Shown: positions 1 through 64,000, counted from the stretch's first letter. The stretch is DNA of 64,000 bases from an uncultured Actinomycetota bacterium (GCA_963829525.1 CAWHIJ010000003.1:480001-544000); one strand, 5' to 3'. Numbers and translations: made by a program. The notes: generated by a model not told the origin, from the sequence alone.

Positions 1-935
1 GACTGGCTGCTCTGACCAGGGGCACCGAGCTGGTCGCCACTGGAATCGCGGACATGAAGGGCCCGACACCACCGCGTCTGCACCTCGAGCTGGTGAGCGC
101 CAAGCTGCTGCTTCCTGGCGCCCACGACGATGATCTCAGCTTGGCCGCGCGCCTCGACCGAATCGAGCGACGCCTGGCCATTGCCGGTACGTCGGAGGCA
201 TCGGACGCCCCTCGGCGGGGACCAAGGCCGACACCATCGACATCCGGTGCCCCTCGCGCATCAGCTGGCGACACATCGACCCCGGCACCTCCGCCGCCCG
301 CCCCGCAGCCGACGCCACCCGACCTTGCTTCGGAGGCACAAGCTGAGGTCAGAGCGCCGGCCGCCGATGGGACTGCCCAACCAGCCGGAGGGCACGCGAC
401 GACACCGGCTTCAGGAGGCTCAGAGGTCCACGAGCTCCGCCGCATGTGGCCGAACGTGCTCAACCGGGTCAAGGACTACCGCCGAGTCACGTGGGCCCAG
501 CTCTTCGAGAAGTCGGACGTGCTTGGAGTCGACGACAAGCAGCTGCAGATCGGTTTGCAGGACGTCGGGGCGCATCGGGCGTTCTCGCAGGGCGGCCACG
601 ATGAGATCGTCCGACAGGCACTGATCGATGTGGTGGGGCTCGACCTCACGGTGGTCGCTGTCCTTGATCCTTCCGTCTCGGGATCGGCTCCCACCCCTGG
701 ACCGGCGGCTGCGATGCCAGCCCCGGCAAGCGCCCCACCTGCGGCAGCGGCCCAAGCCCGCGCAGCCGCAGCAGCCGTCGACGGTCCGGTGGTGGGCAAA
801 GAACGGGGCTCCGACGTCGACGACGCCGAGGTCGCACTCGACGACGCCGATGCCGAGGACGATGGGCTGGCCGGTCCAGAACTGATCGCCCAGCAGCTCG
901 GTGGCACCGTGATCGGCGAGATCGACCACGCCTGA
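1..935 (+). CDS. dnaX: DNA polymerase III subunit gamma/tau, 3' part (runs in from the window edge)
   Basis: Frame is open from base 3. PRLHLEL motif, Pro/Ala-rich linker and actinobacterial C-terminus (LGGTVIGEI). Lies directly upstream of ybaB-recR. Confidence 0.9.
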   Translation, partial: LAALTRGTELVATGIADMKGPTPPRLHLELVSAKLLLPGAHDDDLSLAARLDRIERRLAIAGTSEASDAPRRGPRPTPSTSGAPRASAGDTSTPAPPPPAPQPTPPDLASEAQAEVRAPAADGTAQPAGGHATTPASGGSEVHELRRMWPNVLNRVKDYRRVTWAQLFEKSDVLGVDDKQLQIGLQDVGAHRAFSQGGHDEIVRQALIDVVGLDLTVVAVLDPSVSGSAPTPGPAAAMPAPASAPPAAAAQARAAAAAVDGPVVGKERGSDVDDAEVALDDADAEDDGLAGPELIAQQLGGTVIGEIDHA

Positions 936-1011
936 CCCGGCGCCGCGTGCTGGCGCCGACCATGGTCGGTCGCTCCCCGTACAGTGGACGCAGGCGATGA
1001 CAGGAGCGATC

Positions 1012-1344
1012 ATGACCGAAGGTATGCCGGATCTCTCCGGGCTGTTGGCACAGGCTCAGCAGATGCAGGCTCAGTTGGCTGCGACGCAAGAGCAGCTCGC
1101 CCAGGAGCGCATCACCGGAAAGGCCGGCGGCGGCCTCGTTGCGGCCACGGTGACCGGTGCCGGAGAACTCGTCGGACTCTCGATCGCCTCTGAAGTTGCC
1201 GATCCCGACGACACCGAGACACTTGCCGATCTCGTTCTGGCCGCTTACCGCGATGCCTCGAACCAGGTGGCCGCCAAGCAGCAGCAAGCCATGGGCCCGC
1301 TGGCTCAGGGGCTCGGTGGCCTTGGTCTGGCGGGCAGTGGCTGA
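1012..1344 (+). CDS. ybaB: YbaB/EbfC nucleoid-associated protein
   Basis: QAQQMQ...GKAGGGLV...[15 protein letters not shown]; synteny with dnaX and recR. Confidence 0.93.
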
Positions 1345-1943
1345 TGTACGAAGGCATCGTCCAAGACCTGATCGACGAGCTCGGCAGACTCCCCGGCGTC
1401 GGTCCAAAGTCTGCCCAGCGCATTGCCTTCCACCTGCTCGCTGCTGAGCCAGAAGACGTTCGTCGGTTGGCGGAGGTACTCCTTGAGGTAAAGGCCAAGG
1501 TGCGCTTCTGTCGAGTCTGCGGCAACGTCGCCGAGTCAGAGGAATGCCGCATCTGCCAAGATCCGCGCCGCGACCTGTCCGTCATCTGCGTGGTCGAGGA
1601 GTCCAAAGACGTCGTCGCCGTCGAAAGGACGCGCGAGTTCCGTGGCCGCTATCACGTCCTTGGTGGCGCGATCAGCCCGATCGAGGGCATTGGCCCCGAC
1701 GACCTCCGCGTCAAAGAGCTCATGGTCCGCCTTGCTGACGGAACGGTCACCGAGCTGATCTTGGCCACCGACCCCAACCTCGAGGGTGAGGCTACGGCCA
1801 CCTACCTGGCCCGACTGGTCAAGCCGATGGGGTTGACTGTCTCGCGTCTGGCCAGTGGACTTCCGGTAGGGGGAGACCTCGAGTACGCCGACGAGGTCAC
1901 CCTTGGGCGTGCCTTCGAGGGACGACGCAGCCTCGAGGTGTAG
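1344..1943 (+). CDS. recR: Recombination mediator RecR
   Basis: [15 protein letters not shown] HhH motif, C4 zinc finger, Toprim motifs ([14 protein letters not shown]). Confidence 0.98.
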
Positions 1944-1990
1944 ACAAGGATGTCGGGCATCGCAGTGAGCGCCCACGAGCAGCGAGGTGA

Positions 1991-2542
1991 GTGGTGACAG
2001 CAGCGTCAGGAAAGCACCTTTCGGACGAGGTTGATGAGTTCACTGTCGACGTCGCCGATCAGATCGAGAGCTTCCTGATCGCCCTCGGCGCGGTGGCCCG
2101 TGGCGACTTCCCCGGCGGCACCCTGTCGATTCTTCTGTTGGAGGTCTCACAGCTCCTCCTGGCGGGTGGACGGCTGGGAGCGGTCGTCGATGTCGTCCCG
2201 ACTGAGCGATACGAACCCGACGCCGGTGTCGACCCCGACGCCGATGGTCTTCGCGAGCGGCTCGCAGAGTTACTCGGACCTGCCGACGAGTACGTCGAGG
2301 TGTTCGACCCTTACATCCGTGACGGCGAGATCGTGCACTCACGACTTTCCGATGATATCTCCGATGTGGCTGCCGATCTGTACCACGGATTGGCGCACTT
2401 CAAGGCGGGCCGTGCAGACGAAGCCCTGTGGTGGTGGCAGTACTCCTACCTGGCGAACTGGGGATCGACCGCCAGCTCTGCGCTCCGCGCCTTGCATTCG
2501 GCGGTTGCGCACACCCGCCTCGCACCTTCCGCGGAAGCCTAG
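1991..2542 (+). CDS. DUF5063-like conserved actinobacterial protein
   Basis: Y.EVFDPY and EALWWWQYSYLANWG motifs; this family usually follows recR. Confidence 0.8.
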   Translation: MVTAASGKHLSDEVDEFTVDVADQIESFLIALGAVARGDFPGGTLSILLLEVSQLLLAGGRLGAVVDVVPTERYEPDAGVDPDADGLRERLAELLGPADEYVEVFDPYIRDGEIVHSRLSDDISDVAADLYHGLAHFKAGRADEALWWWQYSYLANWGSTASSALRALHSAVAHTRLAPSAEA

Positions 2543-3277
2543 CCTCCGGCAGGCAATGGGGTCGGTCGCACCGGTGGGCGGAACAGCGCCTTCCCGCGGA
2601 GATTCTTGACCTCACGCAGTTCGAGGTTCCCGCTGGGGAAAACCGCGCGTGCCAGTAGACCGATCGTCGGAGCCGGTCTCGAGAGGTAGCAGTACGTTCC
2701 GCTGTCGACGTCCTTGCCCTTGACGACGAAACACTCCGACGGGCCGAGACCATGGGGCGCTCGCCAGGTGCCGGCGCGTTTGACCGTCAGTTGCCGGCCC
2801 CCGGCCGAGATCGTCCGGGTGGCGCCGAAAAAGAGACGCTGTACCTCGGGGTCGAACAGGTCAGGCAACCCCTTCGGAGACCTCGCCACGAGGAAGCACG
2901 ACTTGTCGGCGCGCCCCGTCTTTGGCCGAACAATCTGGCAAGAGACGACGCCGCGACTTCCGTAGACCAGAGTTGCGGTGCTGCGTCCCTGCGTCACGTC
3001 TAGACGGAAACGGTCGCCTTTGACCCGCATGCGGATACGCGCGTCTGGACGTGGGCCCTTGCTGACGAGGCGATACAGTGGCGTCAAACTGTTCGGGTCG
3101 AAGCGCAGTGAGCTGCTGTGCCCGCTCGCCCGCTGTCAGCGGCTCGGGGGAGGGGATCGGCTCTGTCGTGCGGCTCGGTGAGGTGGTGGGAGCAGCCTGC
3201 TCCGGCTCGGATCCGGTGCATCCGGTCAACCCGAGCGCGCTGACCAGCACGAATGCGGTCATCGCTCGGATCAGCAT
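2539..3277 (-). pseudogene. Putative lipoprotein split by a +1 frameshift near 3078 (possibly a sequencing error)
   Basis: Lipobox LTGC in ORF 2861-3280. Protein-like sequence continues in the 2539-3087 frame (YRLVSKGP...) after one extra base in gccactgtat. Confidence 0.6.
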
Positions 3278-3399
3278 CACCCCACTGTACGAGGATGCGT
3301 GGCCGGGCTGGGCCGTGCCGTCCGAGGGCTCGGCCCAGGGCCCTCGGTAGACTTTCCGGGCCGGTGCCTCGAGTGTCGGGAACGGGAAAGGATCGTGTC

Positions 3400-4682
<1,283 letters not shown>

Positions 4683-4686
<4 letters not shown>

Positions 4687-5738
4687 GCAAGCCAACTCTT
4701 GCTGTTGTCGGTGCGACCGGCGCCGTCGGGACGGTCATGCTCGACATCCTCAGTTCCCGCGAGGACGTCTGGGGCGAGATTCGGTTGGTTGCCTCGGCGC
4801 GCTCCGCGGGCAGGGTGTTGCAGGTGCGTGGCGAGGACGTTGTCGTCCGGGCACTCTCAGCCGAGGTCTTCGACGGCGTGGACGTGGCCATGTTCGACGT
4901 CCCCGACGAGGTGTCAGGGGAGTGGGCGCCCATCGCAGCAGCTCGCGGAGCAGTGGCCGTCGACAACTCCGGTGCCTTCCGGATGGACCCAGATGTTCCG
5001 CTAGTGGTACCTGAGGTGAACGCGGCTGCGGCGCTGGTGCGTCCGAAGGGAATCATCAGCAACCCGAACTGCACCACGTTGTCGATGATCGTGGCGATGG
5101 GAGCGCTACACCGCGAGTACGGCCTTGTTGAACTGGTCGTCGCGTCCTACCAGGCGGCGTCCGGCGCTGGTCAGGAAGGTATCGACACCCTTCGTGAGCA
5201 GTACGCCAAGGTTGCTGCCTCACCAGATGCTGGAAATCGGGCAGGCGACCTGCGGGGAATCGTCGGTGGCACCGGACCGTTCCCGGCACCGCTTGCCATG
5301 AACGTCGTCCCGTGGGCCGGCTCGTTGAAGGACGACGGCTGGAGCAGCGAAGAGCTCAAGGTGCGGAACGAGTCGCGCAAGATCCTCGGGATCAAAGACC
5401 TCCGGGTCTCGGCCACCTGCGTGCGTGTGCCGGTCATCACCACGCACTCACTCGCGGTGCATGCGCGCTTTGACCGAGAGGTCGACCAGGTACGGGCGCA
5501 GGACATCTTGCGAGAGGCTGAAGGCGTCGTGCTGCTCGACGACCCGGCAGCCGGCGAGTTTCCGACACCGAATGACGTGGTCGGCACTGACCCGACCTGG
5601 GTCGGGCGTGTCCGGCGATCGATCGACGATCCGCATGCGCTCGATCTCTTCGTCTGCGGCGACAACTTGCGTAAAGGAGCAGCCCTCAACACGGCGCAGA
5701 TCGCCGAGGTCGTGGCGCGCGAGCTCAGCACCCCCTAG
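4683..5738 (+). CDS. asd: Aspartate-semialdehyde dehydrogenase
   Basis: [25 protein letters not shown]; overlaps ask. Confidence 0.98.
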
Positions 5739-5786
5739 AGCTAATCTCGGTCGCGCTCGGCGAGGGACTGCGTCTACGGTGACGCG

Positions 5787-6461
5787 GTGATCGCTGCTCC
5801 CCGCTTGCTCAGCGTGAATCTCGCCGTGGTTCGCGACAACCCTTTCAAAGAGGCGGCCCGAACCGGCATCGACAAGCAGGCGACGGACGGGCCCGTGACA
5901 GTCAGGGCGCCAGGGAGCAAGGCTCATGGCCTTGGCAGTGGGCTCGTCGGTGACTTCATTGGCGACCGTCGTAACCATGGTGGCGACGACCAGGCGGTTT
6001 ACGCATACGCGGTGGAGGATCTGCGGTGGTGGACTGACCAGCTAGGTACGACGCTCGGGGCTGGACAGTTCGGTGAGAACCTCACGACGGAAGCTCTTGC
6101 TGTCAATGACGCTCGCATCGGAGAACGCTGGAGACTGGGCGAGAACGTCGAGCTGCAGGTCTCGGAGCCGCGTATCCCGTGTGGCACGTTTCGCGGATGG
6201 ATGAATCGGCCGGGCTGGCTCAAGACCTTCACCGCCGCCGCTCGGCCCGGTGCCTATCTTCGGGTGTTGACTCCCGGGGTGGTGCAAAGCGGTGACCTGG
6301 TTGAGATCACGCACGTCCCCGCACACGACGTCACGGTGGCTATGGTCTTTCGAGCTCTGACGACTGAGCCGTCCTTGTTGCCAAGAATTCTAGAGTCGCC
6401 GGACCTAGCAGACGAGACGCGTGAGATGGCCGAATCGGGCCGAACCTTCCACCTTGGATGA
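5787..6461 (+). CDS. MOSC domain protein (YiiM-like)
   Basis: TGIDK, HGGDDQAVYAY, FGENLT, EPRIPC and RPGAYLRV motifs. Confidence 0.9.
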   Translation: MIAAPRLLSVNLAVVRDNPFKEAARTGIDKQATDGPVTVRAPGSKAHGLGSGLVGDFIGDRRNHGGDDQAVYAYAVEDLRWWTDQLGTTLGAGQFGENLTTEALAVNDARIGERWRLGENVELQVSEPRIPCGTFRGWMNRPGWLKTFTAAARPGAYLRVLTPGVVQSGDLVEITHVPAHDVTVAMVFRALTTEPSLLPRILESPDLADETREMAESGRTFHLG

Positions 6462-6483
6462 GCTCTGGGTGCACTCGGCCGGA

Positions 6484-6517
6484 TTGAGGGTGGAGCCAGA
6501 TCCGGCCCCACCCTCAT
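6484..6517 (-). terminator. Hairpin just outside the distal att site, probably the original tRNA-Pro terminator
   Basis: GAGGGTGG.GCC...GGC.CCACCCTC inverted repeat between the MOSC stop and the duplicated tRNA 3' end. Confidence 0.6.
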
Positions 6518-6522
6518 CACAC

Positions 6523-6547
6523 GGCGTCGGGGTGGCGGGATTCGAAC
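6523..6547. repeat. Distal att site: 25-bp duplicate of the tRNA-Pro 3' end
   Basis: GGCGTCGGGGTGGCGGGATTCGAAC is identical at 6523-6547 and 18130-18154. Confidence 0.95.
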
Positions 6548-6663
6548 TCCGAAAAGCGTGTTCGGCGGGGGTCGCCAGCGTTCTGGGATATTGCATCGTC
6601 GCAGGTGAGCGACGTGTGGAGTTCGCGCGGCCTCGGAGCGGTTCACCGAAATCCGATGCTCCC

Positions 6664-6684
6664 GTGACCACTTCTGTGACCACT
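6664..6684. promoter_or_regulatory. Putative integrase arm-type sites, left end (GTGACCACT x2, 12-bp period)
   Basis: The same motif and period recur at the other element end (18043-18065). Confidence 0.7.
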
Positions 6685-6791
6685 CGAGGCCGCGAATCTG
6701 CTGGTTGACGTCGGCTGTGAGGCGCCGCCCTGGCTGCCCTGTGGGTCCGGGATTGAGCAAGTCTCAGATCGAAGGCGAGACGCATTACGAG

Positions 6792-7102
6792 GCCGCTGCG
6801 GAGGTTCCACCGAGGTTCATGCTCGGCCGTCGCCGACAGAGGTCAGTGGCATACGGAACAGTCGCGGATTTGCCCGACACGACATCAACTGAGACCACAA
6901 CTGAGACCACGATTTCAAGCGTGGAACTCCATTAGATCTCCAAGCTAACCCACTCGCTTACCTCGCCATACCACCGAGACGTGATGCACCTGATGAACCT
7001 GCTTTCCGACTGCCAACCCGTCGCAGCACAGCTCCTCATGACGCATCTCACGCACGACAATGCGCCTCGGGGGTTGATTGATAAGGCTGTGAAACGTCCG
7101 CG
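6792..7102. repeat. ~310-bp non-coding dispersed repeat, copy 1 (att-arm-like)
   Basis: Aligns by eye end to end with 10911-11219; contains AACTGAGACCAC x2 at 6887-6910. Confidence 0.92.
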
Positions 7103-7465
7103 GTCCTGACGTTCCGTCCGATGTTCGTGGGCGCAAGTCGCCGGGCGCTGAAGGTGACGCGTCCAGATCCCCCATACCGAGACTCGGGATATGGGAGTGT
7201 CCCCGAACCCGGACAGATCTGGGGGGGGAGTATCGACCGAGGGGGGCAGCGCTTGCTACATCTTCGCCGACTGCCTCGCTGCTGCGAATGAGCCGGAGGG
7301 GAGCACGAACCAGCGTTGAGGCTGCCGATTGAAGCGCGGCCCCCCGGGGGGTAATGCGCCGTCCGTCTAAGAGCCCGGCAGTGCAACCGCGGGGCGCCCC
7401 GGCGGCGGTCGGCGCGTGCGTGAGGAGTCGGTTGCCACGCGATATTTCGAGTGGTTCAACGCGGT

Positions 7466-7732
7466 CTACGACTGGGAGAGCGCGGGCCCGATGACGGTCA
7501 TGATCTCGCGATCGTATGTAGTGCTGAGGGCTACGTAACCTACACCCTCTACGGAGACGGTCATCCCCTTGTGCGCGGAGGTCACGCCGTCCACCCACGC
7601 GCGTTGTGCCTCGGGCGAGGAAAAGGTCCGCAGCATGACTGGCGCGCTGTGTTCCGGGGTGCCAAAGTCGGTGACGTTGTCTACAAACCAGACCGAAGCC
7701 CAGTGTTCGGAGTACGCGTCAAGCACTGCCAT
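7466..7732 (-). CDS. Hypothetical protein, 88 aa (element cargo, possibly a fragment)
   Basis: Most protein-like ORF in this interval; no recognisable motif. Confidence 0.4.
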   Translation of the reverse strand: MAVLDAYSEHWASVWFVDNVTDFGTPEHSAPVMLRTFSSPEAQRAWVDGVTSAHKGMTVSVEGVGYVALSTTYDREIMTVIGPALSQS

Positions 7733-8019
7733 TAGGCCTCGACCTGCGGGCCCTGCCAGAGAGCAGGGAGTCTTTCATGGCTCTGCGAGGCGATCCACCA
7801 GGACGGACCGATGGCCCACTGCGACCACGATCTACCGCTGTCCGAAGGCTGCATCTCCTGCCAGATAGCGGGGGAACCGGTCATTGACGACAACTAGCCA
7901 TCGAGAACAGCCTTGTGCACTGTCTGAGTACGGCTCTTGTCGACACCACCCATATCCTTGACAGCGGCTTCACCCACTGATTTAGTGGCCTGCCCGTTTT
8001 GATCCGAGACTGGGGTTCC

Positions 8020-9324
8020 GTGAAACTGAGCCAAAAACTGGCGATGCCATGCCTGGCGGTGGGAGCAGTCGCCGCAGTTGCCGTATTCGGAACGACCGCA
8101 CCCGCGGCGGTGGCCGATGATTCCTCCACGCAAGCGGTCGACGCCGGTTCCGTCGAGGTCATCGAACCTGACCCAGTTGACCTTGTTCCTGAGGACCTGG
8201 CGGGGACCGCCGGGCACGCGGCCTGGCTTGTTGAGACGTACCCGCAAGACTTCGGTGGCAGTTGGTATGACGAGGCAAGGGGTTTGGTGGTCGTTCAGGT
8301 GGTTTCGTCCCAGGGACGTGAAATAGCCACGGAAATGCTTCCCATGGGTTCGATTGATATTACGGAAGTGCAGTTCTCGGCGAAGGACCTTGAAGACCAG
8401 ATCCAAGCGATTGCGACAGACCCAAACCTTGCGCCGATCGTCAACGTCGCGAGTGCCGACTACGAAAACAACAGCGTCCGCGTGGACATGGAATCTATGT
8501 CTGCGTCAAGCGCAGAAGACCTTGATGCAAGCGGGGACATCGACATCGAAGTCGACATCACTGATGCACTGAACGTTGTTAAGACCGACACTCGCGATGA
8601 CGATTCCGGCCCCGGCCATGCTGGTGGCATGCGCTATTACGCGCGAAAGCCCGACACGCAGGATTGGGGAAGCTGCACCGCGGGCTGGAGCTGGCAATGG
8701 GCGGGCGGCGATTACATGTTGACCGCTGGACACTGCTTTCCGCAGCACACTGATCGGACCCAGGCATGGACGAAACTGGGAGGCGATTGGGACGAGCGTT
8801 TTGGCGGCTGGCCCGGATACACGTCGGTCAATGACAGTGGGTATGACTCGATCAAGTTCTCAGACGACGAGTACCACGGTGACGTGAGCCTCATCAGTAT
8901 GACGGGCAGCAACAACGCCAACGCCAATATGTGGACCGGAGGTGTGGCCTCATCGGACAAACTTGACGTTACCCAATGGAGTGCGCCATTCGTGGGGCAG
9001 GGCCTGTGCGTATCTGGCGCGTATACGGGCAAGACATGTGGTTTTGTGGTGTCGCGGACCAACACACACATTCACCTCGACGCGGCGCCGTCAAGATGGG
9101 ATTCGTGGGAGTCGGTTGACGTCGCACTTCACGGCAACGATTGCCTCGCGCATGGTGACTCGGGTGGATCGGTCTATGACCCGATCGCTGGGACCAACAA
9201 TGTTCGTGCCGTGGGAGTGGTTAACTCGGCGACGACTAGTGGCTCCTGCGGCGATGCCGCCCTAGTCTTCACAGGTACAGAGGAGGCCGGACAGGCCTTT
9301 GGGGGTGCGGTGAAAACCCAATGA
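8020..9324 (+). CDS. Secreted S1 (alpha-lytic/streptogrisin-like) serine protease with pro-region
   Basis: Signal peptide, acidic pro-domain and catalytic motifs LTAGHC, DVSLI, GDSGGS. Confidence 0.88.
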   Translation: MKLSQKLAMPCLAVGAVAAVAVFGTTAPAAVADDSSTQAVDAGSVEVIEPDPVDLVPEDLAGTAGHAAWLVETYPQDFGGSWYDEARGLVVVQVVSSQGREIATEMLPMGSIDITEVQFSAKDLEDQIQAIATDPNLAPIVNVASADYENNSVRVDMESMSASSAEDLDASGDIDIEVDITDALNVVKTDTRDDDSGPGHAGGMRYYARKPDTQDWGSCTAGWSWQWAGGDYMLTAGHCFPQHTDRTQAWTKLGGDWDERFGGWPGYTSVNDSGYDSIKFSDDEYHGDVSLISMTGSNNANANMWTGGVASSDKLDVTQWSAPFVGQGLCVSGAYTGKTCGFVVSRTNTHIHLDAAPSRWDSWESVDVALHGNDCLAHGDSGGSVYDPIAGTNNVRAVGVVNSATTSGSCGDAALVFTGTEEAGQAFGGAVKTQ

Positions 9325-9677
9325 CGCCGACGGAGTGGCAGACCAGCGAGGCACGTCGATCCGAAGGGGATCGGGTTACACGCCTTCATCTCGTTGGCCT
9401 GCTCATCCTTGTCGTCGGGTTAGGTCTGGCATGGTGGAAGTTCGATTCGCCGTCGTGCACTCACGGGGTCACCCTTGCGCGACTGGCCGCGGGAGCGCTC
9501 ATAGTGGTCGCCATCGCGGGACTCGGTTTCGTCTTGGCGGGAGCGCGAAGGCTTGAGTCGGGCAGAGTATGGATCGTGCTTGCAGGCGTGCTGCTAGCGG
9601 CACCGACGTTGTTTGTCGGCTTGTATGACCTACGGGAAGCATTCCGGTTGGCCGCGTGTATGACCCAACTTCTGTGA
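9321..9677 (+). CDS. Small membrane protein (~3 TM), translationally coupled to the protease
   Basis: ATGA overlap with the protease stop; three hydrophobic stretches. Confidence 0.6.
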   Translation: MTPTEWQTSEARRSEGDRVTRLHLVGLLILVVGLGLAWWKFDSPSCTHGVTLARLAAGALIVVAIAGLGFVLAGARRLESGRVWIVLAGVLLAAPTLFVGLYDLREAFRLAACMTQLL

Positions 9678-9841
9678 ACGTGCTCGGCGCTTCGCGTCCG
9701 AGCGGCCGCTTTGGCCAAGTATGTGCTTCAGAGGAGTCGGCTGGCGCGCTGTCGTCCGATCGCCGTGCGGTTTCATGCGGCGAGCCGTGAGGTCGGCTAG
9801 TCCGCGCACGTGACGCGCGCGTTGGTTGGCGCATCGTTCCG

Positions 9842-11008
9842 GCACGCGGCTATTGCGCTATGCACTACACACGATGGCGTCTTCACGGTGATCCCCTAGT
9901 CGTACTTAGGGCCAACAAGCAACCGGACGGTGCGGTGTGCCAAGTCGATAGTTGCGACCGGCCTGCGCAATCGCGCGGTTACTGCGGCATGCACTACGCA
10001 AGATGGCGCAAACATGGCGACCCCCTGCTCGGTGGAAGAGCTAGGCGATCAGATGCCACGGCTTGTTACGTAGAGGGCTGCAACCGGCCACAGAAGAGCC
10101 AGGGCTACTCCGGCATGCACTACAAGCGATGGCTAAAGCACGGCGACCCGCTCGTGGAGAGGACTCGCTACATCGCAGCCTCCGTGTGCAGTGTCAATGG
10201 CTGCGACAGACTCCCAAAGTCGCGCGGCTACTGCGACAAGCACTATCGGCGGTGGCTTAAGTATGGAGATCCGCTGGACGGCAAGTCTTCGCATCGCACC
10301 TACACCAAGGATGCGGTATGCAGCGTCGATGGTTGCGACGCGTCCCCGAGCTCACTGGGCTTCTGCCGTCTGCACTACGAACGGTTCCGCAAGCACGGCG
10401 ATCCACTGGTCGTACTTAGCGGCGGACGGCGCCACAAACCTGGCGAAACTTGTGAAATCGAGGACTGCGACAAGCCCATCAGAAGTCGGGGCTACTGCCT
10501 CATGCACTACACCCGGTGGCGCCAACATGGTGACCCACTGGTGGTTCTCAAGGTGGCGAAGCGACCTGAAGGGTCCGTGTGTGCCGTCGAAGGATGTGCT
10601 GACGCTGTGGCCGCCGGAGACTTCTGCAATCGGCACTACTTGCGTTGGAGGAAGCACGGTGACCCTTTGGGCGGCAAACCTGGTCCGAGCGTTCTAAGGG
10701 CCTTGGATCACGAGGACGGGACCCGAACGTGCAGCGTCTGCGAGGAACGGAAGCCCCTGGATGCGTTCCCGAAGGACAGGGCCGGCTCGCGGAGTCGAAG
10801 GGCGTACTGCAAGGCTTGTCACGTCAAGAAGATGACGGTTCGGTACAACGAAGATCCCGAACGGTTTCGCGCCGCCGCGCAGAAGCGGCTAGAAGTCAAT
10901 GGCGAGGAACGCCGCTGCGGAGGTTCCACCGAGGTTCGTGCTCGACGGTTTGCGCAGGTCAATCGCATACGGGACAGTCGCGGAACTGCCCGACACGACA
11001 TGAACTGA
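9842..11008 (+). pseudogene. Tandem Cys3His zinc-finger-repeat protein (HNH/EndoVII-associated type), truncated at both ends
   Basis: Seven C-x4-C-x9-C-x2-HY-x-RW-x2-HGDPL units (the first partial, beginning in frame upstream of ATG 9860). A CxxC..CxxC finger follows; the ORF then runs into repeat copy 2 at 10911. Confidence 0.75.
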
Positions 11009-11219
11009 GACCACAACTGAGACCACGATCTGATCCGTCGAACTCGATTGGACCCTCCAAGCTAACCCACTCGCTTACCTCGCCACACCAGCGAGACGTG
11101 ATGCACCTGATGAACCCGCTTTCCGACTGCCAATCCGTCGCTGCACAGCTCCTCTTGACGCATCTCACGTGCAACGATGCGCGCCAGGGGTTAGTTGATA
11201 GTGCGAAGAAACGTCCGCG
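10911..11219. repeat. ~310-bp non-coding dispersed repeat, copy 2 (att-arm-like)
   Basis: Diverged direct copy of 6792-7102; GCAGGTCA at 10954 and AACTGAGACCAC x2 at 11003-11026. Confidence 0.92.
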
Positions 11220-11254
11220 ATGCCCGAGTGGCCGTCAGGCACAGCAGGGGGCGT

Positions 11255-11770
11255 TCAGCCCCCATCGTCAGTCCACAATGTCGCCTGGTTGGCGGCAGCG
11301 ATGGCCTCGGTCAGATCCAAGGCGCAACTGTAGACGTGGTCCAAGTCTTCTCCTTCAACCGTAGCGAGGGCTGTGCCCGCTGGTGGAAGCGGCTGAAGCC
11401 ACAACTGCCACCGGATTCCGTCGGGACCTCCGTCCGATGCGAAGCAGCCCAGTGTGTAGTCGCTACTGCCGTCACGGATGGGTGAACCGTGGCTTGTACC
11501 CCACTTCGCGCTGGATCCGTCCGGCCAACTGAGCGATAGAGACAACCAATCAGGGTGGCTTGGTTCGAACCGAAGGTCCCATTCATGGCTGGGCGACCGC
11601 GCGGCCACAAGCAGGGTGAGATCCAGACGTAATCCGTCCGGGTATGCCGCTGGGCACGTGAGGGTCACAACAGCATTGTTGGCATGGGCAATTACTGCGC
11701 CGAATCCGGGGAAGCCGGGAATCCAGCCTCGGAAATCCGGCGGCCAGCCTTGCTGTTGCCCCTCGGCCAA
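11255..11770 (-). CDS. Hypothetical protein (actinobacterial AYPDG...WLQPLPP..LW type)
   Basis: GGAGG RBS before TTG 11770; globular composition. Confidence 0.65.
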   Translation of the reverse strand: MAEGQQQGWPPDFRGWIPGFPGFGAVIAHANNAVVTLTCPAAYPDGLRLDLTLLVAARSPSHEWDLRFEPSHPDWLSLSLSWPDGSSAKWGTSHGSPIRDGSSDYTLGCFASDGGPDGIRWQLWLQPLPPAGTALATVEGEDLDHVYSCALDLTEAIAAANQATLWTDDGG

Positions 11771-11813
11771 TTTTGACCTCCGTGACCCATTCCAATGAAC
11801 CGGGACAAGCAAC

Positions 11814-11993
11814 CTATGGTTGCGTATTGGGGCAAGCCCAGCCACCGTTGCGCTCACTCGGCGGCAGCTGGCACTGGTTGCTAGGCATAGCGGGTTCGTG
11901 CGCCGTGGCGGCGCGACTAGAGGCAAGACCAACGGTCAGAACTACGAAGGTCATGGCGATGAGCGCCTGGCTACGCCGGGATCTCAGGGTCAT
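11814..11993 (-). CDS. 59-aa secreted peptide or stub paralogous to the N-terminus of the upstream secreted protein
   Basis: GGGAG RBS, signal peptide and QCQLPPSERNGGWACP, matching QCSVPVDSRTGAWTCP of 12059-12871. Confidence 0.65.
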   Translation of the reverse strand: MTLRSRRSQALIAMTFVVLTVGLASSRAATAHEPAMPSNQCQLPPSERNGGWACPNTQP

Positions 11994-12058
11994 CTTCACA
12001 TACTCCCGACTCGTCACTAGCGCGACTCCCTTGGTCCCAGGCGCTTCCGTGCACTGCG

Positions 12059-12871
12059 TCACTTCCAACCGCTCCCCGCGGGGTCTTGCGGCACGCATGA
12101 ATCGCACTGCGAGTTGTACGCCCCACTCGACTGCCTTGCCAGTTTGATCGACTTCGCCCACATGTACCAAGTTCCAGGGTACTGGGATGAGTAGTCTTGC
12201 CACTGCGCCTCGTTAGCCACTGTGACGTAGGCAACCCCGTTGGTCCATGACTTACCGGGCGATGGCCATTGAGTCGACACTCCGCCTGCTGCTGATCCCC
12301 AGGACTTCTGGGCATACAAGATCGGGTCTTGGTGATTCCCTTCGGGACGAGCGGAAGACACATAGAGGTCTTCGGTGCTAATGATGATGTTGGTCGTTCC
12401 TCTGCTTGCCGAGAACCACAGCGGATAGGCCTTGATGTTGCTCCCCTTTGCCACGATCTTGAAGTGAAGCCGTCCAGTTCCAAGCATTGTGCCGCCGTAC
12501 CCGTACGTCACACTGCCGTCAAAGGTGTTGGTGGCGCTGTCAATCTTGGTCCAGCAACCATCGATCGTGCACCACCCGGTGCCAGCCGCAGCCACGTCAG
12601 CTGCCGATACCAGCTTCTTGCCGAGCGCTGCCCGCGCTGCCCGCGCAGCCCGCGCAGCCGACGTCGGTGTTGTATCTGGACACGTCCACGCCCCTGTGCG
12701 GGAATCGACCGGGACGGAACACTGGTCCGTCGAGGGATCGCTCGTTGTTGTGGCTGTGTACCCGACGGCGATCGTGGTCCGTGAGCTTGAGACTGCGCCG
12801 GACGCGGCCTGAGGCGCTATCGCCAGCATCAGGAGCACTGCACCGAGGAACGACCAGACTCTGATTGTCAT
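12059..12871 (-). CDS. Secreted hypothetical protein (Trp/Cys/Gly-rich)
   Basis: Sec-type signal peptide, paired cysteines, beta-rich mature part. Confidence 0.75.
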   Translation of the reverse strand: MTIRVWSFLGAVLLMLAIAPQAASGAVSSSRTTIAVGYTATTTSDPSTDQCSVPVDSRTGAWTCPDTTPTSAARAARAARAALGKKLVSAADVAAAGTGWCTIDGCWTKIDSATNTFDGSVTYGYGGTMLGTGRLHFKIVAKGSNIKAYPLWFSASRGTTNIIISTEDLYVSSARPEGNHQDPILYAQKSWGSAAGGVSTQWPSPGKSWTNGVAYVTVANEAQWQDYSSQYPGTWYMWAKSIKLARQSSGAYNSQCDSCVPQDPAGSGWK

Positions 12872-12952
12872 GAGCAACGCCCCGATCGTCTCTGCAACTG
12901 CACGCCCTGTATACAGGTCTCGTATCCCGCGCACAAGAGGTCACGTTGACTC

Positions 12953-13185
12953 TGACGGGTCCCCGTGAACTGATCCACGGTGTGTGAGAGTCATTCATTG
13001 GTGGGTGCAGAGGCCGCGTAGTGGGCTGGTGTTCGCTAGCCCAACGATGAGTGCCTGCGGTGGTGGTTGTATTCGTCCTTGCAGTCGCCGATCACGACCC
13101 TGGCGTGTGCCAGGGACCAGAACAGGTTGATGTTCAGGCATTCGTCGCGCAGTCGTCCGTTGAACGATTCGATGTAGCCGAAGCG
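12953..13185 (-). pseudogene. IS3-family transposase 3' remnant with probable terminal IR
   Basis: GYIESFNGRLRDECLN...EYNHHRRHSSLG, then a premature TAG before RTPAHYAA. A TG-starting end sequence lies at 12953; the 5' part is missing. Confidence 0.85.
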
Positions 13186-13552
13186 GCTACGTTCACGTCC
13201 CTTCGAGCGGTGTAACTGGGGCGCTGAACCTGGTCGGCTTTGCGGTGATGCTGGTTGGACTGTCGCCCGTCGAGGGACGAGGGCGTGATCGCCCACGGCT
13301 CTCACCCGTGAACTTCGACAAGCAGACCGCTGCACTCGTCTTGCACCGTGCCTGTGACCGTTGGCCCGGCTGGCGGTAAGTGTTGCTGGAACCGTTGGCA
13401 ACTTGGATTCCGTGTTCGCGTCGGGTCGCAGTGGTGCATCCGGATCTTGTTCGCGCCGGGACTTCGTCTTGGGGGTCGTTCTGCACACCTGTTGTTGTGA
13501 GGTCGGCGCGATGTGCGTCGGCCCGTGACGGGTCAGGGCGGTGGGCGCGGTG

Positions 13553-16510
13553 ATGTCGATGCACCGCCTGTCGGCCGGGAACGGCTTCCGGTATCTGCTG
13601 AACACCACCGCCACGTCTGACGTGGAACGTACGCCCGGGCTTCCGTTGGTGGAGTACTACGCGGAATCGGGGAACCCACATGGACGCTGGGTCGGCGGCG
13701 GACTATCCGGTCTAGGTGAGGGTCAGGGCATCCCGGTCGGCACTGAGGTGTCCGAGGCAGCGATGACCGCAGTGTTCGGCCACGCGGCCGACCCGGTGAC
13801 GGGGTCCGCACTTGGTCGGCCGTTTCCCACGCGGACCGGGGTCGACGGCGTAGCCCGCCCGTCCGGTGTGGCGGGCTATGACCTGACGTTCACGGTCGTG
13901 AAGTCGGTCAGTGTGTTGTGGGCTCTGGGGGACGAAAACACACGCACTGTGGTGACGGCCGCACACCACGCGGCGGTCACCCAGACCCTGGCAGCGTTGG
14001 AGGACCGGGTGGCCGCGACCCGGGTTGGACATGGCGGCGCAAGCCGCGTGGCAACCCGCGGAGTCATCGCGGCGGCTTTCGACCATCCCGACACCAGGCA
14101 CGGTGACCCAAACCTGCACACCCACGTGGTGGTCGCCAACCGCGTCCAGGCCGCCGACGGTCAATGGCGGACTCTGGACGGCCGAGTCATGTTTGCGGCT
14201 GCGGTGGCGTTATCGGAGACCTACGACGGCCTCCTCGCCGACGAGCTCGCTCGAAGGCTTGAGGTTGGTTTCGGGTCGCGCGACCGCGGTCCCAGGCGGT
14301 CCGCGGCGTTCGAGGTCGACGGCATCGACGAGGAGCTCCTCGCGCTGTTCTCCACCCGTGCCCGAGACATCGACGGCCACTTCCAAGACCTGCTGGTCGA
14401 CTTCCATGTCGACCACGGGAGGGGGCCGTCGCGGGTCGAGGCGATCCGCCTACGGCAGACCGCGACCTTGGCTACTCGTCCCATCAAACGCGCCCGCGCC
14501 TGGGCCGACCTGCTGACCGAGTGGGGCCAACGCGCACGCCTGTTCACCGGGCGCGCCCCGAAAGATCTGCTCGCGGAAGCCCTAAATGGCACCTACGCCC
14601 GGTCGCTGCGGGCGCGCGACATCGGCCCGGGCTCCCGCCAAGACCTCGCCGGATTGGCGGTCGTGGGGGTGCAAGCCAGGAGATCAACGTGGAACGGGTG
14701 GAACCTCGAAGCCGAGGTTGCGCGTCTCACCAAGCCCCTACGATTCGCGACGCCGCGCGATCGTTTGGAGGTTCACGCCAGCCTCGTCGCAACCGCCCAA
14801 GACACCTGTGTCGCCCTTCACGACGCCGACAGCGTAGTTGACCGGTGGACCGCGATGGCGCGGCGCTGGACATCGCCGGCGATCCTGGACGCCGAGTCCC
14901 GCCTGTTGAACGCCGCGACCACCGGGGTCGGGCCAGCCGTCGATGAACGGCTCGCGTCGCGGGTGGCGGCCGCGACGACCTCAGCCCAGGACCTGCCCAG
15001 GTCGCTATCTGATCGCGGTATCGGGCGACTCTCACCCGATCAGGCCGCAGCGCTCGTGGCGGTGTGCACGTCCGGGCACGGAGTGCAGGTCCTCGTCGGC
15101 CCCGCCGGATCGGGGAAGACCACCACCCTGAAAGCCATCAAGGGCCTGTGGTCGATGGACCGTCGCAACACCGCCGGGGTCATCGGGCTGGCGCCGTCCG
15201 CGGCGGCCGCCCAAGAACTCAGCACGGCCCTGGGGGTGCGGTGTGAGACCACCGCGAAGTGGCTGCACGAGACCATCGGCCCTGGCGGGCAACAACGCGC
15301 CGCGACCCTCACCGCCTTGACTGACGGCTCTCAGCCCCGAACGACATCAGGTAGTCGGGCCGATGCCCGAGGTCAGGTCGCCTGGCGGCTACGCGGCGAG
15401 CAGGCCCGGTGGCGGCTCAAGGCCGGGCAGCTGCTCATCGTCGATGAGGCCACCCTCGCCGGCACCCTGGACCTGGACCACCTCTTGAGCCAAGCCCAAG
15501 CCGCCGGCGCCGGGGTGCTGCTGGTCGGCGACCACCATCAGCTCAGCGCTGTCCAGGCAGGCGGCGCCTTCGGGCTCCTCGCCCGCCGGACCTCCCCCGC
15601 AGAGCTGACTGGGCTGTGGAGATTCGCCGACCGTTGGGAGGCCCGAGCCACCCGCCTACTGCGCCACGGACACCCCGACGCGCTGGACGCCTACGACACC
15701 CACGGCAGGCTCCACGCCGGCACCCGTCAGCAGATGATCGAAGACGCTTACCAAAGCTGGCGAGTAGACCATGACGCCGGGCGCGAGTCGCTGCTCATCG
15801 CCGCGGACAACGCCACCGTCCTGGAACTGAACACCCGGGTTCGAACCGACAACATCACCGCGGGTCGGGCCAGCGCAGCAGGGGTCGATCTCGTCGACGG
15901 AAACACCGCCGGGGTCGGCGACCGGGTCATCACCCGAGATAACAACCGCGCCCTGCCCGATGGCAAAGGCGGGCACATCCACAACGGCGACACTTGGACG
16001 ATCACCGCCCTCGGCGACGACGGCTCAGTCACCGTCACCCCCGCCCAGTCGGTCTCGGGTCAGCCGTGCCGTCCGGTGCGACTCCCCGGTGGATACGTGG
16101 CCGAGCACGTCGACCTCGGCTATGCGATCACCACTCAACGCGTCCAGTCCAGAACCGTCGACACCACCCACGTCATCGCCACGCGCGGCATGAGTCGCGA
16201 ACACCTTTACGTCGCCCTCACCCGGGGACGAGCCGACAACCACGCCTACACCCCTCTCGATACAGGCTCCGGAGTTGACATCGAAGAGCCGCACCTGCGA
16301 GCCGACGGCGCCAGCTTGAACGAAACAGGTTGCGATGTCCTCAAGCAGATCCTCGCCACCAGCAGCGCCGAACCCTCCGCCACCGAATCGCTCGAGTCCG
16401 GGCGCTATCCACAAACCGCTCCCCGGCCCAGGCTCCGTCCACAGAATCAGCCGAACACCTTGCCGCTACCCACCTCCCCGGGTCCAGATGGACCCGGGCT
16501 CACCCGCTAA
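13553..16510 (+). CDS. mobF: MobF/TrwC-family relaxase with SF1 helicase domain
   Basis: MSMHRLSAGNGFRYL, EYY, YDLTF..KSVS and the HUH motif HPDTRHGDPNLHTH. Helicase motifs GPAGSGKTT, LIVDEA, LVGDHHQL, LYVALTRGR. Confidence 0.93.
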   Translation: MSMHRLSAGNGFRYLLNTTATSDVERTPGLPLVEYYAESGNPHGRWVGGGLSGLGEGQGIPVGTEVSEAAMTAVFGHAADPVTGSALGRPFPTRTGVDGVARPSGVAGYDLTFTVVKSVSVLWALGDENTRTVVTAAHHAAVTQTLAALEDRVAATRVGHGGASRVATRGVIAAAFDHPDTRHGDPNLHTHVVVANRVQAADGQWRTLDGRVMFAAAVALSETYDGLLADELARRLEVGFGSRDRGPRRSAAFEVDGIDEELLALFSTRARDIDGHFQDLLVDFHVDHGRGPSRVEAIRLRQTATLATRPIKRARAWADLLTEWGQRARLFTGRAPKDLLAEALNGTYARSLRARDIGPGSRQDLAGLAVVGVQARRSTWNGWNLEAEVARLTKPLRFATPRDRLEVHASLVATAQDTCVALHDADSVVDRWTAMARRWTSPAILDAESRLLNAATTGVGPAVDERLASRVAAATTSAQDLPRSLSDRGIGRLSPDQAAALVAVCTSGHGVQVLVGPAGSGKTTTLKAIKGLWSMDRRNTAGVIGLAPSAAAAQELSTALGVRCETTAKWLHETIGPGGQQRAATLTALTDGSQPRTTSGSRADARGQVAWRLRGEQARWRLKAGQLLIVDEATLAGTLDLDHLLSQAQAAGAGVLLVGDHHQLSAVQAGGAFGLLARRTSPAELTGLWRFADRWEARATRLLRHGHPDALDAYDTHGRLHAGTRQQMIEDAYQSWRVDHDAGRESLLIAADNATVLELNTRVRTDNITAGRASAAGVDLVDGNTAGVGDRVITRDNNRALPDGKGGHIHNGDTWTITALGDDGSVTVTPAQSVSGQPCRPVRLPGGYVAEHVDLGYAITTQRVQSRTVDTTHVIATRGMSREHLYVALTRGRADNHAYTPLDTGSGVDIEEPHLRADGASLNETGCDVLKQILATSSAEPSATESLESGRYPQTAPRPRLRPQNQPNTLPLPTSPGPDGPGLTR

Positions 16511-16535
16511 CCAACGCAACGAGAAGAGAGCCGAC

Positions 16536-16754
16536 ATGCCACGGTCCGCCGCCACCGCTGACAGCACCTGCGTCCTGCTCACCGTCGAGCAGGCCGCCCA
16601 CCGCCTCGGGATCGGACGCACCATGGCGTTCGCGCTGATCGCACAAGGGCGGCTGACGACCGTCCGGATCGGCCGCCTGCGCCGCATCCCCGTCGAGGCC
16701 CTTCCGGAGTTCGTGGAATCACTGAGTCATGGTGAGCCGTGCGACCCTAAGTGA
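16536..16754 (+). CDS. xis: Excisionase / HTH_17 DNA-binding protein
   Basis: LLTVEQAAHRLGIGRT...IGRLRRIP; purine-rich RBS; directly upstream of the integrase. Confidence 0.88.
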   Translation: MPRSAATADSTCVLLTVEQAAHRLGIGRTMAFALIAQGRLTTVRIGRLRRIPVEALPEFVESLSHGEPCDPK

Positions 16755-16781
16755 CGTACGGCCGTTCAGAATGGATTGCAG

Positions 16782-17987
16782 ATGAGCCCTCCCGAATCAC
16801 AGCAACAGGGCGCGACGGGTCGCCGTGGAAGCGTGAAACAGAGCGCGAACGGCACGTGGTTCTTCGTGGTCGATACCACGCCCGAGGGCGCGCCGACTCG
16901 AGAGCAGACTCGCCGACGCGGCTTCGCAACGAGACGGGCTGCTCAAGCTGCCTTGACCAAAACCCTTCGAGACTTGAGCGACCAAACCTACGTCCTGCCC
17001 CTGAGGCAAACCTTCGGTGAATACCTGACCGCAACCTGGCTCCCGGCGATTCGCTCCACCGTTCGTCCCAGCACGTACGACAGCTACGCGCGCAACATTC
17101 GCATCCACGTGACGCCGAAGAGTCTCGCGACTGTTTCCGTGCAGCAGGTGCAGGCTCCCATGCTCAACGCCTTGTACGCAGATCTGCTCGAAGGCCAGCA
17201 CCGACGGCCGCTGTCGCCACGATCAGTGTCGTACGTGCACACGATCCTGCACCGAGCCCTGCGCGACGCCGTCCGATGGAATCTGTTGGCACGAAACCCC
17301 AGCGACTTCGCCGACCCTCCCCGGGCTCGGCCATCGGAGCAGGTCCGCGAACGAACCTGGACCAGCATCGAGGTCGCGCGATTCCTCAAGGCCACGTCCG
17401 CCAGCCGGCACTCCACACTCTGGCGCTTGTACGCCACCACCGGGTTGCGGCGCGGGGAAGCACTCGGGCTGCGATGGGACGACATCGATCTCAGCGGCGG
17501 ACGGCTGTCGGTCAACCGAACGCTCGTTCAGAGCCACGACTACGCCCGCGGGGACACCGGTCTGAACTGGGGTACACCCAAGACAGCCCGCGGCCGACGG
17601 ACGGTCGCACTAGATCCCGACACCGTCTCCGCACTGCGAGCGCACCGCGCTCGCCAGCTCGAGGAACGACTGCGGGCGGGCTCCGGCTACGACGACCAGG
17701 GCTTGGTGTTTTGCAGCCGCGCAGGGGAACCGCTCCACCCGAAAGTGATCTCCAACTTGTTCCGCAAAGCCGTGCAACGCCACGACATGCCTTACCTCTC
17801 GGTGCACGGCCTACGGCACACGTGGGCGACTCTCGCGCTTCAGGCAGGCGTGCACCCGAAGATCGTCCAGGAGCGACTCGGCCACTCGACGATCTCGATC
17901 ACCCTCGACATCTACAGCCATGTGAACCCGGCGATGGACGCCGAAGCCGCCAACACCGTCGCGGCACTCATCCGTCGCGATTCATGA
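16782..17987 (+). CDS. int: Tyrosine integrase
   Basis: TGLRRGE (R), TPKT (K), HGLRH, RLGHS, DIYSH (Y); N-terminal arm-binding-like region; converges on the tRNA 3' end. Confidence 0.96.
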   Translation: MSPPESQQQGATGRRGSVKQSANGTWFFVVDTTPEGAPTREQTRRRGFATRRAAQAALTKTLRDLSDQTYVLPLRQTFGEYLTATWLPAIRSTVRPSTYDSYARNIRIHVTPKSLATVSVQQVQAPMLNALYADLLEGQHRRPLSPRSVSYVHTILHRALRDAVRWNLLARNPSDFADPPRARPSEQVRERTWTSIEVARFLKATSASRHSTLWRLYATTGLRRGEALGLRWDDIDLSGGRLSVNRTLVQSHDYARGDTGLNWGTPKTARGRRTVALDPDTVSALRAHRARQLEERLRAGSGYDDQGLVFCSRAGEPLHPKVISNLFRKAVQRHDMPYLSVHGLRHTWATLALQAGVHPKIVQERLGHSTISITLDIYSHVNPAMDAEAANTVAALIRRDS

Positions 17988-18042
17988 CACGTCCCGCACA
18001 GAGCGGGCGCGGTCACGGTCGTTTTCGGAGGGTCGCTCAGTT

Positions 18043-18065
18043 CCTGTGACCAATCCTGTGACCAA
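18043..18065. promoter_or_regulatory. Putative integrase arm-type sites, right end (CCTGTGACCAA x2, 12-bp period)
   Basis: Matches the motif at 6664-6684. Confidence 0.7.
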
Positions 18066-18086
18066 AGGGCCGATTTCGGCCCTAAA

Positions 18087-18131
18087 CCAGTCAGCCGGTG
18101 CCTCTGACCTGCGGAGACACCGGCTGACTGG
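18087..18131 (-). terminator. Element-borne hairpin directly downstream of tRNA-Pro
   Basis: 14-bp perfect stem CCAGTCAGCCGGTG/CACCGGCTGACTGG; second hairpin at 18066-18083. Confidence 0.7.
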
Positions 18132-18133
18132 CG

Positions 18134-18207
<74 letters not shown>

Positions 18208-18256
18208 CCAAAGCCTGGTCAGCCTACCGAACCGTGGGCAACCGCCCGAAATCGCC

Positions 18257-19141
18257 TCAATCGGCTGGCACGAGGGTGAGCAGTGTTGCCTCAGGTGGGC
18301 AGGCGAACCGGATCGGTGCTGTCGGTGATGTGCCGAGACCGGCTGAGACGTGTAGCCAGGCGTCACCTCGCACGTGCAGCCCACTGGCTTGAGAAGTCGG
18401 CAGGTCGCAGTTGGTGACGAGCGCCCCGAAGCCAGGGAGGCGAAGTTGGCCACCGTGGGTGTGACCGGCAAAGATCAAGTCGAAGCCGTCGCCAGCCATG
18501 GAGTCTACGACGCGCAAATAGGGCGCGTGGGTGACGCCAATGCGCAGGACGCCATGCTCGGGTGCGCGGTAGGTGACATCCGCGTAGCGGTCCAGGCCAA
18601 GGTGAGGATCGTCGGTACCCGCGGCAGCGATCCTCTGTTGCCGCACCTTGAGGTCGGCATCGTGGTTGTTGAGATCAATCCATCCTCGCGAAACAAACCC
18701 ATCGCGAAGGGCCTTCCACGGCAACGGCTCTCCGAGGATCCGGCCGCCCGAATCTGGCAATAGGTATCGCGCGGGGTTCTTCCACACCGGCCCGTAGTAG
18801 TCGTTCGACCCCATGACGAAGACACCGGGGATGTCGAGCAGGGGATCAAGGGTCTTGAGCACAACCGGGACGGCGTCAGGATGTGCCAGGTTGTCACCCG
18901 TGTTGACGATGAGGTCGGGCTCGAGAGCCGCAAGTTGACGCACCCACGCCGCCTTTCCCTTCTGACGAGGGATCAGGTGCAGATCGGACAGGTGCAGAAT
19001 CCGTAGTGGTTCGGCTCCTTCGTCCAGCGTCGGAACTGTGATTCGGCGCAGACGGTATTGGTGGGCCTCCCACGCGGCATAGGCGATGCCGGCCGTCTGG
19101 GCTGCGACAGCGGCTGCGAGAAGTCTTCGGCCTCGGGACAC
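18257..19141 (-). CDS. Metallophosphoesterase (YkuE-like)
   Basis: DLH, TGDN, GSND, GHTHGGQ and GLGTS motifs. Confidence 0.92.
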
Positions 19142-19184
19142 AGAAATAGTGTGACACCTAGGCTGTCTAGGCGAAGATGGAGGC

Positions 19185-19637
19185 ATGAGCCTCAAGGAGC
19201 AGTTGCACGCGGATCTCACCGACGCGATGCGGGCCAAGGACGACGTTCGGCGTTCGACCCTGCGCATGGTCCTCACCTCTGTTACCAACGAGGAGGTGGC
19301 AGGCAAGCAGGCTCGTGAGCTTTCCGACGACGAGGTGCTGAAAGTGCTGGTCCGCGAGCTGAAGAAGCGCAAGGAAGCTGCCACCGCATACACCGACGCC
19401 GGACACCCCGACCGTGCGGACTCCGAGCTCGCTGAAGCCGCCATCATCGAGGCCTATCTGCCAGCCCAACTTGCCGATGAAGAGCTCGCTGCGTTGGTCA
19501 CCTCGGCGATCACCGAAAGCGGAGCATCCGGCCCTCAGGCGATGGGGCAGGTGATGAAGTCAGTTCAGCCGAAGGTCGCTGGGCGCGCAGATGGCGGACG
19601 AGTTGCTGCCGAGGTCAAGCGCCAGCTCAACGGTTGA
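19185..19637 (+). CDS. GatB/YqeY domain protein
   Basis: MSLKEQL..DLTDAMRAKD, YLPAQL, MGQVMK...GRADG. Confidence 0.93.
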   Translation: MSLKEQLHADLTDAMRAKDDVRRSTLRMVLTSVTNEEVAGKQARELSDDEVLKVLVRELKKRKEAATAYTDAGHPDRADSELAEAAIIEAYLPAQLADEELAALVTSAITESGASGPQAMGQVMKSVQPKVAGRADGGRVAAEVKRQLNG

Positions 19638-22137
19638 TCCCACAGGGGTCAGTTGTTGCCGGGGGGCCGGTGCCGTTGTTGTTTCCGGTGTTTCCGTTCC
19701 CTGGGTTACCGTCGGAGTTACCCGGAGCCGCCCCGCCGCCGCTACCCCCGGTGTCGGTTCCGCCGTTGTTCTGATCGGCCCCAGTCTGCTTCGTTTGCGA
19801 TGGCGATGGCGATGGCGAGGGAGAGGGTTCGGGCGGTGGGGGGACGCCGGTGCTCAGGTAGAGCGTCACCGTGGCCCCTGGCTGCACGCTGTACCCCGCG
19901 CTCGGACTGGTGTAGGCGACGGTCCCCGCAGGCTGGTAAGAAGCGACCTCGGTCTCGGACACGATGGACTTCAGATTCAGCGCGTCGAGCTGCTTGACCG
20001 CCTCCTCCGGCGTGAGCCCCGCGAGCGATGGCAGCGAGAGCTGCGCGCCATCGATCAGCTCGGGGTCGATGGGAACGAAGGACTCGATCGGAAGGTCGGC
20101 GATCGCGCCACGCATCGCAATCTCCCAGATCGGTCCCGGTAGCGTGCTGCCAGCCCAAGCCGACTCGTAAACGCCATTGATTGTCACGTTCGCCATGGGG
20201 TTGTCACTCGGTGCAACAGGACTCCCTGTCCAGACCGCAGCCGCCATGTTCGGCGTGTAGCCCGCAAACCAAAGGGCTTGGAAGTCGTTGGTCGTTCCCG
20301 TCTTGCCCGCTGTGGGGCGGTCGAGGTACATGTTTGCCGCCGTGCCGTTCTCGACGACTCCCACCAAGACGTCGTTGACGGCGTCGGCGACCTCAGGTTT
20401 GATCACCTGCTCGCAGTCGGGCTTGGGAACGTCGAGTTTTTCCTTGTCCAGCGTCCGAATGTCGGTGATCACCCGCGGCTCGCAGTGCAGCCCGCGTGCG
20501 GCGAAGGTGGCGTATGACTCTGCGAGCGTCAGTGGTGACATGCCGAACGATCCACCGATGACGCCGGGGGTCACCTGCATGGCCGTGCTGTCAACCGGTG
20601 CGTCGCCGGCCTCGTAGCCGTCTCCGTTGCCAGCTGCGGTAACTCCAGCGCGTGACGCGACATCCCAGATGTTGCACAGGCCAGTTCGCTTCGCCAATTC
20701 GGCGAAGTAGGTGTTGATCGACAGGGCGGTGCCCTCGTACATCGTGTAGCTACCTGCCGGTGCGGTGCTGTAGTTCGTGACCGGCCAGGTGTCTTGAGTG
20801 TTGCCGCCACAGTCCTGGTAGCTGCCGTAGGGCATCACGCGAGATGACGGCGAGACGATGACGTCGTCCATTGCCAACCCCTGCTCGATCGCGGCGGCGA
20901 TGGTGAAGATCTTGAACGTCGACCCGGGCTGGTTCCCGTTCGTTCCTGAGTACTGACTGTCGACTGAGTTGTTGATGTAGCTGGCGTCCTTGCCCGGCCC
21001 GTACTTGAGGTTCTGGGTCATGGCCGTGACGTTGCCGGTGCCTGGTTCCATCATGGCGATCGCTGCAACCCGGCCGCTTGGATCTCCGGTCGGCAGGTAG
21101 GCCTCAATCCCCTGTTGTGCAGACTTCTGGTCCTTCATCTCGAGGGTGGTGCGGATCGTCAGCCCCCCGCCGTAGAGAAGCCGGTGACGGTCGCTGCGCG
21201 TGGCACCGTACGCGGGATCGCTCAAGAATCTCTGCTCGACGTAGTCACAGAAGAACGGAGTGGGGGAGACGAGGCATCCCCGGGTGAGGTCGCTTGGCTT
21301 CAGCATCTTCTTCAGCGGCTTCTTGGCGAACTTGTCTGCCGTCGCCTGGCTGATCATGTTTTCATCGGCCATTCGCTGCAGCACGAAGTTGCGGCGCTCT
21401 TCGCTCTCCTTCGGGTTGACGAGCGGGTCGTAGAGAGAGGGGAACTTGACGATTCCGGCCAGGGTGGCGGCTTGGCCGGCGTTGAGCTGGTCGGCCGGAA
21501 TGGAGAAGTACCGCTTGGCGGCAACCTCAATGCCGTACGCCTGCGAGCCGAAGTAGGCGATATTGAGATAACCCTCGAGAATTTGTTTCTTGCTCCACTC
21601 CTCCTCCAGCCCAAGCGCGTAGCGAAGCTCACGCAGCTTTCGGGTGACGGAGTCCTCGCTTGCCGCCTTCCGTTCCTCGCGGGTGTCTGCGGTAGCGGCT
21701 AGAACATTCTTGACGTACTGCTGGGTGATCGTTGAACCACCTTGGGTGACTGCCCCGGCCCGAGTGTTGGCGATGAGCGCACGGAGCGTGCCGCGGACAT
21801 CGATACCGTTGTGTTCGTAGAAGCGAGCATCCTCGATCGCGACGATTGCGTCCTGCATCCGTTTGGAGATCTTGTCCATCGGTACGTAGATCCGGTTCTG
21901 GCTGTAGAAGGTAGCCAGGACCGTTCCATCTGCTGCAAGGAGTCGGGACCGTTGTTTCAGGGGTGGCACACTCAACTCGGCGGGAAGCGCCTCGAAGTTC
22001 TGGGCGCCCCGCTTCGCGGTCAGCCCGACCAAGCCGATCGCAGGGAGTGCGATCCCGGCGACCAAGACGCCAGCAACAGCGCTGAGCACGATGAAGAGCA
22101 GCGTCCGGGAGCCGGCGCCGTCAGACGGGGAAGCCAC
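19627..22137 (-). CDS. ponA2: Class A penicillin-binding protein with PASTA domain (PonA2-like)
   Basis: EDARFYEH, GGSTITQQ, RKLRE; SxxK (STFK), SIN and KTGT; C-terminal PASTA domain; divergent from whiB4. Confidence 0.93.
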   Translation of the reverse strand: MASPSDGAGSRTLLFIVLSAVAGVLVAGIALPAIGLVGLTAKRGAQNFEALPAELSVPPLKQRSRLLAADGTVLATFYSQNRIYVPMDKISKRMQDAIVAIEDARFYEHNGIDVRGTLRALIANTRAGAVTQGGSTITQQYVKNVLAATADTREERKAASEDSVTRKLRELRYALGLEEEWSKKQILEGYLNIAYFGSQAYGIEVAAKRYFSIPADQLNAGQAATLAGIVKFPSLYDPLVNPKESEERRNFVLQRMADENMISQATADKFAKKPLKKMLKPSDLTRGCLVSPTPFFCDYVEQRFLSDPAYGATRSDRHRLLYGGGLTIRTTLEMKDQKSAQQGIEAYLPTGDPSGRVAAIAMMEPGTGNVTAMTQNLKYGPGKDASYINNSVDSQYSGTNGNQPGSTFKIFTIAAAIEQGLAMDDVIVSPSSRVMPYGSYQDCGGNTQDTWPVTNYSTAPAGSYTMYEGTALSINTYFAELAKRTGLCNIWDVASRAGVTAAGNGDGYEAGDAPVDSTAMQVTPGVIGGSFGMSPLTLAESYATFAARGLHCEPRVITDIRTLDKEKLDVPKPDCEQVIKPEVADAVNDVLVGVVENGTAANMYLDRPTAGKTGTTNDFQALWFAGYTPNMAAAVWTGSPVAPSDNPMANVTINGVYESAWAGSTLPGPIWEIAMRGAIADLPIESFVPIDPELIDGAQLSLPSLAGLTPEEAVKQLDALNLKSIVSETEVASYQPAGTVAYTSPSAGYSVQPGATVTLYLSTGVPPPPEPSPSPSPSPSQTKQTGADQNNGGTDTGGSGGGAAPGNSDGNPGNGNTGNNNGTGPPATTDPCGINR

Positions 22138-22451
22138 GTCTACAGGTTAGGTCAGGGAGCTGCGATCTCGGACATTGGCGGGCCACGGTGCGCGGGGAGA
22201 CGCTCAGCTCTAGGCACTCTCTGCAACCGGCAAACTACCTAAAGTGAGAAATTTGCGGCCGTTTGGCTTGTCCATAGTCCCAATGGGCCAGGGCAGTTCC
22301 CCCATCCGGGGCCTTTTGGCGAAGGGCTTACTATCTCTACCGTGAGCGATCACACCGCGTAGCGGAATCTGGTAATGGCTCCGCAGGCAGTGACGATTTC
22401 GGTTACAGAACGTGGTGGCCCGGGGTCGGGTCATCAAGGGGGAGGGGACCC

Positions 22452-22760
22452 ATGGCGTGGATTGAGGATTGGTCGGCTCGTGCGGCTTGCCGTTCAACGG
22501 ACCCAGATGCGCTTTTCGTCCAAGGTGCAGCCCAGAACCGGGCTAAGGCTCTGTGCTCGGGGTGCGTCGTGCGCACCGAGTGCCTCGCCGATGCGCTCGA
22601 CAACGAGGTCGAGTTCGGGGTCTGGGGTGGAATGACCGAGCGCGAGCGGCGTGCGCTGTTGCGTCGACGTCCGAATGTCACGTCGTGGCGACGTCTCCTC
22701 CAGACCGCCCGCGACACCTACGAAGAGCGTGATGATCGAGGGGTTCGCGTCGCTGGCTAG
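22452..22760 (+). CDS. whiB4: WhiB4/WblA Fe-S transcriptional regulator
   Basis: Four Cys, DPDALFVQGAAQ, GVWGGMTERERR, RRRPNVTSWR. Confidence 0.95.
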   Translation: MAWIEDWSARAACRSTDPDALFVQGAAQNRAKALCSGCVVRTECLADALDNEVEFGVWGGMTERERRALLRRRPNVTSWRRLLQTARDTYEERDDRGVRVAG

Positions 22761-23911
22761 TCCAGCACCGACACCGACCCGGCCAGCGCCGCTCCCACTT
22801 GCTCCAGCCCGTGTAGGTCGTGTACGTCCCCTGGCAGCGCAGGGGCCGCGACCACTGCGACGTCTGGGTGCGCTCCGGTGAAGCGGCCCAGCAGATGACG
22901 CTCGCGGTCTCTCACGCGCATCGTTGCGGCGTGCAGCCGCAGTAGAGCCGCGGTGAGTTCATGGTCGTGCGTCTCGTCGAGGTCCTCGGCCGCACCCTCA
23001 GCACGAGCCGCAGAGACGTCAGGCGCCTCGGTGGTATGGACCCGGTTGAGCACAAGACCGGCGAGCGGCATCGAGTCCTGTTGCAGGCGTTCGACGAAGA
23101 ATGACGCCTCGCGGAGGGCATCGGTCTCGGGTGCGGCCACGACCACGAACGCGGTCCCCGGATCCTGTAGGAGGGCGTAGGTGCGTTCTGCGCGCTCTCG
23201 AAAGCCACCGAAGACAGAGTCGAGTCCGGCCACCAGGGTCTGCAAGTCGTTGAGCAGCTGAGCGCCGAGAATCTTGTTCAGTGAAGAAGTCACCAAAGAG
23301 AATGCTCCCCCGAACACCTTCATGTAGGCCTTGCCTCCAGCCCTGGCTGGGGCCAGCAGAATTCGGATGAACCGACCATCGAGAAAGACGCCGAGCCGCG
23401 CGGGAGCGTCAAGGAAATCGAGCGCAGATCGACTCGGAGGAGTGTCAACGATCACCAAGTCCCATTCGCCGTTCTCGATGGCCTCGCGATGCAGCTGTCC
23501 CAGCTTCTCCATCGCCATGTACTCCTGTGTTCCCGCGAAGGAGCTGGACAGCGATTGGTACAGGGGGTTCTGCAGGATTTGTTCGGCGCGAACGGGATCG
23601 GCATGCTGCTGCACGATCTCATCGAAGGTGCGCTTCATATCCAGCATCATCGCGAAGAGCGCGCCGCCATCTTGGCCGACGTTGACGATGGCCCTCGGGG
23701 TGTTGTCGAGTTCTTTGAGTCCGAGTGACTGCGCAAGCCTTCGCGCTGGGTCGATCGTCAGGACGCAGACCCTGCGTCCTCGTTGTGCAGCCCGGACACC
23801 AAGGCTTGCCGCAGTGGTGGTCTTTCCGACGCCGCCGGCCCCGCAGCACACGATGATGGTTGTCTCCGGGTCGTGCAGGAGGGCGTCGACGTCGAGAGGC
23901 TGCGCAGTCAC
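22757..23911 (-). CDS. ArsA/Get3-like ATPase (Rv3680-like)
   Basis: GAGGVGKTT, TIDPARRLA, GTQEYMAMEKL, DTPP. Confidence 0.92.
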   Translation of the reverse strand: MTAQPLDVDALLHDPETTIIVCCGAGGVGKTTTAASLGVRAAQRGRRVCVLTIDPARRLAQSLGLKELDNTPRAIVNVGQDGGALFAMMLDMKRTFDEIVQQHADPVRAEQILQNPLYQSLSSSFAGTQEYMAMEKLGQLHREAIENGEWDLVIVDTPPSRSALDFLDAPARLGVFLDGRFIRILLAPARAGGKAYMKVFGGAFSLVTSSLNKILGAQLLNDLQTLVAGLDSVFGGFRERAERTYALLQDPGTAFVVVAAPETDALREASFFVERLQQDSMPLAGLVLNRVHTTEAPDVSAARAEGAAEDLDETHDHELTAALLRLHAATMRVRDRERHLLGRFTGAHPDVAVVAAPALPGDVHDLHGLEQVGAALAGSVSVLD

Positions 23912-24894
23912 CACGGCACCTCGCTTTGTGTGTGTCCCAACAGATCGCTCAGCTCGTACAGCCCGGCAAGGTCGACACCGTCGGCGAGCCATGGCAGCTC
24001 GACCACTGGATGACCGAGGCCGGCCACCTGTTTGCGCTCGACCCGCTCGAGATCAACCCGCTCAGCATGACTGGATGCCTCACGCGTGAGTGCGTCGAGC
24101 AGTCCGTCATGGCCGGTGAGACCGGCCGCTTTCAGCCCAGCAGCGATCTCACTCTCGTCGAGCGTCCCTTTGCGCGCAGCCTGAAGCTGGGCTCGACGCA
24201 ATGCCGGACGCCGAGTCTGGTTGACGATGACTGCTCCAACGTGCAGGTCAAGCGCACGAAGCTCTGCGACGGCGTCTGTCGTCTCTTGGACCGGCATCTC
24301 CTCGAGCAGCGTCACGATGTGCACTGAGGTGCGCGTCGAGTGGAGCAGGCCCATGATCGAGTCAGCTTGTCGTCGGATCGGGCCGACCTTCGCAAGACCG
24401 GCCACCTCGGCATTGACGTTGAGGAAGCGTCCGATCCGGCCCGTCGGCGGCGCGTCCACCACAACGGCGTCGTATGTGTACTGCTGCCCCTGGCGGCGGC
24501 GGGTTGCCTCGAACGCCTTACCCGTGAGAAGAACATCCCGGACGCCAGGCGCCACGGTGGTAGCAAACTCGACGACGCCAACCTTGCGGAGCGCTTTGCC
24601 GGCGCGCCCGAGATGGTAGTAGAGATCGAGGTACTCGTAGAGCGCGTCCTCCGGGTCGATGGCCAGCGCATACACATCGCCACTACCTCGAGCGATGGCG
24701 ACCTTGCGCTCTTCGTAAGGCAGTGGTGGGACATCGAAGAGCTGGGCGATGCCCTGACGGCCCTCGACCTCGATGAGGAGGACACGCCGTCCGTTGGACG
24801 CCAGGTGCAGCGCGAGCGCCGCTGCTGCCGTTGTCTTGCCTGTGCCACCCTTGCCGGTTACGACGTGCAACCGCGTCCGACTCTGTGCTCCCAC
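23908..24894 (-). CDS. ArsA/Get3-like ATPase (Rv3679-like)
   Basis: VTGKGGTGKTT, DAPPTGRI, LEEMPVQET. Confidence 0.92.
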   Translation of the reverse strand: MGAQSRTRLHVVTGKGGTGKTTAAAALALHLASNGRRVLLIEVEGRQGIAQLFDVPPLPYEERKVAIARGSGDVYALAIDPEDALYEYLDLYYHLGRAGKALRKVGVVEFATTVAPGVRDVLLTGKAFEATRRRQGQQYTYDAVVVDAPPTGRIGRFLNVNAEVAGLAKVGPIRRQADSIMGLLHSTRTSVHIVTLLEEMPVQETTDAVAELRALDLHVGAVIVNQTRRPALRRAQLQAARKGTLDESEIAAGLKAAGLTGHDGLLDALTREASSHAERVDLERVERKQVAGLGHPVVELPWLADGVDLAGLYELSDLLGHTQSEVPW

Positions 24895-24958
24895 GTGTCT
24901 GACACTACGCGCAGCTCGCGGCTTAGGCGCGACCTCCCGTGGCAGCTAGGGTGACGCC

Positions 24959-25117
24959 ATGACCAAGTGGGAGTACGCAACAGCGCCGTTGTTAATCCAT
25001 GCGACCAAGCAGATCCTCGACACCTGGGGCCAGGACGGTTGGGAACTGGTCCAGGTCGTCCCAGGGCCGAACGCCGAGCAGCTCGTCGCTTACTTCAAGC
25101 GGCCATTGGAGAACTGA
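24959..25117 (+). CDS. DUF4177 small protein (52 aa, not in the ORF track)
   Basis: MTKWEYATAPLLIHATKQILDTWGQDGWELVQV...AYFKRP; TGATG overlap with ridA. Confidence 0.9.
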   Translation: MTKWEYATAPLLIHATKQILDTWGQDGWELVQVVPGPNAEQLVAYFKRPLEN

Positions 25118-25578
25118 TGTCGACGCCGGAGCAGCGACTGGCTGAGCTCGGTCTGGAGCTTCCTGAGGTCGTGACGCCGCTGGCCTCATACGTGCCAGCC
25201 GTGCGGTCCGGCTCGTATGTGTACACCTCCGGCCAGGTGCCCATGGTGCACGGCACGATGCAGGTGACCGGCAAGGTGGGAGCCGACGTCGACCCCGAGA
25301 CCGCGAAGGACGCAGCGCGCACCTGCGCCCTGAACGCCCTAGCCGCTGTCCGATCGATCACAGGTGACCTTTCGGCGGTGACCCGCGTCGTCAAGGTCGT
25401 CGGTTACGTCGCAAGCACCCCTGACTTCACCGGGCAGCCCGGCGTTGTGAATGGCGCCAGCGATCTGCTGGGACACGTCTTCGGTGATGCCGGGGCCCAC
25501 GCCCGTAGCGCCGTTGGTGTCGTGTCGCTGCCGCTCGACGCTCCTGTCGAGGTGGAGCTCATCGTCGAGGTGGGCTGA
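25117..25578 (+). CDS. RidA/YjgF family protein
   Basis: [36 protein letters not shown]. Confidence 0.93.
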
Positions 25579-25579
25579 C

Positions 25580-26062
25580 ATGGATGTCGTAGAAACCGTC
25601 TTGCCCGGCGTCGGGCTGCGGTACGAGTTCACCCTCGAGTCGGGTCTGCACATCGCTGTCATCGCCAAGCGGAGCGAGCGGTTCGCTATCTTCTCGTTCA
25701 GCTCCGAGGATCCGGACGTGGCCACGTCTCTTCTGGAGCTCGAGGAGGAAGAGGCAGCCACGTTGGCGGAGATCCTCGGGGCGCCGCGGATCGCGGTGAA
25801 GTTCGCTGACCTCACCAGAGAGGTGCCGGGTCTGGCCTCGCAACAGATCGAGATCCTTGACGGGTCGCCGTACGCCGGTCGCACGCTCGGCGACACAAAG
25901 GCGCGCACCATGACTGGAGCGTCGGTTGTGGCACTCGTGCACGAGGACGTCGTGGTCGCGTCACCAGAGCCGTCGCAACCCCTTCGCGCAGGTGACGTGC
26001 TGGTCGTCATCGGCACTGCCGACGGCATCACCAAGCTTCGGACGTTGCTCGGAGCGTCATGA
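25580..26062 (+). CDS. khtT: KhtT-like RCK_C regulatory subunit of a K+/H+ antiporter
   Basis: [12 protein letters not shown]-terminus and TrkA-C domain ([19 protein letters not shown]). Confidence 0.85.
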
Positions 26063-27261
26063 ACGCAGCGGCGCCCGTCTTGGTGGCCCAGGTCTTGCCG
26101 GACGCCGCCGATCTCCTGCTGGAGGTCGGCGCCGTTCTCTTCCTCCTGGGGATCCTCGGTGGCTTTGCCCGACGCCTAGGGCTCTCACCGGTGCCGCTCT
26201 ACCTGCTTGCGGGACTAGCGCTCGGTGAGGGTGGAGCAGTCTCTCTCAACGCCTCCTCGGCGTTCCTTCAGGTGGGGGCAGAGCTCGGGCTTGTCCTTCT
26301 GCTCCTGACCTTGGGCCTGGAGTTCTCGGCGGAAGAGTTCGCCTCCAGCATGCGCCGGCACGTACCGTCGGGAGTGCTCGACTTCGTCCTCAACGCAACC
26401 CCCGGTGCGGTGGCGGGGTGGCTGATCACCGAGACCTGGTCGGGTGCTCTGGTGATGGCAGGGGTGACATGGGTGTCGTCGTCGGGAATCGTCGCGCGGG
26501 TGGTCAGTGACCTCGGCCGGCTGGCGAACCGCGAGACACCGTCGGTGCTGGCGGTCCTGGTGCTTGAGGACATCGCAATGGCGGTCTACCTTCCGCTGGT
26601 TGCGGTTGCTGTAGCTGGGGGCGGTGTCGTTGCCGGGCTGATCGGCGTGGGGGCTTCGGTGACCGCGGTTCTTGTGGTGCTGATCGGGTCCCGCTACTTC
26701 GGGGAGCGGATCGGACACCGACTCACCGACGCCGAGGACGAGCAGGTGCTTCTTCGTGTCTTCGGTATCACGTTGGTAGTGGCCGGGCTCACCACAATGC
26801 TGGATGCCTCAGCAGCGGTTGGAGCCTTCCTCGTCGGTGTGGCCCTGACTGGTCAGGCCGCCCGGCGATCGCGCGAGCTGCTCGGGCCGCTTCGAGACGT
26901 CTTCGCCGCTGTCTTCTTCGTCTCGTTCGGTCTGTCGATCGACCCGTCGACGCTCCCCCCTGCCTTGCTTGTGGCCAGCGTCTTGGCGGCGGTGACGTTG
27001 GTGACCAAGGTGCTCGTCGGGTGGTACGCCGCCTCCCGAGACGGCGTCGGACCGCGTGGCCGGATGCGGGCCGGCACTGTCCTGGCCGCCCGTGGCGAGT
27101 TCGCCGTCGTGATTGCCGGTCTTGCCGTCGCGGAGGGGATCGATGACGTCGGTGCGATCACCGCCGCATACGTGCTGATCCTCGCCATCGTCGCACCAGT
27201 GCTGTCCCGCTACGGGGATTCCTTGGCGAGGCCGTTCCTCCCGAAGGTGGTGACTGTATGA
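26059..27261 (+). CDS. khtU: CPA2 cation:proton antiporter (KhtU-like)
   Basis: LGLEFS, SSSGI, LVLEDI, FFVSFG and RGEFA motifs; many TM segments. Confidence 0.88.
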   Translation: MNAAAPVLVAQVLPDAADLLLEVGAVLFLLGILGGFARRLGLSPVPLYLLAGLALGEGGAVSLNASSAFLQVGAELGLVLLLLTLGLEFSAEEFASSMRRHVPSGVLDFVLNATPGAVAGWLITETWSGALVMAGVTWVSSSGIVARVVSDLGRLANRETPSVLAVLVLEDIAMAVYLPLVAVAVAGGGVVAGLIGVGASVTAVLVVLIGSRYFGERIGHRLTDAEDEQVLLRVFGITLVVAGLTTMLDASAAVGAFLVGVALTGQAARRSRELLGPLRDVFAAVFFVSFGLSIDPSTLPPALLVASVLAAVTLVTKVLVGWYAASRDGVGPRGRMRAGTVLAARGEFAVVIAGLAVAEGIDDVGAITAAYVLILAIVAPVLSRYGDSLARPFLPKVVTV

Positions 27262-27839
27262 CCGATCCGATGCCCATCCGTCCCGCCGCCACCGTGGTGT
27301 TGCTGCGTGACGGCGCGGACGGTCTCGAGGTCTGGCTGCAGCAGCGAGCCACGACCCTGGCGTTCGCCGCCGGAATGTACGCATTTCCCGGGGGGCGCGT
27401 CGATGATGACGAAGAGGTCTCTGCGGTCGCGCACGACGTTTCTGTCGAGGCGAAGGTGTGGGGTGACGATGACCTCGCGGTGGTCCGAGCGCATCTGGCT
27501 GCCGCTGCGCGCGAGACGTGGGAGGAGAGCGGCGTCCAGCTCGACCCCGCCGCGCTGAGGCCATGGGCGCGTTGGGTGACTCCGCCTGGTGATACTCGCC
27601 GATTCGATGCCCGCTTCTATCTTGCGGCGTGCCCTCCCGACCAGAAGCCGGAGCCACTCACAGGCGAGGTGGAGACCGGCTCCTGGTTCGTCGTACAAGC
27701 CGCCGTCAATGCCTTTGCCGCCGGGACGCTCCCGATGTGGCCGCCTACCATCAGCACCCTGACGTCGTTGGCGGCGTTCGACAGCGTCGTGACCGCTTTG
27801 GCGGCTGCTCCCACTCACATCGAGGCGGTGACCGAATGA
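27258..27839 (+). CDS. NUDIX hydrolase
   Basis: RPAATVVLLRD, FPGG, AARETWEESG, WVTP...RRFD. Confidence 0.9.
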   Translation: MTDPMPIRPAATVVLLRDGADGLEVWLQQRATTLAFAAGMYAFPGGRVDDDEEVSAVAHDVSVEAKVWGDDDLAVVRAHLAAAARETWEESGVQLDPAALRPWARWVTPPGDTRRFDARFYLAACPPDQKPEPLTGEVETGSWFVVQAAVNAFAAGTLPMWPPTISTLTSLAAFDSVVTALAAAPTHIEAVTE

Positions 27840-28657
27840 TCGAACCGGTTGAAGGTGTCGCACCCCAGCGGGCGAGGTGTGTCACGGCATCGAACCCAGG
27901 GCTGCTGACCTTGGCAGGCACCAACACCTGGGTGCTCTTCGAGCTCGACGCGGAGCGGTGCATCGTCGTCGATCCAGGTCCCGATGACCCCGCTCACCGA
28001 GATGCTGTCCTCGTCGAGGTGGAGCGAGCCGGGTGCGAGGTGGCGCTGATCGTGTTGACTCACGGTCACCTCGATCATTCGGGGTCAGTTGACGCATTGC
28101 ATGCAATGACCCAGGCACCGGTCCGCGCGCTTGACCCGGCGTGGTGTCGGGGCACGGTCCCGCTGCGGGACCGTGAGCAGATTGAGGTCGACGGTCTCAC
28201 CTTGGAGGTCATCGCCACTCCGGGCCACACCGCTGACTCGGTCTGCCTTTACCTCCCGCGTGACGGCGCGCTGCTCACCGGAGACACCATCTTGGGCGAA
28301 GGGTCCTCACTCATTGCCTGGCCGGATGGGCGCCTTGGCGACTACCTGGGCTCGCTCAAGCGGTTGCGCGACTTGGCGGCGGCCGGAGCCTCGCTCACCT
28401 TGCTGCCCGGACATGGTCCTCTGGTGCTGTGGGGGCTGCCCGCAATCGACACACTCATCGCGCACCGCACCAAGCGTCTGACACAGGTCACCGACGTCCT
28501 GAATGCAGGCGCTTCAACAGTTGGTGAAGTAGTGACAGCTGTCTACGGCCTTCCAGGCCCGGCGCTGCACGACGTCGTCATTGCACAGGTACAAGCCCAG
28601 CTGGAGTACCTGTCGGCCAAGGGGAACTCCCGGGCGGCCCACGCAATGCACGGGTGA
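27836..28657 (+). CDS. MBL-fold metallo-hydrolase (LACTB2-like)
   Basis: NPG..TL.GTNTW, THGHLDH, TPGHT, TGD, PGHG. Confidence 0.92.
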   Translation: MIEPVEGVAPQRARCVTASNPGLLTLAGTNTWVLFELDAERCIVVDPGPDDPAHRDAVLVEVERAGCEVALIVLTHGHLDHSGSVDALHAMTQAPVRALDPAWCRGTVPLRDREQIEVDGLTLEVIATPGHTADSVCLYLPRDGALLTGDTILGEGSSLIAWPDGRLGDYLGSLKRLRDLAAAGASLTLLPGHGPLVLWGLPAIDTLIAHRTKRLTQVTDVLNAGASTVGEVVTAVYGLPGPALHDVVIAQVQAQLEYLSAKGNSRAAHAMHG

Positions 28658-28661
28658 CGTC

Positions 28662-29342
28662 TCAGCCAGCGCGTCGGGCTACGCGTTCGGCGTCGATGAG
28701 GATCACCGAACGGGCCTCGAGGCGGATCCACCCGCGTGAGGCGAAGTCAGCCAGCGACTTGTTGACCGTCTCACGCGAGGCACCGACCAACTGTGCGAGC
28801 TCTTCCTGGGTCAGGTCGTGGGCGACAAGGGTGCTGCCGTCTGGCTGCGGTTGGCCGAACTTGTCGGCGAGGTCGAGCAGTGCCTTGGCCACACGACCGG
28901 GAACGTCGCTGAAGACCAGGTCGGCCATGGCCTCGTTGGCGCGGCGTAGCCGTTGCGCAAGGGCCTGGAGCAGGGCTTCGGCGACCTCAGGCCGGCCGGT
29001 CAGCCACGGCCGCAGGTCCCGCTGGCTGAGCGAGAGCAACACCGAGTCGGTAACGGCCGACGCCGTTGAGGTGCGGGTGCCTGGATCGAAGAGTGAGAGC
29101 TCGCCGAACATCGCCCCGGGACCGAGGACACCCATCACCTGTTCGCGACCGTCGCCGGAAGTCTGGCCGAGCTTGATCTTGCCGTCGACGATGATGAACA
29201 GCCGGTCACCTGGCTGGCCCTCCGAGAAGACGACATCACCACGAGGAACGGTCTGGTGGCTCATGGTGGCGCGGAGCGCCGCCGCAGCCGCATCGTCGAG
29301 CGCGGCGAAGAGCGGTGTTCGCCGCAGGACGTCGTCGTCCAC
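28662..29342 (-). CDS. crp: Crp/GlxR cAMP-binding transcriptional regulator
   Basis: FGELSLFDPG.RT, LVFSDVPGRVAK, LTQEELAQLVGASRETVNK. Confidence 0.96.
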   Translation of the reverse strand: MDDDVLRRTPLFAALDDAAAAALRATMSHQTVPRGDVVFSEGQPGDRLFIIVDGKIKLGQTSGDGREQVMGVLGPGAMFGELSLFDPGTRTSTASAVTDSVLLSLSQRDLRPWLTGRPEVAEALLQALAQRLRRANEAMADLVFSDVPGRVAKALLDLADKFGQPQPDGSTLVAHDLTQEELAQLVGASRETVNKSLADFASRGWIRLEARSVILIDAERVARRAG

Positions 29343-29455
29343 GCACTCACCTCCGGGTCGATGTCAGCCGCAGGCGATCACGCTAATCCTCGGCTGACGC
29401 GCTGAACAGGCTAGGGGAGATTGTGGTGCTTCGGGAGACCGGGCGCCTCCGTCGG

Positions 29456-29986
29456 TCAGATCAGCTCATCCTGTGGAATTGGCAGAGCCGTGAGGGCAAG
29501 CCGTGGGTCTTCGCGGTAGCGGGCGATCAGCTCGCCGGTGGTCCCGGCGAGGCGTCTGTGCAAGGCGGCCCGGTAGGCCGATAGCTGCAGCTCGGCGAAG
29601 GACAGATCGCGCTTGAGCGCCTTGACCGACGACGGGTCGTCGGGGTCGGCCTCCCGAGCCCAGAGTCCGGCAAGGTCAGGGAGGGGAGGAACGTCGTCGA
29701 TCGGCATGATGTCGACAAGTGCCCCACGGCCGTTGCCAACCCTGGTCTCGGCCAAGGCGGTCCGGAGCCGGCCCAGGCGCACGCTGTCGTCGCCGCCGGA
29801 CAGCTCGATGAGGTCCATGCGTGCCTGAATCAGCCGGCGCCAGTAGGAGACGCGGTTCTCCTCGTCCCCCAGCGTGCGACGCTGCTCGCGCAGCGCCTTG
29901 AGGGTCAGGTGAGCGAACTCCTCACTGCGCTGCGGGACCTCCTTGGCCGCCGCCCGCGTTGTGCGTTCCTGTGACCGCGTGGTCAT
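29456..29986 (-). CDS. RsiG/AmfC-like coiled-coil protein
   Basis: ENRVSYWRRLIQARMD fits the RsiG c-di-GMP motif E-x3-S-x2-R-x3-Q-x3-D; C-terminal ELIARY. Confidence 0.75.
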   Translation of the reverse strand: MTTRSQERTTRAAAKEVPQRSEEFAHLTLKALREQRRTLGDEENRVSYWRRLIQARMDLIELSGGDDSVRLGRLRTALAETRVGNGRGALVDIMPIDDVPPLPDLAGLWAREADPDDPSSVKALKRDLSFAELQLSAYRAALHRRLAGTTGELIARYREDPRLALTALPIPQDELI

Positions 29987-30102
29987 CTGGTCCTCTCACG
30001 ATCCCCGAAGTTCTTCATCGTCGAGATCGTCGGACTTGCCGGAACCCTTGAGGAAGCGTCACCCGTACGGTGGACGTGAGAGCTCGCGCCTAGGCTTGAC
30101 GA

Positions 30103-30834
30103 GTGACCACTCCCGGTATTCGCCGCTCGGCGGCCCGTTGGGCCGCTGAGACGCCCACGGGCCGGGTTCGCAGGGCACGGAAGATCAACAAGGAGCTCGC
30201 CGAGCTCTATCCCGATGCTCATTGCGAGCTGGACTTCACGACTCCCCTTGAGCTTCTGGTGGCCACCATCTTGTCGGCCCAGTGCACCGACAAGCGGGTG
30301 AACATGGTGACCCCGACACTCTTCGCCAAGTACCAGGATGCACAGTCGTACGCGGCGGCAGACCGCGTCGAACTCGAAGAGATCATCCGCTCCACTGGGT
30401 TCTTCAGGAGCAAGGCGAACTCGATCCGCACTTTGGGCCAGCAGCTTTGCGACCAGTTCGACGGAGAGGTTCCGGGACGGCTGAAAGACCTGGTCACCCT
30501 GCCGGGTGTCGGGCGGAAGACGGCCAACGTCGTCCTGGGGAACGCATTCGACGTGCCCGGGATCACGGTCGACACCCACTTCGGACGACTCTCGCGCAGG
30601 TTTGGTTGGACCGAGCAGAGCGACCCGGACAAGGTCGAGGCGGAGGTGGGGGCGCTCTTTCCCCGCAAAGACTGGACGCTTCTGTCGCACCGGTTGATCT
30701 GGCATGGCCGCCGCCGATGTCACGCACGAAGACCGGCCTGTGGCGCGTGCCCAGTCGCGCGGCTGTGTCCCGCGTACGGTGAAGGGCCGACCGAGGCGTC
30801 AGAGGCAGCCAAACTCGTCAAGGACGTGCCGTGA
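30103..30834 (+). CDS. nth: Endonuclease III
   Basis: [23 protein letters not shown] and the C-terminal 4Fe-4S Cys cluster. Confidence 0.97.
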
Positions 30835-31451
30835 GGCTGCGGTGCTGGGCGGGATACCTCGTTGTGTTCGGTGTCCTCGTTGCGACGGCGCTCTCTGGCT
30901 GCGCCCCCGAGCAGGGCGCGGGGGAACGGGTCCAGCCGAGCCAGGGCAGCTCGCTGTCGAACGCCGCGGAGGGTGCAGGATCGGTGTCTTCCATCGATCC
31001 CTGCCCCGAGTCAGGTGATCCGGTCGGCCGTGGTGACGGGCTCCCCGAGATGGTGCTTGCCTGCCTTGGCCGGGGCGACCCGGTTCAGATGGCGGGCCTG
31101 ACCGGACGCCCACGGTTGGTCAACATCTGGGCCAGCTGGTGTGGGCCGTGCCGCGACGAGCTGCCATGGCTGCAGCAGGCGAACGAATCTGGGGAGGTTG
31201 ACGTCCTCGGGGTTGATGCTGAAGACCAAGCGAAGTCTGCCGGAGCGCTTCTGGCTGATCTCGACGTCACCTTCCCGTCGGTCTACGACCCCGAGAACCA
31301 GTTTGCCCGCGAGATCGGGATCGTCACCAAACCCACCACGCTGTTCGTGTCGAAGGAGGGCGAGGTCGTGTTTGTCCTACCAGGTGCGTTTGCCTCCTAC
31401 GATCAGATGCGCGACTTGGTGAGAACCCACCTCAACGTCGATCTGCCGTGA
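30831..31451 (+). CDS. TlpA-like thioredoxin lipoprotein
   Basis: Lipobox LSGC; [10 protein letters not shown]. Confidence 0.9.
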
Positions 31452-32089
31452 CGGCACCGGGGTGGATGTCACCACTGGTCGACGCAGTCAGCTCCGTCAC
31501 GGCGGACGAGCTGACGCGGTTCCCGGCGCCGCCGGATGCCGAGCATCGTTCCGCGGTCTTGGTGCTGATCGGTGAACAGGACGACGAACCGGACGTGCTG
31601 CTGATCGAACGAGCGCATGACATGCGCTCACACGCCGGGCAGCCGGCCTTCCCGGGCGGACGGGTGGACCCGGGTGACGTCGACGCTGCTGCTACCGCTT
31701 TGCGCGAGGCTGAGGAGGAGACCGGGCTCGACCCCAGCGGTGTGGAGGTTGTCGCAGTGCTGCCGGACCTGTTCATCCCCCCTAGCGGATTCGTGGTGAC
31801 GCCGGTGCTCGGCTGGTGGGAGCGTCCAACACCGGTGTTCGCAAAGGATCCTGCCGAGGTCTCGTCGGTGCATCGGGTGCCGATCGCTGAGCTCGCCGAC
31901 CCGAAGAGGCGCTGCCAGGTTCGCCATCCGAGCGGATTCGTCGGGCCGGCTTTTGAAGTTCGTGGCCTTCTTGTGTGGGGCTTTACCGGGGGTTTGGTCG
32001 ATCGGCTGATTCACTTAGGGGGGTGGGAACAGCCGTGGAGCCCAGGCTCGCGGCTGGTCCCGCTACCTGACGACCTCGACCGTCCCTGA
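31448..32089 (+). CDS. CoA pyrophosphatase (NUDIX)
   Basis: HAGQPAFPGG, ALREAEEETG, VWGFTG. Confidence 0.92.
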   Translation: MTAPGWMSPLVDAVSSVTADELTRFPAPPDAEHRSAVLVLIGEQDDEPDVLLIERAHDMRSHAGQPAFPGGRVDPGDVDAAATALREAEEETGLDPSGVEVVAVLPDLFIPPSGFVVTPVLGWWERPTPVFAKDPAEVSSVHRVPIAELADPKRRCQVRHPSGFVGPAFEVRGLLVWGFTGGLVDRLIHLGGWEQPWSPGSRLVPLPDDLDRP

Positions 32090-32119
32090 CTCGGCATTCA
32101 TCGAAGGAGGAGGCATCGC

Positions 32120-33298
32120 ATGAGCGTCATAGACATCGTGCTGCTTGTCGCTGCCCTCCTCTTTGCCGTCACCGGGTGGCGACGTGGGCTGGTCTACGGC
32201 CTGTTGTCGCTGGTTGGCTTCTTGACCGGCGCCGCGGTTGGTCTTTGGCTTGCGCCCCAGCTTGTCGACTCGTGGACAGACGGACTTCCCAAAGCTCTAA
32301 CTGCTCTGGCGATCGTCTTCGTCTTCGCTGCCGTTGGTCAGGTGCTGGTGGGAATGGTGGGGCGACGCCTGCAGGGGGCGGTTACCTGGGGACCGATGGT
32401 CAAGCTGAACAACGTCGGCGGGGCTACTCTGTCGGTCTTCACGATGCTGCTCGTCGTGTGGTTCCTTGCGGGCGTCTATGCAACCGGAAACCCGAGCTCA
32501 CTGGCCCGTGACGTGCGTCAGTCGCAGGTCATTGGTGCCTTTGACTCGTTGATGCCGCTCGAGGCCTACACGGTCACTGGGCAGATCGAGTCGATGTACG
32601 ACCAGACCGGCTTCCCCACCGTGTTCACCGGGCTTGGCCCTGAGCCCATCAAGACCATCGGCGCACCCGACTCAGCAGTCCTCCGCAATGAGGCCGTGGT
32701 CCAGGCTGCCGCGCAGACGGTCAAGATCTTGGGACAGGCTCCGTCCTGCAATGCCGGGCTAGAGGGTTCTGGGTTCGCTTTCGCGCCAGGCCGCGTCCTC
32801 ACCAATGCTCATGTGGTGGCTGGGGTGAAGAGCGTGCAGGTCGTCACCGAGAGCGGCAACTCCGTCGACGGAGAGGTCGTCTACTTCGACCCCGACATGG
32901 ACCTGGCTGTGATCGACGTCGCCGAGCCCACGGTGCGTCCATTGCGGTTCTCCGACTCGGCCGCTCGTGGCGACAGTGTCGCGGTCATCGGCTATCCAGA
33001 AAACGGCGGGCTCGAAGCGACTCCGGGGCGCATCCGCGATCAGCTCGTCGCCCCCGGCAACGACATCTACGGGGAGGGGGCCGTCGTTCGCGAGGTCTTG
33101 TCCCTGCGCGCCGATGTGCGGCCGGGTAACTCCGGCGGTCCGGTCGTGAACAAGGCCGGCGAGGTCGTTGGGGTCGTCTTCGCGGCTTCACTCGACCAGG
33201 ACGACACCGGCTACGCCATGACGTCGCGTCAGGTGGCGTCGGCCGTGGCTGAAGGCCTTTCGGCAAACCGGCCGGTCAGCACCGGCCCCTGCGCCTGA
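32120..33298 (+). CDS. marP: MarP membrane serine protease
   Basis: CvpA-like TM N-terminus; TNAHVV, DLAV, GNSGGP; synteny with nth-tlpA-nudix. Confidence 0.93.
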   Translation: MSVIDIVLLVAALLFAVTGWRRGLVYGLLSLVGFLTGAAVGLWLAPQLVDSWTDGLPKALTALAIVFVFAAVGQVLVGMVGRRLQGAVTWGPMVKLNNVGGATLSVFTMLLVVWFLAGVYATGNPSSLARDVRQSQVIGAFDSLMPLEAYTVTGQIESMYDQTGFPTVFTGLGPEPIKTIGAPDSAVLRNEAVVQAAAQTVKILGQAPSCNAGLEGSGFAFAPGRVLTNAHVVAGVKSVQVVTESGNSVDGEVVYFDPDMDLAVIDVAEPTVRPLRFSDSAARGDSVAVIGYPENGGLEATPGRIRDQLVAPGNDIYGEGAVVREVLSLRADVRPGNSGGPVVNKAGEVVGVVFAASLDQDDTGYAMTSRQVASAVAEGLSANRPVSTGPCA

Positions 33299-33367
33299 GC
33301 TGTCGACGAGCCAACAGGCGCCAAGGCACGCACTTGTCGACGCTCCCCCGTGAATGAAGACTGACTA

Positions 33368-34711
33368 CTAACCGTCAGGTGGGTCGGGGTTGGTGTATTG
33401 CCAGGGTTGGGTGTGAAACTTCCGTCCGGTGGGGGTGGTCCAGGTCATGGTGCCGGTGGGGTGGAGTTCGGCGTTCCATCCGGGGGTGTGTTTGAGGCGG
33501 TGGTGCCGCCGGCACAAGACAGCGAGGTTGGTCGCTGCGGTGGGGCCTTGCGGCCAGGGCACGGTGTGGTCGAGGTCGGTGCCGGCGCTGTCGGCGGAGC
33601 GGCGGCAACCGGGGAACCGGCAGGTCACATCCCGGGCACGAACAGCCCGGTCCAGCCCTGCTGACGGCCGGTAACGTTTCTCGGCGATGTCGGTCAGGAT
33701 CCCGGTGGTCGGGTCGGTCAGCAACCGCCGCACCGTCACGTGGGATCCGACCCCGACGCCAACACCCCCATCGCCAGCATCGTCACCAGCCACTTCACGG
33801 TCACCGTTTCCTGCACCGGTTGCAATGAGCTCGTTGATTTCGGTTGCGGTGACGGGGCCGAGTCCGGGCACCCACCCAGGTTCAGCAGAGGTGCCGGTCA
33901 GGGTGTCGGCCGGGACGACAACCTGGACGGTGACCGGCGTGGGCTCAGCCCGTCCGAGGAGTAGGTCGACCAGGGTGTCGGCGCGACGTTGGTCCATGCT
34001 CCGCGCATCCTCAGCACCGAGCCCTTGGGCTGCGGTGGTCAAAGATTGTTGGATCCGGCGGGCCTGAATGCTGGGCAGCAGCGCCCACAGCTCACTCATG
34101 CCGTCCTCACCGGGGGTGACCACCACCCGCCGGTCACCCAGGGCGCGTTGCCGACGCTCCTCGGCCGCTGCCGGGTCGGCCGCGATGACCCGGCGGCGTA
34201 GCCACTCCCGTAGCTGCGGTGCGGTCCGGGACCGTCCGGGTGCGGTGGCGTACCCGACCCCGTCCGCAGCCAACGACTGGGCGTCAGCAGCGTCGAGGTG
34301 GCTGACCTGCTCACAGATGGTCGCCACTTTCCGGATGTCCAGCAGTCCGGACCGCCAAGCCCGGCCCACCTCCGGCATCTGGGCGGCCTGGCAGGCAGTG
34401 CCGTACCGGGCGGTGGCGGCCATCTTCGTCCAGCCCAGCAGCACCCCGATCTCATCGGGAACATACGTTTCGCGGCACTGCCGCGACCACATCGGCTCAC
34501 CACCGGCGACCACTTCGGCCCGGTCAGCGGCCCGCGCCCGGACCCCCATCTGCACCATGATCTGCGCTTGGCGAGCGGCCAACATCTGCGCTGCCTGCCC
34601 GCACGCCACCAGCTCGTCGCGAAGCGCATCATCACCGAGCCGCGCGACCGGTGTCGCAGCATCGAGCAGGTGATCGACCTGCTCGACGATGCTGACAGAA
34701 GAGGAATCCAT
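33368..34711 (-). CDS. DUF222 + HNH endonuclease (13E12-repeat-family-like)
   Basis: QRRADTL, VPGLGPV, YRPS..L..AVRARD.TCRFPGC, DLDH, NLAVLCRRHHRLK, WTTPTGR. Confidence 0.92.
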   Translation of the reverse strand: MDSSSVSIVEQVDHLLDAATPVARLGDDALRDELVACGQAAQMLAARQAQIMVQMGVRARAADRAEVVAGGEPMWSRQCRETYVPDEIGVLLGWTKMAATARYGTACQAAQMPEVGRAWRSGLLDIRKVATICEQVSHLDAADAQSLAADGVGYATAPGRSRTAPQLREWLRRRVIAADPAAAEERRQRALGDRRVVVTPGEDGMSELWALLPSIQARRIQQSLTTAAQGLGAEDARSMDQRRADTLVDLLLGRAEPTPVTVQVVVPADTLTGTSAEPGWVPGLGPVTATEINELIATGAGNGDREVAGDDAGDGGVGVGVGSHVTVRRLLTDPTTGILTDIAEKRYRPSAGLDRAVRARDVTCRFPGCRRSADSAGTDLDHTVPWPQGPTAATNLAVLCRRHHRLKHTPGWNAELHPTGTMTWTTPTGRKFHTQPWQYTNPDPPDG

Positions 34712-34718
34712 GACGTGC

Positions 34719-34741
34719 ACTCTTTCACCTGCCACCGACAA
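34719..34741 (-). promoter_or_regulatory. PafBC/RecA-NDp-like DNA-damage promoter, probably leaderless
   Basis: tTGTCGGTG-8nt-AAGAGT versus consensus tTGTCRgtg-8nt-TAnnnT; -10 sits 7 nt before ATG 34711. Confidence 0.55.
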
Positions 34742-34796
34742 GTCACCGACGACTTTCCCCAGGCCACACATGGCCAAACACGGCCGTCAACCAGAT

Positions 34797-34909
34797 GTGC
34801 ACTCGCCGAGCCTGAGCGTCAACGGAGTGCGCACTCGCCGAGCCTGAGCGTCAACGGAGTGCGCACTCGCCGAGCCTGAGCGTCAACGGAGTGTGCACTC
34901 GCCGAGCCT
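34797..34909. repeat. 32-bp tandem repeat, ~3.5 copies
   Basis: GCACTCGCCGAGCCTGAGCGTCAACGGAGTGC starts at 34799, 34831 and 34863, with a partial copy at 34895; no spacers. Confidence 0.95.
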
Positions 34910-34910
34910 T

Positions 34911-35816
34911 TTAGCGGTCTGGCTCGGGGTCGGCCAGCCAGTTGAGCAACTCACCGTTGAACCGGTCGGGATCTTCCTCGTGGGGAAAGTGCCCGACGCC
35001 ATCGAGCAGTCTCCAGCGATAAGGCGCCTCGACATAGCGGCTCGACCCCTGCGCGAAACCGGGTGGGAAGCAGCCGTCCGCCGTGCCGTGCACCTGCAGC
35101 ACGGGGGCGCTAACGGCATTCTGAAGCCGCCGGCGGAACCGCGCGCCGTCCGGGCGAATCATCGACCGGACGAACCATCGGTGATACTCCGCCGCGCAGT
35201 AAGCGGTGTTGCCGAGCGCGAAGGCCCGCCGATACGTCAGCGAGGTCGGCAGATCGGGCCACCCGGGAGCAGCCCACTCGTGCAGCATTGCGTCGACGCG
35301 GCTTGAACTGGCACCACTCCAGGTGCGCTCAGGCAACCAGGGCGCCTGCATCGTCCACAGTTGACGTGTGCGGTCGGGGCGTCGCAGGAGTGAGGAGCGC
35401 AGTCGAAGAGGGTGGGGGGCGGAGACTGCTGCAAACCGACGAACAGCCTTGGGCTCGTAGGACGCCAGCGTCCAGCCGACGAGTCCGCCCCAGTCGTGCC
35501 CGACCACGATCGCGTCGCGGGCGCCCAACGAGCCGATGACCGAGGCAACGTCACCGGCGAGTGACGGCAGGTCGTAACCGCGGGGAGTGTGGTCGCTGCC
35601 GCCGAAGCCTCGAAGGTCCATGGCGACGGCGCGGTAGCCGGCATCAGCCAGCGCCGGAAGCTGGTGACGCCAGGTCCACCAGAACTGAGGGAAACCGTGC
35701 AGAAGCAGCACGAGAGGGCCGTCACCGGCTTCGGCGATGTGGAACCTTGCGCCGCGCGCAGTGACGGTGCGGTGCGTCCAGGGGCCTTCGAGCGTGATCT
35801 CGCTCGCCCGCTTCAT
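34911..35816 (-). CDS. Alpha/beta hydrolase (epoxide-hydrolase-like)
   Basis: LLHGFP, DLRGFGGSD, GHDWGG, GVGHFPHEE. Confidence 0.93.
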   Translation of the reverse strand: MKRASEITLEGPWTHRTVTARGARFHIAEAGDGPLVLLLHGFPQFWWTWRHQLPALADAGYRAVAMDLRGFGGSDHTPRGYDLPSLAGDVASVIGSLGARDAIVVGHDWGGLVGWTLASYEPKAVRRFAAVSAPHPLRLRSSLLRRPDRTRQLWTMQAPWLPERTWSGASSSRVDAMLHEWAAPGWPDLPTSLTYRRAFALGNTAYCAAEYHRWFVRSMIRPDGARFRRRLQNAVSAPVLQVHGTADGCFPPGFAQGSSRYVEAPYRWRLLDGVGHFPHEEDPDRFNGELLNWLADPEPDR

Positions 35817-36265
35817 GCCTTCGATGATTCCCTGGCGGGCTCAGGGTTCCGCAACTCGGTGGGCACCGGTGGCGTGTTGGGCGGCAGCGACTCGACGATC
35901 TGCTTGGTGCGCTGCATCTCGGTTTTGGCCATCTCAGGGCCACGAGCCTTCTTGAGTCGGAAGTACCCGACAGCGCCCAAGATGATCGCAACGAACAGGT
36001 AGAACCCGGCGACGATGAGGAAGGACGCCCAGGTGGGGAGGTCGGCTACCTCGACCAGAACGTAGACGACGGCCCAGGTGACGAGCAGCCAGACCATGGC
36101 CAGCAGGACGCCGGCGACGACGAAGAGCACTGCCCCGGCAGCGCCAGCTTTGGCCGACTCACGCATCTCAGCCTTGGCGAGCTCGATCTCACCGCGGACC
36201 AGCGCGCTGAGCTCGGCGGTGATGCCAGCCACCAAAGTGCCCAGGCTCGGGCGATCGTCGGTCAT
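35813..36265 (-). CDS. Phage_holin_3_6-family small membrane protein (core gene)
   Basis: SLGTLV..LSALVRGEIELAKAE plus two TMs; conserved position next to nhaA. Confidence 0.85.
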   Translation of the reverse strand: MTDDRPSLGTLVAGITAELSALVRGEIELAKAEMRESAKAGAAGAVLFVVAGVLLAMVWLLVTWAVVYVLVEVADLPTWASFLIVAGFYLFVAIILGAVGYFRLKKARGPEMAKTEMQRTKQIVESLPPNTPPVPTELRNPEPARESSKA

Positions 36266-36347
36266 TGCTCCTCCTCGCGGGTTCGCCGGGGATCCGGCGT
36301 CCAACCCGATCTTGTCAGGTCCGGGCCGGGGCGGTCATGCCCCAGGG

Positions 36348-37598
36348 TCAAATGGTGTCGGCGGCCTCGGCCCGGCGGTAGGCCCTGTCTCGGGTCTTCA
36401 AGATGATGGCCGCGAACAATGCCGCCACCATGGAGCCGAAGAGGATCCCGGCCTTGGAGATGTTGAGCTGATCGGACGGGTCGTCGAAAGCGAGGTCGGC
36501 GATGAGCAGGCTGACGGTGAAGCCAACGCCGGAGACCAGGCTCAGACCCACCATGTCGAACCAGTTCAGGGACGGGTCAAGCTCGGCCTTGGTGAATCGC
36601 GCCGTCAGGTAGGCGCCGCCGAACACGCCGACGAGCTTGCCGATCACGAGCCCGCCCATGATTGCGTAGAGCAGAGGCTCCTTCGACCAGCTGTCCAGGT
36701 CCCCGATGTCCATGTAGACGCCCGCGGACAGGAAGGCGAAGATCGGCACGGCGATGCCGGCCGAGAGCGGTCTGACGCGGTGCTCGAGCCGTTCGGCAGG
36801 CGAGTGGTCCTCGTCGGCGTCGGGCTTAACCCGGGTCAGCAGACCGATGGCGATGCCCGCGACCGTGGCGTGGATACCGGAGTCGTGAATGAGAGCCCAG
36901 ATCACCAGTGCGAGGGGGATGTAGATCCAGCGGGTGGTGACTCGGGCCCGCTGCAGGAGGTAGTAGCCGATGAGCAGGGCGGTGGCAATGAGCAGCGGAA
37001 GCAGGCGGAGGTAGTCGGTGAAGAAGAGGGCGATGACGGTGATGGCACCGAGGTCGTCAACGACAGCAAGCGTGAGCAGGAACGCGCGCAGTGCTGGCGG
37101 CAGGTGGGAGCCGACGACTGCCAGGACGGCCAGTGCAAACGCAATGTCAGTCGCCATCGGGATGGCCCATCCCGCGCGAGCTGCGGGGTCGCCAGCCGCG
37201 ATCAGCAGAAAGACGAGCGCGGGCACCACCATTCCGCAGACGGCTGCAACGACCGGCAACACCGCCTGCGAACGTTCGCGCAGAGTCCCAACGACCAGCT
37301 CGCGCTTGAGCTCGAGGCCGGCAACAAAGAAAAAGATGGCCAGGAGGCCGTCGGCCGCCCATGTCTCCAACGAGAGGTCGAGATGAAGGGCCGCGGGGCC
37401 AACGACAAAGTCCTTGAGGTTCTCGTAGGCGTCTCGCCACGCTGAGTTGGCGACGACGAGGCCCATAACGGCCGCGACGAGCAGCAGTGCGCCGCCGACG
37501 GTTTCTTGCCGCAGCGCATCGGCGAGGAAGGTGCGCTCACCGAGCGGAAGGCGTCCGAACAGGACGCGACGCGGTGGTGGTGTTAACGGCGCAGACAC
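36348..37598 (-). CDS. nhaA: Na+/H+ antiporter NhaA
   Basis: DGLLAIFFFVAGLELKRE, GWAIPMATDIAFAL, LAVVDDLGAI, GVGFTVSL; GGAGG RBS. Confidence 0.96.
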   Translation of the reverse strand: MSAPLTPPPRRVLFGRLPLGERTFLADALRQETVGGALLLVAAVMGLVVANSAWRDAYENLKDFVVGPAALHLDLSLETWAADGLLAIFFFVAGLELKRELVVGTLRERSQAVLPVVAAVCGMVVPALVFLLIAAGDPAARAGWAIPMATDIAFALAVLAVVGSHLPPALRAFLLTLAVVDDLGAITVIALFFTDYLRLLPLLIATALLIGYYLLQRARVTTRWIYIPLALVIWALIHDSGIHATVAGIAIGLLTRVKPDADEDHSPAERLEHRVRPLSAGIAVPIFAFLSAGVYMDIGDLDSWSKEPLLYAIMGGLVIGKLVGVFGGAYLTARFTKAELDPSLNWFDMVGLSLVSGVGFTVSLLIADLAFDDPSDQLNISKAGILFGSMVAALFAAIILKTRDRAYRRAEAADTI

Positions 37599-37634
37599 CA
37601 GGACCTCCGAAGCGGGATTGGACCGGATCGGCAG

Positions 37635-37678
37635 GCACGCTGATCTCAGTCGCCGACCAGACTTCCCGGCACGCCTCG
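37635..37678 (-). ncRNA. Candidate alkali-cation riboswitch in the nhaA leader (DUF1646/Na+ or nhaA-type)
   Basis: GAGGCGTGCCGGGAAGTCTGGTCGGC just downstream of a TAGACT -10 box (37682-37687); class assignment is from memory. Confidence 0.55.
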
Positions 37679-37783
37679 CGCAGTCTATCGCTGGCCTTGG
37701 ACGACGAACGGGGCGCGCTGGCGACGGTTTGGCCAACCGGAGACGGAGTTGTGTCACCTTTGGGCAGTGAGGGCGGACTGGAC

Positions 37784-39757
37784 TCAGTCGGAGGCGCCGG
37801 GCAGTTCGCTCTCTATCAAGTTCATAACAGTTGGATCGGCCAGCGTCGTCACGTCACCCATGTCGCGGTGCTCGGCGACGTCGCGCAGCAGTCGGCGCAT
37901 GATCTTGCCCGAGCGTGTCTTGGGCAGCTCGGGCACCACCATGATCTGACGCGGTTTTGCGATCGGACCGATCTCGTGCGCAACGTGCTGTCGCAGCTCT
38001 TGCACCAGGACGTCGCCATGGGCCTTGTCGTCGGCGACGTGTCCGCGCACGATGACAAACGCGACGATGCCTTGGCCGGTAGTTGCGTCGGTGGCGCCGA
38101 CAACGGCCGCCTCGGCGACCGACGGATGTGACACGAGTGCCGACTCGACCTCAGTCGTCGAGATGCGGTGGCCCGAGACGTTCATGACGTCATCGACCCG
38201 GCCGAGCAGCCAGAGGTCCCCGTCCTCATCCTTCTTCGCGCCATCGCCGGCGAAGTACATGCCGTCATAGCGCGACCAGTAGGTGTCCTTGTAACGCTGC
38301 GGGTCGCCCCAAATGCCCCGCAGCATGCTCGGCCACGGTTCAGTGAGCACCAGGTAGCCGCCCGCACCGTCGGGTACCGGGTGTGCGTGGTCGTCCACCA
38401 CCTCTGCGCCGATGCCGGGTAGCGGCCGCATCGCCGACCCCGGCTTGGTCGCCGTCACCCCCGGCAGCGGGCTGATCATGATTGCACCGGTCTCGGTCTG
38501 CCACCAGGTGTCAGCGATCGGGCAACGATTTCCGCCGATGTGCTCGCGGTACCACATCCACGCTTCCGGGTTGATCGGCTCGCCGACCGACCCGAGCATG
38601 CGCAACGAACTCATGTCGAACTGCGCAGGGATGTTGTCGCCCCACTTCATAAAGGTCCGAATGGCCGTCGGCGCGGTGTAGAGAGTCGTGACGCGGTACT
38701 TCTCGATGATCTCCCACCACCGGCCTTGGTGTGGGGTGTCCGGTGTTCCCTCGTACATCACCTGCGTCGCACCGTTCGCCAGTGGTCCGTAGACGATGTA
38801 GGAGTGGCCCGTCACCCAACCGACGTCGGCGGTGCACCAGAAAACATCCGACTCGGGTTTGAGGTCGAAGACGTTGTAGTGCGTGTAAGCGACCTGTGTC
38901 AGATAGCCACCCGTGGTGTGCAAGATTCCTTTGGGTTTCCCCGTGGTTCCTGAGGTGTACAGGATGAAGAGGGGATGTTCACTGTCGAACGCCTGCGCCT
39001 CGTGCGACGTCGGCTGCTTGCCCACGATGTCGTGCCACCACACGTCACGTGCATCGTTCCACGCGACATCCTGCTCGGTGCGTCGGACGACCAGGACCTT
39101 CTCGATGGTTGGTGACGCGTCCGCTGCCTCATCAACAGCAGGCTTCAGTGCCATCGGCTTGCCGCGTCGGTAGCCACCGTCGGAGGTGATGACGAGCTTG
39201 GCTTCGGCGTCCTCGATGCGGCTGCGCAACGCCTCTGCGGAGAAGCCGCCGAACACCACCGAGTGGGGAGCACCGATCCGCGCGCAGGCGAGCATCGCGA
39301 TCGCAGCCTCGGGGATCATCGGCATGTAGATCGCGACGCGATCGCCGGCCTGGACGCCGAGCTCGGTCAGCGCATGCGCCGCTTGCGACACCTCGCGTTG
39401 CAGGTCGGCGTACGTGAGCGTGCATGTGTCACCCGGCTCACCTTCGAAGTGGATCGCTACTCGTTCACCGTTGCCCGCCGAGACGTGCCGGTCGACGCAG
39501 TTGACGGCAACGTTCAGAGTCCCCTCGACGAACCAGCGGGCGAAGGGGGCACCGGACCAGTCGAGCGTCTGGTTCCACGGCGTCTCCCACTGCAGCCGGC
39601 GGGCCTGCTCGTCCCAGAAGGCAAGCGGGTCCGCTGCCGCCGATGCATACGTTGCCTCGGTGGCGTTCGCCTGCGCCGCGAACTCCGGCGTCGGCGGGAA
39701 TCTCCGCTGCTCGCGGAGCAGGTTCGACAGGCTCTCGTCGCGGGGGGTGTCGCTCAC
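37784..39757 (-). CDS. acs: Acetyl-CoA synthetase
   Basis: [32 protein letters not shown]. Confidence 0.97.
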
Positions 39758-39855
39758 GGTGCAGTTCTCCTCGGCTGGTCTGGGCTGCTCAGGGCCGCTC
39801 ACGTCTGAACGTAGTCGAGCGATCGGGCACGCGGGAAGGATGACAGTCTTTGCCC

Positions 39856-40596
39856 GTGACGACTACCGACCCGTTGGCCACTCTCGCCGCCCTTCCTGGC
39901 GTTGCCGAGGCGATCGACGCCAGCCGGGCCGCAATGGACGGGCTCCTGCGCGAGCCGGCCCTCCGACGGCAACGGGGTGAGGTTCGGGCAGCCGCTCGAC
40001 TGCGGTCGGCTTGGGCGTCTGCGCGGCTGGCCGGAGCCGACATTGCGTGGGAGCACTTTGCGGCACCGTTTGCCGATGACCAAGATGGGCGCCTTGCAGA
40101 CGCCGCCCTGCAGGTGGCCGGTGAGGTGGGCGGGCTCGCCGATACCTGGAAACGGGCACCGCTGCAGGTCCTCGCTCGACTGCACACGGTTGCGATGTCG
40201 GAGCGGGTGGCCGAGGTCGCACTCGGACGCCCGCGCGCCGATGCAGGCGTCAGTGAACGCCTGAGGACCCTGGCCGGCGTTGTCACGCAGACGAATGCAC
40301 CGGGAGTGCTGGTCGCTGGCGTCGTCCACGCCGAGCTGATGACGCTGCAGCCTTTTGGCTCCGCCGACGACCTGGTCGCGCGTGCGGCGTCCCGCGTGGT
40401 GCTGGTCTCACGCGGGGCCGACCCCGATGCGCTGACGGTTCCGGAGATGGGGCTGCTCGAGCTCGGCGCCGAGGCCTACGGCGAGGCGTTGGAGGCTTTC
40501 GCCGAAGGGTCGCCCGTCGGGCTGGCGCAGTGGCTGACATTCCACGCGGCGTCCGTGCAGCGCGGTGCAACCTTCGCGCGCACCCTCTGCCGTTGA
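39856..40596 (+). CDS. Fic-like protein (Rv3662c-like, degenerate Fic motif)
   Basis: [35 protein letters not shown]; synteny. Confidence 0.8.
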
Positions 40597-40628
40597 CCCA
40601 CCTCGCCGGCACTTGACTGCGGCTGCGG

Positions 40629-41462
40629 CTAGGACGATGCCACGCGACGGCGTCGTGACGCGGCCACGGCGACAATGAGCGCGGCAGCCACCAGCACCAT
40701 GCCCATCGATGCCCCAGCGAACGCGCGCTGCCGGGTGTCGAGCTCGGACAGGTGCGGGATATCGGGGACCGAAGGGAGGCGTCGACGCATCGCGACAGGC
40801 CGATTGAAGCGCAGCACCGGCCACTCGCGCTCGGCGGCCACTCGGGCAAGCTCTTTGTCAGGGTTCACAACCGTCGGGTGGCCCACCGCCTCGAGCATCG
40901 GCAGATCGGTCTGCGAGTCGCTGTAGGCGTAGGACGCCGCAAGGTCGTACCCGTGCCTCTCGGCAAGCTCGCGCATGGCGTCGGCCTTCGTTGGGCCGTA
41001 GGCGTAGTACTCGATTTCTCCGGTGTACTTGCCGTCCTCGATCACCATCTGGGTGGCGACAACGCGGTCGGCACCGAGCATCTGGCCGATCGGCTCGACC
41101 ACCTCGGCACCGGAGGAACTGACGATCACGATGTCGCGTCCTGCCTCGCGGTGCTCTTCGATCAGGGTTACCGCTTCGTCGTAGACGATCGGGTCGATCA
41201 GCTCGTGGAGCGTCTCGGCAACGACCTCGCGCACCTGAGCCACCGGCCAGCCGGTCACCATCGACTGGAGGTACTGCCGCATCCGCTCCATCTGGTCGTG
41301 GTCAGCACCGCCGGCAAGGTACACAAACTGCGCGTACCCGCTGCGGAGCACCGTGCGTCGGTTGATCAGCCCGCTCGTATAGAAGGGTCGGCTGAAGGCC
41401 AACGAACTCGACCTCGCAATGATCGTCTTGTCGAGGTCGAAGAAGGCTGCGGCACGGGTCAC
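40629..41462 (-). CDS. HAD-IB hydrolase (Rv3661/CicA-like)
   Basis: AAFFDLDKTII, IVSSSG, YAYSDS.TDLPML, VNPD. Confidence 0.93.
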   Translation of the reverse strand: MTRAAAFFDLDKTIIARSSSLAFSRPFYTSGLINRRTVLRSGYAQFVYLAGGADHDQMERMRQYLQSMVTGWPVAQVREVVAETLHELIDPIVYDEAVTLIEEHREAGRDIVIVSSSGAEVVEPIGQMLGADRVVATQMVIEDGKYTGEIEYYAYGPTKADAMRELAERHGYDLAASYAYSDSQTDLPMLEAVGHPTVVNPDKELARVAAEREWPVLRFNRPVAMRRRLPSVPDIPHLSELDTRQRAFAGASMGMVLVAAALIVAVAASRRRRVASS

Positions 41463-41591
41463 CTCCTCGACAATAGATAGCCCCGGGGGGGCTATCTGGG
41501 ATTGGGCCATTTGGGTGGTTCTCCGCGTCGACAGGTGCCGGATGGCCTGACCCGATTGCGCTCTGTAGTGACTCGGGTACACGATGTTGTT

Positions 41592-41690
41592 ATCTGGTCC
41601 TCCGCGGTCCAGAACGCGCCTGGCTCCCTCCCCCCGGGGCCAAGCGCCTAGACGGCCCCCGCTATCCCCCCGGCGGGGGCCGTCGCATGT
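41592..41690 (+). ncRNA. 6C RNA (B11-like)
   Basis: Two adjacent hairpins with C-run loops (TGGCTCC-CTCCCCC-GGGGCCA and GACGGCCCCCGC-TATCCCCCCG-GCGGGGGCCGTC), at the known HAD/ssd location. Confidence 0.82.
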
Positions 41691-41834
41691 CCGGACTCGG
41701 ACCAGCGCGAGTTCGCGACTCCGGGCGGCGTCCACACCCCCTCGCACGTTGCGCTTGTCCCCAGACGCCCTGGCGCCCTCTGCGCGAGACCTCGCCGGTC
41801 GGCCACGCTCGCGTCCCCATGTGAGGAGGCCGTC

Positions 41835-42890
41835 ATGTCGTACGCAACTGCCCGTCCGCTCCTGGTCACCGCTGACGGTGGCCTTCAGGACGCCGTCCTC
41901 GCTGTGGCCTCTGAGGCGCAGGTCGAGGTGGCTGTGGCCGCCGAGGTCGGTGCCGCAGCAGCTCTTTGGGCGACAGCCCCGCTCGTGCTCCTTGACGTTG
42001 GCTTGGTCGAGTCAGCCCTTCGCACCCTGCCGGTGCCGCGTCCGGGTCTTGTCGTCGTGTCACGAAACATCGAGGACCCGGCTGTGTGGCGGCGACTCGT
42101 GGCGGTGGGGGCCGAGCAAGTGGTCGAGCTGCCGCAAGGCGCCCCTTGGCTCTTTGAGCGCTTCGGCCGCAGCCTGGAGTCTGACCCCACAGCGGACCTC
42201 GTCGTGGTCGCCGGAGCCGTTGGAGGAGCTGGCGCAAGCACGCTCTCAGCGGCCCTGGCCCAGCACGCGCTGGCGTCGCAGTCACGCGCGGTGCTGGTCG
42301 ATCTGGACCCTCTCGGGGGCGGACTCGACCTGATGCTCGGGGCCGAGGGTGCCGCAGGGGCACGTTGGGACGAGCTAGCCGGCGTCACCGGCAGGGTCGA
42401 CGACCGAATCCTGGTCGATGCCCTCCCCACCTGTGGCGGCCTGCCACTGCTCAGCTGGCCCACCGACAGCGACCTCGAGCCCGGGCCATCGGCGGTGGGC
42501 CAGGTGCTGGACGCCCTGTGTCGCCGGCCAGGCGTCGTGGTGGTCGATGCTGGCCGGGCCGATGACCAGCGAGCGGCTGTTGCGCTGGCCAAGTGCCGGC
42601 AGCTCGTGCTCGTCGTGCCGCTTCGGGTGCGGGCCGTCGCTGCGGCTCGGCGGATGCTCCACCGGTTGCCTGCTCACATATCACCCGTGGTCGTTGCTCG
42701 TGAGCCGGGCCCAGGCGGTCTGTCGCCTGACGACTTGGCGATGGCGCTCGGGGTGACAGTGACGGTGACGCTGTTCGACGACCGTAGACGCGCTGCCAAC
42801 GAAGAGCTGGGTGGCCCACCGCCATCGTCGTCAGCATGGCGGCGCGTGTGTGGCGCACTTCTCGAGGCTCGGGCTGAGGCAGCGGCCTGA
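41835..42890 (+). CDS. ssd: Septum site-determining protein Ssd (CpaE-like)
   Basis: VGAEQVVELP, GGAGASTL, DLDPLGGGLDL.LG.E, GARW. Confidence 0.92.
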   Translation: MSYATARPLLVTADGGLQDAVLAVASEAQVEVAVAAEVGAAAALWATAPLVLLDVGLVESALRTLPVPRPGLVVVSRNIEDPAVWRRLVAVGAEQVVELPQGAPWLFERFGRSLESDPTADLVVVAGAVGGAGASTLSAALAQHALASQSRAVLVDLDPLGGGLDLMLGAEGAAGARWDELAGVTGRVDDRILVDALPTCGGLPLLSWPTDSDLEPGPSAVGQVLDALCRRPGVVVVDAGRADDQRAAVALAKCRQLVLVVPLRVRAVAAARRMLHRLPAHISPVVVAREPGPGGLSPDDLAMALGVTVTVTLFDDRRRAANEELGGPPPSSSAWRRVCGALLEARAEAAA

Positions 42891-42892
42891 CC

Positions 42893-44032
42893 GTGAGCAT
42901 CTCCGCTGATGTTCGTCGCTCGCTGTTGCTGGACGCCCGAATCGTTGATGCCAAGTCCGTGCGAGAAGTCGTCCGCGCAACCGGGCACGTCGTGGATGAC
43001 CTCGGCCTCAGGCGACTCACGTCCTCGCTCTCTGCTGACCTTCAGGGATTTGGTCCGCTCGAGCCCCTGCTCGCCGACGCATCCGTCACCGACGTCACCG
43101 TCAACGGCGCAGCCGAGGTGTGGGCCGACCGTGGCAACGGCATGCACCTCACCCCGATCCGGTTCGCCGATGACGGATCGGTCCGGCGTCTGGCCCAGCG
43201 TTTGGCGAGTTCGGCTGGTCGTCGTTTCGATGAGGCCGCGCCGTTCGTCGATGCTCCACTTCCCCACGGTGTTCGGCTGCACGCGATGTTGCCGCCCCTG
43301 GCTGACCGCATCAGCTTGGTGCTACGGATCCCTCGACACCGAGCCTGGTCCTTGGCCGACCTGGTGGCGGTGGGAATGGTCGCCCCTGGCCTGGAGCCGG
43401 CGCTTCGTCTACTCATCGAGCAACGACGGACCTTCTTGGTCACCGGCGGCACGGGATCGGGTAAGACGACGCTGCTGAATGCGTTGCTCGGAGTAGTTGC
43501 CGCAGATGAGCGTCTCGTCGTCGTTGAGGACACCCGTGAGCTGGCGCCGCAGCATCCACATGTCGTCCTGCTCCAGACACGCCCCCCGAACATCGAGGGT
43601 GCCGGCGCGGTGTCGATGCAAGACCTCGTGCGACAAACCCTGCGCATGCGACCGGATCGAGTAGTCGTCGGCGAGGTACGGGGTGCTGAAGTCGTTGACC
43701 TGTTGACCGCTTTCAACACCGGACATGACGGGGGTTGCGGAACTGTGCATGCGAACTCGGCCCACGACCTCATGCCGCGTCTTGAGGCTCTTGCGGGTCT
43801 CGGTGGCTTGGCCCGCGAGGCGTTGCACCGACTCGTCGCTGCAGCGATCGAAGCTGTGGTGCATCTGGAGCGCGCCCCTGACGGCCAACGCTACGTGTCC
43901 ACAATCGCGACAGTGGTCGATGGAGGCGCGTCGGTTGGGATCCGGGCCGGACTCGGCGCGACCGCGGACGGGGTCGTCGTCGACCCCGACGCTGCTGATC
44001 TTCTTCGCGTCACGAATGCGGCGCGAAGGTGA
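42893..44032 (+). CDS. tadA: TadA/CpaF pilus assembly ATPase
   Basis: GGTGSGKTT, VEDTREL, LRMRPDR..VGEVRG, NTGHDG...TVHAN. Confidence 0.95.
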   Translation: MSISADVRRSLLLDARIVDAKSVREVVRATGHVVDDLGLRRLTSSLSADLQGFGPLEPLLADASVTDVTVNGAAEVWADRGNGMHLTPIRFADDGSVRRLAQRLASSAGRRFDEAAPFVDAPLPHGVRLHAMLPPLADRISLVLRIPRHRAWSLADLVAVGMVAPGLEPALRLLIEQRRTFLVTGGTGSGKTTLLNALLGVVAADERLVVVEDTRELAPQHPHVVLLQTRPPNIEGAGAVSMQDLVRQTLRMRPDRVVVGEVRGAEVVDLLTAFNTGHDGGCGTVHANSAHDLMPRLEALAGLGGLAREALHRLVAAAIEAVVHLERAPDGQRYVSTIATVVDGGASVGIRAGLGATADGVVVDPDAADLLRVTNAARR

Positions 44033-44715
44033 GCGTCCCTGCACTCATCGCTGCTCTTGCCGCCGGTCTAGCTGCCTGGTGGTGGGCGCCGATACCCGCT
44101 CGTCGTGGGCCATTGCGCGAGCTGGGCAACCCCGCCGCCGGACGGATACCGGCACTGATCCGCTGGAGGTGGCGCCGAGCGTGCGGCTCGCATGCCCGAA
44201 CAGTCGGGGCATTGACCGCTGCGCTTGCTAGCGAGCTGCGATCGGGTCGGTCGCCCGACCAGGCGTTGAAGTCGGTCCTCAGTGGGTGGTCGGGCGAACT
44301 CCCTGGCCGATATGTCCCTGAGGCGGACATCGTCACCCTGCTGACTCGCTGGTCGCGGGTGCGCGGCTGGGGCGGACTGGCTGCTGTCGCCATCTGCTGG
44401 CGGGTCGCCGATTCGACGGGTGCCGGTCTTGCCGATGCACTGGACCGGATCGGTGAGGCGATGGGCCACGAACATGAGATTGCTGCCGAGGTCGACGGAC
44501 AACTTGCCTCCGTCCGCGCCACGGCGTCTGTGCTGGCCACGTTGCCGGCGGTCGCGGTGGCGTTGGGCCATCTGCTCGGTGCCAAACCCCTCTCGGTGCT
44601 GCTGGGGAGCTCGATCGGGATCGCCTGTCTGGTCGTTGGCGCCACGCTTGCCTCGGTCGGCTGGTGGTGGCTCACCCATCAGGTTGAGTCGGCGAGAAGG
44701 ACGCTGCGGTGGTGA
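44029..44715 (+). CDS. tadB: TadB-like T2SS-F protein
   Basis: ELRSGRSP..AL, CWRVADSTGAGLA, RATA.VLATLP. Confidence 0.88.
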   Translation: MSVPALIAALAAGLAAWWWAPIPARRGPLRELGNPAAGRIPALIRWRWRRACGSHARTVGALTAALASELRSGRSPDQALKSVLSGWSGELPGRYVPEADIVTLLTRWSRVRGWGGLAAVAICWRVADSTGAGLADALDRIGEAMGHEHEIAAEVDGQLASVRATASVLATLPAVAVALGHLLGAKPLSVLLGSSIGIACLVVGATLASVGWWWLTHQVESARRTLRW

Positions 44716-45413
44716 TCGCCCTGTCACTCGTTGCCGCGATTCTGGCCGCGCTCGCGGTCGCGTCATGGCAGCCGGCGACAGGTCTCGTCCGGGGGCGCGT
44801 CGTCCCGGCGTCGTCGATCGGTCGAGGCCGAGTGTCCCCCTGGGTGGCGCCCCTCGGTGCTGGGTTGGCAGGCGTGCTGGTGGTTGACGGTCCCCTCGGT
44901 CTGGTGGTCGGCGCGGTACTGGCCGTCATCGCTGCCCGGCACAAACGGCGCTCGTTGGCTGAGCCGGATCGTGTTGTCGCCGCAACACGCACCTTGGAGC
45001 TACCAATCGCAGTGGAGGTCCTCGCATCATGTCTGGCGATCGGTGCAACACAACAGCAGGCGTTGCATGCGGCCGGCGGTGGTTTGGGCGGCTCCCTTGC
45101 TGCGGACTTCTCGCGCGTCGCCGGTGCGCTTGGAGTGGGAGCAGACGTTGGAGAGGCCTGGTCTCTCGTTCCGTCGACCGACCTCCGGTCTCTGGCCGCA
45201 GTCCTCGGTCGAGCTCACTTCACTGGTGCGCCCGTGGCGACACAGCTGTGGTCGCTCGCCGATCAGCACCGGCAGCTGGCCCGCGTCGTGGCTATGGACG
45301 CAGCACGAACGCTAGGAGTCCGCTCCACGGGGCCGCTCGGCCTCTGCTTCCTTCCGGCGTTTGTTCTGATCGCGGTTGTGCCGTTGGTTCTGTCGCTGCT
45401 CCAGGTGACCTAA
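44709..45413 (+). CDS. tadC: TadC-like T2SS-F protein
   Basis: LP.AVE.LASCL, PLGLCFLPAFVL..VVP. Confidence 0.88.
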   Translation: MVIALSLVAAILAALAVASWQPATGLVRGRVVPASSIGRGRVSPWVAPLGAGLAGVLVVDGPLGLVVGAVLAVIAARHKRRSLAEPDRVVAATRTLELPIAVEVLASCLAIGATQQQALHAAGGGLGGSLAADFSRVAGALGVGADVGEAWSLVPSTDLRSLAAVLGRAHFTGAPVATQLWSLADQHRQLARVVAMDAARTLGVRSTGPLGLCFLPAFVLIAVVPLVLSLLQVT

Positions 45414-45554
45414 CAGTTATGCACATGCCGGTGAGCCACGAGTTGTCCGCAACGTGACAAAGGCGACCGATTACCTGTCGTTCAACGCGTCACCCTTCCA
45501 TCGCGGTCGGCCAGATCGTCCGTCCCGACCGGCTGTCGGACTCCTGGAGGAACC

Positions 45555-45734
45555 ATGATCGACAAGGTGCGGCGACGGCTAGGAGGCGATGACGGGATGA
45601 CGACCGCCGAGTACGCGGTCGGGACCGTTGCGGCGTGCGGTTTCGCGGGGACCCTGCTTGAGCTACTCGGAAGTGACTGGGTGCAAGAGCTGCTCAAGAA
45701 CGTGATCGACAGTGCGTTCAGCTTCCTCTTCTGA
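45555..45734 (+). CDS. Flp pilin (DUF4244), 59 aa, not in the ORF track
   Basis: GGAGG RBS; DDG/MTTAEYAVGTVAACGFA prepilin motif. Confidence 0.92.
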   Translation: MIDKVRRRLGGDDGMTTAEYAVGTVAACGFAGTLLELLGSDWVQELLKNVIDSAFSFLF

Positions 45735-45741
45735 TCGCGTC

Positions 45742-46116
45742 GTGGTGCGGTCGGCCAGGTGGGCCGGCCGCACCGGCGAACAGGGCATGGTGACCGCTGA
45801 GCTTGCGGCGGCCCTTCCTGCGCTCGTGCTGGTGGTGTCGCTTCTGCTCGCAGTGGTGGGAGCCGCCTCGGACGCCTCGCGTACGTCTGAAGCAGCCCGG
45901 TCGGCAGCCCGTGCCGCATCTGTGGGAACGGATGAAGCAACCGTGGCGGCGCAGGCAAAGCGGCTTGCACCAGGCGGCGCCTCGATTCAGATCTGGGTTG
46001 ATGGCCCATGGGTGCGGGTCGAGGTGGTTGCGCCCCCTCGCCATTGGGGTCCCATACAGCTGCCTGCGCCACGGACAACTGCAGCGGCGCTGGTTGAGTC
46101 GGGCGTGGTTCTCTGA
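45742..46116 (+). CDS. TadE-like minor pilin
   Basis: EQG/MVTAELAAALP..., AARSAARAAS; start uncertain. Confidence 0.85.
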   Translation: MVRSARWAGRTGEQGMVTAELAAALPALVLVVSLLLAVVGAASDASRTSEAARSAARAASVGTDEATVAAQAKRLAPGGASIQIWVDGPWVRVEVVAPPRHWGPIQLPAPRTTAAALVESGVVL

Positions 46117-46466
46117 TGCGTGACGAATCGGGGTCGGCGACGGTCTACGTGATAAGTGCTGTTGCGCTTCTTGCAGCCGTATCACTTCCCGTGGCCGTTG
46201 TCGCGAACGGTTTCGCAGTACATCGGCGCGCGGTGCTCGCTGCCGATCTTTCCGCACTCGGCGGCGCACAGGCATCGCTCCATGACCAGTCGGTGGCGTG
46301 CTCCGCGGCGTCGCAGGTTGCGGTCGTCAACGGAGCCAGCCTGCAGAGCTGCACGCTTTCGGGAAGTGCACTCACCGTCGAGGTGACGATTGCGACGTCG
46401 CTCTCCTTCTTGCCAGAGGTCAGCGCAACCGCGCGAGCCGGTGTCAGACCGCAACCGTCACTGTGA
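46116..46466 (+). CDS. Rv3654c-family TadE-like pilin
   Basis: DESGSATV, AADLSAL.GA, AC..A..VA..NGA.L.SC, ARAG. Confidence 0.88.
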   Translation: MRDESGSATVYVISAVALLAAVSLPVAVVANGFAVHRRAVLAADLSALGGAQASLHDQSVACSAASQVAVVNGASLQSCTLSGSALTVEVTIATSLSFLPEVSATARAGVRPQPSL

Positions 46467-48764
46467 TGGCACCACTAGCTCGAGCAGCAACAGCGCTGCG
46501 GCTTTGTCGAGAGGCTCGTTGCCGTTTCCGCACTTCGGTGATTGGACGCAAGAAGGACATCCTTCAGGGCACTCGCAGTCGGTAATCGTCTGACGGGTCG
46601 CAGCCAGCCACTCAGTGGCAGCCGCGTACCCATGCTCGGCGAAACCCGCACCACCGGCGGCTCCGTCGTACACGAACACGCTCGGCACTCCGGTGTCCGG
46701 GTGGTTGGCAGTCGAAACACCACCGATGTCCCATCGATCACAGATGGCAAAGAGTGGGAGCAGCCCGATGCTGGCGTGCTCTGCCGCGTGCAGGGCTCCC
46801 GGCAGGTCCGCCGGCTCGATTCCCATGGTCGTCGTCGCCGAGTCCGGAAGGGTCCACCACACCGCTCGGGTGCGGAGGGTTCGAGGTGGAAGGTCGAGCA
46901 AGTCCTCACCCAGCACCTCGCCGGAGATGACGCGCCGCCGGAGGAACGACACCACGTGGCGCGTGACTTCGACCGATCCGAAACAGAGTGTCGCCAAACC
47001 GAGCGGCGATCGTCGATCGGTTTCCAGGACCCGGATCTCAGTCAGCTCGCGGGCCGACGTGGTGTAGTCGGGATCGGCAGCGTCCACAAGTGCGACGGAG
47101 TCATCGAGGTCGAGATTGCGCACAACGTAGCTCTCACCCTGGTGAACGTAGATCGCACCTGCATGAACAGTCGTGTGGGATGACCCTGGATCGACGGTGC
47201 CGAGCACCCGTCCTGTGGTGCTCTCGACGACGCGCACCGGGGTCCCTCCGATTCCGCGGAGGTCGGCGAGGTCGGTAGCGCGTTCCCGTCTGGTCCAGAA
47301 CCATCCAGCGCTGCGCCGACGGAGCCAGCCCCGCTCGACGAGAGCGTCGAGAAGCTCCGCAGTGCCCTCTCCGAAGAGCGCCAGGTCGTCGGTGGTGAGT
47401 GGTAGCTCGGCGGCGGCGGCAGCCAAGTGTGGGCCGAGCACGTATGGGTTCTGCGGGTCGAAGACGGTTGCCTCGACAGGTTGTCCAAAGATCGCGTCCG
47501 GGTGGTGCACCAGATACGTGTCAAGGGGGTCGTCGCGAGCGACCAGGATGGCCAGTGCACCTTGGCCAGCGCGACCCGCCCGACCGGCCTGCTGCCAGAG
47601 GGAGGCGCGGGTTCCGGGCCAGCCGGCGAGCAGCACCGCGTCGAGCCCCGCCACATCGATGCCGAGCTCTAGGGCGTTCGTGGCTGCGACGGCGCGTAGG
47701 TCGCCCGAGGTGAGGCGCTTCTCCAGTAGGCGGCGTTCTTCGGGCAGAAAGCCTGCGCGGTAGGCAGCGACAGATCGAGAGAGGTCGGGGTCTACTTCTT
47801 CGAGAGCGTGGCGGGCCAGGAGCGAGACCACCTCCGCACCACGTCTTGAACGGACGAAGGCCAAGGTGCGCGCGTCGTCGACCACCAGATCGGTCAGCAG
47901 AGACGCCACCTCGGCGGCTGCCGTTCGACGGATCGGAGCGCCCCGTTCCCCGTGCAGTTCCGTGAACGGCGGCTCCCAGAGGGCGAAGACGGTCTCACCT
48001 CGAGGCGAGGCATCGTCGGTGACCGAAGCACATCGAACGCCGGTCAACCGCTCAGCCGTGACTTCGGGGTCTGATGCCGTCGCAGACGCCAACACGAAGA
48101 TCGGGTGCGAGCCGTAGCGCGCTGCAATGCGACGAAGTCGGCGGATGACGGCCGCGACGTGTGCGCCGAAGAGCCCGCGGTAGTGGTGCATCTCGTCGAT
48201 GACGATGTAGCGGAGCCGGCGTAGGAACGATGCCCAGCGGGAGTGGCCCGGGAGCATCGAGTGATGCAGCATGTCAGGGTTGGTGAGGACGACGTTGGCG
48301 TAGTTGCGCACCCACTCGCGCTCCTCACTGGGCGTGTCTCCGTCGTAGGTGGCGACGCGAAGCCCATCGACTGAGAGCGCGTCGATGCGCCGTCGTTGGT
48401 CGGCGGCGAGCGCTTTGGTGGGACTGAGATAGAGCACGGTTGCTCCACGCTCGACTCCCTCGTCGCGGCTGGTCAGGACCTCATGAACTGCCGGCATGAG
48501 GTAGGCGAGCGACTTGCCGGACGCCGTTCCCGTCGAGATCACAACCGAACGCCCCGCGTGAGCGAGGTCAGCGACGTCCGACTGGTGCTGCCAGGGGGCG
48601 GCAATCCCCGTAGCGGTGAGGGCTTCTCGCAGCTGTGGATGGAGCCAGGCCGGCCATGGAGCTGTGCGTCCGAGGCGCTCGGGCAGCCTCTCGACGTGGG
48701 TGAGCCGCTCCGCCCGGTCGCCCACTGACGCCAGGCGCGCGAGCAGTGCGTCCGGATCCGGCAT
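46458..48764 (-). CDS. DEAD/DEAH-box helicase with DUF1998 (Rv3649/SftH-like)
   Basis: TGTASGKS, PTKAL, DEMH, SAT, QQAGRAGR, C.C..GCPSC. Confidence 0.94.
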   Translation of the reverse strand: MPDPDALLARLASVGDRAERLTHVERLPERLGRTAPWPAWLHPQLREALTATGIAAPWQHQSDVADLAHAGRSVVISTGTASGKSLAYLMPAVHEVLTSRDEGVERGATVLYLSPTKALAADQRRRIDALSVDGLRVATYDGDTPSEEREWVRNYANVVLTNPDMLHHSMLPGHSRWASFLRRLRYIVIDEMHHYRGLFGAHVAAVIRRLRRIAARYGSHPIFVLASATASDPEVTAERLTGVRCASVTDDASPRGETVFALWEPPFTELHGERGAPIRRTAAAEVASLLTDLVVDDARTLAFVRSRRGAEVVSLLARHALEEVDPDLSRSVAAYRAGFLPEERRLLEKRLTSGDLRAVAATNALELGIDVAGLDAVLLAGWPGTRASLWQQAGRAGRAGQGALAILVARDDPLDTYLVHHPDAIFGQPVEATVFDPQNPYVLGPHLAAAAAELPLTTDDLALFGEGTAELLDALVERGWLRRRSAGWFWTRRERATDLADLRGIGGTPVRVVESTTGRVLGTVDPGSSHTTVHAGAIYVHQGESYVVRNLDLDDSVALVDAADPDYTTSARELTEIRVLETDRRSPLGLATLCFGSVEVTRHVVSFLRRRVISGEVLGEDLLDLPPRTLRTRAVWWTLPDSATTTMGIEPADLPGALHAAEHASIGLLPLFAICDRWDIGGVSTANHPDTGVPSVFVYDGAAGGAGFAEHGYAAATEWLAATRQTITDCECPEGCPSCVQSPKCGNGNEPLDKAAALLLLELVVPSQ

Positions 48765-48942
48765 GTGCACAGTCTGGCAAGGGCGGGCCTCCCACGGGGC
48801 GTAACCGACCTGTGACCATTCTGAGTACATCCTCAGGCAGCGACTCGCCCGGAATCCTTACGGAATCGCGTGGCCCCTGAATAGACTCCCGAGCGGCCCG
48901 CCTGGCGCATGGCCCGGCTGTGCCCGCCCTCGAGGAGGATTG

Positions 48943-51273
48943 ATGTCGTTGCTCGCCATGGGACAGGTCTCGATCGACCTGACTTCCCAGCAGCTCACCT
49001 ACGTCGCGATCGTCGCGCTGATCGCGGTCGCCGCGATCGTGTTTGCCGGTGTGCTCGTTCGTCAGGTGCTCGCCGCGCCTGAAGGAACCGAGCGCATGCA
49101 GGAGATCGCCAGGGCCGTGCAAGAGGGAGCGTCGGCGTACCTGGCCCGACAGTTCCGCACCTTGGCCGTATTCGCGGTCGTCGTGTTCTTCCTCCTCTAC
49201 CTCCTTCCGGCTGACACCACGTCTTTGAAGGTCGGCCGCTCCATCTTCTTCATCATCGGTGCTCTCTTCTCGGCAGTGACCGGGTACGTGGGTATGTGGC
49301 TCGCGGTCAGGGCCAACGTCCGTGTAGCAGCGGCCGCCCGCGACGGTGGTGAGCAGTCGGCGATGAAGATCGGCATCCGCACCGGTGGCGTAGCAGGTAT
49401 GTTCACCGTCGGACTTGGCCTGCTCGGCGCGGCCACGGTGGTGCTCATCTACCAGGGCGACGCACCCGTCGTCCTCGAAGGTTTTGGTTTCGGCGCGGCG
49501 ATGCTCGCGATGTTCATGCGTGTTGGTGGCGGAATCTTCACGAAGGCTGCCGACGTCGGCGCCGACCTGGTGGGCAAGGTTGAGCAGGGCATCCCCGAGG
49601 ACGACCCACGCAACGCCGCCACGATCGCCGACAACGTCGGGGATAACGTCGGGGACTGCGCCGGCATGGCAGCCGACCTCTTCGAGTCCTACGCCGTCAC
49701 CCTCGTTGCCGCCTTGATTCTGGGCAAGGCGGCCTTCGGGGACATCGGTTTGGTGTTCCCGCTGATCGTTCCCGCGATCGGTGTCATCACCGCCGTGATC
49801 GGCATCATGTCGATCGTCCCGCGTCCCGGCGACAGGTCTGGCATGACGGCCATCACACGCGGCTTCTTCATCTCGGCCGCTGTCTCGGCCGTACTGGTCA
49901 TCGGAGCGTCATTCTGGCTCATCCCGGCGCGCGCGGTCGACCTCACGGGTGTGGTGGTCGGGGCGGACAGCGCCGTGTTCGCTGCTGTCAACGTCGAGAC
50001 GTACAGCCTACGGGCTCTGACGATTGGGGCCGTGCTCATCGGCATCGTGCTGGCAGCTGCAATCCAACAGCTGACCGGGTACTTCACCGAGACGAACCGC
50101 CGCCCGGTCGACGACGTCGCCAAGTCGTCGCTCACTGGCCCCGCGACGGTCATCTTGTCGGGTATCTCGTTGGGCCTTGAGTCCGCCGTCTACTCCGCAC
50201 TCCTCATTGGGGCGGCCGTCTACGGAGCCTTCCTCCTCGGTGCTGGGTCGATCACCCTCGCGCTCTTCGCGGTCGCCTTGGCAGGAACCGGGTTGCTGAC
50301 CACAGTCGGTGTCATAGTTGCGATGGACACCTTCGGACCGGTCTCCGACAACGCGCAGGGAATCGCGGAGATGTCCGGGGACGTCGACGGTGAGGGCGCC
50401 CAGATACTCACCAGCCTCGACGCGGTGGGAAACACCACCAAGGCAATCACCAAGGGCATCGCGATCGCCACGGCCGTCCTTGCTGCCACCGCCCTGTTCG
50501 GCTCGTTCCGTGAGGGGATCTTGACCGCAGCCAATGACGCAGGTGGTGCGGCGCTCCTGGCGCTGCCGGAGATCGACATCTCGCAATATGCGGGAATCAT
50601 TGACGTCTCCAACCCGCGCAACCTCGTCGGCCTGCTGATCGGTGCAGCGGTTGTCTTCCTGTTCTCCGGTCTGGCCATCAACGCGGTTTCCCGCGCCGCC
50701 GGAGCAGTGATCTTCGAGGTGCGTCGGCAGTTCCGCGAGCACCCCGGGATCATGGACTACAGCGAGCGTCCCCAGTACGGCAAGGTCGTGGACATCGTGA
50801 CCCGAGACTCACTCCGTGAGCTGGCGACGCCGGGTCTGCTCGCGGTGCTGACCCCCATCGCCGTCGGTTTCGGTCTGGGCGTCGGTGCGCTCGGCGCCTT
50901 CCTGGCCGGAACGATTGCTACTGGACTGCTGATGGCGATCTTCCTGGCGAACTCCGGTGGCGCGTGGGACAACGCCAAGAAGTTCGTCGAGGACGGCAAC
51001 TACGGGGGCAAGGGGTCTGAACCCCACGAGGCCACCGTCATCGGTGACACGGTTGGGGACCCGTTCAAGGACACTGCCGGTCCGGCGATCAACCCGCTGA
51101 TCAAGGTGATGAACCTCGTCGCGTTGTTGATTGCTCCCGCGGTTGTCCAGCTCTCGGTCGGTGACGACCAGAACACAGCGCTACGTGTTCTCATCGCTCT
51201 GGCCGCTGTCATCGTCGTCGTTGGTGCCGTCGTCGTCAGCAAGAGAAGGAGCATCACGGTCGGCGAGGAGTGA
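48943..51273 (+). CDS. hppA: Membrane pyrophosphatase, K+-independent H+-pumping type
   Basis: GGGIFTKAADVGADLVGKVE, DNVGDNVGD, GNTTKA (Lys marks the K+-independent class), GDTVGDPFKDT. Confidence 0.96.
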   Translation: MSLLAMGQVSIDLTSQQLTYVAIVALIAVAAIVFAGVLVRQVLAAPEGTERMQEIARAVQEGASAYLARQFRTLAVFAVVVFFLLYLLPADTTSLKVGRSIFFIIGALFSAVTGYVGMWLAVRANVRVAAAARDGGEQSAMKIGIRTGGVAGMFTVGLGLLGAATVVLIYQGDAPVVLEGFGFGAAMLAMFMRVGGGIFTKAADVGADLVGKVEQGIPEDDPRNAATIADNVGDNVGDCAGMAADLFESYAVTLVAALILGKAAFGDIGLVFPLIVPAIGVITAVIGIMSIVPRPGDRSGMTAITRGFFISAAVSAVLVIGASFWLIPARAVDLTGVVVGADSAVFAAVNVETYSLRALTIGAVLIGIVLAAAIQQLTGYFTETNRRPVDDVAKSSLTGPATVILSGISLGLESAVYSALLIGAAVYGAFLLGAGSITLALFAVALAGTGLLTTVGVIVAMDTFGPVSDNAQGIAEMSGDVDGEGAQILTSLDAVGNTTKAITKGIAIATAVLAATALFGSFREGILTAANDAGGAALLALPEIDISQYAGIIDVSNPRNLVGLLIGAAVVFLFSGLAINAVSRAAGAVIFEVRRQFREHPGIMDYSERPQYGKVVDIVTRDSLRELATPGLLAVLTPIAVGFGLGVGALGAFLAGTIATGLLMAIFLANSGGAWDNAKKFVEDGNYGGKGSEPHEATVIGDTVGDPFKDTAGPAINPLIKVMNLVALLIAPAVVQLSVGDDQNTALRVLIALAAVIVVVGAVVVSKRRSITVGEE

Positions 51274-52739
51274 ACCTGGTGCGCCTCCCTGGGGGCGACC
51301 TCCCGGCCCGACTGTCCGATCGGCTGCACGCCCTCGACTACACCGTCGAGGGCGTGCGTCGCTATCTGGGACCAGTGGCCGCAGATGCCCTGGACCGTGC
51401 CGAGACCGTGCCCGCGTCCCGACGACTGGCGGGCGTCGACTCTCCGCTTGGGACAGTGACATGCCTGTTCCTTCTTGGTGAACCCGTTCCTGAGAAGGTG
51501 GCGGCAGCCGCTTTGGAACGCGACGCCGCAGAGCTCGGCGACCTGGTCGAGATCGTCGAAGGCCGGGTCAGGGCGCGCGTTGAGGTGGCTCCCTACGCCG
51601 TGGACGACAAGGACTGGTTCGTCGCGTCTGACTGGTCCGCCAGGCGCACTGGGCGGCCCACAGCCGCCGACCACGTGCTCGGTGTTGGTGGCGCCTCCAC
51701 CATGTTGGCGCAGTACACGGTGCGTATGCCGATTGAGCGCGCGCTCGATCTCGGCACCGGATGCGGGGTACAGGCCTTCCATCTCGCGGGACACGCGGAG
51801 CACGTGGTCGGGACCGACATCAGCGAACGTTGTCTGCAGCTGGCCTCGTTCAACGCTGCCATGAACCGGATTCCGCTCGACCTGCGTCGCGGGAGCCTGT
51901 TCGAACCAGTAGAGCAGGAGCGGTTCGACGTGATCGTGAGCAATCCGCCTTTCGTGATCGGATCTCCCGATGCTGCGCGGCACGACTACCGGGACTCCGG
52001 GCTCGACGGTGACGCGGTCTGCGCGTCAGTGGTCGTCGGCGCCGCTGCTCACCTTGCCGAGTCGGGCTGGTGCCAGTTGTTGGCCAACTGGGAGATCACC
52101 GACGGCGATGACTGGGCGGCACATCCGAGGTCGTGGGTCGCGGCGTCCGGCCTGGACGCGTGGGTCATCCAGCGGGACGTGCAAGACCCTGCGGCCTACA
52201 TCGAGATGTGGCTCCAGGACGCGGGACAGCAGTGGTCGGCGGAGTACCGCGGTCTCTACGACGCGTGGATGTCGAACCTGGAGCGGCGTGGGGTGTTGGG
52301 CGTCGGGTTCGGTCTGATCTCGCTCCGCCGTACCGAGCGTGACTCACCTGTGCGGCGGTTTCAGCATGCTCCTCAGGCCTGGGTGCAGCCGGTGGCGCCC
52401 GATGTCGAGCGGTGGTTCACCGTCCAGGATGCGCTGGCGACAGACCCGGCGAGCGTGCTGATGCAACCTCTGCGCCTGGGCTCGGACGTCGTCGTCGAGC
52501 AGCACCAGGGGGGTGGTGAGGACGAGGCGGTGGTGATCCTGCGGCGATCTGGCGGGATGGGGTGGTCTGGGCCGGTCGACCCGTTCGGGCTCGATCTGCT
52601 GGCCCAATTAGATGGTGTTCGACCGGCTGCGGACGCTGCTCTCACCGCCGCCGCCAAGCACGAGGTCGAGCCTGAGGATGCCCTGGCGGCCGCGGTGCCC
52701 GTTCTCGGACAATTGGCGGTTGAGGGCTTCGTGCTCTGA
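51270..52739 (+). CDS. Class I SAM-dependent methyltransferase (HemK/MTS-like)
   Basis: DHVLGVGGAS, LDLGTGCG, VSNPPF; this gene commonly precedes topA. Confidence 0.88.
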   Translation: MNLVRLPGGDLPARLSDRLHALDYTVEGVRRYLGPVAADALDRAETVPASRRLAGVDSPLGTVTCLFLLGEPVPEKVAAAALERDAAELGDLVEIVEGRVRARVEVAPYAVDDKDWFVASDWSARRTGRPTAADHVLGVGGASTMLAQYTVRMPIERALDLGTGCGVQAFHLAGHAEHVVGTDISERCLQLASFNAAMNRIPLDLRRGSLFEPVEQERFDVIVSNPPFVIGSPDAARHDYRDSGLDGDAVCASVVVGAAAHLAESGWCQLLANWEITDGDDWAAHPRSWVAASGLDAWVIQRDVQDPAAYIEMWLQDAGQQWSAEYRGLYDAWMSNLERRGVLGVGFGLISLRRTERDSPVRRFQHAPQAWVQPVAPDVERWFTVQDALATDPASVLMQPLRLGSDVVVEQHQGGGEDEAVVILRRSGGMGWSGPVDPFGLDLLAQLDGVRPAADAALTAAAKHEVEPEDALAAAVPVLGQLAVEGFVL

Positions 52740-52868
52740 GAGGCCCTCGTGCTGGGCCGGCGACACGCTGCTAGCGTCCCTGTGGTTTGACAAGACCGCC
52801 CCTGGTGCGGTCAGACTCCCCGCGGTGCCTAAATGCGGGGCGCAACCTAATGGTGAGGAGCAACCGAC

Positions 52869-55574
52869 GTGGCGACGAGCGACGAGGGCGTGACGCGACG
52901 CCTGGTGATCGTCGAGTCGCCGGCGAAAGCCAAGACCATCCGCGGGTATCTGGGCGAGGGGTACGAGGTCGAGGCCAGTGTCGGCCATATCCGTGACCTC
53001 CCCAAGAGCGCTGCTGACATCCCCGCGAAGTACAAGAAGGAGAAGTGGGCGAGGCTCGGTGTCGACATCGAGAACGGGTTCGAGCCGCTCTACCTGGTCA
53101 GCCCAGACAAGAAGTCCAAAGTTGCTGAGCTGAAGAGAATGCTCGCCAACGTCGACGAGCTGCTGCTGGCCACGGATGAGGACCGCGAGGGCGAGGCGAT
53201 TGCCTGGCACCTGCTGCAGGTGCTGAAGCCGACGGTGCCTGTGCACCGGATGGTCTTCCACGAGATCACCAAGGACGCCATTCGCGCAGCCGCGGAGTCC
53301 CCCCGCGAACTCGACCAGCGGATGGTCGACGCGCAAGAGGCCCGGCGGATCATCGACCGGCTCTATGGGTACGAGGTCTCACCCGTTCTCTGGAAGAAGG
53401 TCACGACCGGGCTGTCGGCCGGCCGGGTCCAGTCCGTCGCGACCCGCCTGGTCGTCGAGCGTGAGCGCGCCCGCATGGCCTTCATCTCGGCCGGCTACTG
53501 GGACATCGCCGGCACCTTCGACCCGTCGCGGTTCACCGCGACCCTGGTAGCCGTGGACGGTCGCCGCGTCGCACGTGGCAGCGACTTCAACGACCGGGCG
53601 GAGTTGAAGAAGCCTGACGGCATTGTGGTGCTGGACGAGGCCGTCGCGCGTTCGCTTTGTGACTCGCTCACCGGCGTCGCGCTGTCGGTGCGCTCGGTGG
53701 AGGAGAAGCCATACCGGCGCTCACCAGCTGCGCCGTTCATCACCTCCACCCTTCAGCAGGAAGCAAGCCGCAAATTGCGGATGTCGGCGCAGACGGCGAT
53801 GCGCGTCGCCCAGCGACTGTACGAGAACGGCTACATCACCTATATGCGTACCGACTCGACGACACTGTCGGCGACAGCGGTCGCGGCGGCACGAGCTCAG
53901 GTGACCGAGCTCTACGGCGCCGACCATGTGAGCGACAAGCCGCGGTCGTGGGCCAAGAAAGTCAAGAACGCGCAGGAGGCCCACGAGGCGGTTCGGCCTG
54001 CCGGTGACACCTTTCGCACTCCCGGTGAGCTCGGGGCAGAGCTGTCACCAGACGAGCTCAAGCTCTACGAGTTGATCTGGAAGCGCACGCTGGCGTCGCA
54101 GATGTCAGACGCTCGCGGAACCACGATGAGCGTGCGTTTCGGCGGAGTCGCCAATGATGGACGCGACGCTGAGTTCTCCGCGACCGGGACCGTCATCACG
54201 CACCGCGGTTTCCTGGCCGTTTACGAAGAGGGTAAGGACGCCGACGCTGAAGCTGCCGACGACGAGGACGAGCGCCGACTGCCAGCGCTGAGCGAGGGCG
54301 AAACGATAACCGCACTTGAGTTGGAGGCGGAGGGTCACGCCACCAATCCGCCGGCTCGTTACACCGAGGCGAGTTTGGTCAAGGCGCTCGAGGAGCGCGG
54401 CATCGGACGCCCATCGACCTATGCGGCGACGATCAGCACCATCGTCGATCGCGGGTACGTCTTCAAACGCGGAACTGCACTTGTCCCTTCGTTCCTCGCC
54501 TTCAGTGTTGTCAATCTCATGGAGCGGCACTTCGCCGACCTCGTCGATTACGGCTTCACCGCTCGCATGGAGGAGATCCTCGACCTCGTCGCCGCTGGCG
54601 AGACGCCGCGGCAGCGCGTGCTTGAAGGGTTCTATTTCGGCGACGCGGGCCGCGACTTCCCGGGGCTGCATCCTCTCGTCGGCAACCTGGGCGAGATCGA
54701 TGCCCGGGAGGTCAACTCGATGCCGCTCGGCGACGGCATCGTGTTGAGGGTCGGACGCTATGGCCCCTACGTGCAGCGCGGTGAAGGCGACGCTCTCGAG
54801 CGCGCCAACGTGCCTCACGACATGACCCCGGACGAGCTGACCATCGTCAAGGCTCATGAGCTGCTCGATGCTCCGTCAGGAGACCGTGAGCTAGGTGTGC
54901 ATCCGGAAACCGGACGTCAGATCGTGGCCAAGTCGGGAAGGTACGGCCCCTACGTCACCGAGATCCTGCCCGACGATGTGCCCAAGACGGGCAAGAACGC
55001 TGTCAAGCCGCACACGGCGTCCTTGCTGTCGACGATGGCGCTTGACACTGTCACGATCGACGACGCCGTCCGCCTCCTGTCGCTGCCGCGTGTGGTTGGA
55101 GTCGATCCGTCCGACGATGCGCAGATCACGGTGCAGAACGGCCGATATGGGCCGTACTTGAAGAAGGGCACCGACTCTCGGTCGTTGGAGTCCGAAGAGC
55201 AGATGTTCACCGTCACCCTCGACGAGGCATTGGCGATCTACGCCCAGCCGAAGCAGCGGGGAAGGCGCGCTGCAGCGCCGCCGCTACGCGACCTCGGCCC
55301 CGATCCCGTGACTGGCCTCACGGTCTTGGTCAAAGACGGCCGCTTCGGGCCTTACGCCACTGACGGCGAGACAAACGCGACCCTCCGCCGAACAGACGCA
55401 CCAGAGACGATCACCATTGAGCGAGCAGCCGAGCTGCTCGCTGACAAGCGTGCCCAGGGGCCTTCCACAAAGAAGCGGACCACCAAGAAGGCGGCGCCGC
55501 GCACCACCAAGCGGACGGTCAAGAAGGGCGCAGCCAAGAAGAGTGCAGCCAAGAAGACGGCTGCCAAGAAGTAG
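52869..55574 (+). CDS. topA: DNA topoisomerase I
   Basis: IVESPAKAKTI, ATDEDREGE, SAGRVQS, ITYMRTDS, GRYGPY repeats, Lys-rich tail. Confidence 0.98.
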   Translation: MATSDEGVTRRLVIVESPAKAKTIRGYLGEGYEVEASVGHIRDLPKSAADIPAKYKKEKWARLGVDIENGFEPLYLVSPDKKSKVAELKRMLANVDELLLATDEDREGEAIAWHLLQVLKPTVPVHRMVFHEITKDAIRAAAESPRELDQRMVDAQEARRIIDRLYGYEVSPVLWKKVTTGLSAGRVQSVATRLVVERERARMAFISAGYWDIAGTFDPSRFTATLVAVDGRRVARGSDFNDRAELKKPDGIVVLDEAVARSLCDSLTGVALSVRSVEEKPYRRSPAAPFITSTLQQEASRKLRMSAQTAMRVAQRLYENGYITYMRTDSTTLSATAVAAARAQVTELYGADHVSDKPRSWAKKVKNAQEAHEAVRPAGDTFRTPGELGAELSPDELKLYELIWKRTLASQMSDARGTTMSVRFGGVANDGRDAEFSATGTVITHRGFLAVYEEGKDADAEAADDEDERRLPALSEGETITALELEAEGHATNPPARYTEASLVKALEERGIGRPSTYAATISTIVDRGYVFKRGTALVPSFLAFSVVNLMERHFADLVDYGFTARMEEILDLVAAGETPRQRVLEGFYFGDAGRDFPGLHPLVGNLGEIDAREVNSMPLGDGIVLRVGRYGPYVQRGEGDALERANVPHDMTPDELTIVKAHELLDAPSGDRELGVHPETGRQIVAKSGRYGPYVTEILPDDVPKTGKNAVKPHTASLLSTMALDTVTIDDAVRLLSLPRVVGVDPSDDAQITVQNGRYGPYLKKGTDSRSLESEEQMFTVTLDEALAIYAQPKQRGRRAAAPPLRDLGPDPVTGLTVLVKDGRFGPYATDGETNATLRRTDAPETITIERAAELLADKRAQGPSTKKRTTKKAAPRTTKRTVKKGAAKKSAAKKTAAKK

Positions 55575-55678
55575 TCATCAAGAAGTAACCGCAGAAGCTC
55601 ACTTGGCATGCCTTCCCGCACTCAGGGGGATGGCCGGCTCGCCTTGGGAGGGTCGGGGGGTCGGGATAGATTGGCCCG

Positions 55679-56305
55679 GTGCCTCCATCCAGCCCTGGTC
55701 TCTTCGTCGCCTTCGAGGGCGGGGAAGGCGCTGGCAAGAGCACCCAGGTCGAGCTGCTCGCCAAGGCCCTGAGCGAGCAGGGGCACGAGGTGGTGACCAC
55801 CTTCGAGCCGGGCGACACAGAGGTAGGACGTCAGCTGCGCGAGATCTTGCTCGGTCACCAGACGGGGGCGATCAATCCGCGCACGGAGGCGCTCCTCTAT
55901 GCGGCCGACAGGGCCGAGCACGTGGCGTCGGTGGTGGAGCCGGCCCTCCACCGGGGCGCGGTCTGCATCACCGACCGGTACATCGACTCCTCCATCGCCT
56001 ACCAAGGCGCTGGACGCACCCTCGAGCCGGCCGATATCGAGAACATCTCGAAGTGGGCGACTGGTGAGCTGTGGCCCGACATCACCATCCTTCTCGATAT
56101 CGATCCGGCGATCGGGCTCACTCGCTTCGACACTCCTGCCGATCGTCTCGAAGCCGAACCGCTCGCATTTCATCAGCGAGTACGTGAGCATTTCCTGGCA
56201 CTGAGTGCAAGAAGGCCGGAGCGGTACCTCGTCGTGGATGCGGTGGCGTCGGCCGATGCTGTCTTCAGCGCCGCGTACGCAGCAGTGCAGAAGCGTCTGC
56301 CATGA
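55679..56305 (+). CDS. tmk: Thymidylate kinase
   Basis: FEGGEGAGKSTQ, LYAADRAEH, DRYIDSSIAYQG. Confidence 0.97.
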   Translation: MPPSSPGLFVAFEGGEGAGKSTQVELLAKALSEQGHEVVTTFEPGDTEVGRQLREILLGHQTGAINPRTEALLYAADRAEHVASVVEPALHRGAVCITDRYIDSSIAYQGAGRTLEPADIENISKWATGELWPDITILLDIDPAIGLTRFDTPADRLEAEPLAFHQRVREHFLALSARRPERYLVVDAVASADAVFSAAYAAVQKRLP

Positions 56306-57453
56306 CCGTCTTCGACGCTCTGGTGGGCCAGGCACGAGCCGTCGAGACTTTGGCTCGCGCGGTGAAAGATGCTGCCTTGCCGTCGCCTGGGTCGGCAATG
56401 ACCCACGCCTGGCTCTTCACTGGGCCTCCTGGGTCGGGCCGGTCCGTAGCGGCCAACGCCTTCGCTGCGGCACTCGTCTGCCCACAGGCTGGTTGTGGAC
56501 ACTGCCCTGACTGCCACACCGCACTGCTTGGTACGCACTCTGACGTCGAACACGTCTCCACCGAGTCGATGACGATCTCGGTCGAGCGTGCGCGGTCGCT
56601 CGTCCTCGAGGCATCCACCGCGCCTTCGGTCGCCCGCTGGCGGGTCATAGTTCTTGAGGACGCAGACCGGCTCACCGAGGCTGCCAACAACGCTCTGCTG
56701 AAGTCACTGGAGGAGCCGACACCGCACACCGTCTGGCTGCTCTGCGCGCCTTCCATGGAAGATGTCCTCCCGACCATCAGGTCGCGATGCCGCCACGTAG
56801 TGCTGAACACTCCCACAACGGCCGACGTCGCCCGCCATCTCGTCGAGCGTGACGGCGTGGACGAGGCCATGGCCTCCTTTGCTGCACGTGCGTCCATGGG
56901 TCACATCGGTCGCGCGAGAGGGCTGGCCCGCGACGAGCGGGCGAGGATAACCAGGGCGGCGACTCTTTCGTTACCTGTCAATGTGGCCTCGCTGGGCTCA
57001 GCACTGCTTTCGGCGCGCGAGCTGGTGGATGCGGCCGCCGAGCGAGGCGGTGAGCGAACCAAATCGGTCGATGAGAAGGAGCGCGCTGAGCTGGCACGCG
57101 GGATGGGCGTTGAGAACCCCGAGCGCCCCCCCAAATGGGCTCGAAGCGACTTCAAGCGACTCAAGGACGGACAGGACAAGCGGCGTAAGCGTGCGACCAT
57201 TGACGAGCTCGACCGTGATCTGCAGGACCTCCTAGCCTTCTACCGCGATGTACTCGTCGTGCAGGTCGGCGGCCATGTGGCTCTCGTCAACGCCGAAATG
57301 CGGCAAAGCATCGAGAAGGTTGCTGGACGATGCGAGCCAGAGATGACGATGCGAGCGATGGAAGCGATACTTGAAGCTCGCGAAAAGATTGCAGCGTACG
57401 TAACTCCACTGCTTGCAGTGGAGGAGTTGGCTCTGGCGCTGCGCGCCAGCTAA
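56302..57453 (+). CDS. holB: DNA polymerase III subunit delta'
   Basis: MTHAWLFTGPPGSGRS, zinc Cys cluster, NALLKSLEEP, TIRSRC. Confidence 0.96.
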   Translation: MTVFDALVGQARAVETLARAVKDAALPSPGSAMTHAWLFTGPPGSGRSVAANAFAAALVCPQAGCGHCPDCHTALLGTHSDVEHVSTESMTISVERARSLVLEASTAPSVARWRVIVLEDADRLTEAANNALLKSLEEPTPHTVWLLCAPSMEDVLPTIRSRCRHVVLNTPTTADVARHLVERDGVDEAMASFAARASMGHIGRARGLARDERARITRAATLSLPVNVASLGSALLSARELVDAAAERGGERTKSVDEKERAELARGMGVENPERPPKWARSDFKRLKDGQDKRRKRATIDELDRDLQDLLAFYRDVLVVQVGGHVALVNAEMRQSIEKVAGRCEPEMTMRAMEAILEAREKIAAYVTPLLAVEELALALRAS

Positions 57454-57465
57454 TCGGGAGGTCAC

Positions 57466-58152
57466 ATGCAGGTCGAACTGCGCCACCAGCCGAGCTTTTC
57501 GGTCGCTCGTATCCACCTCGCACCCGGCGAACAGGTTCGCGCGGAGTCGGGGGCGATGGCGATGCACTCGTTCGGGGTCACTGTTGACGCCCAGATGCAG
57601 GGTGGGTTGAAGGGTGCGTTCAAGAGAGGTGTCATGGGTGGTGAGTCGTTATTCGTCACTACCTTCACCGGGCATCCCCAGTCTCCGACGTGGGTCGACG
57701 TTGCAGCTAACCTCCCCGGCGACATCTGGGTGGCGGAGGTTGTCCCCGGGCGGGCACTCGTGGTGACGCGAGGCTCTTGGCTGGCCAACGCGGCGGGCAT
57801 CGACCTTGATACGAAATGGGGCGGAGCGAAGATGTTCGGCGGTGGTGAGGGAGCCTTTGTGCTGCACGCCACGGGCGAGGGCCCCATCGTTTTGGCCGCG
57901 TACGGTGCGATGGATGTTCACGATCTGCAGCAGGGGCAGGGTTTCACCGTTGACTCCGGTCACCTCGTGGCTTACGACGACACGATCTCGGTCCAGACCC
58001 GCAAGGCGACGTCGGGGATCATGGCGACGATGAAGTCCGGTGAGGGCCTCGTGATGGACTTCCAAGGCCCCGGTCGTGTCGTGACCCAGAGCCGCAACCC
58101 CAACGGCCTGATCAACTGGCTGCAGTCGGTCCTTCCAGGCAGTCGCGGTTGA
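57466..58152 (+). CDS. TIGR00266/AIM24 family protein
   Basis: RAESGAM, GGESLF, GGEG.F, VDSGHLVA, SGEGLV..F.GPG.V..QSRN. Confidence 0.9.
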   Translation: MQVELRHQPSFSVARIHLAPGEQVRAESGAMAMHSFGVTVDAQMQGGLKGAFKRGVMGGESLFVTTFTGHPQSPTWVDVAANLPGDIWVAEVVPGRALVVTRGSWLANAAGIDLDTKWGGAKMFGGGEGAFVLHATGEGPIVLAAYGAMDVHDLQQGQGFTVDSGHLVAYDDTISVQTRKATSGIMATMKSGEGLVMDFQGPGRVVTQSRNPNGLINWLQSVLPGSRG

Positions 58153-59664
58153 TCCGGCGGCTCGTGCTGGGGGCGGCGGCCGGCCTGCTCTTGGCTGGGT
58201 GCACCTCCGGCGAGCCAGAGGTGACCGCATCTCCCGTACCGAGTCCGAGCGCTACGACTGAAGCGCCAAGTGCCCTCCGGCCCTTCTATGAACAACGGGC
58301 TGAGTGGGCAGAGTGTGGGCAGTTCGACTGCGCCACCCTCCAAGCGCCACTCGACTATCGCCAGCCTGGCGCTGGCTCGATTGATCTCGCGATGCTCAGG
58401 CGACCAGCTGACAACCAGGACGAGAAACTCGGCTCACTCTTCGTCAACCCGGGTGGCCCCGGCGTCTCGGGGATCGGCTACGCCAAGCTTGCTGAGGTGC
58501 TTTTCACTGAGCCGGTTCTCGAGCACTACGACATCGTGGGGTGGGACCCAAGAGGCGTGGGCGAGAGCACAGCCATCTCGTGCATGACCGATGAAGAGAC
58601 CGACATCTACTACGAGACGGACGGCACACCTGACACTGCTGCTGAGGTGCGCGACCTCGTTCGGCTGAACGAGCGGTTCACCAAAGGGTGCGTAGCCGAT
58701 GACGCCGCCCTGATTCCGCAGCTGGGCACCTTCAGTTCCGCGCGAGACATCGACATTCTGCGTGCGGCCGTGGACGAACCGCGCCTCAACTACTTCGGTG
58801 CCAGCTACGGCACAGAGCTGGGAGCGATCTACGCCGAGCTCTTTCCACAGCGGGTTGGTCGCATGGTTCTGGACGCCGCACTCGACCCGGCCGTCACCGC
58901 TCAAGATCTCTCACGTGGACAGCTCCGAGGATTCCAGGGTGCGACTCAGGCGTTCATCGAGGACTGCATCGCGCGCGAGGGCTGCGCTGTCGGGCCCACA
59001 TCGGCAGAGGCTGAAGCGCAGTTGGCCGACCTGCTCCTTGAGCTAGACACCGCTCCGCTCCCCACTGACTCCGGGCGTCCCCTGACAGAGTCGCTTGCCA
59101 CCGTCGGCATGATCTCGGCCATGTACAGCGAGTCGTCAGGGTGGCCATCGTTGCGGCTGGGACTGTCTCAGGCATTCAGTGGAGACGGCACGGTCCTTCT
59201 TGGCTTTGGCCGACGCCTACACGGAACGAAACGCTGACGGCACCTACGCATCAAACGTCAACTCTGCGTTTCCGGCAATCAGCTGCACCGATCGCCCGGG
59301 TACCTCGTCAGTGGCGGAGGCCAAGCGCCTCTCCCGAAAGTACGAGCAGATCTCACCGATCTTCGGCCGCACGTTCGCCTGGGGCGCGGTTTCTTGTCGA
59401 GACTGGCCGGTAAAGAAAGGTGCCTTCCCCACTTCGGCTGTTGCCAAAGGCGCCGATCCCATCGTTGTGATCGGTACGACTCGCGACCCTGCGACGCCCT
59501 ACGCCTGGTCAGTCAGTCTGGCCAAGTCTTTGGAGAACGGCGTCCTGATTTCTCGGGACGGCGACGGGCACACCGGCTACAACGCCGGTAACACGTGCGT
59601 CGATGACGCCGTCGATGCCTACCTTGTGGGCGGCGTCGTTCCGAACGACCCGACCGGTTGCTGA
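58149..59664 (+). pseudogene. TAP-like (Hip1-type) alpha/beta-hydrolase lipoprotein with a +1 frameshift near 59202
   Basis: Lipobox LAGC, NPGGPG, DPRGVG and GASYG in the first frame; DPATPY and GDGH in the second. Removing one base restores GDGTVLLALADAY. Confidence 0.85.
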
Positions 59665-59777
59665 GCCAGCGGTTGGTGGGGCGGGCGTTGGGCGTAACTG
59701 GCCTGTTTCGCGGGTCCCTACGAGCATGGCTGCACGCCGTCGGTAGACTCTGGGCCCTGGCCTGCCCTGCAGGACAC

Positions 59778-59854
59778 GCCGCCTTAGCTCAGTCGGCTAG
59801 AGCGACGCACTCGTAATGCGTAGGTCATCGGTTCGACTCCGATAGGCGGCTCCA
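59778..59854 (+). tRNA. tRNA-Thr (anticodon CGT) with encoded CCA
   Basis: GCCGCCTTAGCTCAGTCGGCTAGAGCGACGCACTCGTAATGCGTAGGTCATCGGTTCGACTCCGATAGGCGGCTCCA folds as a cloverleaf. Confidence 0.97.
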
Positions 59855-59950
59855 CAGTCTGATCCCCGGAATCCCGTATTGGCGATTGGCCAAGGTGGAG
59901 ACCAGCTACACGGGCAACGAATTGCCGGAAGTTTGTTTCTTACGTACTCT

Positions 59951-60048
59951 GTGGGTAAGGGGAGTACCTCGCCAAGCGCGCTTCGTCAGTCCGGTGGTCC
60001 ATTGGTCACCCGGAGCGCCGCCCGGACGCCCGGGTGAGGGAGACCGTC
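59951..60048 (+). ncRNA. yybP-ykoY (Mn2+)-like riboswitch
   Basis: GGT-AAGGGGAGTA...CGTCAGT...GAGACC hallmark blocks; stems CCTCGCC/GGTGAGG, GCGCTT/GAGCGC and CCGG..CCGG; upstream of an ion-transport gene. Confidence 0.75.
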
Positions 60049-60108
60049 GTATCTGCGGCTCATGCCGCGACCGGTCCCGAAGGGCCCGCCCGTGAATGTC
60101 GTGAACCG

Positions 60109-60930
60109 ATGACCGAGGTCTCCCGAGGTGGCCGACTCGCCCAACTTGTCGACTCCGATCGCTTCAACGGAGCCATTGCCGCGGTGATCGTGGCCAACGC
60201 TGTGGTACTGGGGCTGGAGACCTACCCGGCTGTTACCCGGGACCACGGATCGATGTTGATGTTTCTCAACGGTCTCTTCTACAGTGTCTTCGCTCTTGAG
60301 CTAGTCCTCAGAATCGCTTCATACGGTCGAAGGCCACAGGACTTCTTCCGCAGTGGCTGGAACATCTTCGACCTCGTCATCATCGGGTCGGTCGCGATCC
60401 CGGCCGTGCGCGAGCAGACGCAGCTGCTTCGGCTGCTTCGGCTGGCCCGCATCGTGCGCCTTGTGCGATTCCTGCCGGATGCTCGAATCCTGATCCTGAC
60501 GGTTCTTAAGTCGATTCCGTCGGTCTTCAGCATGGTGGTCCTGACCCTTGTGCTGATGTTTGTGTACGGCATGGTCGGCTGGTCCCTCTACGGTGAGGCG
60601 CTCCCAGAGACCTGGGGGACGATCGGTCAATCGATGCTCACCCTGTTCATCTTGCTGACGTTGGAGAACTTCCCGACCTACCTCGCCGAGGCAGAGCAGG
60701 TGAGCCCCTTTGCGCCGGCCTTCTTCGTCTCGTACGTGTTGCTTGCCGCCTTCATCGTCTTCAATCTGCTGATCGGGATCGTCATCGCGTCCATGGAGAA
60801 GGCTCGCCGACACGAGGCGGGTGATGGCGTCCCCGTGTCCGATGATCTTCTTCTGGAACGGATTGCTGACCTCCGGATGTCACTGAGCAAACTCGAATCC
60901 GACCTCACGCAGCGAGGGACCGGGCATTGA
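60109..60930 (+). CDS. Ion_trans family voltage-gated cation channel (BacNav-like)
   Basis: WNIFD, S4 LLRLLRLARIVRLVR, pore LTLENFP, FNLLIGIVI, C-terminal coiled coil. Confidence 0.9.
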   Translation: MTEVSRGGRLAQLVDSDRFNGAIAAVIVANAVVLGLETYPAVTRDHGSMLMFLNGLFYSVFALELVLRIASYGRRPQDFFRSGWNIFDLVIIGSVAIPAVREQTQLLRLLRLARIVRLVRFLPDARILILTVLKSIPSVFSMVVLTLVLMFVYGMVGWSLYGEALPETWGTIGQSMLTLFILLTLENFPTYLAEAEQVSPFAPAFFVSYVLLAAFIVFNLLIGIVIASMEKARRHEAGDGVPVSDDLLLERIADLRMSLSKLESDLTQRGTGH

Positions 60931-60972
60931 TCTGACGATCGCCGGCTGCGGATGCTCCCCCAAGGACGGCGT

Positions 60973-62452
60973 CTAGGGTGTCACCTTGGTGTAGACGACA
61001 TCGGAGGTGTTTCTCGCAGAGCCGGTCCGCGTAAAGAGCAGGCCGAAGTCGTTGCCGGCCGTTGCGATCCCCTGGTAGTCACCGAGGAAGTACCCGCGGG
61101 CAATGGGTGCGTTCTCCATGTCGAACGGCCCCTCGACGTGTGTCTCGGTCCAGTTGCCGGGCGAGGTGCAGTCCGAACTGGAGGCGCATGACGTGAACCA
61201 GTAGTCGGTAGGCAGGCCCGCTGCGGCGTCGTTGTTTCGGAAGTCGTAGTAGGCGACGCCGACGGTGCCATCTTGGGCGACAGCGACGCTCGGTGTGAAG
61301 GCGCTGACGTTGGTTGGGGCATTGTCGATCTTTGTCGGGCGCGCTCCAGGTACGGCCGCCGTCCGTCGACTGCGAGAACGCAACGTGGGAGTAGGCACCG
61401 TTCGCAAATCGGCCGTCCTGCCATACCGCATACAGGTTTCCAGTCGTACGGTCCACAGCAACCTCCGGAATGATGTCTCCGGTGCGTACGGCAGCGCCAG
61501 TGTCGGGGTCTGTCACCTGGACGAACTGCAGGTTGGAGACGATGGTGGCCTTGCTGTCCCAGGTAACGCCCTTGTCGGCGGATCGGATCACCGCGACGTT
61601 GTAGCCGCGGATCTTTCCCTTGTTGTCATTGCGGATCAGGTTGAACAGGTCGACCAGTGTGCCGTTGGGAAGCACCACGATCTGGTTCCCGATCGTCTGG
61701 TTGTGCGTTCCGAGGTTGTAGATGATTCGCGCAGGCTCCCAGGTGTCGCCACCATCGACGGTCCGGGCCAGCAGCGTCGGTCCCCGGTAGCCAGAGGTGT
61801 TCTCCGAGCTCTTCAGCGAGCCCTTGCCTGGGGGTGAGTCGAGCCGGTCCCAGATTGCGTAGACGTAGTTGGAGTCGTAAGGGTCGGCGGTGATGCTGTT
61901 CTTGTCGTTGAAGAGGGACGTGTCGGTGTCGTAAGCGATGAAGGTCGGGCTTCCCCAGATGAGGCCGCCATTGGTTGATCGGCTCACTGACATGCCGGTC
62001 GGAGTGTTCCCGCCGGTTGGCACCTTGGTCTCCACCAATGACATCTGGTAGAGCGTTCCGTTGGGGGAGAAGGTCAACCACGGGTCGCTGGCGCGGGAGA
62101 AGTCAGTGCCGCCGGAACAATAGGTGAGGCCGGGAATCGCTCCGGTCGTGAAGGTTGCCCCACCGTTGAAGCTGGCGCCGAATCCCGAGCCAACAGCCGC
62201 TCCACTCGACCAGCGGTCCTGCTGCCAGCTTCCGACGACGTTGTTTGAGTTGGTGGGGTTGATCGCCAGGGAGGGCTCAAGCTCGGTGTTCAGGAACTTG
62301 GACCCAGGGCCGGTGTCGGTGATGGTGCATCCGGCAAGCGGACTGACGCTTGGGCTGGCCGGAACTACCGTCCCGGGTGTGTAGGCAGCTGCTGCGGCGA
62401 CGCCCATCCCCATGAGCGGCAAGGTGGCGACAACGACGAGAACGCGGCGCAT
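60973..62452 (-). pseudogene. Secreted Asp-box (BNR) sialidase-like beta-propeller with a +1 frameshift near 61338
   Basis: Signal peptide and repeats SFNGGATF, STNGGLIW, TVDGGDTW, SADKGVTW, STDGGRTW. Continues in another frame (TKIDNAP...FLGDYQGI). Confidence 0.82.
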
Positions 62453-62716
62453 GAGTACTCCCTGAACGAGATGCCTGCGGTGCACGAGGGCTCACCAGCG
62501 AACCACTCGTGGCGTTTGTCGGACTCGGTTTAGCACACTTGAAATGGAGCCACGAGGGTCTTGCATCAACTGTGACTCCGGGTGATCGCTTGATAACCGC
62601 AGCGAGCGTCCGGGTTGTGCCGATATTCGGCGCCGCGCCGCCAGCGGGCTCAAGAAGTTCCTGTACAACCGTTCAGGCCTCGGGCTAGGTTCCAGGCGTC
62701 GACGAAGGGACCCCCC

Positions 62717-64000
62717 ATGAGCTACTCGCGGCGTTACCCACTCATTGCACTCGCGGTCGCCCTGCTTGTCGTGGCGACCTGGATCGTTCTCTCCCGGCCC
62801 TTCTCCGACGAAGGGTCCTCAGCTGCAGTTTCTGCGCTCACGTCGGGAGAGGACCCGGGCGAGCAGGGCGTTGGTGATGCCGAGTTCGAGCGAGGGATGG
62901 CCCGTCAAGAAGCCTCCCAGTCGGTGCCCCTGCGAACGGCGCCCGTCCAGGCCAGTCCTGCGAGCGGATGGGCCGGTTCAACGCGATTTAGCGCGACCGG
63001 CAACGATTGGGAGCCGGCGGTAGCAGCTGCGCCGAACTCGGGCTCGGTGTACGTACTCACCACCCGTTACGGCGGCGCCAAGGCGTGCCGGAGCGCTTGC
63101 CCAGACCCCGCTCTGATCCTTCGGGTCAGCAGCGACTACGGCAAGACATTTGGTTCGGAGTCTTACCTGTGCGCATGCAAGAACGTGAAGGCGCAGAATG
63201 ACCCTGAGATGGTGGTGCTTCCAAATGGGACGGTCTATGCCGCGTGGATGAATGACTGGCGCATCGTCTTCGCGAAGTCAACGGACAAGGGCAAGACCTG
63301 GTCTGCCCCGGTTTCTGTCGTAGGCAATCTCTCCTGGTCGGACAAGCCGATCATGGTCGCGTCGCCGACGGGACAGGACGTGTACATCGCCTTCAACAAG
63401 AGCGATGCCTATGTGGCGGTCTCCCACGACTTCGGGGTGACGTGGACGCAGCAGCTCTCCCAAGCCAATGGCCAGTACCACTTTGCCAACGGCGGTGTGG
63501 TGCTCCCGAACGGTGGTATTGCGTTCGGCGAGGTGGCCTACGCGCAGGATTCGACGGGCCCGTCGACAGTGCAGGTGCACCGGTCAACCGATGGCGGAGT
63601 CACTTGGTCGGTGACCAACGTCGACACGATGCAAGAGATGCCTCATTGCACCTCGGCCGGCTGCGGGATCGACTACTACGGGCCACAAGCTGCGCTCGCT
63701 GCAGACAGCAGTGGTCAGTTGATGATCGCCTACAACGGGAACAGCAGCGCTCTAGCCCCGCAAAGGATGTACACCAGGACATCGACCAATGGTGGGAGTA
63801 CCTGGTCGGCGCGTACCGACGTCACCGGCGTGGCTGGAGCAGGCTCGGGAACCGCTGGGGCAGCGTTCCCTGCAGCTGCGGCGGGAGGAGCCGGAGACTT
63901 CCGGCTGTACTTCATGGATGACCGCAACGGAGCTGCGTCCTGGAACGTGTGGTTCGTCAAAAGCACGAATGGTGGTGGCACTTGGTCGACGCCAGCGCTT
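62717..64000 (+). CDS. Secreted/anchored Asp-box (BNR) sialidase-like protein, runs off the window end (absent from the ORF track)
   Basis: Hand translation from ATG 62717 stays open: N-terminal TM, DWEPAV, SSDYGKTF, STDKGKTW, SHDFGVTW, STDGGVTW, STNGGSTW, STNGGGTW. Confidence 0.85.
   Translation, partial: MSYSRRYPLIALAVALLVVATWIVLSRPFSDEGSSAAVSALTSGEDPGEQGVGDAEFERGMARQEASQSVPLRTAPVQASPASGWAGSTRFSATGNDWEPAVAAAPNSGSVYVLTTRYGGAKACRSACPDPALILRVSSDYGKTFGSESYLCACKNVKAQNDPEMVVLPNGTVYAAWMNDWRIVFAKSTDKGKTWSAPVSVVGNLSWSDKPIMVASPTGQDVYIAFNKSDAYVAVSHDFGVTWTQQLSQANGQYHFANGGVVLPNGGIAFGEVAYAQDSTGPSTVQVHRSTDGGVTWSVTNVDTMQEMPHCTSAGCGIDYYGPQAALAADSSGQLMIAYNGNSSALAPQRMYTRTSTNGGSTWSARTDVTGVAGAGSGTAGAAFPAAAAGGAGDFRLYFMDDRNGAASWNVWFVKSTNGGGTWSTPAL

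Follow-up and report, generated by a model that had tools for sequence, protein, structure and literature searches.

The two diverged direct repeats that divide the cargo of a small mobilizable island in the window (the whole stretch of DNA analyzed, 64,000 nucleotides) are probably remnants of left-end attachment arms that belonged to a related integrase, that is, att-site scars and no working cassettes. In the history that we favor with some reserve, pieced together from sequence comparison, the integrase module would have been replaced, a sister element would then have been accreted by site-specific recombination, and the duplicate backbone would have been lost later. On this reading, the island was assembled from sister elements by a known route of growth and represents no new cassette system.

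The island spans 11.6 kb in a tRNA-Pro gene and encodes the relaxase TrwC, Xis and the tyrosine integrase Int1; its anatomy, homologies and breakpoints are direct observations (Table 1). Int1 and the HTH_17-type Xis are accompanied by a repeat of the tRNA-Pro 3' end, a hallmark of an IME, and a search across the island found this core at its two ends only. By Pfam, TrwC was the sole transfer gene among the island ORFs, with no mating-pore or coupling genes. By its gene content and flanking repeats the island is classed as an IME with a TrwC-only mobilizable backbone. In a profile search Int1 scored 21.5 against Arm-DNA-bind_4, slightly below the cut-off of 22.3. Its left GTGACCAC doublet is partnered by the TGTGACCAA doublet at the right. 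The CACTCGTCTTGCACCG block marks the exact point at which homology to the G011 island resumes and precedes TrwC without change in three elements with 63-90% identity among their TrwC proteins, making it a candidate oriT element. The whole 11.6 kb probably still excises via Int1, Xis and the tRNA-Pro repeats, with TrwC mobilizing it.

Table 1. Features of the island (positions counted from the first letter of the window).
Feature	Position	Strand	Evidence or remark
attL core, displaced tRNA-Pro 3' end	6524..6549		25/27 match to 18131-18157; present too in orthologous G011 island
GCAGGTGA box, Int1 left arm	6601..6608	+	sequence reading
Int1 P' arm-type doublet GTGACCAC x2	6664..6683 (starts 6664, 6676)	+	12-bp period
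Pseudo-core, decayed tRNA-Thr-like half	6735..6791	+	ends in ACGCATTACGAG (6780-6791); putative old Int2-type crossover point
Module A	6792..7102	+	Int2-type P' arm ~6792-6911, then ~120 nt, tadA-like fragment, 30-nt repeat unit
Module A, tadA-like fragment	about 7032-7069	+	part of module A
Module A, 30-nt repeat unit	7070-7099	+	part of module A
Cargo block 1	7103..10910		protease-like, membrane-protein and HNH-like genes
Secreted S1-type protease-like gene, block 1	7999-9324		signal peptide by eye
Membrane protein gene, block 1	9321-9677		ORF reading
HNH-endonuclease-like gene, 3'-truncated	9860-11008		7 zinc-ribbon-like repeats; reads on into module B
Module B	10911..11219	+	built like module A; no pseudo-core at left
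Module B, parts	doublet 11003-11026; 30-nt unit 11187-11216	+	composition as module A
Cargo block 2	11220..13332		two minus-strand ORFs plus IS fragment
Block 2 ORF	11255-11932	-	ORF reading
Block 2 ORF, signal peptide	12059-12934	-	signal peptide by eye
IS (rve) fragment, block 2	about 12953-13215		part of block 2
Backbone start CACTCGTCTTGCACCG, candidate oriT element	13333..13348	+	first base of conserved backbone
TrwC (MOBF) relaxase-helicase	13541..16510	+	Pfam TrwC 1.9e-79, AAA_30 4.1e-55
Xis-like HTH_17 protein	16401..16754	+	Pfam 7.8e-9; 83% identity to G011 counterpart
Int1 tyrosine integrase, putative N-terminal arm-binding-type domain	16776..17987	+	Pfam Phage_integrase 6.8e-26
Int1 P arm-type doublet TGTGACCAA x2	18042..18066	+	12-bp-period doublet
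tRNA-Pro(CGG), target gene and attR	18133..18207	-	ARAGORN

The diverged direct repeats described in the earlier note (modules A and B) are real, with 86-88% identity: 86% mean column identity in a MAFFT alignment, 88% over 165 nt and 87% over 97 nt in a repeat search, and 88% over 266 columns when only substitutions were counted. BLAST against the own genome returned 86% identity over positions 1-311 and no other full copies in 2.96 Mb. The edges are sharp on both sides and the flanks unrelated. The order of motifs was also as claimed, with GAGGTTC twice at 6801 and 6812 (11-bp period), an AGGTCA box at 6838-6845 and AACTGAGACCAC twice at 12-bp period (6886-6910 in A, 11003-11026 in B). The true left end likewise has the proposed sequence of core, GCAGGTGA and GTGACCAC doublet. 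A box related to GCAGGTGA, GCAGGTCA, was found in 7/7 aligned P' arms and also near tRNA 3' ends at other att sites. Doublets of at least 9 nt with a 12-bp period occur in 6000-18400 at just four positions (6664, 6886, 11003 and 18042), all of them arm sites. TGWGACCAC was observed 6 times in the window versus 1.6 expected, a count reached in 1 of 100 shuffles.

The module ends had been described as imperfect inverted repeats. An 11/13 match does exist, but we judge it coincidental because either half is found elsewhere without its partner. This bears on whether the modules could be a MITE (non-autonomous transposon) bounded by inverted repeats of 13 bp, a reading that the inverted 11/13 ends and the right end, part of a 30-nt unit recurring in the genus, would fit. 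However, the 2.96-Mb genome has just two copies, both confined to the island, with no target-site duplication at either; the left end occurs in P' arms without the right end, and the right unit occurs without the left. A MITE is thus very improbable, and copy number, lack of duplication and the separate occurrence of the ends already largely refute it.

The modules are att-arm sequences, as had been proposed. Their first ~120 nt align to the P' arms of three genuine attL sites in congeners (G011:C196, G008:C18 and G012:C206), where the arms directly adjoin a displaced tRNA-Thr 3' half. Three congeneric genomes carry an intact Int2, a second integrase lineage that targets tRNA-Thr(CGT). The arm doublet of this lineage is AACTGAGACCA x2 with a spacing of 12 bp, and crossover occurs in the anticodon loop of the tRNA. 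The element G011:C196 is complete at 7.6 kb, with sigma factor, TrwC, Xis and Int2, the Int2-type doublet at either end and the tRNA beside int. The exact Int2-type doublet pattern was present in at least 119 stretches across Actinomycetota, and most of those among the matches listed lie <400 nt from a tRNA (tRNA-Ser 78, tRNA-Phe 4). A search of the own genome found neither Int2 nor a further TGAGACCA doublet. The remaining ~190 nt of the module are older debris, a tadA-like fragment plus the 30-nt repeat unit. Since the modules are Int2-type P' arms, the island carries three stacked left ends, one true and two internal, in agreement with the earlier note. The one-base difference between the arm motifs of Int1 and the modules, with a 12-bp spacing in common, was confirmed as well.

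The pseudo-core to the left of module A ends in 12 nt identical to the anticodon-loop end of the genome's tRNA-Thr and of the three true attL2 cores. Just inside the left end, the ~60-nt pseudo-core plus arm is found in the Int1 islands (the window and G011:C133) and in an Int3 island (G008:C85). Its presence in islands with different integrases points to module replacement. Int1, Int2 and Int3 share only 33-46% mutual identity, versus 63-90% for the TrwC proteins. The Int3 island has a core repeat of its own from tRNA-Lys (45 nt, 95.6% identity), and each end bears the island's own arm doublet, CTGGCAGCCAC; this arm site is unrelated to the Int2-type arm, one copy of which has decayed there. 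The pseudo-core is common to islands using three different integrases.

From these arrangements we infer the order of events, the integrase responsible for the joints and any present-day activity. The ancestor of the TrwC-Xis-Int family would have used a Thr-type att site. Its int-attP module would have been replaced, here by Int1 with tRNA-Pro and in G008 by Int3 with tRNA-Lys, stranding the old core (now the pseudo-core) and the P' arm just inside the new left end as module A. A sister element with the same scar (module B, block 2 and backbone) would then have joined site-specifically at the old crossover point, breaking the HNH-like gene with which block 1 ends. Loss of one of the two ~4.6-kb TrwC-Xis-Int backbones through homologous recombination would have left a single true left end and, behind it, two scars of left ends, each in front of a different block of cargo. 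Neither a tandem intermediate nor a second backbone was seen, and the replacement, joining and backbone-loss steps are reconstructions. Int1-type islands occur only twice among the family's 20 genomes, and a search of the metagenome collection did not find the module, its one hit being a chance resemblance within a low-GC protease gene.

The left edge of copy B lies at most ~4 nt from the old crossover point, which points to a joint made by an integrase instead of a random deletion; the HNH-like gene is cut there. Internal joints formed without integrase, by plain internal duplication or by random deletion during decay, are distinctly unlikely. This reading would be consistent with A and B being mutually closest relatives and with the IS fragment and other debris in the island. 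However, a left edge of B at most ~4 nt from a crossover set independently by three true attL sites is unlikely at random, and 12% divergence is too large for recent in-place copying; identical 310-bp direct repeats would presumably tend to recombine away. The 12% between A and B is below the 20-24% separating either from the G011 module and near the 14-18% by which the two backbones differ at third codon positions, arguing that B came from a diverged sister and not from a fresh duplication. For the joint at B, site-specific accretion requires integrase action at the former Thr-type crossover; with no Int2 in the genome today and the true tRNA-Thr site free, such a secondary-site event is unexpected. 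Local alignment detected no similarity between the left flank of copy B and the pseudo-core (p=0.14), and B has no recognizable left core half. Excision of cassettes one at a time, as the earlier note had suggested, is therefore unlikely. As for the right edges, our guess is that they are sharp at the 30-nt unit because this unit is a break-prone repeat.

The two cargo blocks measure 3.8 and 2.1 kb and contain several genes each, those of block 2 on the minus strand. Their description as dominated by secreted-protein genes holds in part: signal peptides, called by eye, are present in 2 of ~6 cargo ORFs, and one ORF encodes a membrane protein. Block 1 is unique among the family's 20 genomes except for one 45-nt match. 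A single homologue of the truncated HNH-like gene was retrieved (97 candidates); it extends ~160 aa further, with HNH domains, and a search nearby did not recover the missing part. The sister island G011:C133 has one module at the same place, followed by a different 8.8-kb cargo.

We considered whether the joint of pseudo-core and P' arm might be an active, attI-like site that takes up circular, P'-arm-bearing cargo blocks, with the newest block closest to the pseudo-core. The predicted enzyme would be an Int2-type integrase acting in trans from a co-resident element, or Int1 cross-recognizing TGAGACCAC by one base. If so, a decayed tRNA-Thr-like core would still serve for docking, and a mobilizable island would gather cargo via a second, nested att system. 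The present order is what a circle (module A, block 1 and the cut HNH end) would yield upon recombination with a joint of pseudo-core and module B. Three modules that are otherwise 76-88% identical have arm doublets without a single change, the Int1 and Int2 arm sites are one base apart with the same 12-bp spacing, an att region (L095) mixes TGCGACCA, TGTGACCA and TGAGACCA arm copies, and G011 has both an Int1 island and an Int2 element. Nevertheless, we regard such a capture platform as unlikely. Only one such joint is present, and its product could not re-excise by the same route, B having no left core half. Searches inside the island turned up neither right-end (P-arm) partner sites nor additional cores, Int2 is absent from the own genome, and where the G000 and G011 islands diverge in cargo they do so rightward of the module and not at the crossover point. 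The predicted arrays of the module with variable cargo did not appear: among the 119 matches listed, L087 alone has two stacked P' arms, and these are of different types.

The Int1-type modules are 76-88% identical outside the doublet, but an invariant run of 24 columns coincides with it in 3/3 modules (column-shuffle p=0.025, gap columns excluded). Together with the decay in the Int3 island, this perfect conservation hints at a present function and may run counter to a pure scar. The modules could be accretion scars whose TGAGACCAC doublets were kept as extra Int1 arm-type sites or as a sink, tuning excision or integration of the whole island. The single base separating the doublet from Int1's own arm site fits this reuse, as does its perfection in the three Int1-type modules and the decay of one copy in the Int3 island. 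We hold it to be a minor possibility, however, because the three conserved copies lack independence, the tRNA-Pro core is ~340 nt and 4.5 kb away from the doublets, well beyond the usual arm geometry of a lambda-type attP, and Int1 and Int2 have diverged in their N-terminal domains. Two more invariant runs, of 20 and 14 nt, lie beyond the doublet, as might be expected of a structured non-coding RNA or small gene. Against this stand module fold z-scores of 0.09 and -0.19, an unfavorable covariation term (+2.46), a search of 6300-11600 against Rfam that gave 0 matches at E<=1, no codon periodicity in the substitutions and no promoter- or terminator-like site in the modules, making an RNA or gene highly unlikely.

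The integron-like cassette system proposed in the earlier note is not borne out. The integrases appear to be of the ordinary arm-binding tyrosine type: the integron-integrase model TIGR02249 (NCBIfam) reached a score of 48.8 against a cut-off of 265, PRK15417 reached 33.5 against 435, and XerC/XerD-type models scored above the integron-integrase models. The modules contain no inverted repeat of at least 9 nt and no attC-like hairpin. The likeness to integrons does not go beyond the outline of a single integrase, a docking point and ordered blocks; the island differs in having no IntI signature, attC hairpins, common promoter or common orientation, and its blocks are of kilobase size with multiple genes, unlike the mostly promoterless, single-gene cassettes that lie behind Pc in a common orientation.

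Equivalents have been described, contrary to the earlier note. According to PMC5704250, ICEs and IMEs of Streptococcus thermophilus (ICESt1-type) accrete in tandem, with CIMEs, by site-specific recombination. As in a CIME, cargo segments without int or mob genes follow one another in direct order within the integrative element, an att-type site standing at the head of each, and both arrangements are accounted for by an element integrating beside or into a decayed relative. Complete, autonomous relatives exist (G011:C196 and G011:C133). The primary papers on ICESt1-type accretion are said to be Pavlovic 2004 and Bellanger 2011. In contrast to CIMEs, the internal sites carry arms of another integrase lineage and not the end core. 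Because A has a decayed, foreign tRNA-Thr-like core and B none, cis-mobilization of single blocks is doubtful.

Composite actinobacterial AICEs are comparable in phylum, tRNA targets, tyrosine integrases, stacked left ends and mixed integrases at one locus. PMC3218068 describes Frankia Fean6303 with attL, attL2 and attR, the tandem Sav3708/Sav3728 with two integrase sub-families, tandem elements of Frankia and Streptomyces of which one excises from attL or attL2, and module exchange between elements. The repeats of these composites are copies of one tRNA end, with alternative excision shown by PCR (PMC3218068), whereas the internal repeats here are no tRNA-Pro copies; the backbone of the island is TrwC-only, versus FtsK/Rep in AICEs. 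The tandem ssrA islands of Dehalococcoides, as presented in PMC3146451, resemble the island in that att-type direct repeats part the cargo blocks, many of these without an integration module, but their integrase is of the serine type and one 20-bp target repeat bounds every block.

In a lambda-type attP, arm-type sites on either side of the core are recognized by the N-terminal domain of the integrase. The att sites of Int1, Int2 and Int3 follow a similar plan, with putative arm-type sites repeated to the left and right of a core in common with the target; the order in both arms is core, conserved box and a doublet of 9-12-nt putative arm sites at 12-bp spacing.

The two repeat copies, modules A and B, lie in the left part of an island inserted at a tRNA-Pro(CGG) gene in a genome of 2.96 Mb (~65% GC, 3 contigs). 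The island backbone encodes a TrwC relaxase-helicase, an Xis-like protein and a tyrosine integrase (Int1). Since no mating-pore or coupling gene was found in the island beside these three, it is an integrative mobilizable element. Its cargo contains no defence-system family. Among the sequencing runs listed, 14 of DNA and none of RNA contain the island. A 16-nt block, CACTCGTCTTGCACCG, ~190 nt upstream of TrwC is invariant in three elements and is a candidate oriT/nic region. It starts at the right limit of the variable cargo, and homology to the sister island of the relative G011 resumes exactly there. Between the window's genome (G000) and G011, the island backbone (6526-6791 and 13333-17933) is ~91% identical, whereas the flanking host MOSC gene (6213-6461) is just 76% identical. 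The island has thus passed between the two species since their divergence.

Features of the island and related sites, in window coordinates unless another stretch or contig is named
Feature	Position	Remark
Core genes recR, DUF5063 gene, ask, asd, MOSC-domain gene	up to 6461	
Island, 11.6 kb	6524-18157	ends are a 25/27 direct repeat of the tRNA-Pro(CGG) 3' end
GCAGGT(C/G)A box	6601-6608, 6838-6845, 10952-10959, 18106-18115; L017 9527-9540; L010 ~128-140	L017 and L010 are retrieved stretches
Int1 arm-type doublet GTGACCAC x2	6664-6683	12-bp period
Pseudo-core, ~60 nt	~6735-6791	directly left of module A
Module A	6792-7102	
20-nt block AACCCACTCGCTTACCTCGC	6947-6966, 11064-11083	
30-nt unit GGGGTTGATTGATAAGGCNGNGAAACGTCC	7070-7099, 11187-11216; own genome C3:1019458 (L153); L146, L148, L149, L151, L152, L154	
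Cargo block 1	7103-10910	
Zinc-ribbon-like repeat gene	9860-11008	
Module B	10911-11219	
Cargo block 2	11220-13332	opposite strand
16-nt block CACTCGTCTTGCACCG	13333-13348	candidate oriT/nic region
TrwC relaxase-helicase	13541-16510	backbone (right third of island)
HTH_17 Xis-like gene	ends at 16754	backbone
Int1, tyrosine integrase	16776-17987	backbone
Int1 arm-type doublet TGTGACCAA x2	18042-18066	12-bp period
tRNA-Pro(CGG)	18133-18207	minus strand
tRNA-Thr(CGT)	59778-59854	has the same 12-nt anticodon-loop stretch as the end of the pseudo-core
Outer doublet of L087	2181-2203	Thr-type arm beside tRNA-Thr half
Inner doublet of L087	6611-6633	tRNA-Ser type, degenerate core

Alignment with MAFFT and BLAST bore out the earlier note's description of A and B as diverged direct repeats with sharp edges, unrelated flanking sequences and no target duplication, and the note's account of the motifs inside them, with the spacing, is likewise correct. 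The modules are 86% identical by both programs (88% on substitutions alone) and are the sole full copies in their genome. Within 6000-18400, 12-bp-period doublets of at least 9 nt occur just four times, at the two Int1 arms and once in each module. The modules showed no similarity to plasmid and phage records and contain no promoter- or terminator-like site; codon periodicity is absent from the differences between them. A non-coding RNA, proposed as an alternative to be checked by covariation, found no backing: the modules have neither a stable nor a covarying fold, and an Rfam search of them gave no match. A 20-nt block, AACCCACTCGCTTACCTCGC, is invariant across three Int1-type modules. The suggested search for further modules in metagenomes, run with the 20-nt invariant block, returned one stretch, which matched by chance within a low-GC protease gene and had no match to the other parts of the module. 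Note that the module's 20-nt block CACTCGCTTACCTCGC bears a loose likeness, with gaps needed, to the candidate oriT block.

Among the 20 genomes of the family searched, module matches were found in 4 of the 19 others, all congeneric, and fall into separate pieces of the module. Module positions 1-120 match four places (G011:C196, G008:C18, G012:C206 and G008:C85). At the first three, the arm stretch comes directly after a displaced tRNA-Thr(CGT) 3' half ending in ...ACGCATTACGAG, and the left edge of the module is the point where element DNA begins in such genuine attL sites. G011:C196 is a complete 7.6-kb element with the order tRNA half, arm with AACTGAGACCA x2, ECF-type sigma factor gene, TrwC, Xis, integrase (Int2), the doublet again and the intact tRNA. 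Its TrwC is 63% identical to that of the window, and Int2 is 33% identical to Int1. Because module positions 1-120 follow the tRNA-Thr half in three attL sites and the doublet stands at both ends of G011:C196, we assign the first 120 nt of the module to the P' arm (integrase-distal arm) of an Int2-type att site. In two relatives, the cargo behind the P' arm opens with a gene for an ECF-type sigma factor, and an unknown gene comes next (G008:C85, stretch L017 10055-11592; G011:C196, stretch L020 679-2009).

A scan of one genome per species detected the exact Int2 doublet pattern in at least 119 stretches. Those listed come from Streptomyces, Kitasatospora, Micromonospora, Kribbella and many MAGs, and most doublets among the matches listed have a tRNA gene, mainly tRNA-Ser, no more than 400 nt away. 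On its own, the Int2 doublet identifies >100 elements across Actinomycetota and could help to map island ends in the phylum. The window's own genome has no Int2 homologue and no further TGAGACCA doublet. The GCAGGT(C/G)A box, which a host or accessory protein may bind, occurs between core and arm doublet and beside tRNA 3' ends in att sites of all three integrase lineages (Int1, Int2 and the tRNA-Lys lineage Int3) and in distant Actinomycetota. The resulting att-site grammar of core, GCAGGTCA box and 12-bp-spaced doublet is easy to search.

The middle ~120 nt of the module are common to the sister island alone, and the last ~70 nt are a relic separate from the arm. The 30-nt unit GGGGTTGATTGATAAGGCNGNGAAACGTCC occurs at nine places in 5 of the 20 genomes at ≤3 mismatches (reversed control, 0), two of them being ~73-nt inverted pairs. 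In G009:C427, the unit adjoins a tadA gene (CpaF-type ATPase) that breaks off immediately ahead of the Walker B region, with tadB- and tadC-like genes after it; the intact tadA of the same genome makes clear that the unit does not belong to the gene. In module A, the 38 nt on the left of the unit share 71% identity with this tadA stretch (counted by hand). The outer edge of the unit, which may represent either a REP-like hairpin or the terminus of some mobile element, forms the right edge of the module. Since the Int2-type arm, the middle and the 30-nt unit match separate places and relics, the module is a mosaic of old junctions rather than a single functional unit.

The pseudo-core beside module A ends in ACGCATTACGAG; the rest of it is only loosely like a tRNA-Thr half and unable to encode one. 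The same pseudo-core is present in the orthologous Int1 island G011:C133, which occupies the same MOSC/tRNA-Pro site (Int 97% and TrwC 90% identical) and has one module and a different 8.8-kb cargo. It recurs at ~80% identity in the small island of G008:C85, where the integrase is Int3 (46% identity to Int2, 34% to Int1). That island has a separate core repeat, of tRNA-Lys, and both of its ends bear an arm doublet of its own, CTGGCAGCCAC x2. Thus, three integrase-attP modules adjoin what, by sequence comparison, is the same old Thr-type scar. In the simplest account, the ancestor of the element family would have used a Thr-type site and the integrase-attP module would then have been replaced; PMC3218068 reports that actinobacterial integrating elements exchange modules. 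When the G000 and G011 islands are compared, identity drops from 92% on the left side of 6791 to 65% inside the module, which was once read as proof of recombination at the crossover. We withdrew this reading because the substitution-only identity of the module (76.5-80%) is close to that of backbone third codon positions (82-86%). The drop is accounted for by neutral decay of the scar, next to which lies an att arm under constraint.

Homology between A and B begins at the crossover point. A decayed pseudo-core left of B was tested for and not detectable, as the left flank of B does not significantly resemble the pseudo-core (p=0.14). This flank consists of the 3' portion of a gene encoding seven tandem 43-aa zinc-ribbon-like repeats of the C..C...GYC..HY.RW.KHGDP type. 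The sole retrieved homologue of its product aligns to residue 337 and then extends for ~160 aa more with HNH domains; the missing HNH part was not found nearby. By this alignment, the gene codes for the N-terminal portion of an HNH-endonuclease-like protein, the HNH domain of which was removed by module B. Because the left joint of B cuts the gene within ~4 nt of the expected Int2-type exchange point, we interpret this joint as the mark left by a site-specific event. Divergence is 12% between A and B, 20-24% between either copy and the G011 module, and 14-18% at backbone third codon positions, which suggests that B arrived with an already diverged sister element. On the shortest path to the present order, one element would have integrated into the other at the old crossover point, and one of the two ~4.6-kb backbones would then have been lost by homologous recombination. 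A right-arm relic would not be expected from this path, and the island has none.

The proposal that cargo was accreted as integron-like cassettes did not hold: the integrases are far below integron-integrase cut-offs, and the modules contain no attC-like hairpins. The cargo blocks are multi-gene, and neither has a partner site at its right end. Because a core half is missing left of B, A and B would have no overlap in common for an exchange. Where the G000 and G011 islands diverge in cargo, they do so on the right side of the module rather than at the crossover. The locus would represent a new kind of gene-capture system only if the internal joint were active. Conservation among the three Int1-type modules is highest in the arm doublet, which forms a 24-column invariant run (column-shuffle p=0.025, gap columns excluded); in the Int3 island, one arm copy is decayed. 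Int1's own arm site and the module doublet (TGTGACCAC and TGAGACCAC types) differ by one base. A single att region in the retrieved stretch L095 (reverse strand 4183-5849) mixes TGCGACCA, TGTGACCA and TGAGACCA arm copies, which vary at one position. It comprises, in this order, a P arm, a tRNA-Ser half, a P' arm, a ~1.2-kb stretch, another P arm and tRNA-Ser(CGA), and so is a tandem junction with a ~1.4-kb int-less mini-element. Given the one-base difference and the mixed copies of L095, Int1 may cross-recognise the module doublet, which hence may have some present role.

The locus is a real and well-resolved example of a known process, not a new system. The earlier note knew of no described equivalent, but tandem accretion with decayed partners (CIMEs), already described in ICEs and IMEs (PMC5704250), is the closest described mechanism. 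Within Actinobacteria, this mechanism is matched by the stacked attL and attL2 of Frankia Fean6303, reported with an attR, and by tandems whose integrases come from different sub-families (PMC3218068); the ssrA islands of Dehalococcoides offer another parallel (PMC3146451). Unlike in the accretion systems as described in these reports, the internal sites of the window belong to another integrase lineage and are incomplete. The locus provides a base-resolved case of the modular build-up of small mobilizable islands, in which one integrase-attP module can give way to another without loss of the old att scar, and this scar can take up a sister element.

Among the matches listed, an 8-kb MAG contig stretch (L087) is a second case of two P' arms stacked in one orientation. 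Its arms head different cargo, YbjQ-domain genes and a beta-helix protein for one and an IS3-type transposase for the other. Elsewhere in the window, four tandem copies of a 32-nt unit of the CGTCAACGGAGTGCGCACTCGCCGAGCCTGAG type lie at 34753-34909.
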